Source: Faecalicatena fissicatena (lineage in GTDB: Bacteria; Bacillota; Clostridia; Lachnospirales; Lachnospiraceae). From it: a DNA stretch of 32,000 nucleotides. This document shows, one piece after another, positions 1 through 32,000 of this stretch. The number at the start of each line of letters is the position of its first letter. The stretch's first letter is position 1. The position numbers and the translations under genes are program-made. The stretch is from the NCBI GenBank assembly GCA_001028025.1, contig LDAQ01000067.1, positions 128 through 32,127 of the forward strand. The letters are read 5' to 3'. The notes beneath the pieces were generated by a model. That model was not told the origin of the DNA and made no database searches. It was given only the letters and a program-made list of their open reading frames with translations.

Positions 1-70
1 GGATTCATGATCTGGAATTATAATTCAGCCGGAACAATTGCCGATACAGCATTAACAGCATCCGCAGCTC

Positions 71-443
71 CCGCCCGGATGCACCCAGCCTGTCCGGAAT
101 GCGGGACGCATGTCCGAAGCGGGAGCCCTACGGCAGCCCGGGAAACTTTCGTGCCCCTTTCCGGGGGCATAGAGAGCGCCGCTGGACTCACTTGGTAAAA
201 ACCGCATCGTATGGGGAGGCTAAAATCTGCTTCCGAAGCAGATTTTAAGACGGCCTGAGCCGCGCAATTCATCAGAATTGCACGTTGAATGCCGTCGATG
301 CCTCCCCATACGATGCGGTTTTTGCCTAGTGAGTCCCGGCAAACGGAAAGCCCCCGGAAAGGGGCACGAAAGTTTCCCGGGCTGCCGCAGGGCTCCCGCT
401 TCGGACATGCGTCCCACGTTCCGGACAGGCGTCCCTCCGCCCC
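71..443 (+). repeat. Long-hairpin element, copy A: imperfect arms of about 140 bp (88-229 / 299-430), branched apex 230-298, conserved 5' tail 74-90 and C-rich 3' tail 431-443
   Basis: The reverse complement of 88-229 matches 299-430 apart from a few mismatches and one internal loop. It shares conserved blocks with copy C, including a near-identical 43-nt apical block (252-294 vs 19011-19053, 1 difference). GC-rich compared with its flanks. It ends at the stop codon of the minus-strand thioredoxin gene. Confidence 0.85.
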
Positions 444-754
444 TACACCCTCATCATATCAACCAGTACTTTTTTTGCCAGCACCCCGCTTGCCGCCGAC
501 ACCGGCTTTCCTCCCTTAAATACAACAAATGTCGGGACAATCTCAACCTCAAATTCTGCCGCCAGGACCTCGCTTTCATCAATCTCAATCTGACAAACTT
601 TGACCCTGCCGTTATATTCTCTGGCGATCTCGTCCACAACATCTTCCATCATGGCGCACTTCCCGCACCAGACAGCAAAAAACTCAACCAATACAGGCGT
701 TTCTGACTTCAGAACCTCCTGTTGGTAATTTTTCGCAGTCACTCTGATTTTCAT
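443..754 (-). CDS. trxA: Thioredoxin-family protein with a WCGKC active site
   Basis: The ORF translation has a thioredoxin-fold signature (VLVEFFAVWCGKCAMM...VPTFVVFKGGK). ATG at 754 has AGGTG 6 nt upstream. The ORF track begins at an upstream GTG (763), which lies inside that SD-like sequence. Confidence 0.85.
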   Translation of the reverse strand: MKIRVTAKNYQQEVLKSETPVLVEFFAVWCGKCAMMEDVVDEIAREYNGRVKVCQIEIDESEVLAAEFEVEIVPTFVVFKGGKPVSAASGVLAKKVLVDMMRV

Positions 755-780
755 AGACAACACCTACATTCCTTCGCAAT

Positions 781-924
781 TTATTTACCACGGCATTTAC
801 CGCCGTTATTCAATATTTCACACACCTCGTCAAGTGAACGCTTCAGACACATCAGCTTGCGGTTCAAATCGGGTCTGCAGTACATCTTGCCACAAACAAA
901 ATTCTTCCATCCTCTTCCTCGCAT
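781..924 (-). CDS. Possible small Cys-rich ORF of 47 aa (MRGRGWKNFVCGKMYCRPDLNRKLMCLKRSLDEVCEILNNGGKCRGK)
   Basis: Hand translation of the minus strand. AGGAG lies 4 nt upstream of the ATG. There are 5 Cys, including a CGK motif, and the ORF sits directly upstream of the thioredoxin gene. It is below the 60-aa ORF-track cutoff and I recognise no homology. Confidence 0.25.
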   Translation of the reverse strand: MRGRGWKNFVCGKMYCRPDLNRKLMCLKRSLDEVCEILNNGGKCRGK

Positions 925-989
925 AATACTCCTGACGGCCTACTTAAGGCCTGCATCTCCTCACAGTTATAATATGTAAGATCCGCCGA

Positions 990-1031
990 AATGTGAAAGA
1001 GGACGTAACTTTTCCTCTAAGTTGCGTCCTC
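990..1031 (-). terminator. Putative intrinsic terminator after trmB
   Basis: A 12-bp stem (999-1010 / 1020-1031, 1 mismatch) with a 9-nt loop. On the minus strand it is followed by TTTCACATT, which is a weak U-tract. Confidence 0.45.
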
Positions 1032-1047
1032 CTGTGATCCCATTACT

Positions 1048-1698
1048 TTATTTTCTCTTAGCTATCATCTTGTTGATCGGGTTCCCCTTGGCGGAAAACT
1101 TTTCCTCATACTCTGTCATTACATTTCCTTTGCTCATCAGCTCATGATGATGCAGATCATATGTATAATGCTCCAGGGTCCACGATGATTCCCTTACCTG
1201 TTCCAGCGAAAAGTTAAACAGCTCGGTATTATCTGTCTTAAACTCCAGTACCCCTCCATGGATAAGAATCTGTTCGTAACGATCAAGATATTCCCGTGAT
1301 GTCAGCCTTCTCTTCTCATGTCGTGCTTTTGGCCATGGGTCCGAAAAGTTCAGGTAAATCTTCTGCACTTCATTCTGCGCAAAAACGTCTGCCACATCGC
1401 GGGCATCCATGCAAACAAAACGAACGTTTTTCAACATATTAAACTCTTCCGTATCGAACTTTTCCACGGCCCTCAGCAGCACGCTGGTATACCTCTCAAT
1501 GCCGACAAAATTAATGTCCGGATTCAGGGACGCCATCTTTAGCAGAAACCGGCCCTTACCCATGCCGATTTCAATATGGATAGGATTCGTATTGCCAAAT
1601 ACCTGACGCCAGCAGCCTTTCTGTGCTTCCGGACGTTTAATCACTGCCGGATGGTTCTGAATTGTTCCATCCGCGCGCGGTATGTTCCTTAGTCTCAT
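1048..1698 (-). CDS. trmB: tRNA (guanine-N7)-methyltransferase
   Basis: The 216-aa translation is typical of TrmB (IEIGMGKGRFL SAM-binding motif, NFSDPWPK). A strong RBS (AAGGAG) lies upstream of the ATG. Confidence 0.9.
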   Translation of the reverse strand: MRLRNIPRADGTIQNHPAVIKRPEAQKGCWRQVFGNTNPIHIEIGMGKGRFLLKMASLNPDINFVGIERYTSVLLRAVEKFDTEEFNMLKNVRFVCMDARDVADVFAQNEVQKIYLNFSDPWPKARHEKRRLTSREYLDRYEQILIHGGVLEFKTDNTELFNFSLEQVRESSWTLEHYTYDLHHHELMSKGNVMTEYEEKFSAKGNPINKMIAKRK

Positions 1699-2015
1699 AA
1701 TATATAGCTCCTTTTTCTTTGCTTCTTTTTCCGTTACTTCACCTAAATCATGTTTTTTATTTTCGTTTATGGTAAGTATAATACAGTACAGCCAAAAATC
1801 AATCCTCTTACTGCTAAAAATTTATTTTTTTCTATTCCTTATAAAAATTAAAATTTTTCTCTATTATATATAATATCATGCCTGATGGTGCAGGTCAAAG
1901 TGCACTTGCATTTACTGCCGAATTTTAAGATGCACACTCTTAAAATCCGCATAAATCGCCAAAAACCAAGGAATTTTGCATCTTTTTAATCGCCCAAAAA
2001 CGACATTTGCTTAAC

Positions 2016-2043
2016 TTGATTTTTTTTTAAAAAGGTGTATTAT
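2016..2043 (+). promoter_or_regulatory. Candidate sigma-A promoter of the V-ATPase operon
   Basis: TTGATT (2016-2021), 16-nt spacer, TATTAT (2038-2043) with TG immediately upstream, about 40 nt before the first ATG. The region is AT-rich, so the call is weak. Confidence 0.3.
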
Positions 2044-2081
2044 AAATACAACTACTATCAATAAATAACGGGAGGCAAATT

Positions 2082-2393
2082 ATGGACTCTATTGTAAAGA
2101 AATTATCCGAAATAGAATCTGCCGCCGCTGCTATCGTAGAACACGCAGAAGCGCACAAAGCAGTCCTTGATGACGAATTCCAGGGAGCGCGCCGCAAGTT
2201 TGATAATGAGCTGGAGGCAAAAACGCAGACCAGGATCAAAAAGATACGGGATGAGCTGGAACGCAGCACGACAAAGCTTCTCGACAGCCAGAGCGGAGCA
2301 AACACCGATTCCATCGAGGCTCTTCAGAAAGAGTATGAAGAAAAGCATACGATCTACGCCAGGCAGATTTTAAAACGTATCACAGAGGTGTAG
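2082..2393 (+). CDS. Small coiled-coil protein, probable V/A-ATPase peripheral-stalk subunit (G/H-like)
   Basis: First gene of the ATPase operon. It is 103 aa, charged and helical (EAHKAVLDDEFQGARRKFDNELEAK), with a GGGAGG RBS. The assignment rests on position and composition, not on a recognised motif. Confidence 0.55.
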   Translation: MDSIVKKLSEIESAAAAIVEHAEAHKAVLDDEFQGARRKFDNELEAKTQTRIKKIRDELERSTTKLLDSQSGANTDSIEALQKEYEEKHTIYARQILKRITEV

Positions 2394-2396
2394 CCT

Positions 2397-3443
2397 ATGG
2401 GAAATATATTAGTTTACAGCGGTATCGTGACTAAGATCCGCGCTATGGAAGCCAGACTTTTGACACCCGAACAATTTGAAGAGATTGCAAATCTCCACAC
2501 CGTACCGGAAGTCTATTCCTATCTGAAAGATCATTCCGCCTATGCGGATGTCCTCGATGAGATTGATGAAGACCGGCTTCACCGCGGTGATATTGAGAAA
2601 GTCCTGATTCAGTCACTGTACAGGGATTATACTAAGATTTACCGTTTTTCCAGTCTGGAGCAGAGGAAGTTTTTAAAACTGTATCTTAAACGCTATGAGA
2701 TCGATCTGATTAACTACTGTTTCCGAATTGTGATCAACCATTATGCCGAACCGTTTGATTTGAACTATAAACGGCCATTTTTCGATCGCTATTCACAGAT
2801 ATCCATTGAGAAGCTGATTACCTCAAGAACCACCGATGAGCTTGTGGAGAATCTGAAGAATACGGAGTATTATGAACCTCTTCATAAACTGCGGGATTCG
2901 CAGGCTGTAACATTGTTTGACTACGATCTGGCCCTGGACTTATATTATTTTACAACCTTGTGGAAAAACAGAAAAAAAGTATTGCGGAAAAAGGAACTCG
3001 CCATCTTTACAAGGGACTGTGGTTCTAAGATAGACCTCCTGAACCTGCAGTGGATATACAGGGCAAAGAAGTATTATAAGATGGCGGCGGCTGATATTTA
3101 CTCTCTTTTAATTCCAATCCACTACAAGATTTCCGTGGATCTTATTAAGGAACTCGCAGAGGCTGCTGATTTAGAAGAGTTTTATGCAGCCGTACGCAAA
3201 TCTTCGTATACACGCCACTATGATTTCGAACAGAAGCTGACCATCGAGCAGATGTATGCAGACTGTCTTTATCATCTATATACTGTTGACAGAAGACGCA
3301 ATCCTTATTCTATTGCTGCAGTTAATACGTATTTATTCCTGAAAGAAGAAGAGCTTAGAAAGCTGACTACCGCCATGGAGTGTATCCGTTACAGCCTTTC
3401 TCCGGGCGAGACGTTAGCGTACGTTGGAGGTAGAACTCAATGA
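2397..3443 (+). CDS. ntpC: V/A-type ATPase subunit C (eukaryotic d-like)
   Basis: 348 aa. The N-terminal YSGIVTKIRAMEARLL motif is typical of the AC39/subunit C family. Operon context supports the call, and it shares an ATGA overlap with the next gene. Confidence 0.85.
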   Translation: MGNILVYSGIVTKIRAMEARLLTPEQFEEIANLHTVPEVYSYLKDHSAYADVLDEIDEDRLHRGDIEKVLIQSLYRDYTKIYRFSSLEQRKFLKLYLKRYEIDLINYCFRIVINHYAEPFDLNYKRPFFDRYSQISIEKLITSRTTDELVENLKNTEYYEPLHKLRDSQAVTLFDYDLALDLYYFTTLWKNRKKVLRKKELAIFTRDCGSKIDLLNLQWIYRAKKYYKMAAADIYSLLIPIHYKISVDLIKELAEAADLEEFYAAVRKSSYTRHYDFEQKLTIEQMYADCLYHLYTVDRRRNPYSIAAVNTYLFLKEEELRKLTTAMECIRYSLSPGETLAYVGGRTQ

Positions 3444-5386
3444 TAGTGAAAATGAAATTTGTCAATATCTCCGGTCCAAGGGATGATATTGACCGTGTAA
3501 CAGACCTCTATCTTTCCAGATATGAGATTCAGCTGGAATCCGCTCTTTCTGAGCTTAAGACAGTTGATAATCTGAGGCCTTTCGTGGAGCTCAACCCCTA
3601 CCGGGATGCTCTGAACAAGGCCATACAATTTGCCGGATTTCTTCAGAATGCAGATGAAGTTAAACCAGACGAATCCATGGGCCTGAATGATATGTTTGAC
3701 ATTGTTCGCAGATCAAATATCAGCTATATGGACATGCAGGACCAGAAAGAGAAACTGAAACGAAGTATTGAGGATCTTCGGAAAAGACAGCAGATTATTG
3801 CCCCCTTCAGGCCTCTGGAATGTGAATTAAATGAAGTCCTTCAGTATAAATATATAGCCTACCGGTTCGGCCGGATTGCCGTAGAGTATTACCACAAGAT
3901 GGAAAAGTACCTGATGGATGACCTTGGAGCTATTTTCGTGGAGGGCGAACGTGACGAGAGCTATGTGTACGGGGCATACTTCGTATCTCCCGGTGAAGCT
4001 CAGAAGGCAGATGCTGTTTTCCGATCCCTGCATTTTGAAAAAATAGATCTGCCCCCGGATTTCCAGGGAACACCCGCTGATGAATACCGTAAGCTGGTCC
4101 GCGAGATCTACAATATGGGGCAGAAGATTGAAGAGCTGGACAACAAGGCCGGAGAAATGCTCGCCAAACGGGCGCCTCAGCTGATTGCAGCCAGAAACCG
4201 GCTGGAAGAGCTGGCCAATAACTTTGATGTCCGCAAAATGGCCGCCCGCATGGAGGACAAGAAAGAAGATTATTACATCCTGTGCGGCTGGATGGCCGAG
4301 GACGATATTGAAATGTTCCTGGATGAAATCAAGGACGATGAGAAGATCTTTGTTGTTGTCGAGGATGACCACGATACTTACTTCGGAGAGCCTCCGACCA
4401 AACTGGAGAATCCGAAGATATTCAAGCCTTTTGAGATGTTTGTTCAGATGTACGGCCTTCCATCTCATAATGAGATGGACCCAACCGTATTTGTGGGGCT
4501 GACCTACTCCTTTATATTCGGCGTCATGTTCGGAGATGTGGGACAGGGGCTTCTGCTTTTAATCGGAGGCGGTCTGATCTACCACTTCAAGAAGGCACCA
4601 CTGGCCGGCATTATAGCAACGGCAGGAATCTTCTCTGCCATTTTCGGATTCATGTTTGGCAGTATCTTTGGATTTGAAGATGTCATCCCCCCATTGTGGC
4701 TGAGGCCCATTGACCATATGACTACGCTTCCTTTCATCGGAAAGCTGAATACCGTCTTTATCGTTGCCGTTGCTTTTGGTATGGGAGTCATCCTGGTGGC
4801 CATGATCCTGCACATCATTAATGCTGTGCGGTCGCACGATCTGGAGAATATATGGTTTGACTCAAATGGAGCCGCCGGATTTGTATTTTATCTCTCCGTG
4901 GTGGTCACAGTCGTGTTATTCATGACAGGACATAAGACTCCGGGCGGAATCATTCTGGCCGTAATGTTCGGTATTCCGCTGTTGTTAATATTATTTAAGG
5001 AACCCATCACAAGAAAGATCCAAAAACGAGCGGATACCATGGAGGCAAGCGCCGGGATGTTCCTTGTCCAGGGATTTTTCGAATTGTTTGAGACTTTGCT
5101 CAGCTATTTTTCCAATACGCTGTCCTTTGTCCGTATCGGAGCTTTCGCCGTAAGCCATGCTGCTATTATGGAAGTTGTCCTGCTCCTGTCGGGCGCGGAA
5201 AGCGGCTCACCCAACTGGGTAGTAATCGTTCTGGGCAATTTATTCGTATGCGGTTTTGAGGGGCTGATCGTGGGTATCCAGGTATTGCGTCTGGAATACT
5301 ACGAGATGTTCAGCCGTTTTTATAAAGGAAGCGGAAGAGCTTTTGATCCATATACTAAAAAATCCAAAAATACCAAGAAGAAGTAG
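3440..5386 (+). CDS. ntpI: V/A-type ATPase subunit I (a-subunit, stator/proton channel)
   Basis: 648 aa with a soluble N-terminal half and a polytopic C-terminal half. It contains the conserved LSFVRIGAFAVSH region that carries the essential Arg. Confidence 0.9.
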   Translation: MIVKMKFVNISGPRDDIDRVTDLYLSRYEIQLESALSELKTVDNLRPFVELNPYRDALNKAIQFAGFLQNADEVKPDESMGLNDMFDIVRRSNISYMDMQDQKEKLKRSIEDLRKRQQIIAPFRPLECELNEVLQYKYIAYRFGRIAVEYYHKMEKYLMDDLGAIFVEGERDESYVYGAYFVSPGEAQKADAVFRSLHFEKIDLPPDFQGTPADEYRKLVREIYNMGQKIEELDNKAGEMLAKRAPQLIAARNRLEELANNFDVRKMAARMEDKKEDYYILCGWMAEDDIEMFLDEIKDDEKIFVVVEDDHDTYFGEPPTKLENPKIFKPFEMFVQMYGLPSHNEMDPTVFVGLTYSFIFGVMFGDVGQGLLLLIGGGLIYHFKKAPLAGIIATAGIFSAIFGFMFGSIFGFEDVIPPLWLRPIDHMTTLPFIGKLNTVFIVAVAFGMGVILVAMILHIINAVRSHDLENIWFDSNGAAGFVFYLSVVVTVVLFMTGHKTPGGIILAVMFGIPLLLILFKEPITRKIQKRADTMEASAGMFLVQGFFELFETLLSYFSNTLSFVRIGAFAVSHAAIMEVVLLLSGAESGSPNWVVIVLGNLFVCGFEGLIVGIQVLRLEYYEMFSRFYKGSGRAFDPYTKKSKNTKKK

Positions 5387-5400
5387 GGAGGACCTTAATT

Positions 5401-5832
5401 ATGACTTTAGCAACAAAAATCGTTTTTATCGCAGCTTTAATTTTAAGTATTATCATTCCATTTGGCTATTATTTAATTGGACAGAAGAACAAGAAGCGTT
5501 ATAAAAGGACGATTGGGGTAAATGCATTCTTTTTCTTTGGCGCATTTGCAATCGCATCCATTATGATGCTGGGCGGAGAAGTCCATGCAGCTGAGGCAAC
5601 GAATGCTGCCAATTTTACCGCAATAGGACTTGGCTATCTCGCAGCCGCACTGGTTACCGGTTTATCCTGTATCGGCGGAGGTATTGCCGTGGCAAGCGCT
5701 GCCAGTGCAGCCCTCGGAGCCATCAGCGAAGATTCTAGCGTACTTGGTAAGTCCCTGATTTTCGTAGGTCTTGCAGAAGGTGTTTGTCTTTATGGATTAA
5801 TCATCTCCTTCATGATCCTGGGTAAACTGTAA
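5401..5832 (+). CDS. ntpK: V/A-type ATPase proteolipid subunit K (c-ring)
   Basis: The C-terminal hairpin has a Gly/Ala-rich helix (GLSCIGGGIAVASAASAALGA) and a carboxylate helix (FVGLAEGVCLYGLI). The N-terminal ~60 aa form two additional hydrophobic helices that do not resemble a c-subunit. Confidence 0.85.
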   Translation: MTLATKIVFIAALILSIIIPFGYYLIGQKNKKRYKRTIGVNAFFFFGAFAIASIMMLGGEVHAAEATNAANFTAIGLGYLAAALVTGLSCIGGGIAVASAASAALGAISEDSSVLGKSLIFVGLAEGVCLYGLIISFMILGKL

Positions 5833-5833
5833 T

Positions 5834-6142
5834 ATGAAGATGTATTTAATCAGTGATAATGTCGATACCTATACAGGAATGCGTCTTGCAGGTGTGGACG
5901 GCGTTGTTGTCCACGAGCGCACAGAGCTTCACGAAGCGCTCCAGAAGGTTCTGCAGGACAAGACAGTGGGCATTGTTCTGCTGACGGAAAAGTTTGGAAG
6001 AGAATTCCCTGACATAATCGACGAATTCCGCCTTGAAAGAAAGATGCCGCTGCTGATCGAGATTCCTGACAGACACGGAACCGGCCGTAAAAAAGACTTT
6101 ATCACATCCTATATCACTGAGGCCATAGGTCTGAAGCTGTAG
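5834..6142 (+). CDS. V/A-type ATPase subunit F
   Basis: 102 aa. MYLISDNVDTYTGMRLAGVDGVVV is typical of the ATP-synt_F family, and the operon context agrees. Confidence 0.85.
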   Translation: MKMYLISDNVDTYTGMRLAGVDGVVVHERTELHEALQKVLQDKTVGIVLLTEKFGREFPDIIDEFRLERKMPLLIEIPDRHGTGRKKDFITSYITEAIGLKL

Positions 6143-6149
6143 ACCAGTA

Positions 6150-6776
6150 TTGAAACAAATGGATATTAAAAAAGAAGGAGGTACCCTCTTGACTCTGGAA
6201 GAAAAATTTGCACACCTGCAGTCTACCTCCATGGAGGAAGCAAGGGCTGAGGGCAATGCTATCATAGACACTTACCGTGAGGCGCTGGAAAAAGTTTTAG
6301 AAGATCACAAAGAAGAGGCGCTCCGCCAGTCCGAGACCCGTATCAAGGCTGAAACAGTCAGCGCCAAACAGCAGCTGAACCAGGCCATGGCCAAATCACA
6401 GCTGGAATTGAAGCGTATGCAGGGTAAGGTCCAGCAGGATTTAAAAGATAAAATCTTTGCAGAGACCGTTGCGTTAGTTCATGATTTTATGAAAACAGAA
6501 GCGTACGAAGACTATCTTATAAAATGCATCCGCAAGGCAATCAATTTTGCTGACGGAGAAGCAATGGTCATATATATCAACCCCTCTGATGAGAACCGCC
6601 GTTCCGATCTGGAGGACGCTTTAAGTACAAGGCTTACGATCAGCGCCGAAGATTTTATCGGCGGTATGCGTGCGGTCATCAGAAGCCGTAATATTCTGAT
6701 CGACAATTCATTTAAGACAGCACTTCGGAATGAATATGATAAGTTTGTCTTTTTAGGAGGTGACGGCATTGCTTAA
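6150..6776 (+). CDS. ntpE: V/A-type ATPase subunit E (peripheral stalk)
   Basis: A charged helical N-terminus with a globular C-terminus, in operon context. The start is ambiguous. TTG at 6189 has the best SD (GAAGGAGG 7 nt upstream) and would give about 195 aa. Confidence 0.8.
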   Translation: MKQMDIKKEGGTLLTLEEKFAHLQSTSMEEARAEGNAIIDTYREALEKVLEDHKEEALRQSETRIKAETVSAKQQLNQAMAKSQLELKRMQGKVQQDLKDKIFAETVALVHDFMKTEAYEDYLIKCIRKAINFADGEAMVIYINPSDENRRSDLEDALSTRLTISAEDFIGGMRAVIRSRNILIDNSFKTALRNEYDKFVFLGGDGIA

Positions 6777-8535
6777 TACTGGAACTATATACGGAATCAA
6801 CGGTCCCGTCATTTATCTGAAGGGCAATACGGGTTTCCGCATGTCGGAAATGGTATACGTAGGTAAGGAAAAGCTGGTCGGTGAGGTAATCGCCCTGGAT
6901 AAGGACCTGACGACAGTACAGGTTTACGAGGAGACAACCGGGCTTTGTCCCGGAGAAGAGGTTGTCGCAAGCGGCAGCGCCGTTTCCGTCACGCTGGCTC
7001 CCGGCATCCTGAATAATATCTTTGACGGCATTGAACGTCCCCTCGAGAAGATCGCCGAGAACGGCGGCGCATTTATTACCCGTGGTGTCAGCGTAGATTC
7101 GCTGGACCGCACAAGAAAATGGCCCGCACATATTGTTGTCTCAAAAGGTGATTATCTCCATGCCGGGGACATTATAGCGGAAGTACCTGAAACCCATGCT
7201 ATTACACATAAGTGCATGGTTCCTCCCAATATGGAGGGTACCGTAACGGACACCGCAGAAGACGGGGAATATACAATCGACGAAACGCTGATTACTCTGG
7301 AACTTGCTGACGGAACGCGCAAAAAACTGACCATGACGCAGCACTGGCCGATCCGCGTGGCCCGCCCTACTCATCACCGTTTTCCCGCATCCACACCGCT
7401 GATTACAGGCCAGCGTATTATCGATACCATGTTTCCTATCGCAAAGGGCGGTACAGCTGCCGTTCCCGGCGGATTCGGAACCGGTAAGACTATGACGCAG
7501 CATCAGATAGCAAAGTGGTCAGATGCCGATATTATCATCTACATCGGCTGCGGCGAGCGCGGCAATGAGATGACCCAGGTTCTGGAAGAGTTCGGACAAT
7601 TGACCGACCCCAGAACCGGCAATCCGCTGATGGACAGAACCACGCTGATCGCCAATACATCCAACATGCCTGTGGCTGCCCGTGAAGCCAGTATTTATAC
7701 AGGCCTCACACTGGCCGAATATTACCGGGATATGGGATATGATGTGGCAATTATGGCAGACTCCACTTCCCGCTGGGCTGAAGCCCTCAGAGAGCTCTCA
7801 GGACGTCTGGAAGAGATGCCCGCAGAGGAAGGATTCCCCGCCTATCTTGCATCCAGGCTTTCCGCTTTCTATGAGCGTGCCGGCATGATGCACAATTTAA
7901 ACGGAACCGATGGTTCTGTAACGATTATCGGTGCGGTTTCTCCCCAGGGCGGCGACTTTTCCGAACCGGTAACACAGAATACCAAGCGGTTTGTCCGCTG
8001 TTTCTGGGGATTGGATAAAAGTCTTGCCTACGCCAGACATTTCCCGGCCATCCACTGGCTGACCAGCTACAGCGAGTATCTCGGGGATCTTGCGCCCTGG
8101 TATCAGGATCATGTCTCCCCCAAGTTTGTAGATTACCGTAACCGCCTCATGGCACTCCTGAATCAGGAGAGCAGCCTGCTGGAAATCGTAAAGCTGATCG
8201 GAAGCGATGTGCTGCCCGATGATCAGAAGCTGGTTCTGGAGATCGCCCGTGTCATCCGCCTTGGGTTCCTGCAGCAGAATGCATTCCACAAGGATGATAC
8301 CTGCGTATCTATGGAGAAGCAATTTTTGATGATGGACATTATTTTACATCTTTATAAACAATCCCGTGCACTCGTAACTATGGGGCACCCGATGTCCGTA
8401 CTGAAATCAGAGAACATTTTCGATAAAATCATCTCGATCAAATATGATGTGCCTAACGACAGGCTGGAAATGTTTGCCCAATACAGACGTGACATCGATG
8501 CTTTCTATCAGCGTGTACTGGAAAAGAATGCTTAA
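6760..8535 (+). CDS. ntpA: V/A-type ATPase catalytic subunit A
   Basis: Walker [10 protein letters not shown], and the non-homologous-region insertion typical of A subunits. The likely true start is TTG 6769 (GGAGG 8 nt upstream). It overlaps the end of the E gene. Confidence 0.95.
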
Positions 8536-8552
8536 AGGGGGAAAACAATCTC

Positions 8553-9920
8553 ATGTCAATAGAATATTTGGGACTCAGCAGTATTAACGGCCCTCTGATA
8601 GCACTGGAGGGCATCCAGGATGCCTTTTTCGATGAAATCGTAGAATTCGTCGTGGACGGCACAGAACGCAAAATTGGACGTATCGTAGAGATTTATGAGG
8701 ACAAAGCTGTCATACAGGTATTCGAAGGTTCCGAAAATATGTCCCTGAAGAATACCCATACCCGCCTTACCGGCCATCCGATGGAAATCGCTCTGTCCCC
8801 GGATATGCTGGGACGTACCTTCAACGGGATCGGGCAGCCTATCGATGATCTGGGTCCGATTACATCCACATTAAAGAGAGATGTAAACGGACTCCCGCTG
8901 AACCCTGTCATGCGGGAATATCCGCGAAACTACATCCACACAGGAATCTCCGCCATCGACGGGCTGACCACTCTGATCCGGGGACAGAAGCTTCCGATAT
9001 TTTCAGGAAACGGACTTCCCCACGACCAGCTGGCGGCTCAGATTGTGAAGCAGGCTTCCCTGGGCGAGAATTCCGAGGAACAATTTGCCATTGTATTTGC
9101 CGCCATGGGCGTCAAGCATGACGTTGCCGACTTCTTCAGGCGTACCTTTGAAGAAAGCGGTGTTGCAGACCACGTAGCCATGTTCCTGAACCTGGCAAAC
9201 GACCCGGTCGTAGAACGTCTGATCACGCCAAAAGTAGCGCTCACCGTAGCAGAATACCTGGCCTTCGAGCAAAACATGCATATCCTGGTTATCCTGACCG
9301 ATATGACCTCTTTTGCCGAAGCCATGCGTGAAGTCTCCTCCTCCAAAGGAGAGATTCCCAGCCGTAAAGGCTTTCCCGGATACCTCTACAGCGAACTTGC
9401 CACCATCTATGAGCGGGCCGGCATCGTGCAGGGTGTGAACGGTTCTGTAACCCAGCTGCCGATCCTGACCATGCCCAACGATGACATCACCCATCCGATC
9501 CCCGACCTGACCGGATATATCACGGAGGGCCAGATCGTACTGGAGAGAGAGCTGCACGGACAGTCCATCTACCCGCCGATCAACATTCTGCCGTCCCTGT
9601 CCCGTCTGATGAAAGACGGCATCGGAGAGGGCTACACAAGAGAAGACCACCAGGACCTTGCAAACCAGCTCTTCTCCGCCTACGCCAAGGTAGGAGACGC
9701 CCGAAACCTGGCTTCCGTCATTGGTGAGGATGAACTTTCCCCCATTGATAAAAAATATCTGGAATTCGGAAAAGCATTTGAAGAAAGATACATCGGCCAG
9801 GGGCAGAACGAAAACCGCAGCATGGAAGAGACTCTCAACCTGGGCTGGGAACTGCTCGGGCTGCTACCGAGAGAAGAACTCGACCGCGTCGATACCAAGA
9901 TACTCGACAAATATTATTAG
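8553..9920 (+). CDS. ntpB: V/A-type ATPase subunit B
   Basis: 455 aa with typical non-catalytic B-subunit sequence ([27 protein letters not shown]). Confidence 0.95.
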
Positions 9921-9954
9921 GGGTCAGACCCCTTTGCCAAAGGGGTCTGACCCC
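9920..9954. repeat. Perfect 35-bp palindrome GGGGTCAGACCCCTTTG-C-CAAAGGGGTCTGACCCC
   Basis: Read directly from the sequence. It starts on the last base of the ntpB stop codon and no T-tract follows it. The same half-site recurs at 25506-25570. Confidence 0.9.
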
Positions 9955-10010
9955 AATGAGCACCGTATTCAGAATATTCTGACTAATCAAACGTAAAAAG
10001 GAGGAGTTTC

Positions 10011-10637
10011 ATGGATCCGCGTACCTTCCCAACAAAAGGAAACCTTATGCTGGCAAAGAATTCTCTTGCCCTGGCAAAGCAGGGTTATGACCTGATGGAT
10101 AAAAAAAGGAATATCCTCATTCGGGAACTGATGGATTTGATCAATGAGGCCCGCGATATACAGGATGAGATCGACACCACGTTTACCTACGCGTACCAGT
10201 GCCTGCAGCGAGCTAATATTGAGCACGGGATCAATATGGTCGCTCAGCTTGCTTACACCGTGCCCATTGAGAACTCCATTACAATACAGACCCGCAGTAT
10301 TATGGGCACTGAGATTCCCCATGTTAAGTATACCCCAGGAAATAGTGCCCCCACGTATTCCTTCAGCACAACCCGGGAATCCATCGACCTGGCAACGGAA
10401 GCATTCCGCAAGGTAAAAGACCTGACCGTAAAGCTTTCTATGGTTGAAAATGCAGCCTACCGCCTAGCCTCTAATATAAAGAAGACTCAGAAGCGTGCAA
10501 ATGCCCTGCAGAATATTACGATTCCGATGTATTCGCAACTTGTTTATAATATCACCAATGCACTGGAGGAGAAGGACCGCGAGGAATTCACGCGCCTGAA
10601 GGTTATAAAGCGAATGAAACAGAGAAAAGGAGCCTGA
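10011..10637 (+). CDS. ntpD: V/A-type ATPase subunit D (central stalk)
   Basis: 208 aa. PTKGNLMLAKNSLALAKQGYDLMDKKRNILI is typical of subunit D. AGGAGG RBS. Confidence 0.9.
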   Translation: MDPRTFPTKGNLMLAKNSLALAKQGYDLMDKKRNILIRELMDLINEARDIQDEIDTTFTYAYQCLQRANIEHGINMVAQLAYTVPIENSITIQTRSIMGTEIPHVKYTPGNSAPTYSFSTTRESIDLATEAFRKVKDLTVKLSMVENAAYRLASNIKKTQKRANALQNITIPMYSQLVYNITNALEEKDREEFTRLKVIKRMKQRKGA

Positions 10638-10660
10638 CGTCGGTCAGCGCTCCTTTTTTT
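10629..10660 (+). terminator. Intrinsic terminator after ntpD, probably bidirectional with the convergent AraC gene
   Basis: GGAGCCTGAC-GTCG-GTCAGCGCTCC stem-loop followed by T7. An A-rich run precedes it. Confidence 0.75.
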
Positions 10661-10672
10661 GTCTTAATACTT

Positions 10673-11599
10673 TTAAAACTCCCATCCTCTCTTTGCACTT
10701 ATTTGGTATTTTTCCACTCTTCCTAATGCTGTATTAATCTGTTTTTTCCATTGATAAGGACTTATCCCGACAATCTTCTTAAAGTTCCGGTTAAAAGTAG
10801 AAATCGTTTGATAGCCTACCCGGGAAGCCACTGTCTCCATATGACAGTCATCTTTTTTCATGTAATCACATGCCGCCTGCACACGTATAAAATTAATATA
10901 CTCTACAGGTGTCATATTCATATCCGCCTGAAAAAGCCTGCGAAAATGTGTTTCACTCAAATGACTACATTCTGCAAGACCACAAATCGAGATATCCTCC
11001 CGATAGTGATCATGAATGTATTCCAGTGCACACGCAATCCTGCTTATGTTCTCCAAATCCATTGGCGGTGCATCCTCCCCCTTAATTCGTAATACCTGCA
11101 GCATAATATTAACGAGTGCACATCGTATAGAATCTTTCGCATAATCCCCTCCCTGACTGATCAACTCAAAAATCATCAATACCAAATTTCCCACATGAGG
11201 CGTCTCTATCGCAGAAAAAATAAATGCACTCTTATTAATGCCTGTCCTTATTTTTTCCCCTTTATATATGTTTCCACTGAAAGCCTCCAGTATAAGTTCT
11301 TCTGCGTCAAAATACAGGAACTCCCAATGACTGCGTATATCACTGTTCGTAGTATGCGGAAAGTTCTGAGGAATAAAAGTAAATGATCCGTCTTCGTAAT
11401 CATAACAGTTTTTATTTAATACCACCTGTCCTTTTCCGTGGCGGCAGTACCCAATCTCAACCATATTATGAAAGTGAAGACCGCCGTTTCCTTTCCCGTA
11501 GTCACGGTTCCAGCCTTCCCCCATCAATGCAAAAACCGGCTCCTTCCCCGGCTTTTCATAAAATCGAAATTCAGCATATTCTTTTTTATTCTTCCCCAT
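10673..11599 (-). CDS. AraC-family transcriptional regulator (N-terminal cupin-like sensor, C-terminal HTH)
   Basis: The C-terminus carries AraC HTH features (LSETHFRRLFQADMNMTPVEYINFIRVQAACDYM...GYQTISTFNRNFKKIVGISPYQW). GGAGGG RBS. Confidence 0.9.
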   Translation of the reverse strand: MGKNKKEYAEFRFYEKPGKEPVFALMGEGWNRDYGKGNGGLHFHNMVEIGYCRHGKGQVVLNKNCYDYEDGSFTFIPQNFPHTTNSDIRSHWEFLYFDAEELILEAFSGNIYKGEKIRTGINKSAFIFSAIETPHVGNLVLMIFELISQGGDYAKDSIRCALVNIMLQVLRIKGEDAPPMDLENISRIACALEYIHDHYREDISICGLAECSHLSETHFRRLFQADMNMTPVEYINFIRVQAACDYMKKDDCHMETVASRVGYQTISTFNRNFKKIVGISPYQWKKQINTALGRVEKYQISAKRGWEF

Positions 11600-11726
11600 A
11601 ATAAAATCCCTCCGAACACCTTAAAACACCTGCCATTACATATAAAGAGGTACCGCACAATAACTGCAATCAGATATTTTGCGGCACCAAGATAAAACTT
11701 TATAAATTCAATTTTACTTAAATCCC

Positions 11727-13652
11727 TTAGAATTCAAATACAGCAACTCCATATCCCGGCAGAGAATATGCAAAAGAGTATTTTCTGCCATCACAGTCCT
11801 GCTTCTCAGCCTTATAAATCAGAGGTCTCTCCTCACCGCTTCCGCCGTACTGCTCATCATCACCGTTCAATACAAGTTTATACTGCTTCCGCCTCGGCAC
11901 TCCAACCCTGTAATCCGGCCTGTCAACCGGCGTAAAATTGCACACAAACAGCAGATTCTTCTTATTATCCTTTGAATGCCTTACAAAACTGAAAATACTG
12001 CGGAATGTATCATCCTTATTGATCCATTCGAACCCTTCCGGATCCGTATCCAGTTCATAAAGCGCTTTATTCTTTCTATACAAATGAAGCAGATCCCGGT
12101 AGAATCGCTGTATCTGCTGATGCGGTTCCTCCGCCAGCAAAAACCAGTCCAGTTCCCGTTCCTCGCTCCACTCTCTGAGCTGCGCGAAATCCTGCCCCAT
12201 AAAGAGCAGCTTCTTCCCCGGATGACCGATCATAAAGGCATAGGCCGCCTTCAGGTTCGCAAACTTGTCAAACCCTTCTCCCGGCATCTTATTGACCATG
12301 GAGCACTTCAGATGCACCACCTCATCATGGGAAAGTACAAGAATATAATTCTCACTGTAAGCATATTCCATAGAGAATGCCATCTGATAATGTGCGTTCT
12401 TTCTAAACAGCGGATCCAGCTTCATATACTCTGTAAAGTCATGCATCCATCCCATATTCCACTTCAGGCTGAAGCCCAGCCCGTCATCCTCGGGAGCACC
12501 TGTTACCTTCGGCCATGCAGTGGATTCCTCTGCGATCATCATTGCACCATGATTCCTGCCCAGCACGACGGAATTCAAATGTCTGAAAAACGCAATCGCC
12601 TCCAGATTCTGATTGCCTCCAAACTTATTCGCAATCCACTGACCGTCCTGCTTGCCGTAATCCAGATACAGCATGGATGCCACAGCGTCCACTCTCAATC
12701 CATCCACATGATAATGCTCAATCCAGAACAGTGCATTGGCAATCAGGAAATTCTGAACCTCCAGCTTCCCATAATCGAAGATTTTCGTACCCCAGTCCGG
12801 ATGCTCTCCCTTTTTTGGATCTGCGTATTCAAAAACCGGCGTGCCATCAAAATCAGCAAGCCCATGCGCATCTTTTGGAAAATGTGCGGGTACCCAGTCC
12901 AAGATAACACCGATCTTATTCCTGTGGAGATAGTTGATCATATATGCAAAATCTTCCGGTGTACCGTACCTGCAGGTAGGTGCATAGTATCCCGTTACCT
13001 GATATCCCCATGAACCGTCAAAAGGATGTTCTGCCATCCCCATCAGTTCCACATGAGTATATCCCATCTCTTTGACATACTTCACAATTGCCCTGGCAAA
13101 ATCTCTGTAGGTATAAAACCCTTCATCTTCCCTGCCCGGGTGTCTCATCCAGGATCCCAGGTGCACCTCGTATATTGCCAGAGGATTCTCCTTACTGCTC
13201 CATTCCTTCCTGGCTTCCATCCATTCCCCGTCTGTCCATGACAAATGTGAAATATCGGTAATCCTGGAAGCTGTTCCGGGGCGCAGCTCTGCATAATTTG
13301 CAAATGGATCTGCCTTGAAAAGCCGTTTTCCCTGCATCGTTTCTATACAGAACTTATATAAATCCCCGTCCTGAACCCCTGGAATAAAACAGGTATATAT
13401 ACCCTCAGGATCCTGACGTTCCATATAATTCTCTTCGAAATCCCATTCGTTGAAGTCTCCCACAACAGACACGCGCCTTGCATTGGGAGCCCATACTGCA
13501 AAGTAAACTCCGTCTTTTCCCCTTACTGTCACCTTGTGGGCACCAAGCTTCTTATAGATCTCATAATGTGTCCCCTGGCCGAACAGATACTGGTCCAGTT
13601 CCCCAATTTCATAAGGCTTTACTTTCTTTTGTACGGTTTTTTTATTTCCCAT
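11727..13652 (-). CDS. glgB: 1,4-alpha-glucan branching enzyme
   Basis: 641 aa. N-terminal CBM48-like segment (VYFAVWAPNARRVSVVGDFNEWD) and GH13 catalytic motifs (GVILDWVPAHF, GLRVDAVASMLY, AEESTAWP, LSHDEVVH). Confidence 0.95.
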   Translation of the reverse strand: MGNKKTVQKKVKPYEIGELDQYLFGQGTHYEIYKKLGAHKVTVRGKDGVYFAVWAPNARRVSVVGDFNEWDFEENYMERQDPEGIYTCFIPGVQDGDLYKFCIETMQGKRLFKADPFANYAELRPGTASRITDISHLSWTDGEWMEARKEWSSKENPLAIYEVHLGSWMRHPGREDEGFYTYRDFARAIVKYVKEMGYTHVELMGMAEHPFDGSWGYQVTGYYAPTCRYGTPEDFAYMINYLHRNKIGVILDWVPAHFPKDAHGLADFDGTPVFEYADPKKGEHPDWGTKIFDYGKLEVQNFLIANALFWIEHYHVDGLRVDAVASMLYLDYGKQDGQWIANKFGGNQNLEAIAFFRHLNSVVLGRNHGAMMIAEESTAWPKVTGAPEDDGLGFSLKWNMGWMHDFTEYMKLDPLFRKNAHYQMAFSMEYAYSENYILVLSHDEVVHLKCSMVNKMPGEGFDKFANLKAAYAFMIGHPGKKLLFMGQDFAQLREWSEERELDWFLLAEEPHQQIQRFYRDLLHLYRKNKALYELDTDPEGFEWINKDDTFRSIFSFVRHSKDNKKNLLFVCNFTPVDRPDYRVGVPRRKQYKLVLNGDDEQYGGSGEERPLIYKAEKQDCDGRKYSFAYSLPGYGVAVFEF

Positions 13653-13735
13653 AAGCCCACCTCACTGCTCGTATTTTATATGTACAATTATACTTGATAT
13701 GTCCTGAAAAAGAAAGGGAAATCCGCCTCATGGCA

Positions 13736-13767
13736 TAAAATAGACAGACTCCGCAGAATCTGTCTAT
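13736..13767 (-). terminator. Putative intrinsic terminator after the 1220-aa gene
   Basis: ATAGACAGA / TCTGTCTAT stem with a 10-nt loop, followed on the minus strand by a short TTTTA tract. Confidence 0.5.
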
Positions 13768-13778
13768 TACATCACATT

Positions 13779-16700
13779 TTAAATATTAAAGTCCTTTTCC
13801 GAAAGGATAATTCTGTCCGCATCATCCGTATTTTTTCCAAATACACGTTTTACCAATTTCTTTGCTGATGCCTTCTGAGAATGCTCCATAGCCTCATCCA
13901 TGACTTCCTTCACTTCCGCAACTGTCACGGCATGGTCCTCTCTCTGAAGCGCGTCAATCCTGCTGTAGAGTGCAAGAATTCCCATCTCATCGATGCGGTA
14001 TCCATTTTCCTGAGCATATGTCTGGCCGAATGTTACAAGTTCATCATTAATGAAAATCGGTACTTCCAGACGGCTCGTAAACTTCCTGCGGAATTCCCTG
14101 TTGGAGGAAAGCAGTCTGTCCAGAGGCTTCCTCTGCTCTTCAAGAACAACCATCATCTCGCCTGTATCTCTTTCCATCGCCTTATTCAGCCTTGCCACGG
14201 TCTTTTCGTTCAGCTTTCCGGCCTTCTCGATAATCAGAGCGCCGCCGTATAATTTATCAAAAATATCGCTGATCTTTTTCTTATTCAGAGAGTCGCCCGT
14301 TACAATTGCAACCTTTCCCTGCCTGATATTCCTCTGCTTCTGGATTGCTTTGACAACATCCACAGCCAGAACAGTCTTACCATTTCCTTTATTACCAATG
14401 ATAAGGAGGTTGCCAGTTTTGGAAGTGCCGTTCCGGTTCGTGCAGTTATTGTCCTGCTCAAGTACATCCACAAGCTGCTCACTCATACCGCGTACCGGCA
14501 CAAAGTATGAGAATAACTTTTTCTGCTCATCTGTAAGCCCGGCCCGTGTCCCGATACCGCTCTGTGTCTCCAGATCGTATCTGCCATGGACAACAAATCC
14601 CGTGTCTGACATGGAAAGCGCATCTGAGATCTCGTTCAGCGGAAGAGGTGCTGTCTTACCTGTTGCAATCAGCTTTGCCGTTTCCTTACGGCTCAACGGA
14701 GTTGTAGCCGACATGATATCTATATCATCATCTTCATCCGGGATCTCTCTATCGTCAAATTCTTCCACTTGTTCCGGGTTCGGTCGGAACTCTTCCTCGA
14801 AACCAGCTGCTATATCTTCTATATCCTCGGCAGGCTCCTCGGTATCATATTCAGCAAGTTCCTCTTCCTCATACTCATCGTAGTAATCCTGGTCATATTC
14901 CTCTTCATATGATTCTTCCTCGATCTCATCGTAGTCTTCCTCATATGCTTCGCCATCATCATACTCATCTTCCGGATATGTTTCTTCTTCGTATTCCTCT
15001 TCACCATATCCGTCATCATAGAATTCTTCTTCAGCTTCTTCATATTCTGCCGTAAATTCTTCCTCAGCTTCCAGTTGAGACTCTTTTATATCATCGTACT
15101 CTTCATCATAAGATTCTTCTGCATCGCCGTACTCCTCGTCATAAGAATCCTCATACTCGTCTGCATAATCATCTTCATATACTTCTTCGTCTGACGCTTG
15201 AGCATATTCGTCTACTTCCTCCGGAAGGTCATCAATGAAACCTTCCAAATCTTCTTCAATACCATCGTCTGAAGCATCAAGGAACTCCGCGATATCATCA
15301 ATTCTGAGCTGCTGCGTTATTGCCCCCATATTTTCACGAGGTTCTTCATCCCTTCTGGCAGGTGTCCTCACAGTTTTGGGTTCCTCAGGCAGCACTCCTT
15401 CAATCTCGTCAATCAATCTCTGAATATCCGGCGGCAGTATCGGCTCCGCACTCTTTTTCTTTTCTTCCATCTTGTCCTCTTCTGCCGGTTCATCCTGCTC
15501 GTCATGCCCTAATCCCATTAAAATGTCTTCAATGCTGAGCTGACCTTGTATCTGGTCGTCATCCACCGGCTTTTTATTCTCCTGCTTTATATTATCTGCT
15601 GCGGCTGCATCTTCTATTCTCTCTGGTACCTCTTCGAAAGGTTCCTCCTGCAGCTCTTCTTTACTGTCTGCCAACTCTTCTTCCTCTGGCAGTTCCTCTT
15701 CTGATTCTGCTAGAGGTTCTTCCACAAACGTCTCCTCTTCGGAATCCACTATCTGTTCTGCCCCGTTATCTTCCAGCAGTTCTTCCACGTACAATAACTC
15801 TTTTGAATCTTCTGTCACTTCTTCCTCGTACAGTTCTTCTGCGGAATCTTCTGCCGGTTCTTCCTCTGGCAGTTCTTCTTCGATATCTTCCAGGGATTCT
15901 TCCCCGTACAATTCCTCTTCAGTGTCTTCTGCCGGTTCTTCCTCTGACAGTTCTTCTTCGATATCTTCCAGGGATTCTTCCTCGTACAGTTCCTCTTCAG
16001 TGTCTTCTGCTGTTTCTTCCTCCTCTTCTTCCAGCGGCTCCTCGTCCCACAATTCTTCCTCTGTTGCTTCAAGTACTTCATTGAGAAGTTCGCCGTCAAT
16101 ACCTTCTGCCTCTATTGCAGATTCTGAAAATTCCTCTTCCATATCTTCCGGGAGTTCCTCAGAAAATACCTCACCGATAATTTCTTCCACTTCCTCCAGT
16201 GATTCACCTTCCAGAAGTTCTGTCTCTTCCACAGTCACCTCTTCTGCAGGTTCTTCCGCTGTTTCCGGGGACAGTTCTTCATCCGGGATCTCATCCTCAA
16301 GAGGTTCAGCTTTCAACTCTTCCAAATCTTTATCAAATTGAATTTCTCTTTTTTTCTTTCCTGCATATTCATTTACAAGTTCCAGATCTATCACGGATTC
16401 GATTTCTTCTATTGCTACTTCCAGCTCAGGGATCTCTTCTTCGTCAAGCTCTTCCTCTTCCGTTTCTATTTTTTCATCTTTATTTTTAGGCCGCAAAAGA
16501 CTCTGCAGGGCATCCTCCAGCTTCATCCTGCTGCCGATTCCTTTTTGCTCCAGTTTTTGTACGGTCTCATCTACTGGCAAGTCATCCGGCTCACTATCAG
16601 CCTCCGGAGTCTCCTTCGCTTCTTCTGCCAAAGGCTCCTCTTTCAATGGAGTCTCTTCATCTGAATCTTCTTTAGCAGCGGCTTCTGACTGATCCGTATC

Positions 16701-17441
16701 TGTTTCTTCCGGTGAATAATCATCCCCAGAATCATCACCGTCCAGCTCTTCTGCAGCAGCAGCTTTTCTAGCCTGATATTCTGTCAAATCCGGAAGCTCT
16801 TCCGTCTCGGATTCAATCTTCTCATACCTGTGGTCATACTTTTCCTGCTGTGAAGGTGTCAGCTGTTTATACTGCATCTTAAGTTCCATCGCTTTAAATA
16901 CGAACTTTCCTTCACTGAACCAGAGGATCAAATCGTCACACTCCTCCAGACACTCGGCAGTCATACCGGCTTCCTGATATAATCTTGCCAGTTCATATGC
17001 CCATTCTTCAATGTATTCTGCCTTCTTAAACTCCTCCAGCGCTTCAATCTGCTGTTCAACCGGAGCTCTTCTGGCCCTTAATATCTTATATCGCAAAATA
17101 TGCTGGTTTGGATCCTTAGGAGCAACCTGCATAAAATCGTCATAATAGTCGATGGCTTCATCAACATTTCCTGTTTTAAGTGCAAGAGCGCATAAACGAT
17201 AGATAACCTTCCTGCTGCCTTCCGCACGATGATAAGCAATATTCAGAACCTCGTAACTCTTCTGATAGTCCCCGTTTCTCTCATATATGTCACTGACATT
17301 TGTCAGCATAGTGGCATTTCTGACTCTCTTCCAATCGATGGTATCCGCAATCTCGGCCGCTTTATTATATGCACCGCTTTCCATAAGTTCAAGCATCTGT
17401 TCTGTCTTTAACTTATATTCGTACTTGTCCACTGCACTCAC
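13779..17441 (-). CDS. Giant TPR / hyper-acidic low-complexity / CbbX-SpoVK-like AAA+ protein with an atypical Walker B
   Basis: The N-terminal ~200 aa are TPR-like helical repeats. The central ~700 aa are dominated by E/D with internal repeats. The C-terminal ~300 aa align by eye to the SpoVK/CbbX/EccA AAA+ module: Walker A GNKGNGKT (14373-14396), GGALIIEKAG in place of GGVLFIDEA (14223-14237), and NREFRRKFTSRLEVPIF resembling NPGLRSRF. The start may instead be GTG 17432 (GAGGTG 6 nt upstream). Confidence 0.85.
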   Translation of the reverse strand: MSAVDKYEYKLKTEQMLELMESGAYNKAAEIADTIDWKRVRNATMLTNVSDIYERNGDYQKSYEVLNIAYHRAEGSRKVIYRLCALALKTGNVDEAIDYYDDFMQVAPKDPNQHILRYKILRARRAPVEQQIEALEEFKKAEYIEEWAYELARLYQEAGMTAECLEECDDLILWFSEGKFVFKAMELKMQYKQLTPSQQEKYDHRYEKIESETEELPDLTEYQARKAAAAEELDGDDSGDDYSPEETDTDQSEAAAKEDSDEETPLKEEPLAEEAKETPEADSEPDDLPVDETVQKLEQKGIGSRMKLEDALQSLLRPKNKDEKIETEEEELDEEEIPELEVAIEEIESVIDLELVNEYAGKKKREIQFDKDLEELKAEPLEDEIPDEELSPETAEEPAEEVTVEETELLEGESLEEVEEIIGEVFSEELPEDMEEEFSESAIEAEGIDGELLNEVLEATEEELWDEEPLEEEEEETAEDTEEELYEEESLEDIEEELSEEEPAEDTEEELYGEESLEDIEEELPEEEPAEDSAEELYEEEVTEDSKELLYVEELLEDNGAEQIVDSEEETFVEEPLAESEEELPEEEELADSKEELQEEPFEEVPERIEDAAAADNIKQENKKPVDDDQIQGQLSIEDILMGLGHDEQDEPAEEDKMEEKKKSAEPILPPDIQRLIDEIEGVLPEEPKTVRTPARRDEEPRENMGAITQQLRIDDIAEFLDASDDGIEEDLEGFIDDLPEEVDEYAQASDEEVYEDDYADEYEDSYDEEYGDAEESYDEEYDDIKESQLEAEEEFTAEYEEAEEEFYDDGYGEEEYEEETYPEDEYDDGEAYEEDYDEIEEESYEEEYDQDYYDEYEEEELAEYDTEEPAEDIEDIAAGFEEEFRPNPEQVEEFDDREIPDEDDDIDIMSATTPLSRKETAKLIATGKTAPLPLNEISDALSMSDTGFVVHGRYDLETQSGIGTRAGLTDEQKKLFSYFVPVRGMSEQLVDVLEQDNNCTNRNGTSKTGNLLIIGNKGNGKTVLAVDVVKAIQKQRNIRQGKVAIVTGDSLNKKKISDIFDKLYGGALIIEKAGKLNEKTVARLNKAMERDTGEMMVVLEEQRKPLDRLLSSNREFRRKFTSRLEVPIFINDELVTFGQTYAQENGYRIDEMGILALYSRIDALQREDHAVTVAEVKEVMDEAMEHSQKASAKKLVKRVFGKNTDDADRIILSEKDFNI
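15821..16030 (-). repeat. 78-bp (26-aa) in-frame tandem repeat, about 2.7 copies, inside the acidic region
   Basis: Units start at 15821, 15899 and 15977 and are near-identical. They encode ...EELYEEESLEDIEEELSEEEPAEDT... Confidence 0.9.
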
Positions 17442-17520
17442 CTCGTTAATATAATATTATTTATATCTTTTATCCGGCATACGCCCGTTTATACGCACAT
17501 GTGCAGATAATTCTGTCCTT

Positions 17521-17549
17521 AGTTTACCATAAGCACTTCCCAATGTCAA
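17521..17549 (-). promoter_or_regulatory. Candidate sigma-A promoter for the 1220-aa gene
   Basis: Minus strand: TTGACA (17544-17549), 17-nt spacer, TAAACT (17521-17526), about 80 nt upstream of the start codon. Confidence 0.5.
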
Positions 17550-17586
17550 AAAAATGCATCCTCAATTGACATTGAAGATGCATTTT
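17545..17586 (-). terminator. Intrinsic terminator downstream of the decayed ORF
   Basis: A 16-bp stem (17551-17566 / 17571-17586, 1 mismatch that is G-U on the minus strand) with loop TGAC, followed by T7 on the minus strand. Confidence 0.65.
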
Positions 17587-17618
17587 AACACTTATTTAAT
17601 TTTCTCATTCTATATATT

Positions 17619-18160
17619 TTATAAATCGGAGGAATCTTTTGATTTTCGTTCCTGTAAGACCTTTACCGCTTTGTTTATTGATGCTTCAATCTGTTCACTA
17701 AGACTTGCTTACTAAACCTCCTGTCCTTCAATATACAAATCGATTATATAACTAGAATCCAATCGCTCTCGCTCCTGGTACCGATTCATAATAGTAAAGT
17801 ATAACCTTAGGTTATTCATCCTATAGCCTTTCAGTTCCCGCAGTATTGTATAACAATATTCCAGCAGCCTATTAAGCTATTTCTTCTATAACTATGTACA
17901 CTTTTTATGAAATGATATCCTGTTAATGTTTCTTTACACATATCAGGAACTCTGTTATACGTGGTATCTATATTCAATACGTTTGCAAATGTTAAATCTT
18001 TGATTTTAATCCAGTTTCCGAACTCTCCGATTAAATCCTTTTCATTCTTCTTTTGTACTGGATTCCTTTATCTTATATCAGTAAAGGTCTCTTCTTCACA
18101 GGAACTTCCATTTGCCGTACCACTAACATATTGAACTATAAATGACGATACATTGTCCAT
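17619..18160 (-). pseudogene. Decayed AT-rich gene of about 180 codons, broken by in-frame stops and a frameshift
   Basis: Hand translation: AAGGAGG RBS, then MDNVSSFIVQYVSGTANGSSCEEETFTDIR*RNPVQKKNEKDLIGEFGNWIKIKDLTFANVLNIDTTYNRVPDMCKETLTGYHFIKSVHSYRRNSLIGCWNIVIQYCGN*, then after a frame change MNNLRLYFTIMNRYQERERLDSSYIIDLYIEGQEV**ASLSEQIEASINKAVKVLQERKSKDSSDL*. I do not recognise the family. Confidence 0.5.
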
Positions 18161-18406
18161 TGGACCTTTGCCTCCTTGATCAAATATTTTAATCTAATTG
18201 AACATTTTTATTATGTTCGTTCAGATGATTTCCTTTGAGATATCTTTTTCTTTTTTATTTATCTCGTTTGGATTAGTTAGATAATATCATACAAGCTATC
18301 ATTTGTCAACGCACTTTATTCTTTTTTAATAAATAAATATATAATTGTCCAAATTACACATATTTATCAGATTATTTCGAAAGTCAGAATTTTTTGGTAG
18401 TTGGTA

Positions 18407-18681
18407 TGGGGCCGCTGTGTGGAATTGGAACAGGCCTCTCCAGAATGCGGGATCAGGGCGTAAGTGCCGCTTCATCAAAATCGGAGCCGGCATGGTGAAC
18501 ACCGCGGACACTTGCGAGAATTCTGATGAATTCTCACTGCGGGTCTGCTTGTTTACAGGCCTTGTGGGCCTGTAAACAGTTCACATGCCGGCTCCGATTT
18601 TGATGAAGCGGCACTAACACCCCGATCCAGCATCCTGGAGATGCCTGTTCCAATTCCGCACAGCTGGGTGCATCCGGGCGG
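18407..18681 (-). repeat. Long-hairpin element, copy B (inverted orientation, divergent): arms 18413-18499 / 18569-18664
   Basis: Arms of about 90 bp are complementary with about 8 mismatches. The conserved tail CCGCCCGGATGCACCCAGC is present as its reverse complement at 18663-18681. The apex holds GAGAATT-CTGATG-AATTCTC (18516-18535), equivalent to the A/C apical hairpin with compensatory stem changes. Confidence 0.8.
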
Positions 18682-18850
18682 AAAAAATTTGACTATCAGG
18701 GGGGATAATGACGGGGGCAGCGAATTGAGTCGTTTCACTTGAGCGGAATGCCTCCGGCACTCTTATAATAATAATTACTGGGGGCATACCTATATGGGAT
18801 TCCAGCCCAATCCGCCGCTTCCGGATCCTCCCACCGTACGGTTTTCCCTG

Positions 18851-19186
18851 CGCCCGGATGCACCCAGCCAGTCTGGAGCGGGAGTTCTGCCGGCGGGCGG
18901 GGGGATTTTCCGTGCGCTTTCTGAATGCATAGAGAGCACTTACAAACACTTAAGAAAAACCATGCCGGATGGAAAGGATAAAATTTGCTCACCAAAGCAA
19001 ATTTTAAGGTGGCCTGAGCCGCGCAATTCATCAGAATTGCACGGTGAATGCCGCCGGGCCTTTCCATCCGGCATGGTTTTTCTTAAGTGTTTGTTAGTAA
19101 ACGGACCGCATACAGAAAGCGCACGGAAAATCCCCCCGCCCGCCGGCAGAACTCCCGCTCCAGACTGGCGCCCCCTCCTCGTCCCC
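18851..19186 (+). repeat. Long-hairpin element, copy C: arms 18867-18977 / 19059-19169, including a perfect 57-bp inverted repeat
   Basis: 18867-18923 is the exact reverse complement of 19113-19169. It carries the conserved 5' tail, internal loop (18927-18937 / 19099-19105) and apex (19011-19053) shared with copy A. It ends 7 nt from the stop codon of the minus-strand histidine kinase. Confidence 0.9.
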
Positions 19187-19193
19187 TCGCTTC

Positions 19194-20534
19194 CTAAATC
19201 TTAACTTGTACGGTGTAGATCCCCCCTTCATTAAGTACATACAGTTCTCCCCCATGGCGTTCCACCATTTTTCCTACGCTTTTGAGTCCGATCCGGTTGC
19301 TGTCGGTCTCATTTACTTCTTTTTTAACTGTATTTATCAGAGTTATTTTCATCTGCTGTTTTTCTGTTTTGAAGGTCAGACTGACAGGGATTTTCTTGTC
19401 TCCATATTTTAATATATTTGAAAACAGGTTGTTGAATATTCTCTTGAGCATTGTTGCATCGCCGATGACCGTTCCCCGGCTTTCTTCCATTGTCACTTCC
19501 GCCTCAAATCCGGCAAGCTTAAGGAAGTCCAGGTTTTCCTGCAGGATTTCCAGGACGGCCTGTACTGGTACCTTCTCCATGTTAACTTCCTCTGTTTCTT
19601 CAAATACAAGCGCATACTCGAACATTTTATCTGTCATCTCTTTGATGTCACTTGTTTTCTGAAGACATCTGGAAAGATACTCCTCTTCCATTGACTCCGG
19701 TATCTTTTTCAGCTGCAGTACTTCCAGATATCCGTTGAGAATCGTCAGCGGTGTCCTCAGATCATGGGATATGGCCGTGATCAGGTCCTGATTGGCCTTC
19801 CGGCTTTCTTCCTCCTGCCGGATGTTCTCATCCAGCGCAGTACGGAGCTTGTCCAGCTCTTCAGCCAGAATGCCGATTTCATCCTCCCCGCAGTCTGGAA
19901 CCGGATGCTTTAAATCGCCTGAGGCCATCTGCAGCACCTCATCCTTCAGGCAGAGAACCTGTTTCATTCTTCGGTTGATAAACAGCAGATTTATTGCCAG
20001 GAATACACCGACACTGATCAGCACGCTGATTAAAAGGTATGGATAAACCATTTTCATGGCATGATAGGAGTAAATCATCACACTGTATGTTCCATTACGG
20101 AATTCTATTGCGACCTCATCGTAGTTTTCAATTTCTCCTGATGAGACTTTGTATCCTGCATCCAATAGGCTGCCGTATACTACCCGTTCTGTAATCTCAG
20201 GATATGCACCGGCCCTGTATAGGCCTTTTCCTCCGATTTCATAAATATATATTCCGGTATATTCATCCTTGGGAGCAAAAAATGACTTGATTTCTGCCTG
20301 TTCTTCCTTATTTTCTTCCCGTTCCGGGACATCATAATATTTTGCATTCACTTCGAGCTCTTCAATCAGTGCCTGTTCATCCCAGGTGATCGAAGGGAAT
20401 CTGCACAGAAATTTCCATACATTGCCCATGTTTGACCAGACAAACCAAAAAAGAAAAAGACTTACGATCGCAGAAGCCAGCATAAGTATAGAAAGCTTCG
20501 TGCGTATTTTCCAGCTTTTTACTGCGGACTTCAT
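19194..20534 (-). CDS. Sensor histidine kinase (2 TM helices with an extracytoplasmic loop, HAMP, HisKA, HATPase_c)
   Basis: H-box ISHDLRTPLTIL, N-box FNNLFSNILKYG, G-box-like IGLKSVGKMVERHGG. The ATG at 20534 lies 4 nt after the response-regulator stop. The longer track ORF (to 20687) overlaps that gene and was not used. Confidence 0.9.
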   Translation of the reverse strand: MKSAVKSWKIRTKLSILMLASAIVSLFLFWFVWSNMGNVWKFLCRFPSITWDEQALIEELEVNAKYYDVPEREENKEEQAEIKSFFAPKDEYTGIYIYEIGGKGLYRAGAYPEITERVVYGSLLDAGYKVSSGEIENYDEVAIEFRNGTYSVMIYSYHAMKMVYPYLLISVLISVGVFLAINLLFINRRMKQVLCLKDEVLQMASGDLKHPVPDCGEDEIGILAEELDKLRTALDENIRQEEESRKANQDLITAISHDLRTPLTILNGYLEVLQLKKIPESMEEEYLSRCLQKTSDIKEMTDKMFEYALVFEETEEVNMEKVPVQAVLEILQENLDFLKLAGFEAEVTMEESRGTVIGDATMLKRIFNNLFSNILKYGDKKIPVSLTFKTEKQQMKITLINTVKKEVNETDSNRIGLKSVGKMVERHGGELYVLNEGGIYTVQVKI

Positions 20535-20538
20535 TTTC

Positions 20539-21276
20539 TTAATCACAGCGGTACCCCTTTCCCCATATGGTTTTAATGAGTACTGGATTCTTTGCATCTT
20601 TTTCAATCTTTTTACGCAGATTTCTGATATGGACCATAATCGTATTGTTGGCTCCGTAATAGTAAGGTTCGTCCCAGACCGCTTCATACAGTCTTTCCGC
20701 CGAAAATATCTGGTACCGGTATTTTATAAGCAGATGGAGCATGGCATATTCTGTGTCCGTAAGTTCTATCTGCCGGCCTTCTGCATACACCGCCTCCTGC
20801 TCTTCATCTATCTCCAGATCATGGAAATGCAGGCGCTGCTTTTCCTGGGTATTACCGATGCAGATCACTTGTTCCGACACCGTCTCACTGTTCTCTTTCC
20901 CTTTATAAATCTGATACCGCCTGATAAGAGCTTTGGCACGGCTGACAAGCTCGTTGTAGGAAAATGGTTTTACCAGATAATCGTCCCCGCCGCTGGAAAA
21001 TCCCAGCGTTTTATCGCTTTCCTGCCCCTTTGCGCTTAAGAATAAAATGGGTGCATTGCTCAGCTTCCGGATTTCCAGACAGGTCTGGTATCCGTTCATC
21101 CCCGGCATCATGATGTCCAGGATGATCAGGTCAAACATCCCCTGTTCCAGCATTTCCAGAGCCTTCATACCATTCCTTGCTTCTTCGATGTCATACCCTT
21201 CACCCTGAAGTAATATACGGATAATCTCACGGATTTCCGGATTGTCATCTACTATTATAATTCTGGCTGTTTCCAT
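20539..21276 (-). CDS. OmpR/PhoB-family response regulator
   Basis: Receiver domain METARIIIVDDNPEIREI...DLIILDIMMPGMNG, and a winged-helix C-terminus LTDTEYAMLHLL...TIWGKGYRCD. The ATG at 21276 has AAGGGGGA about 9 nt upstream. The 106-codon upstream extension in the track is non-homologous. Confidence 0.9.
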   Translation of the reverse strand: METARIIIVDDNPEIREIIRILLQGEGYDIEEARNGMKALEMLEQGMFDLIILDIMMPGMNGYQTCLEIRKLSNAPILFLSAKGQESDKTLGFSSGGDDYLVKPFSYNELVSRAKALIRRYQIYKGKENSETVSEQVICIGNTQEKQRLHFHDLEIDEEQEAVYAEGRQIELTDTEYAMLHLLIKYRYQIFSAERLYEAVWDEPYYYGANNTIMVHIRNLRKKIEKDAKNPVLIKTIWGKGYRCD

Positions 21277-21563
21277 GTTTCTCATCCCCCTTGTTTCCAG
21301 TTCCATTATACATGATTTCAGAAAAAATATAGTTACTCTTAAGAATTCTTCAGATTCACTTTGGGAATTCTTTAAGAAACGGGTTGTATAATTCACAGAT
21401 GTAAACAATAAAACTGTTAAATTACATCCCCGCGGCAAACTGCGGGGCATCGAATTCACACTACAGCGGAATATGAGGCTTTTATACTGTGTGCTGCCGC
21501 CGGATTTCCATCCAGGCATGCCCGCCTGCCCTGTTATTGCTGCACGTATAAAAAGGAGAGAGT

Positions 21564-24500
21564 ATGACGCACAAAAAGTATTTCTACCCCGCACTACTGG
21601 CCGGGCTCTTCATTATTCTGGTACTTTTGACCATACCGGGGGGATATTTCTATGGTTCTTATACGGACTGGCTGAGCCAGCATGTCCGGCTGGCTGAGAC
21701 AATCCGCAATGCCTGTCTCGAACAGAAGACCCTGGTTCCGGCTTTTCTGCCGCTGGGAGGAGGCAGCAACGGCTATCAGTTTTCTTATTATGGCTACCTG
21801 CGGCCGGATATCCTTATTGGATGCCTGTTCCCGGCTGTCCCTATGGTATATTTACTGATCGGATACATGCTGGCAGGATATTTCTGTTCCGTTATGCTCT
21901 GCTATTACTGGCTTGGGGAACACACTCAGGATAAGGTATCAGCCTTCCTCGGCAGCCTGTTTTTCCTGACGGCGGCTTGTTTTTTTCAGACGCACCGGCA
22001 GATTATGTTTGTAAATTATATGCCGTTTTTGTTGCTTGCGCTTATATGCGTTAAGAAAAAGCGCTTCCAGTTTCTTCCTCTTTGCATGCTTATGATTTAC
22101 CTCAATAGCTTTTACTACTCCATTGCCTGCCTGGCAGTGATTGGCTGGTACTGGCTCAGACAGGAAGGGAAGGGGTTCTGGAAGCATGGATTTCTTCAAT
22201 ATCTGAAAACTGCATTTCTTTCCATTGGCATGGCTGCGCTTCTTCTTGTTCCAACCGCGCTGGTCATTCTGGAGCACCGCCGTTCTTCAGACAAACTGAA
22301 CCTTTTGGAGATACTGGGGGCCAATGCGGATATGCACTCCCTTCTGTACAGTCCGTATGGAATGGGACTGACTGCCATATGCCTTTATCTGCTGCTCCTT
22401 GGCCTCTGCCATAAAAAATACCGGATGGACAGTGCCATGCTGCTCTTTGTTTCTTTCTGCGGCGCTGCTGCATGGATACTCAACGGGACTTTATATGCCC
22501 GGGCAAAGATTTTGATTCCATTTGTTCCGCTTGTTGTCCTTCAATGTGCGAAACTATTAAATGAACTGCGGCAGAAAAACCTTGACTGGAAGCTCTGGCC
22601 CTGTTTCATTGCAGCCGTATTTTTGTACTTTTTCCGTACTAAAAGTACATTTCCATGGATGGCTGCCGATCTTGGGATTCTGATATTTATTGTTCTGATT
22701 CATAAGGTTAGATGTAAAGAATCCTTACTGCAGGCCAGATATACCGTCAGCCGGATACTGCTGTGCATTATGCCCTGTATCCTGTTTTATCAGACGATGC
22801 AGAGGGAACAATTTGTGAGAAAAGAAGATGTTTTCACAAAAGACCTGGCTCTGGACAGTAATCTGTTAAAAAACGGATCTCCGCTCTACCGCTGCGATAA
22901 CCTGACTAACATACTGAATACAGGTAATCTCGTGTTAGATGGTAATGAACAGAAAAGTGCCATGTATTCTTCTATTTCTAATGAAGGATACTCAAGTTTT
23001 TACTATGATACGCTGCTGTCCCCCGTTCAGATTAATAACCGGCTGGCGATTCTGCCCTCTTCCAACCCGTTTTTGCTGAATTTTCTGGGGGTGCGTTATA
23101 TCGAAACAACCCAGGGCAATGTTCCTGCCGGATACCAGACTGTTAAAACAGCTGATACAGAGGATGAAAGCACAAACGATGGCAGAAATAACGACACCCG
23201 GCATGTACTGGCTGAAAACAGGAGTGTTCTGCCTGTTGCCTATACGACCAGTTCCTGCATGAGTGAATCACAGTTTGAGAAGCTGGGAGCATATGATCGG
23301 CTTGATGCTATAACGAGATTTACGATTATACCGGAAGGAGACACTGTCAGTGACCCGGATGCTGTTAATGATAAATCTGAAGCAGGAAACAGCACTTCCG
23401 ATCCCTTGGCAGCTTCTGTGGGCAATACCCGTGGGGAACACTCCGTCAATAATTCCACTGATACGGAATCTAAAATGAAGGATTATGCACCTGCATTTGA
23501 AGATCTTCAACTGCCGGACACTGTTCAGGCCGAAAGGACGGATGAAGGATGGCTGCTGAATGTTAAGAAGGATACCAATATTACACTAAATCTGAACCAG
23601 AGCTTGAAGGATCAGATTCTGCTACTGGATTTTGAAGTTGAGAATCTGGAGAAACACGCAGTTGTTATTGATATTAATCAGATGAGAAATAAACTGTCCG
23701 GTCCGAGCGCCCCTTACCCCAATGGGAACAATACTTTTCATTATCAGTTTTCCAGTTCTTCTCAAAACGGGATCGATACTCTTAATATTACATTTTCCAA
23801 GGGGAAATATCTTTTAAAGAATATCAACTGGCATACCTATGACATGCAGAATCTTTTTGAAAAGCAATATACAGCGGTAGAAAATCAGACGACTGAAACC
23901 GGTGAAATATTATCCTGCCAGGCCACTCTTGATGAGGACGGTTATTTTGTAACCTCGATTCCGGTACAAAATGGTATGGAAATATGGGTTGATGGGAAAA
24001 ATGTTCCTATCCTCACCCTGAACCAGGCCTTCGCCGGAGTTCAGCTGACGAAAGGCGTTCATGATATCAGAATCCGCTTCCATGCACCGGGACAGATGGT
24101 CGGGTTTATAATTACTATCATCAGCTTCCTGATGTATCTTCTTTATGCTCTGCGGGTTCCAGTACTGTTTCTTCTGCGTATGCTGAAATTGAAGAAAGAA
24201 CTTGTACTCTACTGCCTGAGTGGAGGTGCAACAACATTTGTAAACTATTTAATTTACTTTATACTTTTAAAAACACATATGGAATATCTTGCTGCCAATA
24301 CATTAGCATGGGCAGGAGCCGTTGTCACAGCCTATCTGCTCAACCGCAGGCTGGTATTTCACTCACGTAAACATATCCTGCAGGAGTTCTGTTCCTTTGT
24401 TTTTCTCAGATTTCTGACCTTGCTGGCGGAAAATATCCTTCTGTGGATTGCGGTAGATTCTCTTGGCATACTGCCTCTGCCCTCAAAAATTATGGTAAGT

Positions 24501-24575
24501 GTAATAACCGTGTTATCTAATTATGTACTTTGCAAATATAAGATTTTCCATAAGGAGGAAGTAAAACATGGATAA
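21564..24575 (+). CDS. YfhO-like polytopic GT-C-type membrane protein fused to a C-terminal GtrA-like domain
   Basis: The N-terminal ~400 aa have many TM helices and a YfhO-like profile. A large extracytoplasmic middle region and one further TM follow. The last ~130 aa (nt ~24177-24575) look like the GtrA family (LSGGATTFVNYLIYFILL...AYLLNRRLVFH...VLSNYVLCKYKIF). Confidence 0.75.
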   Translation: MTHKKYFYPALLAGLFIILVLLTIPGGYFYGSYTDWLSQHVRLAETIRNACLEQKTLVPAFLPLGGGSNGYQFSYYGYLRPDILIGCLFPAVPMVYLLIGYMLAGYFCSVMLCYYWLGEHTQDKVSAFLGSLFFLTAACFFQTHRQIMFVNYMPFLLLALICVKKKRFQFLPLCMLMIYLNSFYYSIACLAVIGWYWLRQEGKGFWKHGFLQYLKTAFLSIGMAALLLVPTALVILEHRRSSDKLNLLEILGANADMHSLLYSPYGMGLTAICLYLLLLGLCHKKYRMDSAMLLFVSFCGAAAWILNGTLYARAKILIPFVPLVVLQCAKLLNELRQKNLDWKLWPCFIAAVFLYFFRTKSTFPWMAADLGILIFIVLIHKVRCKESLLQARYTVSRILLCIMPCILFYQTMQREQFVRKEDVFTKDLALDSNLLKNGSPLYRCDNLTNILNTGNLVLDGNEQKSAMYSSISNEGYSSFYYDTLLSPVQINNRLAILPSSNPFLLNFLGVRYIETTQGNVPAGYQTVKTADTEDESTNDGRNNDTRHVLAENRSVLPVAYTTSSCMSESQFEKLGAYDRLDAITRFTIIPEGDTVSDPDAVNDKSEAGNSTSDPLAASVGNTRGEHSVNNSTDTESKMKDYAPAFEDLQLPDTVQAERTDEGWLLNVKKDTNITLNLNQSLKDQILLLDFEVENLEKHAVVIDINQMRNKLSGPSAPYPNGNNTFHYQFSSSSQNGIDTLNITFSKGKYLLKNINWHTYDMQNLFEKQYTAVENQTTETGEILSCQATLDEDGYFVTSIPVQNGMEIWVDGKNVPILTLNQAFAGVQLTKGVHDIRIRFHAPGQMVGFIITIISFLMYLLYALRVPVLFLLRMLKLKKELVLYCLSGGATTFVNYLIYFILLKTHMEYLAANTLAWAGAVVTAYLLNRRLVFHSRKHILQEFCSFVFLRFLTLLAENILLWIAVDSLGILPLPSKIMVSVITVLSNYVLCKYKIFHKEEVKHG

Positions 24576-25503
24576 AATCAGCATTATCGTGCCCTGCTAC
24601 AATGAAGAACAGGTACTTACCATGTTCTATCAGGAGACCGGGAAGGCAGTCGGGGAAATCGAGACTGCAGAATGTGAGTTTATTTTTATTGATGACGGAA
24701 GCCGGGATCATACACCGGAAATACTGCAAAGTCTGGTGTACCGGGACAAGCGCTGTAAATACCTGTCATTCTCCCGGAATTTCGGCAAGGAAGCCGCAAT
24801 GTATGCCGGGCTGCAGTATGCTTCCGGAGATTACTGTGTATTTATGGACGCGGATCTCCAGCACCCTCCTTCACTATTAAAGGAAATGTACAGTGTCCTC
24901 AAGAATGAGGGTTATGACTGCTGTGCCGGTTTCCGGGAAGACCGCCAGGGTGAAGGGAGGGTCAGAAGCTTTCTTTCCCGCGGATTTTATAAGATCATCA
25001 ATAGGATCTGTGATATAAACATAAGTGACGGCGCTGGGGATTTCCGCATGATGAACCGGGCAATGGCAGACTCTATACTGGAATTCAAGGAATATAACAG
25101 ATACATGAAGGGGATTTTTTCTTTCATCGGATTTGACACAAAGTGGATCCCATTCCGTAATGTGGAGCGTGCCGCGGGGAACAGCAAGTGGGGCTTCAAA
25201 AGCCTGTTCAAGTATGCTCTGGATGGAATCTTCTCTTTCTCAACCGCCCCGGTCACATTGGCAGGTACAACTGGCAGCCTTCTGCTGGCGGCCGCACTGA
25301 TTCTGGGTATTGTTACGGCTGTACGTACATTTATCTTAGGCTACGCAGCCAGTGGAATCATGCCTGTGGTGCTACTCATACTGGGACTAAATGGGATACA
25401 GCTGTTGTTTATATCCATATTGGGGCAGTATATCTCAAAAGATTACATGGAAACAAAAAAGCGTCCTCTTTATATCGTTAAGAGGGAAGAAGGGTTTCGG
25501 TAG
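24568..25503 (+). CDS. GT2 polyprenyl-phosphate glycosyltransferase (GtrB/CsbB-like) with 2 C-terminal TM helices
   Basis: ISIIVPCYNEE, FIDDGSRDHT and DADLQHPP motifs, plus two C-terminal hydrophobic helices. An ATGGATAA overlap with the preceding gene suggests translational coupling. Confidence 0.9.
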   Translation: MDKISIIVPCYNEEQVLTMFYQETGKAVGEIETAECEFIFIDDGSRDHTPEILQSLVYRDKRCKYLSFSRNFGKEAAMYAGLQYASGDYCVFMDADLQHPPSLLKEMYSVLKNEGYDCCAGFREDRQGEGRVRSFLSRGFYKIINRICDINISDGAGDFRMMNRAMADSILEFKEYNRYMKGIFSFIGFDTKWIPFRNVERAAGNSKWGFKSLFKYALDGIFSFSTAPVTLAGTTGSLLLAAALILGIVTAVRTFILGYAASGIMPVVLLILGLNGIQLLFISILGQYISKDYMETKKRPLYIVKREEGFR

Positions 25504-25505
25504 TT

Positions 25506-25570
25506 CAAAGGGGTCAGACCCCTTTGCCGGAGGGGACAGTCCCCTCTGCAAAAGGGTCTGACCCCTTTTC
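25506..25570. terminator. Compound palindrome between convergent genes, probably a bidirectional terminator and a GGGGTCAGACCCC-family repeat
   Basis: CAAAGGGGTCAGACCCCTTTG ... GAGGGGACAGTCCCCTC ... CAAAAGGGTCTGACCCCTTTTC. The outer arms are complementary, the inner hairpin has a 7-bp stem, and T-rich runs lie on both sides. It sits between the GT2 stop (25503) and the metG stop (25600). Confidence 0.7.
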
Positions 25571-25599
25571 ACGCATTACTGCACTAAAGTACGCTATAA

Positions 25600-27507
25600 T
25601 TAGCAGATTTCCGCACCTGCCGGCATGTCTTTTTCAGGGGTCATCAGTGCCAGATTGCCGTCTGCATCTTCTGCGCAGAGCAGCATTCCTTCTGACAGGA
25701 CTCCCGCCAGTTTTGCCGGCTTCAGGTTTACAAGTACCATTACTTTTTTGCCTACCATTTCTTCCGGTTTGTAATATGCCTTAATTCCTGAAACGATCTG
25801 TTTTACCTGGCTTCCGACTTTTACCTGGGAGCAGAGAAGCTTTTTGGATTTTTTGACTTCTTCACAGGCTATGATTTCACCTACCTGGAACTGCATTGCT
25901 CCAAATTCATCAAATGTGATTTCGGGCTTTGCTTCTATGTCGATCACGGCTTCTTCTGCCGCATCTTCTGACTCGGCTGCCTGTGGATGAAGCTCTTCTA
26001 CTTTTTTCATCACTTCCTCCAGATCCAGTCTCTGAAACAGGATTTCTGGTTTGTCTGTTACATGGCCGTCATTTAACTGTTCCAGAATCTTTTTGCTTGT
26101 GGACGGCATGAAGGATTCCAGAAGTACAGCACCCGCGGAAATACCCTGGATCAGGTTCCACAGTACGGTTTCCAGCCTGTCTTTCTTTGCCTCGTCTTTT
26201 GCAAGTACCCAGGGCATAGTCTCATCGATGTACTTATTGCAGCGTTTGAAAAGATTGAAAATCTCCGTAATGGCATCGGCTACACGCAGCTCATCCATCT
26301 TGGCTTCGACTTTCTTTGGTGTGCTCTCCATTACCGCCTTAAGATCGGCATCCACTTCCTCGGCAACACCCTTGTCGCATACGGTTCCAGCAAAATATTT
26401 ATTGGTCATGGAAACTGTACGATTTACCAGATTGCCCAGCGTATTAGCAAGTTCAGAATTCAGACGTTCCACCATCAGTTCCCAGGAAATGACACCATCA
26501 TTTTCGAAGGGCATTTCGTGAAGGACAAAATAGCGAACCGCATCTACTCCGAAGAAATCAACAAGCTCATCGGCATACAGAACATTTCCTTTGGATTTAC
26601 TCATCTTGCCGTCGCCCTGCAGCAGCCACGGGTGTCCGAAAATCTGCTTCGGCAGCGGTAGATCCAGCGCCATCAGGAAAATTGGCCAGTAAATGGTATG
26701 GAAACGGATAATATCCTTGCCGATCAGGTGCAGATCAGCCGGCCAGTCTTTTTTGAACTGCTCTGTGTTGTTTCCGTCACAGTCATATCCAATACCGGTA
26801 ATATAGTTTGTAAGCGCATCCAACCATACATACACGACGTGCTTCGGATCGAATTCTACCGGAATTCCCCATTTGAAGGAGGTTCTTGATACACACAGAT
26901 CCTGCAGGCCCGGAAGCAGGAAATTGTTCATCATCTCATTTTTACGTGACACCGGCTGAATGAATTCCGGATGTGTATTTATATGCTCGATCAGGCGGTC
27001 CGCATATTTGCTCATTTTGAAGAAATATGCCTCCTCCTTTGCAGGCTGTACCTCACGGCCGCAGTCGGGACATTTTCCGTCTACCAGCTGGGACTCCGTA
27101 AAGAAGGACTCACATGGAGTGCAGTACATGCCTTCATAATGCCCTTTGTAAATATCTCCCTGGTCAAACAGCTTTTTAAAAATCTTCTGAACCTGTTTCT
27201 CGTGATCCTCATCTGTTGTTCGGATGAATTTGTCGTAGGAAGTGTCCATCAGATCCCAGATTCTCCGGATGTCTGCTGCCACATCGTCTACGAATTCCTT
27301 TGGCGTGATTCCAGCCTCTTCTGCCTTCAGTTCGATCTTCTGGCCGTGCTCGTCCGTCCCTGTCTGGAAGAACACATCGTAACCCTGGCTTCTTTTGTAC
27401 CTTGCAATTGCATCTGCAAGGACAATCTCGTAGGTATTCCCAATATGCGGTTTGCCTGATGTATAGGCAATCGCAGTCGTAATGTAATACTTTTGTTTTT
27501 CTGACAT
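25600..27507 (-). CDS. metG: Methionine--tRNA ligase with a C-terminal tRNA-binding (Trbp111/EMAPII-like) domain
   Basis: HIGH motif (KPHIGNTYE), KMSKS (GKMSKSKGN), a Zn-knuckle (CPDCG), and a C-terminal OB-fold segment (FQVGEIIACEEVKKSKKLLCSQVKVG). AAGGAGAG RBS. Confidence 0.95.
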   Translation of the reverse strand: MSEKQKYYITTAIAYTSGKPHIGNTYEIVLADAIARYKRSQGYDVFFQTGTDEHGQKIELKAEEAGITPKEFVDDVAADIRRIWDLMDTSYDKFIRTTDEDHEKQVQKIFKKLFDQGDIYKGHYEGMYCTPCESFFTESQLVDGKCPDCGREVQPAKEEAYFFKMSKYADRLIEHINTHPEFIQPVSRKNEMMNNFLLPGLQDLCVSRTSFKWGIPVEFDPKHVVYVWLDALTNYITGIGYDCDGNNTEQFKKDWPADLHLIGKDIIRFHTIYWPIFLMALDLPLPKQIFGHPWLLQGDGKMSKSKGNVLYADELVDFFGVDAVRYFVLHEMPFENDGVISWELMVERLNSELANTLGNLVNRTVSMTNKYFAGTVCDKGVAEEVDADLKAVMESTPKKVEAKMDELRVADAITEIFNLFKRCNKYIDETMPWVLAKDEAKKDRLETVLWNLIQGISAGAVLLESFMPSTSKKILEQLNDGHVTDKPEILFQRLDLEEVMKKVEELHPQAAESEDAAEEAVIDIEAKPEITFDEFGAMQFQVGEIIACEEVKKSKKLLCSQVKVGSQVKQIVSGIKAYYKPEEMVGKKVMVLVNLKPAKLAGVLSEGMLLCAEDADGNLALMTPEKDMPAGAEIC

Positions 27508-27651
27508 AATCCTCTCTCCTTTGAGGACACCGCCCAGTCTGTGTAAGGGGCATCCAATTTAATCGTTGACCTGTACCAAAACGCTGTCAGACCTGTACTT
27601 TAGTGACACTGTTGTTATTTTTACATATAAAATGGTTTGTGAAATGAAATA

Positions 27652-27741
27652 GAGTTTCGCTTGCGAAACTCGCGCCTGCGGCGGTCGCATCGCGACATCC
27701 ACAGCTTACGCCGCAGTGCGCATCCCGCCGGGAGGGCCTTT
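27652..27741. other. GC-rich multi-hairpin module in the metG leader
   Basis: GAGTTTCGC-TTGC-GAAACTC hairpin, then GCGCCTGCGGCG...CGCCGCAGTGCGC enclosing GTCGC-ATC-GCGAC. The module is bracketed by ATGAAATA (27644-27651) and its complement TATTTCAT (27742-27749). Confidence 0.6.
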
Positions 27742-27770
27742 TATTTCATAGGAGTAGTTTCCTATGAAAT

Positions 27771-28122
27771 AAAAAACCGCCTTCTTAATAAATATAAGAA
27801 GACGGATCAGTTCCGTGTTACCACTTCCAGTTCGCTCCGGCCTCGCGGACAGAGCCTCAGTAAGTGCCAGCCAGCACTTCTTCGCTGTAAAGGGCGAACC
27901 CATCGCAGCCTAGCACAAAACTTCCGGCATGATGTCTGCAAATCCCCTCGGATTATCTACCGTCCGTTTTCTGTTCGGTGCGCCACTCGGAAGCCATATT
28001 CATCTGCCCTTCATCCATCCCTCTCAGCATCCGTCCTCTGTGAGGCACCATGGGAATTCTCTGTGGAATGTCCTGCAGACTACTCTCTTCGTCACTGCGT
28101 TTTTCGTTTCTGTTTGGTCTGT
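27771..28122 (-). promoter_or_regulatory. T-box riboswitch leader (probably Met-specific) with a terminator at 27771-27805
   Basis: Minus strand: AGAGAG element (around 28080-28090), GCTGAGAGGG, and several AUG triplets in the candidate specifier region. The T-box-like sequence AACTGGAAGTGGTAACACGG (27813-27827 region) contains UGGU. It is followed by the terminator CCGTCTTCTTA...TAAGAAGGCGG plus T6. Confidence 0.75.
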
Positions 28123-28127
28123 TAAAA

Positions 28128-28156
28128 AGCGTATCACAGCATTTTCTTAATGTCAA
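28128..28156 (-). promoter_or_regulatory. Candidate promoter of the metG T-box leader
   Basis: Minus strand: TTGACA (28151-28156), 17-nt spacer ending in TG-A (extended -10), then TACGCT (28128-28133). Confidence 0.45.
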
Positions 28157-28350
28157 GGGCATGACTTCATAATTTCTAAAGATACTTTCATAAAGTTTAA
28201 ATGATTCTTTTACAAACTATTAATGCTGACAACACATTTTTGTCACATTCTTTGTTTATATTATAAACATACAAAGCAGAAGTGCTTTTTCAGATAAATT
28301 TTCTTTTTCATACCTTTCTCCGCCGGAGCTCACAGCCCCGGCTTTTTTAA

Positions 28351-28863
28351 TTACGGCTCTATCAGATATCCCTTCCTGCGCAGCATATCTTGTATCATCT
28401 CCAGTGTCTCCTCATTGTCGGCCTCTACTTTATGGTAATGATAATTTGATGTTATATTCTTGAGGGGGCTGGATTTTCCACTCTTAATATCCTCCAAAAA
28501 CTCCATGACTTTTCTTCTGGAATTAATGTTAAGTTCCGCCTCCATGTGCCCGTATACCCGATGGTTAATCATAACATTTACCACACGGCCGCCCAGATCC
28601 ACGATGGAGCACAGTTCATTTTCCAGGTCATCATCTGTATGGTTCACTTTAAACACACGGCTGAATGTCCGCGGTGTATTCAGAATGTACCCCCGGTTTG
28701 TGGAAATGATATCATGTCCGGAAGCCCGGATCAGGGCAATATCCTGTACAATAACCTGACGGCTCACTTCATACTCCTGCGCCAGCGTCTTGCCGGAAAC
28801 CGGAACCGCACTGCTTTTTATATGGCTCACTATAGCATTCCTGCGTTCAGAACCTGTCATCAT
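28351..28863 (-). CDS. niaR: NiaR (YrxA)-type transcriptional repressor of NAD biosynthesis (HTH_11 plus 3H domain)
   Basis: 170 aa. The N-terminal HTH (RRNAIVSHIKSSAVPVSGKTLAQEYEVSRQVIVQDIALIR) and a His-containing C-terminal domain fit the family. It lies immediately downstream of nadC. Confidence 0.85.
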   Translation of the reverse strand: MMTGSERRNAIVSHIKSSAVPVSGKTLAQEYEVSRQVIVQDIALIRASGHDIISTNRGYILNTPRTFSRVFKVNHTDDDLENELCSIVDLGGRVVNVMINHRVYGHMEAELNINSRRKVMEFLEDIKSGKSSPLKNITSNYHYHKVEADNEETLEMIQDMLRRKGYLIEP

Positions 28864-28897
28864 GTGATGCGCTCACCTGCCTTTCTTTCCAACCGAT

Positions 28898-29749
28898 TTA
28901 TACTGCATGAAGATTTTTCAGGGAAATATCCAGGATCGGTGCGGAATGTGTCAGCGCTCCGCTGGAAACGTAATCCACCCCAAGAGCGGTGATTCTGCCG
29001 ATATTTTCTTTCGTCACATTACCGGAGCACTCGGTTTGGGCTCTGTGGTCAATGATTCGAATGGCTTCCTGCATCTCTTCTGTTGTCATGTTATCCAGCA
29101 TGATTATATCTGCCCCCGCCTCGACAGCTTCCTTTACCATGTCCAGGTTCTCAACCTCGACCTCAATTTTTCTTACAAACGGTGCGTAATCTTTTGCCAT
29201 ATGAACGGCCTTTGTCACACTGCCGGCTGCACCGATGTGATTATCTTTCAGTAAAACACCATCTGAAAGGTTGTATCTGTGATTAAAACCGCCGCCAACC
29301 CGCACGGCATATTTTTCAAATATACGCATATTCGGCGTTGTTTTCCTGGTATCCAGCAATTTTGTCTTTGTTCCTTCAAGTAGCGCCGCAACAGAATGTG
29401 TATAAGTAGCAATTCCGCTCATTCTCTGCAGGTAATTCAGCGCTACCCGCTCACCGGACAAAAGAACCCGGATATCTCCGGTTACCTTTCCCATAAGCTG
29501 TCCCTTCTGGACTTCATCGCCGTCTTTACAGTAAAATTCTACAGAAACCTGGGCATCCAAAAGCTCAAAGACTCTTTTAAATACATTGAGACCCGCTATA
29601 ATCCCGTCTTCCTTGCAGATCAGCTCCACCTCTCCTTTTACGGATTCCTTCATCACGGCGTTCGTGGTCACGTCCTCGCTGGAAATGTCCTCCTTTAAGG
29701 CCTCTAAAATCAGGTGGTCCGCCTGTAATGTCATTGTGATATCATTCAT
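28898..29749 (-). CDS. nadC: Nicotinate-nucleotide pyrophosphorylase (quinolinate phosphoribosyltransferase)
   Basis: Typical NadC sequence (LLDTRKTTPNMRIFEKYAVRVGGGFNHRYNLSD, IMLDNM). The ATG at 29749 has GAAGGGAG about 10 nt upstream. The track start at 29815 has no SD. Confidence 0.9.
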   Translation of the reverse strand: MNDITMTLQADHLILEALKEDISSEDVTTNAVMKESVKGEVELICKEDGIIAGLNVFKRVFELLDAQVSVEFYCKDGDEVQKGQLMGKVTGDIRVLLSGERVALNYLQRMSGIATYTHSVAALLEGTKTKLLDTRKTTPNMRIFEKYAVRVGGGFNHRYNLSDGVLLKDNHIGAAGSVTKAVHMAKDYAPFVRKIEVEVENLDMVKEAVEAGADIIMLDNMTTEEMQEAIRIIDHRAQTECSGNVTKENIGRITALGVDYVSSGALTHSAPILDISLKNLHAV

Positions 29750-29880
29750 TGATCCTGTTCTCCCTTCTATATGCTCAGTTGTAATAAATTCTTTTTCTAA
29801 ACTGTATTTGATCATTCTTCACGCAAGTCTGATTTTTTCACTCATAAGGGGCGCACACTTTTCTTGCTGCGGCTCATTTC

Positions 29881-31074
29881 TCAGGCTGTCTCTTCGCCTT
29901 TGATGTCTTCCCCGTACATGGCTTTGATCTTTGCCGCCGCTCTTTTTGCGAATACCAGGCTCTCCAGGAGCGAATTGCTTGCCAGGCGGTTGGCTCCGTG
30001 AACGCCATTGCAGCTTGTCTCACCCACAGCAAACAGGCTGTCCATGGAGGTCAGACTGTCGGAATCCACCCAGATGCCGCCCATGAAATAGTGCTGGGCC
30101 GGAACAACCGGAATCCATTCTTTTGTTACATCATACCCCTCTTCCAGACAGTGCCGGCAGATATTCGGGAAATGACTCCGTATGGTTTCTTTCTTTATAT
30201 TATCCATGGAAAGCCACACATAGTCTGTTCCATCCTTTTCCATCTGTTCATGAATCGCCTTTGTCACAATATCCCTGGGAAGTAGTTCATTTACAAAGCG
30301 TTTGCCTTCTTTATTGTAAAGAACGGCGCCTTCTCCCCTGACTGACTCGGAAATCAAAAAACGCCTGCCAGGTTTTTTGGAGTACAGCGTGGTCGGGTGA
30401 ATCTGCACGTAGTCCAGATGTTCCAGACGGATGCCGTGCTTTCTCGAGATCTCGATGGCATCCCCGGTTAAATGAGGATAATTGGTGGAATGCATGTACG
30501 TTCCGCCGATTCCACCGCTTGCCAGGATCGTATAGTCCGCACGGATTTCCATGCTGCCGTCCGTCTCTGACTCCGCCAGAATACCTGCACATATTCCGTT
30601 TTCTTCTATAATATCAGTCATGGTCGTATATTCCAGTATTGTAACATTTTTGAGTTTCTTAACCTGGGACAGAAGCCGGCTTGTTATCTCTTTTCCGGTA
30701 ATGTCCTCATGATACAGAATTCTGGGCCTGGAGTGGGCCCCTTCCCGTGTGTACGCAAATCCATCTTCGCTGCGCTCAAACTCCACGCCGTAACCTACCA
30801 GATCTCCTATAATTTCCCGGGAACTCCGAATCATAATATCCACAGATTCCTTCCGGTTCTCGTAATGCCCCGCCTTCATCGTATCCTCAAAATAACTGTC
30901 GTAATCATCCTCGTCCCGAAGAACGCAGATCCCGCCCTGCGCCAGGAAGGAATCACTGCTCTTAGTGTCTGATTTTGTTATCATCAAAATCTCTTTATCC
31001 TGCGGCAGATTCAGCGCGCAGAAAAGCCCTGCCACGCCAGTCCCTACAATTACGATCTCTGTTTTCATTTTCAT
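29881..31074 (-). CDS. nadB: L-aspartate oxidase (short form, about 397 aa)
   Basis: FAD-binding N-terminus IVIVGTGVAGLFCAL, and the AQGGI and GANRLASNSLLE motifs. The ATG at 31074 has GGGAG 5 nt upstream. The track begins at an upstream GTG (31086). Confidence 0.9.
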   Translation of the reverse strand: MKMKTEIVIVGTGVAGLFCALNLPQDKEILMITKSDTKSSDSFLAQGGICVLRDEDDYDSYFEDTMKAGHYENRKESVDIMIRSSREIIGDLVGYGVEFERSEDGFAYTREGAHSRPRILYHEDITGKEITSRLLSQVKKLKNVTILEYTTMTDIIEENGICAGILAESETDGSMEIRADYTILASGGIGGTYMHSTNYPHLTGDAIEISRKHGIRLEHLDYVQIHPTTLYSKKPGRRFLISESVRGEGAVLYNKEGKRFVNELLPRDIVTKAIHEQMEKDGTDYVWLSMDNIKKETIRSHFPNICRHCLEEGYDVTKEWIPVVPAQHYFMGGIWVDSDSLTSMDSLFAVGETSCNGVHGANRLASNSLLESLVFAKRAAAKIKAMYGEDIKGEETA

Positions 31075-31094
31075 AACAGCTCCCACAGCCTTTC

Positions 31095-32000
31095 CTATTT
31101 TGCCAATTCCAGCATCCTTTCCAGAGGTTTTCTGGAATTCTCTCTCCGTTCATCTGTTACCTGGACTTCATTGTCACCGGTCTCCAGCACGTGTCGGATT
31201 TTTTCAAGTGTGATCGTCTTCATGTCTTCACAGACAGGTTCGGTCTCTGTAAAGTAAAACTTTTTCTTCGGATAATCGTTCTCCAGTTTGTGGCGTACAC
31301 CGTTTTCTGTGCAGATGATGAACTCCCTGCTGTCACTTTTACCTGCATAGTCTATGATTCCAGTGGTGCTTCCTATGTAATCCGATATCTCCAGCACCGC
31401 TTTTGGGCATTCCGGGTGGGAAAGAATCTCTGCCTCCGGATACTTTTCCTTCGCCTTTTTAATCTCCTCCACACTCATTTTTTCATGAACCGGACAGTAG
31501 CCCTCATTGTATACAAAATTCTTTTCCGGTACCTGCTCAGCCACAAAATGGGCCAGATTTCTGTCCGGGATAAAGAAAATATTTTTATTTGGCAGTGCTC
31601 TGACGATTTTCACCGCATTTGCAGATGTCACACAGACATCGGAATGTTCCTTAAGTTCTGCTGTGGAATTAATGTAACAGACCACGGCCAGATCCTCATA
31701 CTGTTCCCGCACCTTTCTGATTGCAGCGGGGTCTGCCATATGTGCCATTGCACAATCCGCGGAAGCATCCGGCATCAGCACCGTCTTTTCGGGATTCAGA
31801 ACCTTAGCACTCTCTCCCATAAAAGAGACTCCGCAAAATACAATCGTCTGTTCCTTCAGGTCTACCGCGACCTTGCTTAAATAAAAAGAATCCCCTATGT
31901 AATCCGCGATATCCTGCACTTCCGGGTTCACATAATAGTGAGCCAGAATCACAGCATTCTTTTCCTTTTTCAATCTGTTAATCTCGTCAACTGTTGTCAT
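31095..32000 (-). CDS. nadA: Quinolinate synthase
   Basis: The 301-aa translation is typical of NadA (AVILAHYY, FCGVSFMGESAKVL, CPVHEKM). Its ATG is the last three bases of the window, so the promoter and any NiaR operator lie outside it. Confidence 0.9.
   Translation of the reverse strand: MTTVDEINRLKKEKNAVILAHYYVNPEVQDIADYIGDSFYLSKVAVDLKEQTIVFCGVSFMGESAKVLNPEKTVLMPDASADCAMAHMADPAAIRKVREQYEDLAVVCYINSTAELKEHSDVCVTSANAVKIVRALPNKNIFFIPDRNLAHFVAEQVPEKNFVYNEGYCPVHEKMSVEEIKKAKEKYPEAEILSHPECPKAVLEISDYIGSTTGIIDYAGKSDSREFIICTENGVRHKLENDYPKKKFYFTETEPVCEDMKTITLEKIRHVLETGDNEVQVTDERRENSRKPLERMLELAK

Follow-up and report, generated by a model that had tools for sequence, protein, structure and literature searches.

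The window, a stretch of 32,000 nucleotides from Faecalicatena fissicatena, contains three copies (A, B, and C) of a family of lineage-restricted, giant, non-coding palindromic repeats that has apparently not been described so far. There is about an even chance that the units represent a new, giant counterpart of REP/BIME elements that is recognized in folded single-stranded form. Fourteen members have been found in four Faecalicatena-like genomes or metagenome contigs, where they are positioned between genes at a density of 14 copies in approximately 125 kb of the carrier genomes. The only carriers so far are the species of the window, F. contorta, and two further metagenome lineages, all of which are Faecalicatena-like Lachnospiraceae. 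The literature searched contains no description of the family and no account of such repeats in gut Clostridia.

Organization of the hairpin units

The hairpins of the family are 246–343 nt long, and the whole units, with leader and tail included, measure approximately 290–400 nt. From the 5′ to the 3′ end, a unit is composed of a leader box CATCCGCWGCYCCCG, a head CGGATGCACCCA, a long stem, a forked tip, and a C-rich tail with CTA. The GC content of the elements is 56–62%, compared with 46% for the window. The head is invariant in copies A, B, and C, variants of it are present in all 14 members, and its motif occurs three times in the window, where 0.19 matches are expected. The box CATCCGCWGCYCCCG is found 0–45 nt 5′ of the head in the spacer or flank sequences of C, B, E2, Q2, R2, and the partner of Q3. 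Its kin, CATCCGC or TCCGC, recurs within the tail, the consensus of which is GKCCC(C)..TCCGC...CTA in 13 of the 14 members. In the minimum-energy folds of A and E4, the leader box is paired with the head. The long stem is nearly all Watson–Crick and in most copies contains a conserved 9x9 internal loop (ATAGAGNGC / AAACGGA), the two sides of which are conserved as (C)ATAGAG(A/T)GC and AAACGGA in A, C, E4, Q3, and R1. The loop had been recognized in copy A by the first-pass annotation; it is real, and kept in copy C and four copies from other genomes, with a variant in three more, and it is absent from B, E2, M, and N. Its 5′ side in copy A starts at position 169 rather than at 167. The forked tip is common to the family and consists of the variable hairpin a and the conserved hairpin b, which is 91% identical between A and C. 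The ATCA loop of hairpin b is present in all nine members tabulated (as ATCG in E2 and ATCAA in E3), in pattern matches to Q1, Q3, and R1, and in Q2 as read from the L042 sequence. The inner part is oriented alike in all 14 copies, which indicates a constraint and counts against a reading of the units as mobile DNA.

Copy A spans positions 59–445 of the window, and its near-perfect hairpin of 343 nt extends from position 88 to 430 (Table 1). The outer arms (88–168 and 350–430), of 81 nt each, have a complementarity of 96%, and the inner arms (184–220 and 300–336), of 37 nt, a complementarity of 95%. The fold of copy A has an energy of −305.6 kcal/mol as RNA (z = −27.8) and −190.4 as DNA (z = −31), and that of the opposite strand is equally good (−316.8); with z below −21 for all folds, the folding is not due to chance. 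The mismatches in copy A are two G.T and three A.C; the first-pass annotation had given two G-U-compatible mismatches on each strand.

Copy A is a true solo without a doublet partner. At seven of the eight sites, the units form head-to-head doublets with their tails directed outwards and with spacers of 150–450 nt. A (G)TTATA(A/G)T-like motif is central in five of the spacers, including those of B/C, E3/E4, Q1/Q2, and R1/R2, and the palindrome at positions 16–25 is its counterpart at copy A. The TATAAT of this palindrome was scored by the promoter scan only in the direction pointing away from copy A (TCGGCA-16-TATAAT). The leader box of copy C, CAATCCGCCGCTTCCGG, is located at positions 18808–18824, inside the B/C spacer. 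The stem sequences of the two doublet partners are not related to each other; therefore, the doublet itself cannot be folded into a single hairpin. The placement of copy C had been considered to match that of copy A. The same position behind a gene is indeed shared by the two; however, the orientation of C is not an independent observation, because C and B are arranged head-to-head and both outer ends are tails in all seven doublets. Contigs from the same species have microhomology deletions inside B and C (L035 and L038), which suggests that the elements are dispensable and unstable. In one further contig (L032), the inner segment is flipped between the inverted arms. The deletion alleles and the flipped contig may have arisen as artefacts that long palindromes cause in assemblies or libraries.

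Scans of genomes and metagenomes with a combined head and tip pattern recovered only two true loci plus one, because variant heads are common among the members and assemblies are broken at long palindromes. They also matched, by coincidence, a conserved coding sequence in five genomes. A protein query with the spurious open reading frame called across copy A was a better route and provided five more members.

Table 1 Positions of the repeat units, their parts, and the adjoining genes in the window
Feature	Positions	Strand	Description
Palindrome AATTATAATT	16..25	none	10 nt, perfect; TATAAT on both strands; read directly
Copy A leader box CATCCGCAGCTCCCG	59..73	+	Complementary to CGGATG of head; read directly
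Copy A head CGGATGCACCCA	76..87	+	Conserved, mostly unpaired, 5′ foot of hairpin
Copy A stem I, 5′ arm	88..168	+	Pairs with 350–430; arm complementarity, folds, covariation
Copy A internal loop 2, 5′ side ATAGAGAGC	169..177	+	9x9 loop
Copy A stem II, 5′ arm	178..220	+	Pairs with 300–340; arm search and fold
Copy A tip hairpin a	221..247	+	Sequence variable among copies, pairing complete; C-rich loop
Copy A tip hairpin b	249..296	+	Conserved: GGCCTGAGCCGC-GCAATTC-ATCA-GAATTGC-ACGKTGAATGCC; ATCA loop 271–274
Copy A stem II, 3′ arm	300..340	+	Arm search and fold
Copy A internal loop 2, 3′ side AAACGGAAA	341..349	+	Opposite 169–177
Copy A stem I, 3′ arm	350..430	+	Arm search and fold
Copy A C-rich tail GTCCCTCCGCCC and terminal CTA	431..445	+	Tail proper 431–442 (12 nt); CTA 443–445
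Thioredoxin gene (trx)	443..754	−	103 aa; Pfam PF00085; adjoined by copy A
Copy B	18397..18682	−	Stem 18414–18664; head 18665–18678; tail 18397–18413, ending CTAC
B/C doublet spacer	18683..18854	none	Both leaders; central TTATAAT 18763–18769
Copy C	18855..19196	+	Head 18855–18866; stem 18867–19169; tail 19170–19193; CTA 19194–19196
Histidine-kinase gene	19194..20597	−	467 aa as called in public contigs

Conservation of pairing in the stems

The stems within one genome are very different in sequence, yet each of them is 91–98% self-complementary. Among six independent copies, 84 of 132 pairs have changed on both sides, and 93.5% of the cells are paired, compared with 75.7% in shuffles and 39–48% when the partner was slid; none of 500 shuffles reached the observed covariation values. 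The helix of tip hairpin a (helix 7) is paired in 100% of the cells, with 7 of its 11 pairs changed on both sides. By our own reading of the pair table, transversions account for about half of the double changes. The persistence of self-complementarity in such diverged stems needs continuing selection or gene conversion from arm to arm, and could equally reflect a function for the host. A recent burst is not indicated, as no two copies of the family are near-identical. Between two F. contorta strains, the hairpins have diverged by approximately 2% and the spacers by approximately 5% (small numbers).

The arms of the 14 copies contain 1336 Watson–Crick pairs, 20 G.T, and 17 A.C, which indicates hardly any wobble and no strand bias, so that the pairing is DNA-like. 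Both strands fold equally well, and it was correctly stated before that the transcribed strand cannot be inferred. The conserved features are the unpaired parts of the units, that is, the head, loops, and tail, which agrees with the earlier proposal that the internal loop and tail form a recognition surface, and suggests that it is a folded single strand that is recognized. One G.U pair in hairpin b (columns 202/229) is invariant on the head-to-tail strand, and corresponds to an A.C mismatch on the other strand.

The covariation is very strong, as in functional RNAs, and together with the conservation of unpaired loops it could be explained if the units were genes of a structured non-coding RNA family. 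Each unit would then be transcribed from head to tail from the AT-rich center of the spacer (TTATAAT, possibly bidirectional). The product would be a rod-shaped RNA of approximately 350–450 nt, the loops of which (CACCCA/GUCCC, AUAGAGNGC/AAACGGA, AUCA, and the C-rich loop of hairpin a) would bind, together with the tail, a protein or G-rich ribosome-binding sites, and the C-rich, G-poor tail would double as a Rho loading site. The TTATAAT-like motif at the spacer centers, the invariant G.U pair on the head-to-tail strand, the ability of the head to pair alternatively with the leader box or the tail box in the manner of an RNA switch, and the survival of old, diverged copies in an intact form are in agreement with such genes. 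However, we consider RNA genes unlikely. The scarce wobble without strand bias is unusual for RNA helices, and a near-perfect duplex of 60–108 bp would be a substrate of RNase III. None of the heads is preceded by an acceptable −35 box, no promoter directed into B or C was found by the promoter scan, and the TATAAT at copy A is scored only away from the hairpin. Furthermore, the tail is not followed by a terminator, close relatives are without the elements, and the population may contain deletion alleles. Rfam release 15 provides no match at the gathering threshold nor a credible one at permissive E-values; the sub-threshold match to MIR8562, a plant microRNA precursor, is a spurious long-hairpin match with 84 bits against a threshold of 211. 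A scan of the window for tRNA and tmRNA genes found none.

The attC sites of integrons are 57–141 bp long, form one-way arrays beside an integrase gene (intI), bound mobile cassettes, and contain RYYYAAC/GTTRRRY boxes. The hairpin family resembles them in the preservation of structure over sequence, in its unpaired recognition bases, and in its location immediately 3′ of open reading frames. If the units were recombination sites acting as folded single-stranded DNA, as attC and the forked-hairpin attachment site of CTX phage do, the hairpin foot would be read by a tyrosine recombinase, with the GGATG/CATCC helix, C-rich 6x6 loop, and first pairs of the stem mimicking a core site; unpaired bases would also be recognized, and the genes beside the units would be exchangeable. 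The restriction of pairing to Watson–Crick pairs, the conservation of unpaired bases and of the loop near the foot, and the overlap of the units with the stop codons of the reading frames that they follow fit recombination sites, which we nevertheless regard as very improbable. None of the size, one-way arrays, integrase, cassettes, and boxes of attC was seen in the family: the units are 2–5 times longer than attC and are arranged in inverted pairs, no integrase gene is present in any locus examined, and the R''/R' boxes (RYYYAAC/GTTRRRY) are absent. Instead of cassettes, the neighborhood contains housekeeping genes, the order of which is conserved (V-type ATPase operon, trx, tRNA-Lys, two-component system, hydrogenase, and PEPCK).

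Position of the units at gene ends

A hairpin is placed tail-first behind six genes, with the base of its stem 12–34 nt from each stop codon. The distance is 12 nt for copy A and 24 nt for copy C, at both of which, as the first-pass annotation had noted, the C-rich tail is directed towards the 3′ end of the neighboring gene. Four further tail-facing genes are located at three other loci, namely the hydrogenase at E3, a 78-aa gene beside M, the ferredoxin-type gene at Q1, and PEPCK at Q2. The CTA at the end of the copy A tail is the complement of the TAG stop codon of trx, and the terminal CTA of copy C corresponds to the TAG of the histidine kinase. Copy A thus abuts the trx stop, as previously claimed, in that the tail runs into it; however, position 443 is the last and not the first base of the codon in the minus-strand reading. 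Copy C had been described as ending 7 nt from the kinase stop; its tail adjoins the stop, and the value of 7 nt depends on an arbitrarily chosen tail end.

Five of the six adjacent genes end in TAG, against a baseline of 21% (binomial P of approximately 0.002, calculated by hand). CTA closes 13 of the 14 tails, compared with 8.7 ± 1.8 in shuffles (P = 0.013), and the same TAG is present at the tails of R1, B, E1, E2, and E4, which have no adjoining gene. The C-terminus of the kinase is 3–4 residues shorter than in the nine homologues examined: it ends in ..VQVKI*, whereas the homologues end in ..VQ[VI]x[FIL]Pxx, so that the C-terminal Pxx(x) is missing. The homologues of trx have 103 residues in all but one case. 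From the CTA-ended tails, the excess of TAG, and the shortened kinase, the abutment looks like an outcome of the location of the element, not of its placement downstream of a pre-existing stop. The elements seem, as read from these sequences, to have landed on gene ends and to supply the TAG stop.

The tails of B, E4, N, Q3, and R1 face promoters, and the doublet E1/E2 is positioned between divergent genes, so that about half of the tails point toward promoters or lie between divergent genes. Therefore, the placement of copies after gene 3′ ends, for which the first-pass annotation had proposed a survey, is frequent, but it is not a general rule.

An element is present behind trx in the species of the window and in a relative with a 92% identical trx. 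Relatives with identities of 85, 79, and 77% have none at the trx end, and those with identities of 87 and 69% have none at the kinase end. As read from the sequence, all five element-free gene ends have a short GC-rich hairpin just past the stop, followed in four of them by a T-rich run. Approximately 135 kb of DNA from element-free relatives contains no such giant hairpins, and the DNA beyond the trx or kinase end in these relatives is rearranged and not collinear. Repeated or mobile DNA would explain the absence of the elements from relatives no less well than a dedicated device acting on transcripts. No direct repeat is visible in the flanks of A, B/C, and E1/E2, where the ends are inexactly defined and a TA could hide in TAG...CTA.

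The units resemble intrinsic terminators in that a GC-rich hairpin follows soon after the stop, where the terminator of the relatives is located. However, they have no U-tract on either strand, their hairpin is 10–20 times longer and has conserved loops, head, and tail, and half of the copies are not behind a gene. Terminator scans of the elements detected internal sub-hairpins only, and neither strand has a T-run behind the hairpin, which upholds the earlier observation for both orientations and rules out a canonical terminator. In the species of the window, no other terminator-like site is present between trx and the tRNA-Lys promoter or between the kinase and the next promoter. A terminator-like hairpin 250 nt beyond A in contig L001 is not the trx terminator, as it lies at the edge of an insertion sequence. 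The two neighboring 430-aa HTH_38 genes in L001 are not linked to A; they are tandem copies of an unrelated insertion sequence that is absent from the corresponding locus of L039 and L040.

The six genes with a tail-first hairpin shortly past the stop, the lack of another terminator-like site behind trx or the kinase, and the ordinary terminators at exactly these places in relatives would be expected of a host-selected cis element that replaces the intrinsic terminator and blocks 3′-exonucleases and/or RNA polymerase. In the sense of the upstream gene, such an element would read TAG, G-rich stretch, hairpin, and its copies would be kept for this function whatever their origin. In E. coli, REP sequences near a stop codon have been reported to influence the ribosomes that terminate there, and hairpins that start 12–34 nt past the stop might also do so. 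REP sequences have furthermore been reported to stabilize mRNA, terminate transcription, and affect translation (PMC6006769). Nevertheless, a host-selected cis element is a decidedly unlikely explanation. The tails that are directed toward promoters or lie between divergent genes speak against it, and so does the absence of a U-tract. A 300-nt hairpin with conserved tip, loops, and head exceeds the needs of stabilization or termination, the same conserved features are present in the doublet partner facing away from the gene, and the conserved leader and tail boxes are left unexplained.

Relation to known repeats and mobile elements

The units share with REP, BIME, and REPIN sequences their character of between-gene repeats, a hairpin conserved over sequence, an unpaired motif at the 5′ foot, diverged subfamilies in one genome, inverted doublets, location at gene 3′ ends, patchy lineage-specific spread, and the presumed action as folded single-stranded DNA (PMC6006769). 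Many between-gene copies, often in inverted doublets, are characteristic of REP and REPIN sequences, and the family comprises seven doublets and one solo. By contrast, REP hairpins are 21–65 nt long (PMC6006769), and those described here 246–343 nt. In REP, GT[AG]G is positioned 5′ of the foot at a distance of 0–2 nt, whereas CGGATG-CACCCA precedes the foot of the units, and their (T/G)TAG is on the other strand, 7–39 nt from the foot. The units also differ in having a forked tip with a conserved second hairpin, the 9x9 loop, and leader and tail boxes. The length of the units, which is 4–15 times that of any REP, and the foot without GTAG count against a REP-like assignment.

The ends of REP and IS200/IS605 elements are asymmetric, unlike those of transposons with terminal inverted repeats (PMC6006769). 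The head and tail of the units are likewise conserved but unlike each other, and the outermost stem bases vary among copies. IS200/IS605 elements and their transposase-less derivatives (PATEs) have unlike ends and hairpin-dependent recognition, and a short guide at the foot of their hairpins pairs with the cleavage sites, much as CGGATG of the units could pair with the CATCCG boxes on both flanks; no target duplication is visible at the inexactly defined ends of the units. However, IS200/IS605 elements have two short hairpins, one per end, and the entire body of a unit consists of one giant hairpin. Their insertion is strand-specific, whereas adjacent units of the family point opposite ways. 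A miniature transposon of the DDE type with terminal inverted repeats was rejected: the outermost stem bases differ (GCCTGTCC, GCTGTGCG, GCCAGTCT, GCTCCATG, and others), and the head and tail are not mutually complementary. Correia, ERIC, RUP, BOX, and bcr1 elements are also short non-coding between-gene hairpin repeats that are often co-transcribed and can alter gene ends. They have conserved terminal inverted repeats, target-site duplications, and sequence-similar copies, whereas the units have variable outermost pairs, asymmetric conserved ends, and a shared shape with little shared stem sequence. A protein-coding function was also rejected: the peptide of the conserved tip (..ILMNCAAQA..) is all that the reading frames across the hairpins have in common, and paired changes of the stem rewrite the rest.

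As giant REP/BIME-like units, the repeats would be mobile or formerly mobile DNA. The folded single-stranded unit would be recognized by an enzyme acting in trans, as RAYT acts on REP/BIME or as the ends of IS200/IS605 are recognized, and CGGATG of the head would pair with the CATCCG box on either flank, as a guide with two cleavage sites. A unit landing tail-first at the very end of a gene would supply the stop codon, and is proposed to cost the host little for this reason. It would take the place of the terminator and be co-transcribed as a huge 3′ hairpin, which may secondarily block RNA degradation or RNA polymerase. The 46 loci examined contain no RAYT or Y1-HUH gene, and neither tnpA nor tnpB is nearby. 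A search with copy A by blastn in phage and plasmid collections gave no match. In viral contigs, the 18-nt head has nine matches, all by chance and inside coding regions of high-GC phages, and the tip-hairpin pattern has none.

It is fairly unlikely that the units constitute a new kind of element, a chromosomally encoded, mobile or regulatory, rod-shaped giant hairpin body with a viroid-like shape. Its foot guide CGGATG could pair in turn with the CATCCG flank boxes for excision and insertion or for switching of the RNA fold. Its own TAG would let the unit settle on the last codons of a gene and take over the position of the terminator. It is possible, as contig L032 suggests, that the inner part between the 60–80-bp inverted arms can be flipped, which would change the strand that displays the conserved loops.

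Near-perfect long palindromes break short-read assemblies, and gene callers emit spurious proteins there; many public contigs stop exactly at copy A or C. Metagenome assemblies of these taxa are therefore distorted. If the units were RNA genes instead, a common group of gut bacteria would possess an unusual family of rod-shaped RNAs in multiple copies. The family is a testable case of palindromes that stay perfectly paired while their sequence drifts, through selection or gene conversion between arms. The elements also illustrate how repeated DNA that brings its own stop codon and a substitute 3′ hairpin can occupy gene ends neatly and without harm. If the assignment to giant REP/BIME-like units is true, the principle of shape-recognized single-stranded repeats known from REP, REPIN, and IS200/IS605 would reach elements up to 15 times the size of REP, and would extend, in a far more elaborate form, to gut Clostridia.

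A family of giant hairpins with a common plan

Hairpin A, which lies beside the gene of a 103-residue thioredoxin (trx), has a predicted RNA fold of −305.6 kcal/mol (z = −27.8) and a DNA fold of −190.4 (z = −31), and the opposite strand folds equally well (−316.8). Its long arms are interrupted by a 9 × 9 internal loop, and the junctions of its forked tip are unpaired. The first-pass annotation described A and its placement correctly apart from small details of position: nucleotide 443 is the last and not the first base of the trx stop codon, and the internal loop does not start at 167.

Hairpin A belongs to a family of 14 members: A, B, and C in the window; E1–E4 in F. contorta (L020); M and N (L024); Q1–Q3 (L042); and R1 and R2 (L043–L046). 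With each species represented by one genome, a pattern scan identified true copies in two strains of F. contorta and nowhere else, and a scan of metagenomes added one locus. Copies with variant heads were revealed by inspection of the loci from the scans, and a spurious open reading frame across A, used as a protein query, identified five more members. Matches to the head and tip in five genomes of Lachnospiraceae and Oscillospiraceae (L016–L019, L021) from the genome scan are coincidental and correspond to a conserved protein-coding sequence (GGATGCACCCAGCAG...CTTCTTCATCAGAAGCTCCAGCTT). The hypothetical proteins of 133–175 residues that public gene callers annotate across the hairpins are also spurious, as they share only the tip-encoded peptide ..ILMNCAAQA...

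All 14 members have one plan and the same inner orientation. The leader box CATCCGCWGCYCCCG is positioned 0–45 nt upstream of the head, (C)GGATG-CACCCA. The stem begins with a closing G-C pair, continues for 60–108 bp, and reaches an internal loop that is conserved in nine copies as ATAG.G.. / ..AA(A/G)CGG. Inward of the loop, a second stem leads to the fork, which is composed of hairpin a, variable in sequence with a C-rich loop, followed by hairpin b, in which an ATCA loop is enclosed by a stem. In the subfamily of A, hairpin b is bordered by GCCTGAGCCG and GGTGAATGC. The tail, G(T/G)CCC(C)..(CA)TCCGC, is C-rich up to a CTA. In the F. contorta copies, GGATG of the head pairs with CATCC of the tail, which closes the hairpin and leaves a C-rich 6 × 6 loop at its foot; according to the folds, the head GGATG could alternatively pair with the leader box. 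The GC content of the elements is 56–62%, compared with 46% for the window, in which the head motif occurs three times against an expectation of 0.19.

Coordinates of the hairpins, their parts, and other features in the window and in public contigs
Feature	Sequence	Position	Description
Hairpin A	window	88-430	
Head of A	window	81-87	GCACCCA, unpaired
Outer arms of A	window	88-168/350-430	81 nt each, 96% complementarity
Internal loop of A	window	169-177/341-349	ATAGAGAGC opposite AAACGGAAA, unpaired
Inner arms of A	window	184-220/300-336	37 nt each, 95% complementarity
3' tail of A	window	431-442	GTCCCTCCGCCC, unpaired, immediately followed by CTA
CTA of A	window	443-445	complement of the trx TAG stop, minus strand
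Copy B	window	18397-18682	reverse orientation
Copy C	window	18855-19196	stem end at 19169, then 24-nt C-rich tail
CTA of C	window	19194-19196	TAG stop of the histidine kinase
B–C region affected by deletions	window	18397-19193	window equivalent
Short palindromes AAAGGGGTCAGACCCCTTTG	window	9919-9959; 25505-25566	
39-nt periodic repeats	window	14866-16340	
1220-residue ORF	window	13779-17441	minus strand
ORF-less stretch	window	17442-18309	minus strand
Promoter-like site	window	18309-18281	TTGACA-17-TATTAT, upstream TG
Tandem insertion-sequence copies	L001	10850-14431	beyond window position 1
tRNA-Lys (CTT)	L040	10618-10690	
Tandem C-rich repeats	L024	4400-4640	M–N spacer
Deletion in B–C	L038	2395-2410	
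Deletions in B–C	L035	6400-6720	
Inverted inner part of A	L032	1095-1273	
Spurious gene call	L006	4767-5168	
Spurious gene call	L039/L040	10001-10402	
Spurious gene call	L042	10001-10417	
Spurious gene call	L043	5881-6408	

Complementarity of the arms

Covariation has been evaluated in an alignment of six independent members of the subfamily of A, using RNAalifold and an explicit count of pairs. Standard pairs occupy 93.5% of the cells, compared with 75.7% in shuffled alignments and 39–48% when the partner is slid by 1–3 columns. Both sides have changed in 84 of the 132 pairs (34 ± 4 shuffled, 13–26 slid), and the covariation score is 0.53 (0.19 shuffled, 0.08–0.13 slid). None of 500 shuffles reaches any of the observed values. 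By our reading of the pair table, transversions make up about half of the double changes.

The arms of all 14 copies contain 1336 Watson-Crick pairs, 20 G.T, and 17 A.C; wobble pairs are thus nearly missing, and neither strand has an excess of them, a pattern that is unusual for RNA helices. A multicopy rod-shaped RNA therefore appears rather unlikely, and the copies also have no consistent promoter. The almost pure Watson-Crick pairing fits a constraint on strict complementarity, as would apply to single-stranded DNA in folded form, to a cruciform, or to double-stranded RNA with perfect pairing. It is also compatible with gene conversion between the arms; however, conversion alone cannot account for the conserved asymmetric loops, head, tail, and tip, which must be kept by selection. 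Only a single observation, an invariant G.U pair in hairpin b, points to head-to-tail as the working strand, and it does so weakly.

Doublets, gene ends, and stop codons

Doublets of two units arranged head-to-head around a spacer occupy seven of the eight sites: B–C, E1–E2, E3–E4, M–N, Q1–Q2, R1–R2, and Q3, whose partner is truncated at the end of the contig. The spacers are 150–450 nt long, except for that of M–N; each contains both leaders, and most also have a central (G)TTATA(A/G)T motif. The stem sequences of the two halves are mutually unrelated. The unusually long M–N spacer (476 nt) includes three tandem C-rich repeats of ~58 nt each (..CCACTCAGATTAATTC.CCCACC.GCCACCAC..). It is very improbable that the units are attC-like recombination sites, because they form inverted pairs, their neighbors are housekeeping genes, and no integrase gene was seen at the loci.

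Three doublets (B–C, E3–E4, and M–N) are located between genes of the same direction, Q1–Q2 between convergent genes, and E1–E2 between divergent genes, whereas Q3 and R1 point toward gene starts. The tail faces the gene end in both A and C, as had been noted in the first pass; however, a doublet has a tail at each of its outer ends, and therefore the tail-first orientation of C toward the kinase is dictated by its pairing with B and is not an independent datum. Only the solo copy A is informative about orientation. In L039 and L040, two longer contigs from the species of the window, the order is trx, A, ~270 nt, tRNA-Lys, and a YibE/F gene; A is therefore a genuine solo that separates a stop codon from the following promoter. 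The tRNA-Lys follows A in strains without an insertion sequence, and trx also precedes tRNA-Lys in a hairpin-less relative with 79% identity (L027). Two contigs, L001 (GCA_046883715.1) and L002, are 100% identical to the window across 1-470. On the head side of A, L001 contains two tandem copies of an insertion sequence with common ends (..TTGGTTGA(A/G)TTTCAGGGTTAATGCAACTTTATCAAAGTAAATGCA..), each encoding a ~430-residue protein with an N-terminal HTH_38 as its sole domain. The insertion sequence is missing from this locus in L039 and L040, and is therefore strain-specific and unrelated to the hairpins.

Tails adjoin the stop codons of six genes, with distances from stem base to stop of 12 nt for thioredoxin (A), 16 nt for a ferredoxin-type gene (Q1), 24 nt for the histidine kinase (C), 25 nt for a 78-residue gene (M), about 34 nt for PEPCK (Q2), and 34 nt for a hydrogenase (E3). 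The tail of C adjoins the kinase stop, as annotated in the first pass, but the 7 nt given there hinges on the chosen tail end. The stop is TAG in five of the six genes, and TAA in that of the hydrogenase, compared with 21% TAG among 56 long ORFs of the same DNA (binomial P ~0.002, calculated by hand). CTA is present where the C-richness ends in 13 of 14 tails (8.7 ± 1.8 in composition-matched shuffles, P = 0.013), and R1, B, E1, E2, and E4 have the complementary TAG without an adjacent gene. The simplest reading is that the TAG is carried by the end of the element or that the element targets a TAG.

The kinase ends in ..VQVKI*, whereas all nine homologues (62–87% identity) continue past VQ[VI]x[FIL] with Pxx(x); therefore, the kinase of the window lacks its last 3–4 codons. 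Its TAG lies within the tail motif CGCT(TCC)TAAAT, which is common to the tails of E3 and E4. The thioredoxin retains the usual length of 103 residues; its last three residues are unlike those of relatives, and its last codon encodes V, G, or S among strains carrying A. Copies positioned on the extreme end of a gene may survive there owing to their negligible cost to the gene.

A host-selected 3'-end device is unlikely. Half of the copies are not located behind a gene, and such a device leaves the elaborate conserved anatomy unexplained. Scans of both strands contained no canonical U-tract terminator, in agreement with the initial description.

Variation, distribution, and relation to known repeats

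Between the two strains of F. contorta, 27 of the 1020 positions across E3–E4 are different; all are single changes, none affects both sides of a pair, and the divergence amounts to about 2% for the hairpins and 5% for the spacer. Five substitutions (transitions or transversions) separate the A of L006 from the window copy, and three of these fall in the same arm. In two contigs that encode the identical kinase, B–C is shortened by deletions whose junctions show microhomology of 4–8 nt. The deletion in L038 removes 680 nt, between the C stem start and the B stem end, whereas in L035 the head and interior of C and the interior of B are missing; L035 is otherwise 94% identical to the window in the spacer and 99.3% in the flanks. 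In L032, a short contig from a relative with 92% identical trx, which also carries A, the interior of A, comprising loop 2, stem II, and the tip, has the opposite orientation to the outer arm and tail; if real, the inversion occurred between the 81-bp arms. Because long palindromes are unstable and recombination between their arms is possible, these variants may be true alleles; alternatively, they may be artefacts of long-palindrome assembly or amplification. The trx protein is present in many public contigs, many of which, like those with the kinase, end within a few dozen bases past the gene; long palindromes evidently break short-read assemblies. Relatives of the proteins carry the name Faecalicatena; the organism is therefore Faecalicatena-like and belongs to the Lachnospiraceae.

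In more distant relatives, a short GC-rich hairpin instead of a long one is located right past the trx stop (L025, 85%; L027, 79%; L029, 77% identity), and a T-rich run comes next in two of them, L025 and L029. The arrangement behind the kinase is the same in L033 (87% identity) and L034 (69%). No hairpins of the giant kind were found in ~135 kb from these relatives; elsewhere, there are three in the 32-kb window, four in 8 kb of F. contorta, and four in 11 kb of L042, one truncated by the contig end. Searches of phage, plasmid, and viral-contig collections, Rfam, and the literature returned nothing similar, and the family appears to be undescribed.

Short palindromes of a second, ordinary family, AAAGGGGTCAGACCCCTTTG, occur at two places in the window, downstream of the V-ATPase operon and in the interval that separates the glycosyltransferase gene from metG; in L034, this motif forms the terminator behind the kinase. 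Extensive 39-nt repeats rich in acidic-residue codons lie within the ORF of a 1220-residue protein with N-terminal tetratricopeptide repeats. Upstream of its GTG start, ~840 nt without an ORF of at least 60 residues are preceded by a strong promoter-like site. A public gene call starts ~420 nt upstream of the GTG. The stretch is possibly a decayed gene or a long leader, or it may result from a misplaced start.

The hairpin family resembles REP, BIME, and REPIN elements and the ends of IS200/IS605 (PMC6006769) in occurring as repeats between genes, keeping its fold while the stem sequence is free, having conserved asymmetric unpaired motifs at the foot, forming inverted doublets, being patchy among close relatives, and being frequent at gene ends. 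However, REPs are 21–65 nt long with GT[AG]G at the foot (PMC6006769). The hairpins have neither defining feature and no enzyme is known for them; therefore, the family is not classed as REP. It is probably a new giant analogue of REP/BIME with a similar mode of working, in which CGGATG of the head would be a candidate guide and the identical complementary boxes on both flanks two candidate cleavage sites. A role as a 3'-end device can coexist with that of a REP analogue.

The hairpin noticed in the first pass is real, but a dedicated read-through device does not account well for the presence of copies behind trx and the kinase. Their positions are best explained as places where members of a repeat family with a stop codon at their end landed and survived. 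The finding reaches beyond one odd hairpin to a whole repeat family.

Follow-up and report, generated by a model that had tools for sequence, protein, structure and literature searches.

Characterised members of the SpoVK-EccA-CbbX clade of classical AAA+ ATPases are dedicated chaperones with narrow client ranges, which carry variable N-terminal recruiting domains (PMC11513918). SpoVK of B. subtilis is a sporulation AAA+ protein that promotes MurG function, and is an active ATPase whose function is abolished by mutations in Walker A, Walker B or the arginine finger (PMC11513918). CbbX (PDB 3SYL, 3ZUH; TIGR02880) is the activase of red-type Rubisco, and EccA1 (PDB 9LUR; TIGR03922), the AAA+ chaperone of mycobacterial ESX-1, has an N-terminal TPR domain followed by a CbbX-like AAA+ module. 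In EccA no long disordered linker separates the two domains, and the canonical motor motifs are retained. Features given for the clade include a bihelical hairpin upstream of Walker A, a conserved Tyr in a 'GY' signature at sensor 1 and a second arginine finger, the sensor-2 Arg (PMC11513918). Degenerate AAA+ sites are found in ORC and clamp-loader subunits, which are nucleotide-binding switches; such subunits keep the P-loop, lack catalytic or trans-acting residues and support nucleotide-dependent assembly rather than mechanical work.

The gene described here lies on the minus strand of a 32-kb window (the whole stretch of DNA analysed), and its product combines an N-terminal TPR domain (residues 4-205), an acidic disordered linker of ~750 aa and a C-terminal AAA+ module of 262 aa. 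The initial annotation knew of no characterised protein with this organisation, and none was found in the literature, in the SpoVK-clade paper (PMC11513918) or among the source names of family members. We favour, with a probability of roughly 0.55, the interpretation of the protein as a cytoplasmic adaptor or scaffold with constitutive expression, where the AAA+ module would be a nucleotide switch, the TPR domain the client-binding end and the linker a tether.

Gene structure and expression signals

The protein is encoded by a single ORF of 1220 aa (13779-17441, minus strand, as are all features below). The listed GTG start (17441) falls inside a Shine-Dalgarno-like GAGGTGA (17444-17438), and a second GTG (17432-17430) is found 5 nt past this element, the two together occupying 17430..17444. 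As the second GTG follows the putative ribosome-binding site at this distance and homologues (N-termini MDKYEY...) align only from query residue 4, the true start is most likely GTG 17432, which would give a protein of 1217 aa; residue numbering throughout is that of the 1220-aa version. Judged by eye, the protein sequence has no apparent signal peptide or membrane segment.

The promoter and terminator proposed in the initial annotation are both corroborated by related loci. A sigma-70-type promoter (TTGACA-17 nt-TAAACT, 10/12 matches; 17521..17549), with a TG that precedes the -10 hexamer by two bases, is separated from the start codon by an 88-nt leader. The exact hexamers, the spacing and the TG were found again in the upstream regions of ~50 of 66 related loci, at 70-120 nt from the start. 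Downstream of the gene, the intrinsic terminator TAGACAGATTC-TGCG-GAGTCTGTCTA, followed by TTTT (13737..13766), has a hairpin of -14.2 kcal/mol, and most relatives have a hairpin and a T-run at the equivalent place, with differing stem sequences.

The extremely low complexity of the sequence, and the fragments among many database entries, might suggest a non-functional gene, be it a low-complexity ORF that is open by chance, a pseudogene or an artefact of assembly. This explanation, which we regard as having practically no chance of being correct, is refuted by the one unbroken frame that, in 70 of 76 related genomes, links the two conserved ends and by the at least 682 clusters matching at E < 1e-30; the conservation of promoter, RBS and terminator in relatives also argues against it. 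Assembly-gap N runs are present in five of the six loci with a broken or gap-interrupted frame, and the database fragments are thus best attributed to assembly breaks.

TPR domain and acidic linker

Pfam, structure prediction and fold matches agree on an N-terminal TPR domain of 12 helices (residues 4-205; 16827..17432). Scanned alone, the domain matched TPR_19 with 34.1 bits (cut-off 25), TPR_2 with 27.4 bits (27) and TPR_14 with 27.6 bits (23.5). The AlphaFold model has a pLDDT of 96 and is closest in fold to consensus-TPR, OGT and MamA (E 5e-7 to 1e-5). Across 98 of 146 family representatives the domain is 37-88% identical. It includes an invariant C164-x3-C168-D169. The PADLOC-DB models of anti-phage defence gave no match to it.

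The disordered linker (residues 206-958; 14568..16826) contains 318 D/E vs 45 K/R, and D/E make up 43.5% and K/R 6% of residues 206-925. It includes tandem repeats of a 78-nt/26-aa unit, roughly EDTEEELYEEESLEDIEEELSEEEPA, in about three copies (15819..16061; 2.6-3.1 copies, matches 82-90%). No Pfam domain was detected in this linker or in those of eight distant members, and family comparison showed no alignable conservation apart from faint islands. A short linear motif, DDDQIQGQLSIEDILMG (residues 627-643; 15513..15563), is a partly degenerate form of the family motif QIxGQ[ML]SIE[DE][IV]LxxWEKTK, the core of which occurs in 28 of 96 linkers and a variant followed by W in 47 of 96, with 0.1-0.2 expected in shuffled linkers.

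The linker varies greatly across the family. In 70 close relatives it spans 480-929 aa with 33-44% D/E; in the 98 of 146 representatives where the TPR domain starts at residue 1 and the AAA+ module lies at the extreme C-terminus, it spans 83-925 aa with 15-67% D/E. Even within one species the length differs by more than 200 aa while the frame is kept open, and distant members have linkers rich in Q/G/A/P/S with 15-25% D/E. The extreme E/D-rich, repeat-containing linker noted initially is real in this protein, but its extreme acidity is specific to this clade and is not a trait of the wider family.

Ancestry and fold of the AAA+ module

The C-terminal module (residues 959-1220; 13782..14567) is a degenerate AAA+ unit with an alpha/beta core and a helical lid, as indicated by profiles and by the AlphaFold model (pLDDT 85, pTM 0.81). 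In NCBIfam its three best matches are CbbX (TIGR02880; 1e-11, 44.7 bits vs an equivalog cut-off of 459), T7SS_EccA (TIGR03922; 7.5e-9, 31-35 bits vs 466.65) and SpoVK (TIGR02881; 1e-6, 28 bits vs 423). A single-sequence search of the PDB returned CbbX (1.2e-7) and EccA1 (7.6e-5), and a family-profile search returned the same two (4e-13 and 3.9e-7) with no other specific match in the PDB. The four best Foldseek matches to the model are all CbbX (E ~1e-11), and the model places a pair of helices (module residues 13-18 and 28-40) ahead of strand 1. PADLOC-DB gave only P-loop-level matches (best 1e-5, partial profile). CbbX, EccA1 and SpoVK are thus its only specific relatives by sequence. By its closest sequence and structure relatives, the module belongs with the SpoVK-EccA-CbbX clade, and the initial assignment of a TPR domain combined with an AAA+ module of CbbX/SpoVK/EccA type is upheld by the Pfam, NCBIfam, PDB and Foldseek matches.

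CbbX is the closest relative by both sequence and fold. In both, AAA+ core and helical lid are arranged in the same order, and the Walker A, a GG before Walker B and a 'P-x-F' after strand 5 align. Nevertheless, identity to the module is only 18-19%, CbbX has neither a TPR domain nor a giant linker, and there is no Rubisco context at the present gene.

The domain order, TPR then CbbX-like AAA+, the rank of EccA1 as second-best solved relative and the T7SS_EccA match would fit a Firmicutes chaperone of type VII secretion akin to EccA, and the likeness to EccA had been pointed out before. The architectural part of that likeness stands. However, the profile score falls well short of the EccA cut-off, the closest relative is CbbX, and the TPR domain, which is of a generic kind, is not specifically related to that of EccA and has no EccA domain among its top 50 fold matches. 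About 750 disordered residues separate the two domains here, and motor elements kept by EccA are missing. In addition, no EssC/EccC-type gene was found among the larger genes scanned in the window (a scan above the size of small WXG100 ORFs), and the called genes of distant loci include no type VII secretion gene. We consider a secretion chaperone highly improbable.

The match to SpoVK reflects, by best-hit evidence, membership of the same higher-order AAA+ clade. The N-terminal domain of SpoVK is short and beta-rich, unlike the TPR domain and linker found here, and the module lacks two of the three features that separate the SpoVK clade from FtsH (PMC11513918), namely the GY signature at sensor 1 and the sensor-2 Arg. 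Given this weak similarity and the many Lachnospiraceae that sporulate, a SpoVK paralogue dedicated to sporulation could still be envisaged, or an acidic protein of the SpoVID kind that acts in spore-coat morphogenesis. SpoVID is also highly acidic. We nonetheless judge a sporulation role very unlikely, as Pfam shows no LysM or SPOCS domain, the acidity is not kept across the wider family, no named member comes from Bacilli, and the neighbours metG, glgB and V-ATPase are housekeeping genes. The conserved promoter is moreover of the vegetative sigma-70 type with an extended -10, and is not obviously one for sigma-E or sigma-K.

Motif states of the AAA+ module

Motif conservation was counted in 138 family members. 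The P-loop GNKGNGKT (residues 1016-1023; 14373..14396), identified by alignment to CbbX, is retained as initially proposed and is near-invariant (G1016 and G1021 138/138, K1022 136/138, T1023 132/138). Of the signatures of a classical AAA+ motor, the module thus has Walker A (GxxGxGK[ST]) but neither the hhhhDE of Walker B nor pore loop 1. The Walker B segment LIIEKA (residues 1069-1074; 14220..14237) aligns to LFIDEA of CbbX, with E1072 standing where Asp is usual and K1073 occupying the position of the catalytic Glu. The latter substitution, described earlier as a Glu-to-Lys change, is present in this protein but is not a family trait: position 1073 is K in 56, R in 26, S in 14, N in 10 and Q, H, E and G in 7 members each, and the position is free of constraint. 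What the family conserves instead is a switch from Asp to Glu in the first acid of Walker B (133/138), together with a Glu-Asp/Glu pair at the end of strand beta-4. There, L-E-E (residues 1100-1102; 14136..14144) aligns to L-A-G of CbbX; E1101 is found in all 138 members, and position 1102 is Asp in 119 and Glu in 14. The GY sensor-1 signature is lost, as L-A-G-Y of CbbX corresponds to L-E-E-Q, and position 1103 is T, E, Q or D in the family, with no Tyr.

Both single-sequence and profile alignments to CbbX place a 7-residue deletion opposite VGQYIGHT, which removes the aromatic-hydrophobic-Gly motif of pore loop 1, and a 9-residue deletion after Walker B, so that both pore-loop regions are deleted. 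The first deletion site is marked by SLNKKK (residues 1051-1056; 14274..14291), in which L-N-x-K is invariant (L94, N95 and K97 in alignment A1). A remnant of the second region of homology, FRRKF (residues 1117-1121; 14079..14093), contains R1118, aligned to CbbX R192 (A in 82, R in 19 and K in 12 of 138), and K1120, aligned to CbbX R194 (K in 121, R in 8). N1114 and R1118 are both kept in this protein, whereas the wider family has N in 54/138 and R in 19/138, and this clade therefore retains an ancestral state. The sensor-2 Arg is lost as well, with N-A-R-S-I-R of CbbX corresponding to T-V-A-E-V-K; Ala occupies the position of the first Arg, and Lys1178 that of the second (128/138). The C-terminal tail L-x-E-x-D-F (LSEKDF, residues 1213-1218; 13788..13805) ends two residues before the C-terminus and is highly conserved (L 133, E 138, D 129 and F 137 of 138), its four named residues standing among the invariant alignment columns.

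Switch or motor

With the catalytic Glu position free, the pore loops deleted and the arginine-finger and sensor-2 arginines replaced, the module reads as a nucleotide-binding switch or assembly unit rather than a threading motor. At the same time, the nucleotide pocket is conserved to a degree that does not fit a dead domain. The proposal that the protein is a switch or scaffold, made initially from Walker B, is strengthened by the pore-loop deletions, the change of R192 to Ala and of R194 to Lys in most family members, and the sensor-2 loss. The accompanying loss of hydrolysis is something we infer, since the Glu-Asp/Glu pair at beta-4 could be a relocated catalytic acid.

This pair and the conserved Lys that takes the place of the finger could together make up a catalytic site of non-canonical type, and an active AAA+ chaperone or activase is a possible, if rather doubtful, alternative. 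The catalytic carboxylate would have moved to Glu1101/Asp1102, K1120 would act as arginine finger, and ATP hydrolysis would remodel a single TPR-recruited client, possibly GlgB, much as Rubisco, MurG and ESX substrates are the clients of CbbX, SpoVK and EccA, respectively. The conservation of the acidic pair (position 1102 Asp/Glu in 133/138), K1120 and K1178 is consistent with this, and the strict constraint on Walker A and E1072 would be unusual for a purely structural pseudo-enzyme. The adjacency of glgB and the dedicated chaperones that make up the clade (PMC11513918) also speak for an active enzyme. Against it, the R192-equivalent is Ala in most members, and remodelling by threading is unlikely because both pore-loop regions are deleted.

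According to the adaptor/scaffold model that we prefer, the module would derive from the SpoVK/CbbX/EccA clade, having kept the nucleotide pocket (P-loop and Walker B Glu) under strong constraint while losing all that a threading motor requires, namely the two pore loops together with the catalytic Glu, the arginine fingers and the Arg of sensor 2. It would bind ATP or ADP, with the nucleotide state acting as a switch and hydrolysis being slow or absent. By analogy with CbbX, switching would most plausibly serve self-assembly. The TPR domain would be the end that binds a client or peptide, and the linker a disordered tether of variable length, strongly polyanionic in this clade and carrying at least one conserved short motif that may serve for docking. 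The parallel to ORC and clamp-loader subunits is a functional analogy only, as these belong to other AAA+ clades and none of them joins a giant polyanionic tether to a TPR domain.

Distribution and gene neighbourhood

At least 680 sequence clusters share the three-part design, and every named member comes from Lachnospiraceae or unclassified Clostridiales. The protein is not rare; it belongs to a family that is very common in gut Lachnospiraceae and is merely unannotated. Its neighbours in the window include V-ATPase, AraC, GlgB, a two-component system, YfhO/GtrA, GT2, MetG, NiaR and NadABC. Of these, the gene for the glycogen-branching enzyme, glgB, recurs in 62 of 80 close loci, where it lies downstream in the same orientation. 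Given this recurrence immediately downstream, glycogen or alpha-glucan synthesis is the leading candidate context, and the adjacency hints at a role in alpha-glucan metabolism. The gene order may, however, reflect inheritance inside one bacterial family rather than functional coupling, and the gene's own promoter and terminator in this clade imply that it is not co-transcribed with glgB. Among seven distant contexts, three are without glgB and four have it directly downstream, at 20-72 bp in three cases and at 405 bp in the fourth, and the downstream glgB persists even beside members that are only ~40% identical.

Gene structure and transcription signals

The gene lies on the minus strand of the window (13779-17441) as a single open reading frame of 1220 codons. 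Its listed GTG start codon (17441) falls inside a Shine-Dalgarno-like GAGGTGA (site 17430-17444), while a second GTG (17432) follows 5 nt past this motif, and the homologues begin exactly there (MDKYEY...). The true start is therefore most likely GTG 17432, which would give a protein of 1217 aa; residue numbers below follow the 1220-aa frame. The initial annotation had credited the gene with a good promoter and a terminator of its own, and both were found: a sigma-70-type promoter (TTGACA-17-TAAACT with an upstream TG; 17549-17521, minus strand) and, just past the stop codon, a -14.2 kcal/mol hairpin that runs into TTTT (13766-13737, minus strand). The promoter recurs with unchanged hexamers, spacing and TG in ~50 of 66 related loci, and a terminator with a different stem sequence occupies the same place in most relatives; the gene thus forms a self-contained transcription unit in this clade. 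The leader between promoter and start codon measures 88 nt (17433-17520; 70-120 nt in relatives) and had no match in an Rfam scan of the whole window.

A degenerate AAA+ module

Residues 959-1220 form an AAA+ core and lid (model pLDDT 85). The only specific relatives of this module were CbbX, EccA and SpoVK in NCBIfam (1e-11, 7.5e-9 and 1e-6, respectively), and sequence searches of the PDB returned CbbX (1.2e-7) and EccA1 (7.6e-5), with values of 4e-13 and 3.9e-7 when the family profile was used. RecA rows in the PDB profile search were disregarded, since they match at the P-loop only and add up over concatemer constructs. By fold, CbbX fills the first four places; the module had been described as EccA/SpoVK-like, which is correct as to its kin, but its nearest relative is CbbX, not EccA. 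Every score falls about ten-fold short of the equivalog cut-off, and the module is therefore, by sequence, a distant offshoot placed outside all three families.

The state of the AAA+ motifs was assessed by aligning 138 family sequences over their last 270 residues, with CbbX alignments as reference. Walker A is essentially invariant (G1016 and G1021 in all 138 sequences, K1022 in 136, T1023 in 132), and the first acid of Walker B is Glu in 133 sequences and Asp in only three. The position of the catalytic Glu, 1073, is unconstrained (56 Lys, 26 Arg, 14 Ser, 10 Asn and seven each of Gln, His, Glu and Gly); the Walker B change from DE to EK reported at the outset is thus real in this protein, but its Lys is incidental. 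Pore loop 1 (VGQYIGHT in CbbX) has lost seven residues, its site now holding an invariant L-N-x-K, and nine residues are deleted after Walker B. The A-G-Y sensor-1 signature of the SpoVK-EccA-CbbX clade has become an invariant Glu1101, Asp or Glu at 1102 and a variable residue. At the position of CbbX R192 this protein has Arg and 82 of the 138 sequences have Ala, that of R194 is Lys in 121, and sensor-2 (N-A-R-S-I-R in CbbX) reads T-V-A-E-V-K, with Lys1178 in 128. As read from the alignment, the conserved traits of the family are the Asp-to-Glu exchange, a free catalytic-Glu site, the loss of pore loops and arginines, and a strictly conserved nucleotide pocket.

Members of the SpoVK clade are dedicated chaperones with variable N-terminal recruiting domains (PMC11513918). 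Three features distinguish the clade from FtsH, namely the GY signature, the sensor-2 Arg and an Asn that precedes the first Arg finger by four residues, whereas a bihelical hairpin before Walker A is common to both (PMC11513918). The present protein retains the Asn...Arg pair and lacks the GY signature and the sensor-2 Arg; most of the wider family is without the pair too. A bihelical hairpin before its Walker A is plausible. The best-supported view is that the protein is a motor-less, derived descendant of the SpoVK/CbbX/EccA clade.

The lost pore loops and arginines, the free catalytic-Glu site and the conserved pocket argue for a switch or scaffold rather than a motor, in line with the initial annotation. 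Our main reading, with a probability of roughly 55%, is that the AAA+-derived module binds nucleotide and uses it as a switch, probably for self-assembly. A client or peptide would be recruited by the TPR domain, and the linker would serve as a tether, long and flexible, that carries docking motifs. In the main alternative, catalysis would have been retained through the Glu-Asp pair of beta-4, which is invariant, with a Lys as finger; this seems less likely. EccA/T7SS, sporulation-coat and artefact readings were set aside as disfavoured. For AAA+ biology, the family offers a clean natural case of a classical AAA+ domain that has shed its motor parts and kept its nucleotide pocket; it may be a 'pseudo-motor' switch or else an ATPase whose catalytic acid has moved.

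TPR domain, C-terminal tail and linker

In the N-terminal domain (residues 4-205), Pfam TPR_19, TPR_2 and TPR_14 exceed their cut-offs, and the AlphaFold model (pLDDT 96) has 12 helices. Its best fold matches were consensus TPR proteins, OGT and MamA; the TPR domain of EccA was absent from the top 50. A single TPR helix carries CLEECD (residues 164-169; 16935-16952), in which C-x3-C-D is invariant in 18 of 18 diverse members aligned. TPR repeats do not usually carry such a Cys-x3-Cys-Asp, which may be a metal or redox site.

At the other end, two residues from the C-terminus, lies a nearly invariant L-x-E-x-D-F (residues 1213-1218; 13788-13805), modelled as a short strand and helix on the AAA+ module itself. 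Acidic C-terminal peptides are frequent ligands of TPR domains, and a head-to-tail or autoinhibitory contact of this tail with the protein's own TPR domain is thus conceivable.

The linker (residues 206-958) holds 318 Asp/Glu against 45 Lys/Arg, 26-aa tandem repeats and a Tyr/Asp/Glu-rich stretch. A Pfam scan of it found no domain, and alignable conservation is absent save for faint islands. In close relatives from reference genomes the linker spans 480-929 aa and is always 33-44% Asp/Glu; two F. contorta strains differ in linker length by more than 200 aa. In the 98 of 146 family representatives that carry both ends, the region from TPR domain to module covers 83-925 aa with 15-67% Asp/Glu, and the linkers of distant members are rich in Q/G/A/P/S and in repeats; Pfam scans of eight long, less acidic ones revealed no hidden domain. 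The extreme E/D-rich, repeat-containing linker first noted is hence a fair description of this protein, but its acidity is only clade-specific. At least one short linear motif is preserved in the linkers: QIxGQ[ML]SIE[DE][IV]LxxWEKTK (W-containing variant) occurs in 47 of 96 linkers, compared with ~0.1 expected from shuffles; the copy in the present protein (residues 627-643) is degenerate.

Family size and distribution

With the C-terminal module as query, an exhaustive HMMER search over 1.84 billion cluster representatives gave 682 clusters at E < 1e-30. Among 146 representatives that were inspected, 98 have the same TPR domain (37-88% identity) from residue 1 and the module at the extreme C-terminus. 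A genome scan seeded with a 5-sequence C-terminal alignment recovered only close relatives, and the best match among the 80 from reference genomes was Faecalicatena contorta, with a module identity of 97-98%. The reading frame is uninterrupted in 70 of the 76 loci having both ends; assembly gaps (Ns) are present in five of the six others.

Two short peptide patterns alone matched 326 species. All named members are Lachnospiraceae (Faecalicatena, Mediterraneibacter, Muricomes, Schaedlerella, Hespellia, Coprococcus/Allocoprococcus and [Clostridium] scindens) or unclassified Clostridiales/Eubacteriales. In profile searches of a 5.8-billion-protein set, most matches were fragments (200-540 aa) and few had names; they confirmed the taxonomy without extending the family. 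Distribution and gene neighbours, whose profiling had been proposed, thus describe a common, Lachnospiraceae-centred family of at least 682 clusters with a recurrent glgB (glycogen-branching enzyme gene).

Database labels are generic (hypothetical protein, TPR repeat protein, AAA family ATPase, P-loop NTPase, NB-ARC, Cdc6-like), and no Pfam family covers the C-terminal module. Deposited proteins are mostly fragments, either N-terminal (~200-350 aa) or C-terminal (~260-540 aa), many marked 'partial', because short-read assemblies break within the repetitive linker; automatic annotation therefore rarely sees the full architecture. Literature searches found no publication on this TPR/AAA+ family, in agreement with the opening remark that no characterised protein is known to have this organisation. 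With its TPR head and giant disordered tether, the family forms a degenerate branch of the SpoVK/CbbX/EccA AAA+ clade that is widespread yet unannotated; it is not a categorically new system. Lachnospiraceae are among the most abundant human and animal gut bacteria, and this gene, which is unnamed and without literature although hundreds of their species carry it, is well worth a first biochemical and genetic study.

Genomic neighbourhood and the link to glgB

Downstream on the same strand lies glgB (11727-13652, minus strand), followed by a V-type ATPase operon and an AraC regulator. A same-strand glgB lies downstream in 62 of 80 close loci, and directly so in four of seven contexts of members only 38-46% identical (at 20-72 bp in three, 405 bp in the fourth). 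In the distant loci L081, L085, L087 and L090 the recurrent same-strand order is an aconitase-family gene (~761-768 aa), an AI-2E-type permease, the TPR/AAA+ family and GlgB; DUF6240 (1042-1304 aa) comes after GlgB in two loci, and flagellin and FliS come after in L090. No secretion, sporulation or defence genes recur in the distant contexts. A defence role was rejected, the PADLOC matches being P-loop-level noise only.

Given the glgB linkage, glycogen synthesis is the foremost candidate process, yet the linkage is only suggestive, since synteny within one bacterial family may be inherited order and the gene has its own promoter and terminator. It nevertheless provides a testable entry to the organisation of glycogen storage in gut Lachnospiraceae, a trait relevant to gut persistence. 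CbbX assembles into a ring on ligand binding. A more ambitious proposal, which we consider a long shot, is a nucleotide-gated hub in which a ring of modules would bear six ~750-residue polyanionic, TPR-tipped arms, a polyanionic star organising a cytoplasmic compartment or condensate, most likely one for glycogen (alpha-glucan) granule synthesis with GlgB. The linker motif QIxGQxSIEDIL or the tail L-x-E-x-D-F, seated in the TPR groove, would then provide cross-links or autoinhibition. If true, this would be the first bacterial glycogen-granule scaffold from a pseudo-AAA+ ATPase.

The other flank of the gene is a 1.75-kb non-coding stretch, past which lie a two-component system, YfhO/GtrA, a GT2 glycosyltransferase, and then metG, niaR and nadCBA. 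Neither Rfam families nor tRNAs turned up in scans that covered the entire window, this ORF-poor gap (17442-19193) included. The gap contains large inverted repeats at 18414-18664 and 18867-19169, with 81-nt arms that are 91% complementary and two adjacent pairs (62 and 40 nt, both 98%), the latter two jointly forming a ~300-nt palindrome; lying near the end of the histidine-kinase gene, they could be a MITE-like or structured element. The block between metG and the gene (19194-25503: histidine kinase, response regulator, YfhO-GtrA fusion and GT2 glycosyltransferase) is missing there from locus L002, from an F. contorta strain (L004) and from Muricomes (L034); many Mediterraneibacter loci have it. 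Because metG directly precedes the gene in other strains, the block is an insertion, and it resembles an island for cell-envelope glycosylation that is mobile or prone to indels.

Follow-up and report, generated by a model that had tools for sequence, protein, structure and literature searches.

The window analyzed here is a stretch of 32,000 nucleotides from a contig of Faecalicatena fissicatena. Its genes are of the housekeeping kind and include those for thioredoxin and TrmB, an operon for a V-type ATPase, and genes for an AraC-type regulator, GlgB, a TPR/acidic-repeat protein of 1220 aa, a histidine kinase and its response regulator, YfhO/GtrA, a GT2 glycosyltransferase, MetG and NadABC; no gene for a transposase, recombinase or reverse transcriptase is present within the 32 kb. 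The window also contains three copies of one polar element, here named A (71-445, + strand), B (18400-18681, - strand) and C (18850-19193, + strand), the last two lying head to head (Table 1). The exact 18-mer CGCCCGGATGCACCCAGC occurs once in each copy (72-89 on the + strand, 18663-18680 on the - strand and 18851-18868 on the + strand), against a chance expectation of 0.00, and a second exact motif, AATTCATCAGAATT, is likewise found three times in the window, at 266-279 (+), 18519-18532 (-) and 19025-19038 (+).

Table 1. Parts of the three element copies in the window and of the spacer between B and C
Feature	Position	Strand	Basis
A leader (TATAAT at 19-24, box GCATCCG at 59-65) and tail (71-89)	1..89	+	sequence, exact tail match
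A hairpin body: stems 88-168/350-430 and 184-220/300-336; hairpin 1 at 221-247	88..430	+	inverted repeats I1 and I5; fold
A hairpin 2, CATCAG loop at 270-275	249-296	+	fold
A 3' tail (C-rich), sharing 443-445 with the stop codon of the thioredoxin gene, which is convergent	431..445	+	sequence, gene calls
B C-rich 3' tail GCGGCCCCATAC..., motif GCG(N)CCCC	18400..18413	-	sequence; motif 3' of the stem in every copy
B long stem, 3' arm	18414..18494	-	inverted repeat I2 and fold
B apical hairpin 2, GAGAATT-CATCAG-AATTCTC, loop at 18523-18528	18505..18548	-	fold and exact motif match
B apical hairpin 1, sequence peculiar to B	18550..18578	-	sequence and fold
B long stem, 5' arm	18584..18664	-	inverted repeat I2
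B invariant 5' tail CCGCCCGGATGCACCCAGC	18663..18681	-	exact match
B-C spacer: two pyrimidine-rich leaders (that of C with box ATCCG), AT-rich center, TATAAT at 18764-18769	18682..18849	.	sequence
C 5' tail GCGCCCGGATGCACCCAGC	18850..18868	+	exact match
C hairpin body: outer stem 18867-18928/19108-19169, inner stem 18938-18977/19059-19098	18867..19169	+	inverted repeats I3 and I4; fold
C internal loops ATAGAGAGC and AAACGGACC	within 18867..19169	+	fold
C hairpin 1 (18979-19006) and hairpin 2 (19008-19055), CATCAG loop at 19029-19034		+	fold
C 3' tail (C-rich), abutting the stop codon (19194-19196) of the histidine-kinase gene, which is convergent	19170..19193	+	sequence, gene calls

Read along one strand, the unit consists of AT-rich upstream DNA, a C-rich and G-poor leader, the tail, the stem and a GCG-CCCC trailer, and measures 250-350 bases. 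The stem, 110-150 bp in length and nearly perfect, is capped by two small hairpins, which in A, B and C form a Y-shaped apex, where the first hairpin differs from copy to copy and the second has a CATCAG loop. The pyrimidine-rich leader occupies ~45-70 nt on the 5' side of the tail, with AT-rich DNA further upstream, and in 7 of 10 sequences contains the box CCATCCG, ~44-50 nt 5' of the tail. On the tail-first strand, leader and tail together are composed of 40% C and 18% G, and the 30 nt past the stem (the trailer) of 37% C and 9% G. Thus, the flanks of the hairpin are C-rich and G-poor in a strand-specific manner.

The family appears to be restricted to Faecalicatena and Muricomes (Lachnospiraceae) and one metagenome contig, and seems not to have been described before. 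A scan for the tail in one genome from each of 185,579 species returned 67 matches, three of which have a hairpin behind them, namely L027 and L053 (both in F. contorta JCM 6483) and L067 (F. contorta 2789STDY5834876); a corresponding scan of metagenomes returned 61 matches, among which there is one real copy, L097. Copies with variant tails emerged when the fetched loci were searched by fuzzy matching and by BLAST, namely L053c, L067b and a short ortholog of A that is present in Muricomes sp. OA1 and in F. contorta JCM 6483, and L053b proved to be a damaged ortholog of L067b. Only five or more copies are known per genome. The partial copy D is known only from a chimeric contig, L090, in which the 5' arm of this fourth copy is joined to the 3' arm of C. 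Viral contigs, scanned for the tail, for a degenerate version of it and for the apical module of type 1, yielded only chance matches in GC-rich DNA, none with a hairpin, and distant-mode BLAST found no match to A among plasmids or to the B-C region among phages. Neither did about 75 kb from outgroup species contain a comparable hairpin, nor did the literature searched in full text for the motifs and for Faecalicatena repeats hold anything relevant. The 136-aa ORF that spans C, used as a protein query to find further copies, retrieved only itself. Rfam gave nothing at gathering thresholds; at E<=10 the sole long match was a plant miRNA precursor (80 bits; the family's threshold is 211), which is a generic long-hairpin artifact.

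The copies fall into two types. Type 1 comprises A, C, L053c, L067b and the partial copy D, and is marked by the internal loops GCATAGAGAGC and AAACGG and by a hairpin 2 of the form CCTGAGCCGCG...GGTGAATG; B, L097, L027 and L053a constitute type 2. Paralogs are ~70% identical to each other, and the 19-nt tail CCGCCCGGATGCACCCAGC is identical in 6 of 9 distinct copies, from at least three genomes. The loop of hairpin 2 is CATCAG in most copies and CATCCGG in L097, and the stem beneath it covaries across copies, with AATT, TAAT, AAAT, AATG and AAGC variants. CGGATG, which forms the core of the tail, is reverse-complementary to the leader box CCATCCG and to the hairpin-2 loop. Pairing between leader box and tail core was considered and set aside: the two are complementary in most copies, and the tail variants of L053c and OA1 are uncompensated.

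Several other readings of these motifs were rejected. A tandem repetition of the tail motif at ~41-42 nt along the 5' arm and leader was not recovered by TRF, and scans with the tail motif gave a few matches at 12-13 of 19 positions (C -33, L027 +41 and the reverse strand of hairpin 2), which are within the shuffle level at a threshold of 11/19. The internal loop of hairpin 2 fits a K-turn or box C/D motif loosely in type 1 and not at all in type 2. Sigma-54 and tRNA-like readings of the tail were ruled out by inspection, as was a coding reading, the reading frames differing between copies. RNAalifold, given hairpin 2 of eight copies as aligned by MAFFT, reported no structure, the alignment being out of register.

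Copy B is a genuine, diverged type-2 member of this family of giant-hairpin repeats, and the parts that a sequence-only reading of the locus had assigned to it are borne out. The conserved 5' tail is matched exactly. Read directly from the letters, the terminal helix is formed by TGTGCGGA and TCCACACA, with one C.A mismatch, in the place of TGTCCGGA and TCCGGACA in A, and the GCATAGAGAGC/AAACGGA internal loop is absent. The CATCAG loop is common to all three copies and is closed by GAGAATT/AATTCTC in B and by GCAATT/AATTGC in A and C; the first apical hairpin of B, as had been noted, is unrelated in sequence to its counterparts. The two arms of B, 81 nt each, are 91% complementary, and the single strand folds with a predicted energy of -203.5 kcal/mol (z = -21 relative to dinucleotide shuffles). 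For A, whose outer arms (88-168/350-430) are 96% complementary, the corresponding values are -306 kcal/mol and z = -28, and for C, with 98% complementarity, -254 kcal/mol and z = -24. The closest relative of B is L097, at 69% identity across 219 nt. Between these two copies 72 stem pairs are unchanged, 4 have changed on one side and 25 on both, which upholds the earlier view of B as a true homolog with compensated stems.

The same pattern is found throughout the family. In the type-1 core, represented by four paralogs, 99.3% of cells are paired and 40 of the 72 pairs have changed on both sides; column shuffles give 17.4 +/- 2.8 such changes (0 of 500 shuffles reach the observed number), and slid controls give 2-10. 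In pairwise comparisons of copies, two-sided changes greatly outnumber one-sided ones, and about half of the double changes are of the transversion type. The copies are old paralogs whose two arms change together. Within the species, hairpin A varies at least as fast as its mostly coding flanks (1.2-2.6%, as against 0.06-0.7%), and these changes are one-sided; positions 1-89, which hold its leader and tail, show zero changes among the three strains that cover them.

The sequence-only reading had taken three of four mismatches in B, compatible with G-U pairing in the tail-first sense, as a weak hint of an RNA of that polarity. In B the counts are nearly equal, however, with four G-U and two A.C oppositions on the tail-first strand and four G-U and three A.C on the other, and across nine copies there are 26 G-U pairs in the sense (tail-first) and 35 in the antisense direction among about 1,100 pairs, or 2-3% of pairs. 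The hint is thus unsupported, because G-U pairs are no commoner on the tail-first strand than on the opposite one. The covariation could reflect selection for Watson-Crick pairing, either on both strands or in DNA, or else arm-to-arm correction of the palindrome by template switching, and by itself it does not distinguish pairing selection from such correction. Three other features speak for a functional element and against a neutral palindrome: the three-way apex, the loops and the asymmetric internal loops have outlasted a stem divergence of ~30%; the tail is identical in those six copies across species whose TrmB proteins (encoded at 1048-1698 in the window) are at most 87% identical to those of F. 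contorta and Muricomes sp. OA1; and the C-rich flanks are strand-specific.

The placement of the elements relative to genes is also polar. At each of five independent loci, a convergent gene has its stop codon 8-24 nt away from the 3' tail; this gene encodes thioredoxin for A and its ortholog, the histidine kinase for C, spoVAC for L053c, a permease for L053a and an oxidoreductase for L097. Copies B, L027 and L067b are located upstream of co-oriented genes and not at convergent gene ends. The leader side never adjoins a gene end, the exception being an IS30-like ORF upstream of L097, and faces either AT-rich DNA or another leader.

Comparisons with related genomes can be made at two of these sites. 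At the thioredoxin site, A is carried by all conspecific strains, and Muricomes OA1 and F. contorta JCM 6483 have an element in the same position and orientation, with the tails CCGCCCGGATACACCAGC and GCGTCCCCC and a hairpin of only ~75 nt; Faecalicatena sp. AGMB00832 and L165 have a plain bidirectional terminator there. At the kinase site, the window contains ~790 bp made up of C, the spacer and B, and three related lineages (L162, L163 and L210/L211) have only a GGGGTCAGACCC-type terminator between the stop codon of the kinase gene and the AT-rich region downstream. The promoter, small ORF and large-protein gene at this site in L163 and L211 are syntenic with the window, and in L164 a 100-nt hairpin is followed by a T-tract. 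In these comparisons, the B-C block is specific to the lineage of the window. Since relatives have plain terminators at both loci, the elements occupy terminator positions, and having taken these over they probably influence where transcripts end and how neighboring genes are insulated. Two short matches were examined as possible terminator remnants, one of 12 nt between C (AAACGGACCGCA) and the histidine-kinase terminator of L162 and one of 9 nt between the OA1 apex and the thioredoxin terminator, and both are too short to count.

The explanation that we tentatively prefer, as a distinct possibility that falls short of being probable, is that this polar REP/BOX-like repeat serves as an orientation-dependent, folded-strand barrier to transcription that has replaced ordinary terminators. 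The element would work as a folded single strand, most probably one transcribed from the AT-rich side, and the succession of C-rich leader, hairpin and C-rich trailer may load Rho or block the polymerase. The terminator tR1 of phage lambda has such a layout, with the boxB hairpin placed between rutA and rutB, so that, as here, C-rich, G-poor single-stranded segments flank a hairpin on one strand; the likeness is one of composition, and the hairpin here is enormous. A rut site is at least ~70 nt of unstructured, C-rich, G-poor RNA upstream of the release sites; leader plus tail, and the trailer, fit this in base composition, from which a dependence on Rho may be conjectured. A barrier of this kind would halt transcripts before they enter the neighboring gene in antisense or reach the next promoter, and, read from the opposite strand, this hairpin would form a cap at the 3' end of the convergent mRNA and so stand in for the lost terminator. 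A head-to-head pair would then be two back-to-back barriers that enclose a short promoter-like island. The invariance of the tail would imply a sequence-specific partner, which could be a protein or an enzyme that once copied the element.

Some observations weigh against a transcription barrier. The outer boundaries of the element, which read GCGCCCCC and GCTGGGTG, are without a U-tract, so that neither strand reads as a canonical intrinsic terminator. A tail that is invariant at 19 of 19 positions and perfect stems of 130 bp far exceed the needs of a rut site or a roadblock, and the scarcity of G-U pairs, the lack of strand bias and the transversion-type double changes fit arm-to-arm correction of DNA equally well. 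In addition, B, L027 and L067b are placed upstream of co-oriented genes instead of at convergent gene ends, and natural deletion variants suggest that single copies are dispensable.

The tail of B, ending at 18681, faces the tail of C, starting at 18850, across 168 nt, and the pair is also present in both of the other conspecific contigs that span it. Whether this arrangement might be peculiar to the locus, a point on which the sequence-only reading had made its interpretation depend, is settled by a second pair at an unrelated locus of F. contorta JCM 6483, in which L053c (-) and L053a (+) have their tails 189 nt apart and are flanked by the convergent spoVAC and permease genes. Head-to-head pairing thus recurs, at two independent loci. 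Both pairs join one type-1 and one type-2 copy, and the homology between their spacers lies mainly in the type-1 leader. Solitary copies are represented by A, L027, L097, L067b and the short A-ortholog of Muricomes sp. OA1. In the B-C spacer, the TATAAT hexamer does lie at the midpoint, as had been reported, although its distance from each tail measures 80-82 nt and not 83; the L053 spacer, whose midpoint is at 3801, has a -10-like TAAAAT at 3800-3805. A consensus promoter scan made no call in the B-C spacer, where the spacing of TTGAGC-19-TATAAT is too long, and found one modest 9/12 site in the L053 spacer.

These spacers bear on the idea that each element is the gene for a noncoding RNA of ~400-450 nt, in which a rod-like hairpin is preceded by a C-rich 5' leader and followed by an equally C-rich-type 3' end, expressed from the AT-rich region upstream of the leader; in the pairs, the AT-rich center would be a divergent promoter, as the sequence-only reading had suggested for B and C. 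It would account for the leader side always facing AT-rich, -10-like sequence, for the -10-like hexamers at both spacer midpoints, and for the situation of the L053 pair between two convergent genes, where a promoter is otherwise unneeded. The unpaired motifs (tail, internal loops and CATCAG loop) are conserved, as might be expected of an RNA, and the C-rich single-stranded stretches are reminiscent of seed regions in Firmicute sRNAs. We nevertheless regard this reading as somewhat unlikely, given the lack of a consensus promoter in the B-C spacer, poor -35 matches at variable distances, and a promoter-like site that is not kept between A and its OA1 ortholog. Also, there is no terminator 3' of the element, the low frequency of G-U pairs with no strand bias is unusual for a selected RNA, and the OA1 ortholog retains the tails with a hairpin of only 75 nt.

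It could also be that the B-C spacer is an inverton, a promoter flipping toward either the 1220-aa gene or the histidine-kinase gene between the 18-19-bp inverted tails. The pairs recall the invertons of gut bacteria in having short inverted repeats around an AT-rich segment, here of 170-190 bp, with a -10-like box; at B-C, a perfect 18-bp inverted repeat encloses a 168-bp AT-rich segment that contains TATAAT. However, all three contigs that reach the spacer (L087, L088 and L096) share the orientation of the window, which is a small sample, and no inverted allele is seen; no recombinase gene is found in the 32 kb and no invertase gene nearby. The repeats are, moreover, part of larger hairpins that also occur singly with the same tail, and the tails of the L053 pair agree at only 14 of 19 positions. 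With a single orientation in three contigs and no invertase, an inverton is disfavored and seems to us highly improbable.

The scattered distribution of the copies over unrelated loci, and their presence or absence among related species, would be in keeping with selfish, non-autonomous mobile DNA that is recognized as a single-stranded hairpin and affects transcription only incidentally. On this account the tail at the foot of the stem would be recognized or cut by an enzyme whose gene lies elsewhere in the genome, perhaps an HUH/Y1 transposase or a recombinase, and the element would be a Firmicute analog of REPINs. The ends are asymmetric, and a conserved motif precedes the foot of the hairpin on its 5' side, which is a trait of REP elements as well; complementarity is of the Watson-Crick kind only, with no strand bias; terminator positions are common targets of small mobile elements; and assemblies break at the elements, one contig being chimeric between copies. 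Mobility is nonetheless doubtful, if well worth considering. Because the copies are only ~70% identical, there has been no recent burst of copying, and the copy at the thioredoxin site, being orthologous between species, has been inherited vertically. Neither a target-site duplication nor a clean empty site is seen, and, apart from the unrelated IS30-like ORF, neither the window nor the surroundings of any copy include a gene for a transposase or recombinase. The losses that are observed are imprecise deletions: in L067, the counterpart of L053c is reduced to the 3' tail and 9 nt, L067a is without hairpin 2, and in L096 a microhomology deletion has removed most of C. Copies of the family decay in this manner. 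The preferred barrier, the noncoding-RNA reading and the mobile-DNA reading are not mutually exclusive.

Among known repeats, the family is closest in kind to REP/REPIN, BOX and ERIC elements, and differs from each in defining features. With the REP/BIME sequences and the RAYT-mobilized REPINs of Proteobacteria it has in common an extragenic palindrome at gene ends, a motif at the 5' foot, inverted doublets and long vertical inheritance, and the effect of REP sequences on mRNA 3' ends may be comparable to what is proposed for the elements here. REP sequences are 20-40 nt and REPINs ~100 nt, in contrast to 250-350 nt here, where copy number is low, divergence strong, the C-rich flanks polar and the host a Firmicute. 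Despite the conserved 5'-foot motif, the elements are therefore not the palindromes of 20-40 nt, in tens to hundreds of near-identical copies, by which REP/REPIN-RAYT systems are defined, and no RAYT (Y1 transposase) gene is found in the 32-kb window or the fetched loci. BOX elements of Streptococcus pneumoniae, ERIC, Correia and RUP sequences and the enterococcal stem-loop repeats are likewise modular, noncoding intergenic stem-loops of variable length near gene ends, and the loss and gain of modules recalls BOX-type repeats (L067a has no hairpin 2, and the OA1 hairpin is 75 nt, against 340 nt in A). Compared with BOX, ERIC, Correia and RUP, there is no sequence similarity; the elements here have asymmetric ends, longer and nearly perfect stems and covarying arms, and are without terminal inverted repeats or target duplications.

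The family is also distinct from MITEs, intrinsic terminators, attC sites, retrons and all Rfam families. MITEs are ruled out by the asymmetric ends (CCGCCCGGATGCACCCAGC as against GCGCCCCC) and by boundaries without duplication; the neighboring IS30-like element shares no sequence with the repeats. Intrinsic bidirectional terminators occupy the same position immediately past stop codons, and are what relatives have at the two orthologous sites. The elements here differ from them in having no U-tract on either strand, a stem that is 5-10 times longer, conserved tails and apical hairpins; no terminator-like site occurs on either strand at the outer boundaries of A, B and C, and the only sites found are incidental internal ones. 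Integron attC sites resemble the family in their variable stem sequence, their conserved fold and unpaired features, their location downstream of genes and their Watson-Crick-only pairing. They are 57-141 nt in length, the elements here are 2-5 times longer, and GTTRRRY core sites, an integrase and a cassette array are all lacking. A retron msr-msd is likewise excluded: there is no reverse transcriptase in the window, and the 5' and 3' tails are both C-rich and not mutually complementary.

REP- and BOX-like families have been well studied in Proteobacteria and streptococci and hardly at all in gut Lachnospiraceae. The present family shows that long palindromes can persist at orthologous sites across species, with arms that evolve in concert and tails that remain invariant. 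Conceivably, though this is a reading we consider quite unlikely, the elements are the cis-acting part of an undescribed system of folded single strands in Clostridia, similar to REPIN-RAYT or attC, in which a dedicated enzyme would bind the 19-nt tail and the CATC-containing loop and leader box, or they represent a new class of rod-like RNAs of ~400 nt with C-rich seed arms and, in the pairs, divergent promoters. If there is indeed a dedicated partner protein, it would constitute a new system of nucleic-acid recognition. The elements also have a practical consequence for the binning and annotation of metagenomes: short-read assemblies systematically break at them, many short-read contigs stopping inside, and spurious ORFs of 130 aa are called within them.

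The giant-hairpin copies vary structurally in nature, as seen in L096, L090 and L053b. In contig L096 (1-192), a microhomology deletion has removed most of copy C, the partner in the window's head-to-head B-C pair, and in contig L090 (1560-1974) the 5′ arm of D, a fourth, partial copy, is fused to the 3′ arm of C, a junction that may reflect either recombination or an assembly chimera. The 3′ half of L053b, a damaged copy in F. contorta JCM 6483, has been replaced (L053 366-595).

In these elements the CATCCG/CATCAG motif is shared by the leader box and the loop of hairpin 2, and its complement, CGGATG, lies in the tail. In copy A, the leader box and tail form a 7-bp hairpin, and in the metagenome contig L097 the tail is fully complementary to a CATCCGG loop; pairing of the motif with CGGATG has no covariation support.

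The leader of the L097 copy is directly adjoined by an IS30-like element, which comprises an ORF with an HTH_38 domain and has the end sequence GACCAGACTGCATTTACTTTGATAAAGTTGCATTAACCCTGAAATTCAACC. Upstream of A this element varies by strain, being present in L079, L080 and L084 and absent from L077 and L078; L079 is identical to the window.

Gene callers place ORFs of 130-136 aa within the giant hairpins. These are spurious: none has a Pfam match, and the one covering C, the only one queried, has no homologues except itself.

The window also holds a second repeat family, whose unit is the 13-nt palindrome GGGGTCAGACCCC, arranged as inverted doublets at both window sites. In related species this same unit serves as the terminator of the histidine-kinase gene, the site at which the window carries the B-C pair.

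Feature coordinates (window positions unless a contig is named)
Feature	Position	Strand	Remark
IS30-like element	L097 2020-3728; L079, L080, L084 some 170 nt 5′ of window position 1
CATCCG/CATCAG motif	59-82; leaders of L053, L067, L097; hairpin-2 loops
GGGGTCAGACCCC units	9919-9959 and 25505-25566		V-ATPase B/D intergene; 3′ of GT2 gene
GGGGTCAGACCCC unit in relatives	L162 about 6360-6410; L163 about 6333-6370
1220-aa protein gene	13779-17441	-	tandem repeats at 15643-16056
Conserved leader, about 840 nt, 5′ of 1220-aa gene	17442-18310	-
Strong promoter in leader	18309-18281	-	TTGACA-17-TATTAT
Second promoter in leader	17549-17521	-
Spurious hairpin ORFs (among others)	7-198, 18794-19204; L077 5279-5680; L087 337-747

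The conserved leader of the 1220-aa gene, which has no match in Rfam, contains a terminator-like hairpin and, served by an AAGGAGG ribosome-binding site, a conserved small ORF of 30 aa (MDNVSSFIVQYVSGTANGSSCEEETFTDIR). Synteny of the leader is kept in L163, from a related lineage, and gene calls in L210/L211 include the small ORF as well. The protein itself has TPR-like repeats at its N-terminus and a long Asp/Glu-rich region composed of 39-nt (13-aa) tandem repeats.

Follow-up and report, generated by a model that had tools for sequence, protein, structure and literature searches.

Elements in the window and their common plan

The window, that is, the whole stretch of 32 kb of DNA that was analyzed, contains three copies, designated A, B and C, of a sequence that folds into a very long hairpin (Table 1). 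The 3' ends of A and C abut the ends of genes, encoding a thioredoxin and a histidine kinase, respectively, and the leaders of B and C face each other across an AT-rich spacer. Copy C belongs to a family of intergenic, non-coding elements of roughly 340-450 bp that has not been described before and occurs in a few gut Clostridia. A spurious 136-aa open reading frame over copy C is recorded as a protein in NCBI and ENA; a search of protein space with this frame as the query yielded only the match to itself.

Table 1. Positions of the three elements, their parts and the B-C spacer in the window
Feature	Position	Strand	Remark
Copy A, whole	58..445	+	includes thioredoxin stop codon (443-445) adjoining the 3' tail
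Copy A, box GCATCCG	58-64	+	
Copy A, tail	72-89	+	
Copy A, outer arms	88-168 / 350-430	+	
Copy A, internal loop	169-183 opposite 337-349	+	
Copy A, inner arms	184-220 / 300-336	+	
Copy A, apex	221-299	+	79 nt; CATCAG at 270-275
Copy A, 3' tail	431-442	+	
Copy B, whole	18395..18740	-	hairpin part 18395-18680
Copy B, leader	18740-18681	-	
Copy B, tail	18680-18663	-	
Copy B, arms	18666-18579 / 18500-18413	-	
Copy B, apex	18578-18501	-	78 nt; CATCAG loop 18528-18523
Copy B, 3' tail	18412-18395	-	
Spacer of head-to-head B and C leaders	18741..18798	.	AT-rich; -10-like boxes on both strands
Copy C, 5' leader	18799..18850	+	C-rich; begins at ATTCCAGC
Copy C, leader box CCCAATCCG	18806-18814	+	complementary to tail CGGAT
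Copy C, 5' tail CGCCCGGATGCACCCAGC	18851..18868	+	
Copy C, left arm of long stem	18867..18977	+	perfect run 18867-18923 within
Copy C, asymmetric internal loop, left side ATAGAGAGC	about 18929-18937	+	
Copy C, apex	18978..19058	+	81-nt three-way junction
Copy C, apex H1	18979-19006	+	
Copy C, apex P3/P4 domain	19008-19055	+	CATCAG loop 19029-19034
Copy C, right arm	19059..19169	+	
Copy C, internal loop, right side AAACGGACC	about 19099-19107	+	
Copy C, 3' tail (GCGCCCCCTCCTCG...)	19170..19193	+	C-rich; stops at stop codon (19194-19196) of convergent histidine-kinase gene

Copy C (18851-19186) forms a single long hairpin with an RNA minimum free energy of -253.7 kcal/mol (z = -23.5 relative to dinucleotide shuffles). 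The DNA parameters gave -166.6 for the plus strand and -167.3 for the minus strand, such that folding is equally good on both strands. The hairpin comprises 303 nt, including a perfect 57-bp inverted repeat. Copy A (72-442; RNA minimum free energy -303.6, z -26.7) and the minus strand of copy B (-204.6, z -22.3) fold in the same way. A first-pass annotation, made from sequence alone, had described copy C as a hairpin of about 300 nt with arms at 18867-18977 and 19059-19169 that contain the 57-bp repeat, with an internal loop GCATAGAGAGC opposite AAACGGA and with several helices quoted as examples, all of which held. The extent it assigned to the element, 18851-19186, was too short: the leader starts near 18799 and the 3' tail reaches about 19193.

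Five further members, D to H, were identified. Copy G is located on a metagenome contig (L092), and copies D, E, F and H in two genomes of Faecalicatena contorta. The members share a common plan, consisting of a C-rich 5' leader with a CCATCCG box, the tail GGA(T/G)GCACCCAGC, long arms of 88-133 bp, the apex and a 3' tail with the consensus GCGYCCCC. Alignment of the upstream regions, in which the similarity of C and H begins sharply, revealed the leader box in seven of the eight copies, as CCATCCG in E, F, G and H and as variants in A, B and C; it is absent from D. In copy C, the ATCCG of the box pairs with the CGGAT of the tail in the DNA fold. All copies except H have the same 5' tail; H carries the variant CGCTGGAGGCACCCAGC with three mismatches, the core GCACCCAGC being invariant. 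Within the window the 16-nt tail CCCGGATGCACCCAGC occurs exactly three times, versus 0.19 occurrences expected by chance, and AATTCATCAGAATT likewise three times, once per copy. The base of the stem, as read from the sequence, is CCCAGC / GCGYCCCC in all copies. In the leaders and tails pooled over seven copies the ratio of C to G is 207:96, and in all seven copies analyzed the unpaired flanks are C-rich on the element's own strand, regardless of the strand of the genome.

The apex measures 77-81 nt in all seven complete copies and forms a three-way junction composed of the hairpin H1 and a domain of P3, an internal loop and P4 that ends in a CATCAG-like loop. The junction loop CAGCG is also among the unpaired motifs of the family. 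In the seven copies, the stems of which are unrelated in sequence, H1 is exactly 12 bp, P3 6 bp and P4 7-8 bp long, with 83/84, 41/42 and 52/54 paired cells, respectively. These pairs were counted on a manual structural alignment, because the MAFFT alignment was structurally poor. In E the loop of the second apex hairpin is CATCAA; in G it is ATCCG, as part of GCATCCGGC. The earlier proposal that A and C are related and share the 5' tail and the apex was confirmed (over a block of 65 nt in the apex, A and C are 91% identical), but that of an invariant CATCAG loop failed in the family as a whole; nor, in view of H, is the tail invariant. Instead of the three mini-hairpins originally seen in the apex there are two hairpin domains in a three-way junction.

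Two further candidates for the function of these motifs were rejected. Kissing between the GGAUG tail and the CAUC loop, for which G offers 8 complementary nucleotides, cannot be a general feature because H combines the tail GGAGG with an unchanged CATCAG and because a helix of more than 100 bp lies between the two sites. A hammerhead ribozyme was considered on account of a CUGAUGA on the minus strand, which is situated in a hairpin loop and not in a junction core; there was also no Rfam hit.

Preservation of the fold despite turnover of the arms

Within each copy the arms are 91-96% complementary; between copies they are 50-67% identical or cannot be aligned. In a comparison of A and C, 31 of 115 pairs were changed on both sides and none was broken. 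At 35 positions the two elements differ while the arms agree within each, in contrast to only 3 single-arm differences. Copies B and G, whose arms are homologous, showed 24 concerted versus 9 single-arm differences. In A, C and H, 95.6% of the cells are paired, and 38 doubly changed pairs were counted versus 14.8±2.8 in shuffles (reached in 0/500) and at most 10 in slid controls. Even the orthologues E and F, with flanks that are 92-96% identical, already differ by two fully compensated pairs. Since the stems differ yet remain complementary and a few unpaired motifs are fixed, the fold is preserved despite turnover of its sequence; the architecture, its conservation and the concerted evolution of the arms are established. 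This bears out the initial observation of stems that differ between copies but are complementary within each. It had also been stipulated beforehand that covariation should receive support once more copies were aligned, and in A, C and H it is very strong.

Covariation alone does not prove function, because arm-to-arm recombination or template switching keeps arms of about 100 bp complementary without selection. Better evidence of constraint is provided by the conserved helix lengths, the conserved length of the apex and the unpaired motifs. The sequence of the asymmetric internal loop is kept in A and C although the adjoining stems are only about 65% identical, and asymmetric internal loops persist in E and F. 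The family thus offers a clean natural case of a structure that survives complete sequence turnover and may be used to separate selection from arm-to-arm homogenization.

Pairing is almost purely of the Watson-Crick type. G·U pairs account for 3/215 apex pairs and for 0/84 in H1; in structured RNAs about 5-10% are usual. Arm mismatches on the sense strand are G·T in 13 cases and A·C in 10. The scarcity of G·U pairs and the lack of a strand bias lean toward DNA rather than RNA. The first interpretation, RNA or single-stranded DNA, is supported, with both alternatives still open.

Genomic context, transcription signals and distribution

The 3' tail was found 2-25 nt from a convergent stop codon, without any other terminator, in 5 of 8 copies (A, C, E, G, H). 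Copies B and D, by contrast, precede genes of the same orientation and are not situated at the 3' ends of genes. The 5' side always points toward an intergenic region, which separates divergent transcription units in the case of A, B/C, D and E/H. The head-to-head arrangement of B and C recurs for E and H (contig L075); a comparison of the two spacers did not reveal convincing homology.

A scan did not detect an intrinsic terminator after the element on either strand, and there is no T-run 3' of the hairpin; terminator-like matches were confined to the insides of the stems of C and E and did not exceed the chance level. Upstream of B or C no sigma-70 match surpassed the scan threshold, and the promoter scan at its own threshold found no site in the B-C spacer. 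By inspection, the plus strand of the spacer contains TTGAGC-19 nt-TATAAT 80 nt upstream of copy C. One promoter-like match faces E from 92 nt upstream, and AT-rich regions with -10-like boxes precede most copies by 60-110 nt. A putative IS30-type insertion sequence is positioned 62 nt 5' of the tail of G, which is intact though severed from any upstream promoter. In the putative insertion sequence near A and G, HTH_38 was the only domain detected, and it is treated as an independent insertion.

The elements are present in some and absent from other related species, and the two host lineages are occupied at different loci. At an empty site after the histidine-kinase gene (contig L158) and at another between the permease and SpoVAC genes (contig L162), an ordinary terminator is found instead. 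The 9-mer GGATGCACC recurs in the latter terminator; this is unexplained, with a chance estimated at roughly 1e-3 per locus. No empty site is available at nucleotide resolution. The ends of the eight copies do not display a consistent target-site duplication, the pyrimidine-rich flanks making matches of TTCCC/CTCC uninformative, and there is no sign of recent transposition; the copy number is low and the divergence deep. The prediction that the element is not a recent MITE was upheld, as each copy has arms of its own. Genes for a transposase, recombinase or reverse transcriptase are lacking in the window and beside D, E and H. In particular, the open reading frames of the window (only these were searched) lack a Y1_Tnp domain, no site-specific invertase or other recombinase is encoded in the window, and an RVT domain was found neither in the window nor beside D, E, G or H. 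In the window and the flanks examined, there is accordingly no linked enzyme gene.

Rearranged forms of the elements were seen in some contigs. In contig L166 (707 nt) the interior of copy A is inverted relative to the outer arm; an adapter remnant at the start of this contig suggests that it may be chimeric. The canonical orientation is present in six other contigs and in the window. Other contigs have internal deletions at 4-6-nt microhomologies. Copy F has lost apex hairpin 2 between CCCTGG repeats, and copy H is mostly deleted in contig L089. Several contigs end at or inside these elements. For practical purposes the elements yield deletion or inversion variants or artefacts, break short-read assemblies and become annotated as proteins.

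The hosts are Clostridium sp. D5 (A, B, C and probably G) and Faecalicatena contorta (D, E/F, H); copy A was also recovered from the Clostridium sp. D5 contig GL870816.1 and from five further contigs. With three copies in the window and 3-4 or more per genome, the family is small and narrowly distributed. Copies inside one genome are deeply diverged, their stems differing by about 35%. Among 185,579 species genomes the exact tail was encountered at only 3 real loci. Since the database scans required the exact 18-nt tail, the true distribution of the family is not known. In viral contigs the 16-nt tail pattern matched 22 times, never with the apex motif behind it or with an exceptional fold, and two apex patterns gave 0 hits and 1 hit in a coding region, nothing of which was real. 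BLAST did not retrieve a phage or plasmid matching copy C, only chance hits of about 40 nt. A search of the whole window against Rfam 15 gave 0 hits at gathering thresholds; with the region 18300-19300 and an E-value limit of 10, the only notable match was MIR8562, a generic long hairpin, with 84 bits versus a gathering score of 211. The initial inability to assign the element to an RNA, IS or REP family therefore persists: the Rfam search was without a hit at threshold, and no IS or MITE signature was found.

Possible nature of the element and its relation to known systems

The explanation we favor, without being able to call it probable, is that of an element which works as folded single-stranded DNA and is recognized in trans by a protein as yet unknown. 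It is based on the missing Rfam, phage and plasmid matches, the absence of a transposase or reverse transcriptase from the window, the nearly pure Watson-Crick pairing, the lack of a strand bias and the lack of a convincing promoter or terminator. Further support comes from the preserved fold with its fixed dimensions and motifs, the strand specificity of the unpaired flanks, the empty sites with ordinary terminators in relatives and the variable orientation toward the neighboring genes. According to this scenario the element would fold while the locus is transiently single-stranded, e.g. when it is the template of the lagging strand. Its long stem would be a scaffold presenting fixed, unpaired and strand-specific motifs (leader box CCATCCG, tail GGATGCACCCAGC, junction loop CAGCG, hairpin loop CATCAG, 3' tail GCGYCCCC) to a structure-specific enzyme that binds DNA and whose gene lies elsewhere in the genome. 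The enzyme may be of the HUH/Y1-transposase or tyrosine-recombinase type, as at REP/REPIN sequences, IS200/IS605 ends and integron attC sites, and might from time to time duplicate the element or shift it to a site at a gene end or between genes. Complementarity of the arms would result from selection for the fold together with correction inside the element, in which arm-to-arm recombination or template switching copies a change in one arm into the other. The single-stranded DNA as the active form, the trans-acting protein and the mobility are all inferred. One difficulty is that the non-palindromic center of 80 nt disfavors the extrusion of a cruciform from duplex DNA, so that single-stranded DNA from some source must be assumed. 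Also arguing against this explanation are the absence of a linked enzyme gene, the low copy number, the lack of any sign of recent transposition and the failure to find target-site duplications or a precise empty site. The C-rich strand bias and the conserved loops suit RNA equally well, and the AT-rich regions with -10-like boxes upstream of most copies also weigh against it. If it is true, human-gut bacteria would carry folded-DNA sites unlike REP, attC and IS ends, and these would hint at a structure-specific DNA enzyme that has yet to be identified. Enzymes of this sort have repeatedly been turned into tools or have accounted for the plasticity of genomes.

The main rival, which remains possible, is a family of independently transcribed non-coding RNAs. 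Transcription would start from a promoter in the AT-rich region 60-110 nt upstream and yield a sense RNA composed of an unstructured, C-rich leader, a giant hairpin with the three-way junction at its apex, and a 3' tail that is again C-rich. A protein or the Shine-Dalgarno regions of mRNAs would be bound by its C-rich single strands (CCUCC, UCCC) or its loops, in the manner of C-rich sRNAs of Firmicutes, and read-through into a gene convergent with the 3' tail would be antisense to the 3' end of that gene. This model is supported by the same motif polarity and C-rich flanks in every copy analyzed, by the invariably intergenic 5' side, by the promoter-like sites upstream of E and C and by the ability of the leader box to pair with the tail. 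In addition, a few deeply diverged paralogues with fixed loops resemble a gene family more than a selfish burst. It is weakened by the rarity of G·U pairs in the apex and their absence from H1, and by G·U and A·C mismatches that show no sense-strand bias. Perfect helices of 57-81 bp would be substrates of RNase III, no terminator exists on either strand, the promoter matches are weak or non-canonically spaced, the insertion sequence beside G removes the upstream region of that copy, and no Rfam family matches. Were the elements RNAs, their size would be unusual among the non-coding RNAs of bacteria, they would contain perfect helices of more than 50 bp, and their escape from RNase III would be a puzzle.

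A bolder reading that encompasses either partner is likewise conceivable. The family would represent a new class of fold-dependent, strand-specific nucleic-acid element of gut Firmicutes, in which a helical scaffold of more than 100 bp exposes an unvarying three-way-junction head and single-stranded C-rich tails to an unidentified dedicated partner, either a new single-stranded-DNA recombinase or transposase or a new ribonucleoprotein, without homology to REP, attC, IS-end, retron or Rfam families. Its interior may flip by arm-to-arm recombination and thereby switch the displayed loops.

It is unlikely that the elements are functionless palindromes, relics of old inverted duplications whose arms are homogenized by recombination, gene conversion or template switching, the last being a documented source of perfect hairpins (bioRxiv 10.1101/2023.04.19.537475). 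Such an origin would agree with the equivalence of the strands, the Watson-Crick pairing, the inverted interior of A in L166, as an arm-to-arm crossover would produce it, the microhomology deletions in other contigs and the losses in F and H. However, homogenization would erase the asymmetric internal loops, which are kept in A/C and in E and F, and it leaves unexplained the seven identical 18-nt tails, the fixed helix lengths, the 77-81-nt apex, the loop motifs and the C-rich flanks. Moreover, mini-hairpins of 12 bp are too short for RecA-type conversion, and the inversion in L166 possibly stems from a chimeric contig.

A role in cis at gene ends is likewise unlikely. On the G-rich strand a hairpin in the 3' UTR of the convergent gene would replace the terminator and stop or stabilize the mRNA, similar to REP/ERIC sequences. 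The proximity of the 3' tail to convergent stop codons in 5/8 copies without another terminator fits this view, as do the canonical terminators at the same places in relatives. It does not account for B and D, which are away from gene 3' ends, there is no U-run after the hairpin on the G-rich strand, and a terminator could do without a tail, a leader box and a conserved junction apex of 80 nt.

That the element is a hairpin template, of RNA or DNA, for a reverse transcriptase encoded elsewhere, of the retron msd or UG27 ncRNA type, is very unlikely: UG27 arrays are likewise conserved in structure, diverse in sequence and found in Bacillota including Blautia (bioRxiv 10.64898/2026.09.22.753630), but no reverse transcriptase is encoded in the window or the flanks examined, the elements lack the UG27 motif AUCN7UANAG, and UG27 units of about 150 nt are arrayed beside the enzyme in prophages, in contrast to elements of about 400 nt among housekeeping genes, with none in viral contigs.

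Several known systems share individual traits with the family. Intrinsic terminators are defined by a GC-rich hairpin followed by a U-run, a criterion unmet on either strand. MITEs and the Correia, ERIC, RUP and BOX elements are also non-coding, intergenic, hairpin-forming and often situated at gene ends. MITE copies, however, are alike in sequence and possess terminal inverted repeats and target-site duplications, whereas the arms of the present family differ between copies and its conserved ends, GGATGCACCCAGC on the 5' side and GCGYCCCC on the 3' side, do not form an inverted repeat with each other. The UG27 and retron msd hairpins resemble the family in having a conserved structure, diverse sequences and short motifs in an asymmetric internal loop; they differ from it in that the family has no adjacent reverse transcriptase, consists of units about 2.5 times longer and forms neither arrays nor parts of prophages. 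The UG27 motifs are AUCN7UANAG and UUYA, which bracket the central hairpin; ATCN7TANAG has 8 matches in the window, 0 of them inside A, B or C.

The single-strand origins (ssoA) of rolling-circle plasmids are strand-specific folded DNAs of a few hundred nucleotides whose similarity is limited to short motifs, and the junction loop CAGCG(T) is reminiscent of their CS-6 motif, TAGCGT. They occur once per plasmid or conjugative element, unlike the present multicopy family among chromosomal housekeeping genes, and an RSB-like motif was not identified in the elements. The ends of IS200/IS605 elements are recognized as hairpins of single-stranded DNA, with sequence elements about 20 nt 5' and about 10 nt 3' of the hairpin foot, and do not create target-site duplications. 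The present elements would likewise be read as single-stranded-DNA hairpins with flanking motifs. IS200/IS605 elements and their miniature derivatives, the PATEs, however, carry a small subterminal hairpin at each of the two ends, and a tnpA or tnpB gene is linked to them. Neither gene was seen in the window or flanks, and here one giant hairpin spans the whole element. Integron attC sites fold as single strands, retain their structure while sequence and length vary, can mark the strand by unpaired asymmetric bases and have a variable top. The family shares these traits. The attC sites are 57-141 nt long, with R''/R' cores (RYYYAAC / GTTRRRY), and are arranged in cassette arrays beside intI. 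None of this applies here: the core sites are absent from the stem base in all copies, and no integrase is encoded in the window.

REPINs of the REP-RAYT system are about 100 nt long and occur in tens to hundreds of near-identical copies with conserved, paired REP ends containing GTAG. The present elements, of 340-450 nt, number 3-4 or more per genome, diverge by ~35% in the stems and conserve unpaired tails and loops and a three-way-junction apex; a GTAG-type REP at the hairpin base is missing, and no RAYT gene was seen among the open reading frames of the window. What unites the two is that both are intergenic and form a long single-stranded-DNA hairpin with an asymmetric 5' tail, a compensated stem and fixed motifs (PMC3116915). 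In either case, moreover, the gene of the enzyme presumed to act in trans lies elsewhere, and inheritance is largely vertical.

Fold and anatomy of the elements

The first-pass annotation had claimed, for the window, a family of three long hairpins with conserved loops and tails and variable but complementary stems. RNA folding with z-scores showed that the three hairpins are present as claimed (see table), and the perfect 57-bp run in copy C was likewise confirmed. Under DNA parameters the two strands of copy C fold equally well (-166.6 and -167.3 kcal/mol). The window contains exactly three occurrences of the 16-nt tail that precedes the left arm, compared with 0.19 expected by chance, and the mini-hairpin AATTCATCAGAATT occurs once in each of copies A, B and C.

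Coordinates of the hairpin copies and associated features (window positions; L-numbers are handles for other contigs)
Feature	Location	Strand	Remarks
Copy A	72-442	+	RNA MFE -303.6 kcal/mol, z-score -26.7
Copy B	18395-18680	minus	RNA MFE -204.6 kcal/mol, z-score -22.3
Copy C	18851-19186	+	RNA MFE -253.7 kcal/mol, z-score -23.5
57-bp run, copy C	18867-18923
Copy D	L049		Faecalicatena contorta JCM 6483; exact-tail scan
Copy E	L075		Faecalicatena contorta JCM 6483; exact-tail scan
Copy F	L089		second F. contorta genome; orthologue of E
Copy G	L092		metagenome; exact-tail scan
Copy H	L075:3380-3712	minus	variant tail CGCTGGAGGCACCCAGC
Pair B-C	18395-19193		head-to-head
Pair E-H	L075:3380-4240		head-to-head
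GGGGTCAGACCCC-type palindromes	9919-9959; 25505-25568		at gene ends
1220-aa protein	13779-17441	minus	TPR, acidic
39-nt tandem repeats	~15643-16160		in acidic region
136-aa ORF	18794-19204	+	across whole copy C
Sigma-70-like promoter	18281-18309	minus	TTGACA-17 nt-TATTAT with TG
Extended thioredoxin ORF	L169:1501-1929		runs into A
Bidirectional terminator	L162:3520-3560		empty site, permease/SpoVAC
Insertion sequence	L092:2415-3713	minus
Insertion sequence	L090:3870-4187
Deletions in B and C	L153:6400-6800; L156:2370-2420		metagenome contigs, window's species

Along the tail strand in the 5'-to-3' direction, each element begins with a C-rich leader of ~55-60 nt. Its box reads CCATCCG in E, F, G and H, varies in A, B and C and is missing from D; in most copies it can pair with CGGATG of the tail, the consensus of which is GGA(T/G)GCACCCAGC. 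The arms, 88-133 nt long and 89-96% complementary, are broken by discrete asymmetric internal loops; in A and C, for instance, GCATAGAGAGC faces AAACGGA. In each of the seven complete copies the apex is a three-way junction of 77-81 nt: helix H1 invariably has 12 bp, P3 has 6 bp followed by the internal loop (C)CAGCG, and P4 has 7-8 bp closed by CATCAG, CATCAA or ATCCG. The 3' tail reads GCGYCCCC and continues into further C-rich sequence. In the unpaired flanks of seven copies the C:G counts on the tail strand are 207:96 (leader) and 88:31 (3' tail), independent of the genome strand that carries the copy.

Distribution and genomic setting

A scan of 185,579 species genomes with the exact 18-nt tail CGCCCGGATGCACCCAGC gave 67 matches, of which three were real (D, E and F); in metagenomes 1 of 61 matches was real (G), and among viral contigs, phages and plasmids no family member was found. 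Since an eighth copy, H, met during the search for empty sites, carries a variant tail, the exact-tail scans undercount the family. Within the reach of these scans, its distribution is narrow and its copy number low. Stem homology divides it into three subfamilies, A/C/H, B/G and D/E/F.

Contig GL870816.1 of GCA_000190355.1 (Clostridium sp. D5) matches copy A and the adjacent thioredoxin gene without a difference, which assigns the window to this strain or one very close to it; A is kept in place in all sampled strains of Clostridium sp. D5. The elements occupy different loci in the two host lineages, Clostridium sp. D5 and F. contorta, implying that they were gained by insertion or duplication. 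Ordinary terminators occupy the same sites in two relatives, after a 69% identical histidine kinase in one (L158) and in the 118-nt spacer between a 92% identical permease and SpoVAC in the other (L162). For A, C, E, G and H, a gene converging on the element has its stop codon 2-25 nt from the 3' tail; B and D precede co-oriented genes. Two pairs, each of different subfamilies, stand head-to-head with a short AT-rich core between their leaders; this arrangement was seen at two unrelated loci in the two lineages, the C-rich 3' tails forming the outer ends in inverted orientation. A Pfam search of the window's ORFs revealed no transposase, recombinase or reverse transcriptase; all sizeable ORFs matching a family are housekeeping (among them thioredoxin, TrmB, a V-type ATPase operon, GlgB, an AraC regulator, the TPR/acidic-repeat protein, a two-component system, YfhO, a glycosyltransferase, MetRS, NiaR and NadABC), and three (103, 154 and 208 aa) had no Pfam match.

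Several side observations concern these neighbourhoods. The L162 terminator, AAAAACAGGTACATTCTACATGGATGCACCTGTTTTTT, contains GGATGCACC, 9 nt of the element tail, for which we estimate a chance of ~1e-3 per locus and have no explanation. The window's two palindromes of the GGGGTCAGACCCC type (AGGGGTCAGACCCCTTTGCCAAAGGGGTCTGACCCC), nearly identical to each other, possibly represent a separate REP-like terminator repeat family; in L158 their motif makes up the terminator behind the histidine kinase. The same insertion sequence, whose transposase has an HTH_38 domain (probably IS30 family) and whose end reads ...CCCTGAAATTCAACCAA, lies 62 nt 5' of the G tail and, in Clostridium sp. D5, ~190 nt 5' of A; strains L165 and L170 lack it and have a tRNA-Lys(CTT) gene instead. 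Hairpins also create spurious or extended ORFs: the 136-aa ORF over C has a protein record in NCBI and ENA (P0121), and in one strain without the thioredoxin stop codon the ORF extends ~39 codons into A. The 1220-aa protein combines N-terminal TPR repeats with a region that is very long, extremely acidic (E/D-rich) and built from 13-residue tandem repeats. The strong sigma-70-like promoter directly downstream of B's 3' tail lies ~840 nt upstream of the gene for this 1220-aa protein, which implies a long leader for that gene.

Maintenance of the fold

Covariation clearly upheld the central point of the earlier annotation, that the fold is maintained. Of 115 pairs compared between A and C, RNAalifold found 31 with both sides changed, five with one side changed and none broken; a four-way alignment of left and right arms gave 35 concerted, three single-arm and six side-specific differences, the last being the conserved internal loop. 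B and G differ by 24 concerted and nine single-arm changes. In A, C and H, 95.6% of cells are paired and 38 pairs are changed on both sides, compared with 14.8±2.8 in shuffles (0/500) and no more than 10 in slid controls. In the apex of seven copies, paired cells number 83/84 (H1), 41/42 (P3) and 52/54 (P4), with two to four pair types in most columns. The orthologues E and F (flanks 92-96% identical) show two fully compensated pairs, four single-arm changes and six shared ancestral mismatches.

Selection alone is unlikely to keep such complementarity because a single mismatch barely weakens a helix of >100 bp; we infer a probable contribution from correction between the arms, through recombination or template switching. 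Such correction is not the whole story, as it does not explain why the asymmetric loops are conserved, the helices and apex fixed in length, the tails identical and the flanks C-rich. These features point to recognition of a folded single strand.

Some contigs show rearranged copies. In a 707-nt metagenome contig of the thioredoxin locus (L166) the interior of A, comprising internal loop, inner stem and apex, has the opposite orientation to the outer arm and flank, which is compatible with recombination between the 81-bp arms; an Illumina adapter remnant at the contig start makes a chimera possible. B and C occur with internal deletions joined at 4-6-nt microhomologies, F and an H remnant in L089 have deletions at microhomologies too, and four contigs (L091, L154, L155 and L159) terminate at or within hairpins. 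The inversion and deletions may reflect arm-to-arm exchange and instability; library artefacts, or PCR and assembly artefacts provoked by the hairpins, are not excluded.

Possible modes of action and known systems

That the family is real, unrecognised and of an unusual, strictly conserved architecture is well supported; what it does, and in which form it is active, is unresolved. Our proposal, which we advance with rather more reserve than conviction, is a fold-dependent single-stranded DNA element that would be read by an unlinked structure-specific enzyme.

Its closest rival, a sense-strand non-coding RNA with C-rich single strands, remains possible. A typical structured RNA is argued against by the near absence of G·U pairs (3/215 in the apex, 0/84 in H1), the lack of strand bias in arm mismatches (sense-strand G·T 13, A·C 10; both strands fold alike) and weak transcription signals: terminator-like matches fall only within stems, at chance level, and the promoter scan gave nothing upstream of B and C and a single promoter-like match facing E. 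A functionless homogenised palindrome would account for complementary arms and is unlikely given the features that homogenisation leaves unexplained. A cis-acting gene-end element on the opposite strand would suit the convergent stop codons of A, C, E, G and H; it too is unlikely, B and D not being at gene 3' ends. A template for reverse transcriptase is very unlikely, no such enzyme being encoded in the window.

The enzyme of our proposal would, by analogy, work as at REP/REPIN, the ends of IS200/IS605 or attC. The comparison concerns a possible mode of working and not membership; for each of these families, a defining feature that could be tested is absent from the elements. The recently described UG27 ncRNA arrays (bioRxiv 10.64898/2026.09.22.753630) resemble the elements in concept, being hairpins of conserved structure and diverse sequence that carry motifs in an asymmetric loop, but differ from them in size, motifs, context and the possession of a linked enzyme.
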